The position numbers were made by a program, and so were the translations under genes. The notes below the pieces were generated by a model. The model had not been told where the DNA came from and ran no database searches. It saw only the letters and a list, made by a program, of their open reading frames with translations. Shown piece after piece: positions 1-7,847 of a DNA stretch of 7,847 nucleotides (positions are counted from its first letter, which is position 1; the number at the start of each line of letters is the position of its first letter). This DNA is from a virus (lineage: Duplodnaviria; Heunggongvirae; Uroviricota; Caudoviricetes), in IMG/VR virus record IMGVR_UViG_3300029847_000134; one strand, given 5' to 3'.

Positions 1-439
1 GGGCGGCGCATTTCGCGAACGATTCGCCAGCCGTGGCCTGAAACTGCAATTTTCCCTGCCAGACAGTATTACCGTATTTGGCGATCGCGACCGTTTAATG
101 CAGTTATTCAATAACTTACTGGAAAACAGCCTGCGCTACACTGACAGCGGCGGTAGCCTGAAAATCTCTGCCGAGCAGCACGACAAAACGGTGCGACTGA
201 CCTTTGCCGACAGCGCGCCGGGCGTCAGTGACGATCAGCTACAAAAATTGTTTGAACGTTTTTATCGCACCGAAGGTTCCCGCAACCGAGCCAGCGGCGG
301 TTCCGGGCTGGGGCTGGCGATTTGCCTGAACATTGTTGAAGCACATAATGGCCGCATTATTGCTGCCCATTCGCCTTTTGGCGGGGTAAGCATTACAGTA
401 GAGTTACCGCTGGAACGGGATTTACAGAGAGAAGTATGA
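1..439 (+). CDS. baeS: Sensor histidine kinase BaeS, C-terminal catalytic (HATPase) portion; 5' end lies upstream of the window (codon phase starts at nt 2)
   Basis: Open frame from the window edge to TGA at 437-439. Translation shows ATP-binding kinase motifs (DSAPGV, GGSGLGL). Stop overlaps the baeR start (ATGA at 436-439). Sits immediately upstream of a BaeR-like regulator. Confidence 0.88.
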
Positions 440-1158
440 CCGAGTTACCAATCGACGAAAACACACCGCGTATTTTGATCGTGGAAGATGAACCGAAGCT
501 GGGACAGTTGCTCATTGATTATCTGCGTGCTGCGAGCTATGCGCCGACGCTTATCAGCCACGGCGATCAGGTACTGCCGTATGTGCGCCAGACACCACCG
601 GATCTGATCCTGTTGGATCTGATGCTCCCTGGCACCGATGGCTTGACGCTGTGCCGGGAAATTCGTCGTTTTTCTGACATTCCTATCGTGATGGTGACGG
701 CAAAAATAGAAGAGATCGACCGCCTGCTCGGACTGGAGATTGGCGCTGATGACTACATCTGCAAACCGTACAGCCCACGGGAAGTGGTAGCGCGCGTCAA
801 AACCATTTTGCGCCGTTGCAAACCCCAGCGTGAGTTGCAGCAACAGGATGCTGAAAGCCCGTTGATTATCGACGAAAGTCGTTTTCAGGCTTCCTGGCGC
901 GGAAAAATGCTTGACCTGACGCCTGCGGAATTTCGTCTGTTGAAAACGCTCTCTCATGAACCAGGAAAAGTGTTCTCCCGCGAGCAATTGCTCAATCATC
1001 TTTATGACGACTACCGCGTAGTAACCGACCGCACCATCGACAGCCACATTAAAAACCTGCGTCGCAAGCTGGAATCTCTCGACGCCGAACAGTCCTTTAT
1101 CCGTGCCGTTTACGGCGTCGGTTACCGCTGGGAAGCCGACGCCTGCCGCATCGTTTAA
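436..1158 (+). CDS. baeR: Two-component response regulator BaeR (OmpR/PhoB family: receiver domain plus winged-helix DNA-binding domain)
   Basis: 240-aa ORF starting [23 protein letters not shown]. Receiver-domain acidic residues and phosphoacceptor context ([10 protein letters not shown]), C-terminal winged-helix region (VYGVGYRW). ATG overlaps the upstream kinase stop, indicating translational coupling. Confidence 0.93.
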
Positions 1159-1167
1159 CATTTTTAC

Positions 1168-1200
1168 CTGCCGGAGAAGGCATTCACGCCGCATCCGGCA
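1168..1200 (-). repeat. REP (repetitive extragenic palindromic) element, single copy
   Basis: Reverse complement reads GCCGGATGCGGCGTGAATGCCTTCTCCGGC, close to the enterobacterial REP consensus GCCGGATGCGGCGTGAACGCCTTATCCGGC. Lies just downstream of the baeR stop. Confidence 0.6.
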
Positions 1201-1337
1201 ACATTATCCCACGCATGGTCAGCAAACTGACATTATCTCTCCGCCCTGGCAACCGCCTGAAAATCGCTCATACTTTAATCGGTAAACAGTCCTTTTAGAT
1301 GCTGTTTTCGATACGCAATTTCAATCAAGGAGTCATT

Positions 1338-1670
1338 ATGGCTGGTTGGTTTGAACTCAGTAAGAGCAGTGATAATCAGTTCCGGTTTGTGCTAAAAGCG
1401 GGCAATGGTGAGACTATCCTCACCAGCGAGCTATATACCTCAAAAGCCTCTGCGGAAAAGGGTATCGCGTCGGTGCGTAGCAACAGCCCGCAAGAAGAAC
1501 GCTATGAGAAAAAAACGGCAAGCAACGGCAAATTCTATTTCAATCTGAAAGCCGCCAATCATCAAATTATCGGCTCCAGCCAGATGTACGCCACCGCGCA
1601 ATCTCGTGAAACCGGAATTGCCTCCGTTAAAGCCAATGGCACAAGCCAGACGGTGAAAGACAATACGTAA
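1338..1670 (+). CDS. yegP: YegP, UPF0339/DUF1508 family small protein (110 aa) with two tandem repeats of the domain
   Basis: ORF starting MAGWFELSKSSDNQFRF with a strong SD (AAGGAG at 1327-1332) 5 nt upstream of ATG 1338. Internal duplication is visible (KASAEKGIASVRSN / SRETGIASVKANG). The in-frame ATG at 1299 lacks an SD. Confidence 0.85.
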   Translation: MAGWFELSKSSDNQFRFVLKAGNGETILTSELYTSKASAEKGIASVRSNSPQEERYEKKTASNGKFYFNLKAANHQIIGSSQMYATAQSRETGIASVKANGTSQTVKDNT

Positions 1671-1817
1671 TTACGATGCCGGGCGCGTGTTGTTGGCGTC
1701 TGGCGCTTTACCAGCTCCCCCCTACAGCGCTACAATGCCCGCCCTTAAAGTGGGGGCACTCCCCTGGCCGCTTCATCAGGTGAAGCGGATCTGACCTGTC
1801 ATCAGAACGAGAGAATT

Positions 1818-3175
1818 ATGTTTAAACCGGAACTCCTTTCCCCGGCGGGAACGCTGAAAAATATGCGTTACGCTTTCGCTTATGGCGCAGATGCTGTTTA
1901 TGCGGGCCAGCCGCGTTACTCCCTNNNNNNNNNNNNNNNACGAATTCAACCACGAAAATCTTCAGCTCGGCATTAATGAAGCCCATGCGCTGGGGAAAAA
2001 GTTTTATGTCGTGGTCAACATTGCACCGCACAACGCCAAGCTGAAAACCTTTATCCGTGACCTGAAACCGGTGGTGGAAATGGGGCCAGATGCGCTGATT
2101 ATGTCCGATCCAGGGCTGATTATGCTGGTGCGTGAGCACTTCCCTGAAATGCCAATCCATCTCTCGGTACAGGCTAACGCCGTGAACTGGGCGACGGTGA
2201 AATTCTGGCAGCAAATGGGACTGACCCGCGTGATCCTCTCTCGCGAGCTGTCGCTGGAAGAGATTGAAGAGATTCGTAATCANNNNNNNNNNCGAGATCT
2301 TCGTTCACGGCGCGCTGTGCATGGCCTACTCCGGTCGCTGCCTGCTCTCTGGCTATATCAACAAGCGCGACCCGAACCAGGGCACCTGCACCAACGCCTG
2401 CCGCTGGGAGTACAACGTCCAGGAAGGGAAAGAAGATGACGTTGGCAACATCGTACACAAGTACGAGCCGATTCCGGTGCAAAATGTTGAGCCGACGCTG
2501 GGTATCGGCGCACCAACTGACAAAGTGTTTATGATCGAAGAAGCCCAGCGTCCGGGCGAGTATANNNNNNNNNNNNNNNNNNNNNNNNNNNNNACTTACA
2601 TCATGAACTCGAAAGATCTGCGCGCCATCGCCCATGTAGAACGCCTGACCAAAATGGGCGTGCATTCGCTGAAAATCGAAGGCCGTACCAAATCTTTCTA
2701 CTATTGCGCACGCACCGCACAGGTTTATCGTAAAGCTATCGATGACGCCGCTGCGGGCAAACCGTTCGATACCAGCCTGCTGGAAACGCTGGAAGGTCTG
2801 GCGCATCGTGGCTATACCGAAGGTTTCCTGCGTCGTCATACTCACGACGATTATCAGAACTACGAATACGGTTATTCAGTTTCTGACCGCCAGCAGTTTG
2901 TTGGTGAGTTTACCGGTGAGCGCAAGGGCGACCTCGCGGCGGTAGCGGTGAAAAATAAATTCTCCGTTGGCGACAGCCTTGAGCTGATGACGCCGCAAGG
3001 GAACATTAACTTTACCCTTGAGCACATGGAAAACACCAAAGGTGAAGCTATGCCGGTCGCACCAGGCGATGGTTATACTGTGTGGATCCCGGTGCCGCAG
3101 GATCTTGAGCTAAATTACGCGCTGCTGATGCGTAATTTCTCCGGGGAAACCACGCGTAACCCCCACGGTAAGTGA
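1818..3175 (+). CDS. trhP: Peptidase U32 family protein TrhP/YegQ (tRNA U34 hydroxylation-associated); reading frame interrupted by three N-runs (1925-1939, 2283-2292, 2565-2593)
   Basis: ATG at 1818 (MFKPELLSPAGTLKNMRYAFAYGADAVYAGQPRYSL) in phase 0. After the first N-run the coding phase is 1 (EFNHENLQLGINEAHALGKKF...), after the second it is phase 2 (EIFVHGALCMAYSGRCLLSGY...), and this continues through the third N-run to TGA at 3173-3175. Total span 1358 nt is not a multiple of 3. The conserved U32 Cys-rich segment (CMAYSGRC...CTNAC) is present. Confidence 0.8.
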
Positions 3176-3206
3176 TTAATTTCGATTATTTTTCCCGTAT
3201 GGAAAA

Positions 3207-3259
3207 TTCTTAGAAACCGATCACATACAGCTGCATTTATTAAGGTTATCATCTGTTTC
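3207..3259 (+). promoter_or_regulatory. Putative cyaR promoter with class II CRP site (half-site TCACA at 3221-3225, site centre about -42) and -10-like TATCAT at 3247-3252
   Basis: A 22-bp window 3207-3228 (ATTCTTAGAAACCGATCACATA) has one good and one degenerate CRP half-site. Spacing to the inferred CyaR 5' end at 3260 fits a class II CRP promoter; CyaR is known to be CRP-cAMP activated. Confidence 0.45.
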
Positions 3260-3312
3260 GCTGAAAAACATAACCCATAAAATGCTAGCTGTACCAGGAA
3301 CCACCTCCTTAG

Positions 3313-3346
3313 CCTGTGTAATCTCCCTTACACGGGCTTATTTTTT
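3313..3346 (+). terminator. Rho-independent terminator of CyaR
   Basis: Stem CCTGTGTAA (3313-3321) pairs with TTACACGGG (3328-3336) with one G-U pair and loop TCTCCC, followed by CTTATTTTTT. Confidence 0.8.
3320..3346. other. P2-type attachment core sequence (prophage/host junction, ogr-proximal end)
   Basis: Reverse complement of 3320-3346 is AAAAAATAAGCCCGTGTAAGGGAGATT, which matches the 27-bp P2 att core as I recall it. It is followed directly by P2-like ogr, D, U and T. Confidence 0.75.
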
Positions 3347-3410
3347 ACGCGTAATACAATGAAATAAAAGGATTTATTTCTGGTCACGTCCACACATTGA
3401 CCACATCGAC

Positions 3411-3436
3411 AAAAAAGCCCCTCGACTGAGGGGCTT
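3411..3436 (-). terminator. Intrinsic terminator downstream of ogr
   Basis: Perfect 9-bp stem (3415-3423 AAGCCCCTC / 3428-3436 GAGGGGCTT) with loop GACT. On the minus strand it is followed by a T-run (complement of AAAAAA at 3411-3416), 12 nt downstream of the ogr stop. Confidence 0.7.
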
Positions 3437-3447
3437 CCTGTTTGTAA

Positions 3448-3666
3448 TTACATCCACATAATTTGCTGCCCTGACGGCAACGGGTGCGGCCTCACGGCGT
3501 GGACTTCTCCCGGCTTCACGATGTATCGCTGTACCGACTCATAGGTGATGAACGTGGCGCTGCAATTCACGTTCTGGCACTGGTGATAACGCTCTTTTGT
3601 CGTGTCAGTGATATAGCGGCTTGTACGCGCATGTGCGGCATGCTGGCATAAAGGACAATGAAACAT
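3448..3666 (-). CDS. ogr: Ogr, P2 late-gene transcriptional activator (C4 zinc-finger, 72 aa)
   Basis: Translation MFHCPLCQHAAHARTSRYITDTTKERYHQCQNVNCSATFITYESVQRYIVKPGEVHAVRPHPLPSGQQIMWM with the CxxC...CxxxxC zinc-binding arrangement. SD GAGGTG precedes ATG at 3666. The longer ORF-track start at 3729 is rejected for lacking an SD and exceeding the known Ogr length. Confidence 0.9.
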   Translation of the reverse strand: MFHCPLCQHAAHARTSRYITDTTKERYHQCQNVNCSATFITYESVQRYIVKPGEVHAVRPHPLPSGQQIMWM

Positions 3667-3747
3667 CGCGAGCACCTCTTCCGGTTTTGTTGATGGTGCC
3701 ATATTAGTTAATTTATCCTTATAAAACAAATAGATAAAATAAAAACG

Positions 3748-4911
3748 TCACTCATCATCTTCTGTTTCGTACTCCACATCAGAAAGCCTGACCTCAAGCT
3801 CTAAGGACGTCGTGAAGCCGCTATTATTCAGAAAATGTGTCACCTTGGTGATTGTCCAGTCCTGCTCGTCTATGACGCGCTTAAAGCCTGACACCTTAAC
3901 CGGTGTTTCCGTGTAAATATCTGCCCGACCGGTAGCCAGGCTGATGGAGAACTCCGCAACGCCCCGTTGCAGTTTATCCCACTTCGCCTGAGCGGCGCGC
4001 ATGGCCTGCGCTTTCGTGGCATATACCGTGGTCAGGGCAAAAACATTGTCAGCCTCACCGGCCATGTATTCACCTTCGCGCGCTTCCGGCGCTTTTGGCG
4101 CTTTCTTCTGCGTGACTGGTTTCGCTTTCGGGTGCTCCAGTGCGCGCAGGTGTTTTTCTTTCTTTTTGCGTTTCAGTTTTACCTTCTGCTTTTGCGGCTT
4201 CGGGTCTTTGGTGTGAAGCCACTTTGCCGTTACGCCGGTATAGGCTCCACGGTCAGCAATCGCAAAATGGTGGCGGTCGCCGTCGCTGCGGGTTATGGTG
4301 ACCTGCGGGATTTTTTTACCGCTGGCCGTCACCCCCTGCCCCGCTTTGAGAAACAACAGTTTTCCCATTTTTACCGAGACCTCACCGCCGTTGCGTTCTG
4401 CAAGACGGGTCAGGAATTTCGCATCAGACTCCTGCGACTGGTCGATGTGCGGAATTTTAATTCCGGCCAGTGACGGAGCGACACTGGCTTCCAGCCTGTT
4501 ACGGGTGGCTATCGCCTCAACAATTGCACCGAGCGTGGTGTCATGCCAGGAGCCTTCCCGGCGGGAATTGAGCGTCCCGCGAAAATCTGCACTCCGGGCG
4601 CGGATGGTGACCACATCCGGTGCGCCCCGGTGTTCAACCTCATCGACGGTAAATTTCCCTTTGCATACCAGGGCAAAACCTTTCCAGCCGATATACACCG
4701 TCAGGACAGCGCCACGAATCGGTAGTCCGACCTGCCCGTCGGCATCGTTCAGTTCAATATCAAGCTGGTCAGCCTCAAAGCCCCGGTTATCCGTCAGAGT
4801 CATGCTCATCAGACGGTCGCTGATATTGCCGGTAATATCCCTGCTGTCGAGCATCAGCATGTAATCCGGCGTCAGCGTACTGCCTGCATCAAATGTCAGT
4901 GCATCCAGCAT
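3748..4911 (-). CDS. D: P2 gpD-like tail protein (late control gene D family; baseplate hub/gp27-like)
   Basis: 387-aa ORF, the same length as P2 gpD, located between U and ogr. Its start overlaps the U stop (TAATG). Confidence 0.88.
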   Translation of the reverse strand: MLDALTFDAGSTLTPDYMLMLDSRDITGNISDRLMSMTLTDNRGFEADQLDIELNDADGQVGLPIRGAVLTVYIGWKGFALVCKGKFTVDEVEHRGAPDVVTIRARSADFRGTLNSRREGSWHDTTLGAIVEAIATRNRLEASVAPSLAGIKIPHIDQSQESDAKFLTRLAERNGGEVSVKMGKLLFLKAGQGVTASGKKIPQVTITRSDGDRHHFAIADRGAYTGVTAKWLHTKDPKPQKQKVKLKRKKKEKHLRALEHPKAKPVTQKKAPKAPEAREGEYMAGEADNVFALTTVYATKAQAMRAAQAKWDKLQRGVAEFSISLATGRADIYTETPVKVSGFKRVIDEQDWTITKVTHFLNNSGFTTSLELEVRLSDVEYETEDDE

Positions 4912-5390
4912 TATCCCGCCCCCGTCATACCTGTGAATTTAGTCGCCATACTGCCAGCCTTACCGATGAGCGATTCCGCCTGTTTACCGATATCGCCATA
5001 AAGCGCGGCCAGTGATTCGTCAACGCGGGTGAGCGACAGCGTAAAATCAATTTTTCGGGGTGTGCCGTCTGCAAAGAAAATACTCCCTGTTTCACTCACC
5101 TTGCTGATGACATACATGCCGTAAATCATGCCGGTGCCATCCAGCAACGGCCACGCCCGGCCTTCCTCTGCCATCAGCCTGAGCGTGGTCATCGTCAGCT
5201 TCCCGCCGGTCAGTTCGGGATAAAGCACGCCGGCAAGCGTCATGTTTTCCTCACCCACACCGAGAAACTGAAAGGCATCCCGTTTACCGATACGGGAATT
5301 TGACGGCCAGCGATAATCTGATTCGCGCTGCATGGTCTGGTGTGGCAGCGTCTGGCGCATAAAAACAAACATACCTAACGCGAGCATCAT
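4911..5390 (-). CDS. U: P2 gpU-like tail protein
   Basis: 159-aa ORF (MMLALGMFVF...) between T and D. SD GGAAGGTG lies upstream of the ATG at 5390. Stop overlaps the D start. Confidence 0.88.
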   Translation of the reverse strand: MMLALGMFVFMRQTLPHQTMQRESDYRWPSNSRIGKRDAFQFLGVGEENMTLAGVLYPELTGGKLTMTTLRLMAEEGRAWPLLDGTGMIYGMYVISKVSETGSIFFADGTPRKIDFTLSLTRVDESLAALYGDIGKQAESLIGKAGSMATKFTGMTGAG

Positions 5391-5405
5391 TTTTCGTCAC
5401 CTTCC

Positions 5406-7847
5406 TTAACCGTCATGCATCATGCTGGCACGGGCGCGCGCACGTTTATCCCGCTCGTATTTTTCGAGCGCATCCTGTAACTGGCGGTCGAGCTGAGTCC
5501 CCGGCGCAGTACTGCCCGTCAGACTGATGTGATATTCGTTTTTACTCTGGTCCACATAAGAGCGGCCAGCCGGTGCCGTGACCGGCTGATAAGCCTGATA
5601 GCCTGCATAAGAGCTGGTCGCCGGAATATAACCACCGCTGCCATACGTGGCGGCTTGAGTTCTGGCGGCGGTCTGGTCAAGTGTGTCTGACTCTTTGTTG
5701 ATAACACCGAGTTTTTCCAGTACCCAGTCAATACCGCTGCGCAGTTTGTTGAACGCATTAAGCGGCAGCATCAGCGCGTCAGCCAGTGCCTGCCCGAACA
5801 TGACCCCCGTGTCACGGCAACTGTTCAGGGTGTCCTGAGTGGCTTTGACCGGGGCAATCAGGTTTTTAAACCACTGCCACGCGGCCTGTAACTTTTCACC
5901 CAGCCAGTCAAACACCGGCTTAAGTGGCGTGAACAGTTCCCCCACCGGCGCAAATGCCGCTTTCAGCCCTTCCACCACACCGCCAAAGAATGCGCTGACA
6001 GGCTCCCAGTATTTACGAATAAGCAACGCCCCGGCGACAATGGCGGCCACCACAGCCACAACCGGCCAGCTAATCGCCCCGATGGCCGTCATAACAGCAC
6101 TGCCAACCGTCGTGAAGATTGCACCCATTGCGCCTGCTGCCGCGATGATGGCATTGATGCCGGTGATAACCGGCCAGGCTACGAGGCCAATGGCACCGAT
6201 GACGCCAGTCAGCGCCAGTGCGCCACCGACAATGAGGCCGATGGTTGACGCCAGTGATTTGTTTTTCTGGATCCAGCCGTCGAGTTTTAACACATACTTT
6301 GTGGCCGTCTGTGTGAGCTTACGCAGTGCGCCTTCCTGCTGGTCAAACAGGTCAGTCCCCACCGCCTCATAAGCGGACTGAAACTCCTTAAAGTCACCGC
6401 CGAGGTTGTCCTGCATGATATTTACCAGCTCTGCGGTCTTCCCGTCTGAGGCTTTAAACGCAGCGGTCAGTTTGTCCAGCTTTCCGGTTGAGGCTGCAGT
6501 CATCAGCACGGCGGCGGCTGAGCTGGCCTCCTCCCCGAAAATGGTTTTCATGTATTCAGCCTGCTGGGCAGTACCGAGCCGGTTTTTCTCAAAACTGGCC
6601 TGCATTTCTTTCAGAATGGTAAATACTGGCCGGGTATTCCCCTTGCTGTCTGAGGTTTTCACGCCAAGCTCTTTGAGTGCATCCCATGCTTTTCCCGTCG
6701 GTGCCTGCAGGCGACTTAACACGGCACGGCTTCCCGTCCCCGCCATTGAACCGGTAATTTTTGCATCATGCAGCGCCCCGACCATTGCGGCGGTTTCTTC
6801 AATGCTGACACCGGCATTTTTTGCCACAGGTGCGGCATAGGTCAGCGCATCGCTCATGCCGTCAAAATCGGCGGCGGTTTTGTTCATCGTCATGGAGAGA
6901 ACATCCCCGATATGAGCGACCTTATCGTTTGAAAGCTGAAAGGCGGATTTCATCCCCATCAGCAGGGCGGCGTTTTCTTCCATCGTGCGGCGGTTCGCCA
7001 GTGCCATATTCAGCGTGACCGGCGTTGCCGCCTGAATGGCATCAACATCCCCACCGGCTTTCGCAATGATAATCTGTGCACCGGCTGCATCATCCGCCGA
7101 GGCGGCAGTATTGTCACCGAGCTGGCGCGCCTGCTTGCGGAGTGCGGCCATTTCGGCGGAGTCTTTTGCCACACCTAGCACGGCCTGCAATTCTGAGTTT
7201 TTCTGCGCAAACTCATAACCGGGCATCAGTAGCTTAACACCGGCCATCGTTCCCGCCACCGCAATCCCCACACCGGCAGCGCCCACTGAGGCCATATTTC
7301 CGGCCAGTTCCTTTCCGGACTGATAACGCTGTTTTACTGCGTTAAGTTTTGCCTGTTGCGCACTGACACGCGCCAGCGCGTCGCGCTGACGGTTAAGCTG
7401 TGCGGTGGTTTCACTGATACGGTTTTTCAGTCCCTGCTCATCATGTGCAAGATTGCGGGTATTAATTCCCACAGCGGCCAGTTCCCGCTGCTGGCGTTTA
7501 ACGGAATCTGTCAGGCGGTTATATTTCGCCTGTAAGTCCTCCGCCGCACGCTTTGCGGATTCCAGCACTTTCGCCTGAGCACGGGTCGGACGTTCGGTGT
7601 TTTTAAACTGTGTGGCAAGGGCTTCGGCTTCCTGCCGAGCCTTTTCAAGTGCATGACCAGTCACGGCGAGCTGTGCACTGGTCTTGCGAAATCCCTCAAT
7701 ACGGGATGCGTGACCGTTCAGCTCGCGCAGTGATTTTTGTGTTTCCCGGATATCCCCCGACAGCGACCTGCTCGCTGTACGGATGGATTTAAACGGGCGG
7801 GATGCCTGGTCAACAGCCCTGAGCAATACCTGTAATTTTACATTGTT
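5406..7847 (-). CDS. T: P2 gpT-like tail tape measure protein; N-terminus truncated by the window edge
   Basis: Reading frame is open from the window edge to TAA at 5406-5408; the ORF-track start at 7826 is a TTG with open frame upstream. At least 813 codons fall in the window, against about 815 aa recalled for P2 gpT. N-terminal coiled-coil-like Q/A/R/K-rich region, central Gly/Ala-rich hydrophobic segments, position upstream of U. Confidence 0.88.
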   Translation of the reverse strand, partial: NNVKLQVLLRAVDQASRPFKSIRTASRSLSGDIRETQKSLRELNGHASRIEGFRKTSAQLAVTGHALEKARQEAEALATQFKNTERPTRAQAKVLESAKRAAEDLQAKYNRLTDSVKRQQRELAAVGINTRNLAHDEQGLKNRISETTAQLNRQRDALARVSAQQAKLNAVKQRYQSGKELAGNMASVGAAGVGIAVAGTMAGVKLLMPGYEFAQKNSELQAVLGVAKDSAEMAALRKQARQLGDNTAASADDAAGAQIIIAKAGGDVDAIQAATPVTLNMALANRRTMEENAALLMGMKSAFQLSNDKVAHIGDVLSMTMNKTAADFDGMSDALTYAAPVAKNAGVSIEETAAMVGALHDAKITGSMAGTGSRAVLSRLQAPTGKAWDALKELGVKTSDSKGNTRPVFTILKEMQASFEKNRLGTAQQAEYMKTIFGEEASSAAAVLMTAASTGKLDKLTAAFKASDGKTAELVNIMQDNLGGDFKEFQSAYEAVGTDLFDQQEGALRKLTQTATKYVLKLDGWIQKNKSLASTIGLIVGGALALTGVIGAIGLVAWPVITGINAIIAAAGAMGAIFTTVGSAVMTAIGAISWPVVAVVAAIVAGALLIRKYWEPVSAFFGGVVEGLKAAFAPVGELFTPLKPVFDWLGEKLQAAWQWFKNLIAPVKATQDTLNSCRDTGVMFGQALADALMLPLNAFNKLRSGIDWVLEKLGVINKESDTLDQTAARTQAATYGSGGYIPATSSYAGYQAYQPVTAPAGRSYVDQSKNEYHISLTGSTAPGTQLDRQLQDALEKYERDKRARARASMMHDG

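Follow-up and report, generated by a model that had tools for sequence, protein, structure and literature searches.

A P2-like attR junction within the terminator of the small RNA gene cyaR in Escherichia coli

Integration at the 3′ end of an RNA gene is described for phage 186 in tRNA-Ile, for HP1 in tRNA-Leu, and for Fels-2 and SopEPhi in ssrA (PMC3448106). In these tRNA- and tmRNA-targeting phages the 3′ end of the RNA gene is duplicated in attP, so that insertion regenerates the gene, and recombination is performed by a tyrosine integrase with arm and core sites. P2-type integrases mostly insert 'between other genes', and cyaR is not named in that account (PMC3448106). A small RNA gene in a comparable role is sdsR/ryeB of Salmonella, a locus that has repeatedly taken up foreign DNA and is an attachment site for present-day phages (PMC3333887; PMC3603311). 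For E. coli, Bobay et al. 2013 (PMC3603311), with reference to Wassarman et al. 2001, mention ryeE (= cyaR) as 'previously known to be targeted by phages'. Our search of the open-access literature found no paper naming both 'cyaR' and P2. The closest described system is the attR of P2 at locI together with the cryptic remnant in K-12 (cyaR-ogrK-D'/yegZ); locI and the K-12 remnant were reportedly defined by Barreiro & Haggard-Ljungquist in 1992.

The locus analyzed here lies in a stretch of 7,847 nucleotides catalogued as a viral record, which we call the window. It shares with P2 attR and the K-12 remnant the same 27-nt core, the Int region of the P arm, the yegQ-cyaR flank and the orientation of ogr. 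Compared with P2 it carries a few substitutions, located at 3347-3360 inside the spacer/IHF region. The difference to the K-12 remnant is larger, as the latter (locus L004) keeps 213 nt of gene D fused to a partial core, ACACGGGCTTATTTTTTT, whereas the window holds the full D and U genes and nearly all of T. Similar to the phages that target tRNA and tmRNA genes, attP copies the 3′ end of an RNA gene that is regenerated; unlike those targets, cyaR encodes an Hfq-dependent sRNA, and the copied part is an intrinsic terminator instead of a T-arm or acceptor stem. With sdsR/ryeB it has in common that an sRNA locus has repeatedly received foreign DNA and is used by present-day phages, although the sRNA, the phages and the host genus are different. 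A P2-type junction in cyaR is thus an already described arrangement and a textbook phage attachment site, and it offers a clean case of an sRNA terminator being used by an integrase in the way that tRNA 3′ ends are.

We interpret the window as containing the attR (P-O-B' in lambda-style notation) of a P2-like (Peduovirus) prophage inserted at its preferred E. coli site, the 3′ end of cyaR, by an integration event that would have rebuilt cyaR unchanged. Judged from sequence comparison, we give this reading a probability of about 0.92. The features on which it is based are collected in Table 1, in which P2 features were transferred to the window with an offset of +1819 from the coordinates of the P2 locus L001.

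Table 1. Features of the window and, as predicted, of the opposite prophage end
Feature	Position	Strand	Basis
baeS, 3′ part (host)	1-439	+	HATPase_c domain; collinear with baeS in E. coli loci L002-L004
baeR response regulator (host)	436-1158	+	Response_reg and Trans_reg_C; annotated baeR in aligned E. coli loci
yegP (host, DUF1508)	1338-1670	+	Pfam DUF1508; matches position of the 333-nt yegP in L002; start codon assigned by homology
yegQ/trhP (host, peptidase U32 family)	1818-3175	+	Peptidase_U32 and U32_C, split over two ORFs
CRP-site-like sequence TTAGAAACCGATCACA	3210-3225	+	Read from sequence; centre ~42 nt upstream of cyaR start
cyaR (ryeE) sRNA gene, 87 nt	3260-3346	+	RF00112 match and fold
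CyaR intrinsic terminator hairpin, 11-bp stem and 6-nt loop	3311-3338	+	Covariance model, MFE fold, terminator scan
att core (O), 27 nt	3320-3346	-	Equals P2 attP core; host/phage crossover somewhere inside
IHF-binding region of P arm (putative)	3345-3378	-	Homology to P2 feature, L001 1526-1559
Int arm-type binding sites of P arm (putative)	3382-3409	-	P2 feature, L001 1563-1590; identical to P2
Rho-independent terminator of ogr and F operon	3414-3437	-	P2 annotation; hairpin found at 3415-3436, detectable on + strand too
ogr, late-gene activator, 72 aa	3448-3666	-	Ogr_Delta zinc finger; 72/72 identical to P2 Ogr
Gene D (tail/baseplate hub), full length, 387 aa	3748-4911	-	Phage_GPD; collinear with P2 D
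Gene U (tail protein), 159 aa	4911-5390	-	Phage_P2_GpU; collinear with P2 U
Gene T (tape measure), 5′ end beyond window	5406-7847	-	PhageMin_Tail; P2 T = 2448 nt; related E. coli prophages align as far as the window end
Second core, expected at int-side prophage end, outside window			Predicted as AATCTCCCTTACACGGGCTTATTTTTT next to a P2-type int

The core itself is the 27-mer AAAAAATAAGCCCGTGTAAGGGAGATT, which occurs once in the window and without a mismatch, while 200 dinucleotide shuffles gave 0 matches with up to 3 mismatches allowed. The same 27 nt are found in the P2 genome (AF063097, 24356-24382), where they are annotated as 'attP' and 'Int attP core', and all 27 core columns are identical in the alignment of the window with P2. 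The surrounding RNA gene is recognized by a full-length match to the Rfam family RF00112 (model positions 1-85 of 85; window 3258-3343, plus strand) with 100.7 bits and E = 7.6e-20, well above the gathering score of 47. Its 5′ end is placed at 3260, after the K-12 RNA. Covariance model, minimum free energy fold and terminator scan agree on a stem formed by 3311-3321 and 3328-3338, a loop at 3322-3327 and a tail at 3339-3346, with TATTTTTT as the U tail that follows the stem. The core thus takes in everything from the final 2 nt of the 5′ half-stem onward, namely loop, complete 3′ half-stem and U tail. Upstream of cyaR, the sequence TTAGAAACCGATCACA is a candidate CRP site, which fits the published dependence of CyaR on CRP (cited in PMC3333887); a sigma-70 consensus scan found no promoter.

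Where host sequence gives way to phage sequence can be seen by comparison with occupied and empty sites. Homology to P2 and to 100 other Peduovirus records begins exactly at 3320 (megablast, query base 121). Similarity to empty E. coli sites, which have the gene order yegQ-cyaR-yegR-yegS (PT62, L002; MS10858, L003), stops at 3346, or at 3354 by way of a short imperfect extension. Host and phage similarity thus share exactly the 27-bp core, and an overlap of this kind is the signature of a site-specific recombination junction. As ogr and the P arm adjoin the core, the junction is the attR, located at locI between yegQ/trhP and yegR. On the phage side, ogr, D, U and T sit in P2 order beside the P arm, and 3320-5501 is 97.0% identical to P2 in a pairwise blast. 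The P arm contains the minus-strand direct repeats TGTGGTCA (3398-3405) and TGTGGACG (3387-3394), which at the sequence level match the arm-site consensus of P2-type integrases, tgTGGaCa (PMC3448106). Core, P arm, boundary switch and late genes are all as they would be in a P2-type attR at locI, and nothing in the data speaks against this reading. For annotation, the prophage boundary can be set to within 3320-3346, leaving cyaR intact.

These comparisons bear on an earlier note on this DNA, made from the sequence alone. It had given the P2 core and placed its reverse complement at 3320-3346, which is right at 27 of 27 positions against the attP annotated in AF063097, and its assignment of the core to loop, 3′ half-stem and U tail is borne out by RF00112 and the fold, except that the core reaches 2 nt further, into the 5′ half-stem. 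The interval it had given, 3313-3346, holds for the core part from 3320; the bases from 3313 up to the core are G+C bases on the 5′ side of the stem, which derive from the host only and lie outside the core. Its view that the host/prophage junction falls within the sRNA gene agrees with P2 similarity starting at 3320 and empty-site similarity reaching 3346 or 3354; the alignment to P2 attP and to an empty attB, which it had proposed as a check, yields an identical core and these same breakpoints. Likewise, its assignment of the site to locI next to yegQ, used by P2-like phages, is confirmed by yegQ on the left and P arm-ogr-D-U-T on the right, where empty sites have yegR.

The host flank calls for one technical remark. 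Three N-masked runs lie in yegQ/trhP (1925-1939, 2283-2292 and 2565-2593), and their lengths differ from those of the E. coli sequence they replace, which results in spurious yegQ frameshifts in the lists of open reading frames. In L002 yegQ is intact. We considered yegQ and baeS as frameshifted pseudogenes and rejected the idea, the masked runs and the window edge explaining the apparent frameshifts.

An integrated P2-like prophage should possess a second core at its other end. E. coli WP7-S17-ESBL-01 (L005) carries a P2-like prophage between yegR and yegQ with an exact core at each end; the two copies are 35,194 bp apart, and the one on the yegR side lies ~80 bp from the start of int. Similarly, the representative genome of E. 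ruysiae has two exact cores separated by 32,468 bp across the contig start, one accompanied by the P arm and the other by the P' flank. In these relatives int lies beside the distal core, and both spacings fit the predicted 30-35 kb within about 0.2 kb. The variable region of the WP7-S17-ESBL-01 prophage (L005 11676-17429) contains a reverse-transcriptase family gene, an FRG-domain gene and an IS21-family insertion.

The arrangement is widespread in E. coli. Among 5426 complete genomes, the cyaR-core-ogr junction is found in 1128 (~21%), at least 80% of the whole window is matched in 668, and 763 carry the int-P' arm-core end; the best whole-window identity in this set is 97.5%. None of the 21 loci holding the core in the genome_contigs collection is identical to the window. 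Many complete E. coli assemblies begin inside a P2-like prophage, with the window match ~25-35 kb from the start of the record and int in the last 4 kb, which is probably an artefact of assembly rotation.

How much of a prophage lies behind the junction is a separate question. The junction could belong to a defective remnant, like the ogrK-D' remnant of K-12 but larger, and not to a complete, excisable prophage. Such remnants exist, since K-12-like genomes show the same core, P arm and ogrK followed by just the 213 nt of D and the partial core, and the excess of genomes with the cyaR-ogr junction over those with at least 80% of the window (1128 against 668) suggests that they are common at locI. 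Nevertheless, we regard a remnant as unlikely for the window. The D and U reading frames and no fewer than 806 codons of T read without interruption and follow P2 in order at 97% identity, and genomes with the matching int end outnumber those matching at least 80% of the window (763 against 668). Furthermore, D is read through at the K-12 deletion point (about 3957 in the window), so the prophage of the window is not the K-12 remnant. It is probably complete.

A second possibility is that lysogeny alters CyaR output, with the T run and downstream context of the phage shifting termination or Hfq binding, or with read-through running antisense into the P arm and ogr. Several observations lend this some plausibility. 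The terminator of K-12 CyaR has a measured read-through of 41% (PMC9765468), and in the window cyaR and ogr are convergent with only 68 nt between their terminators. In a small sample of T-run alleles set against 3340-3346 of the window, the phage-supplied (attR) copies always have exactly 6 T, while host-derived runs have 6 (MS10858, ECMA0423), 7 (PT62, Shigella, MOD1-EC7003 and, in K-12-like strains, the yegR-side partial core) or 8 (E. ruysiae). The bases that follow the T run also change, from ATGCATAA in empty sites to ACGCGTAA in the lysogen. P2 lysogeny can accordingly be predicted to take one or two residues off the U tail of CyaR in certain lineages. However, the mature CyaR RNA of the window equals a six-T host allele, and a difference of one U in the 8-nt tail UUAUUUUUU may be neutral, which makes an effect on CyaR output improbable here.

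That the 27-mer is just the native CyaR terminator, or host attB, of every strain and has no phage meaning is correct for the 27-mer alone, which is identical in the unoccupied PT62 and MS10858 sites and in 12 Kluyvera species loci without P2 genes alongside, but is as good as refuted for this locus, where P2 sequence with P arm, ogr, D, U and T directly adjoins the core in place of the yegR flank. As every unoccupied site has the 27-mer, it is by itself no evidence of a prophage; the evidence is the P arm with the ogr-D-U-T genes.

Under the attR reading, the mechanism can be modelled on the P2 literature, in which integration uses a tyrosine integrase with core and arm sites and IHF, and excision in addition needs Cox (PMC3448106; AF063097). 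The P2 integrase and IHF would recombine the attP core with its 27-bp counterpart in the CyaR terminator. Since attP and attB agree throughout the core, cyaR would be rebuilt unchanged on the ogr side of the prophage, and a second, non-functional partial copy of the terminator would be left at the other end next to int. The DNA beyond the point of strand exchange, presumably the T run together with approximately the distal portion of the 3′ half-stem, would be phage DNA with the same sequence as the DNA it replaced, and the crossover is invisible within the core because the two parents are identical there. The earlier note had stated that CyaR termination depends on phage-derived sequence, the prophage supplying the 3′ end of the sRNA. 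This is correct as a statement on DNA ancestry only. The 87-nt cyaR of the window is that of the empty six-T site in MS10858, the sole nearby difference, at 3254, lying ahead of the transcribed part, and CyaR is accordingly predicted to function as before.

Lysogens at secondary sites were considered as a way to place the point of strand exchange. All but one of the 763 genomes with the int-side end cover at least 80% of the 227-nt int-P'-core query, the matches end at the last core base in 59 of the 60 rows listed, and no hybrid cores from secondary-site lysogens are evident among the matches listed. In the K-12 remnant, the deletion joint falls between about T9 and T10 of the core, counted in cyaR orientation; this is suggestive only as a hint at the location of strand exchange. 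At this joint (L004 4040-4080, compared with window 3940-3975) D sequence (…GGAGAACTCTGC) is fused to mid-core (TACACGGGCTTATTTTTTT), and the D sequence loosely resembles the left half of the core, which suggests that the remnant may have arisen by Int-mediated aberrant recombination. CyaR as studied in K-12 owes the rebuilding of its 3′ end to a P2 remnant.

The empty site of E. coli may have a history of its own. On the simplest reading, which we think probable with some reservation, the 'unoccupied' attB at locI is itself the scar (attR) of a much older P2-like integration. In MS10858 (L003 3448-4250), PT62 (L002) and Escherichia sp. MOD1-EC7003 (L026) the layout comprises the exact core, a decayed P arm, yegR, a P'-like flank and a degenerate second core. 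On its right-hand side the empty site of E. coli reads CTGGTAACCGTCTTCCATTGACCACATCGA, which resembles the P2 P arm, CTGGTCACGTCCACACATTGACCACATCGA, with an alignment score reached by 0 of 2000 shuffles, and in MOD1-EC7003 the IHF-site part of the P arm is kept as well. The degenerate second core, AATCTTCCATACTTGAACTGACTTTTT, follows ~775 bp on, after yegR, with 19 of 27 positions matching in E. coli and 21 of 27 in MOD1-EC7003. Its preceding flank resembles P2 P'-proximal sequence (score reached by 0 of 3000 shuffles for MOD1-EC7003 and 3 of 3000 for MS10858), and it ends 88 nt before the yegS ATG, the same distance at which E. ruysiae has an exact core. E. ruysiae and Kluyvera are without the ~775-bp yegR islet, and in Kluyvera the exact core lies 75 nt from yegS or the slot holds another small cassette. 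The 12 Kluyvera loci, each from a GTDB species representative genome, carry the exact 27-nt P2 core in cyaR within flanks that are only about 80% identical to E. coli.

If the interpretation as an old scar is true, the distal half of the CyaR terminator would have been phage-supplied in all E. coli since an ancient event, yegR would be leftover cargo, and the cyaR core would be a long-lived integration hot spot for several elements in Escherichia and Kluyvera. The arm-like sequences and the decayed second core of the empty site could bear on sRNA loci as integration hot spots and on the origin of orphan genes such as yegR. We found no paper describing a fossil P2-like insertion at yegR. As to yegR being a phage gene, we obtained no independent evidence: it has no Pfam match and one PHROG match of unknown function, and in the phage collection it appears only in two prophage-derived records, both with host flank. 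A 10-nt core-like sequence, AATCTCCCTT, ~50 nt to the right of the core in MS10858 was also considered and discarded as a core remnant; it varies between strains (AATCCTCCTT, AATCCCCCTT).

Further observations concern the neighbourhood of the core in other genera. The slot between core and yegS in Kluyvera is occupied by hicAB-like genes in three loci (L008, L016, L024), by higBA/RelE-like genes in three others (L009, L013, L020), and by no cassette in L010, L014 and L015, the toxin-antitoxin-like assignments being our interpretation of the ORFs. The stem half on the 5′ side, which is host-only, has changed in K. sichuanensis (GCCCGCGT), and the core half shows no compensatory substitution. 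Two loci labelled Enterobacter hormaechei (L006, CP170191.1; L017, CP169086.1) have a yegQ-cyaR side about 98% identical to E. coli, a comparison that for L006 covers a flank of 525 nt only, and beyond the core a yegS that is not of the E. coli type. L006 also carries a second core with 23 of 27 matching positions, AGGCCCCCTTACGCGGGCTTATTTTTT, 79 nt before yegS. These two records may come from hybrid genomes, or the att core may have served as the endpoint of a recombination event.
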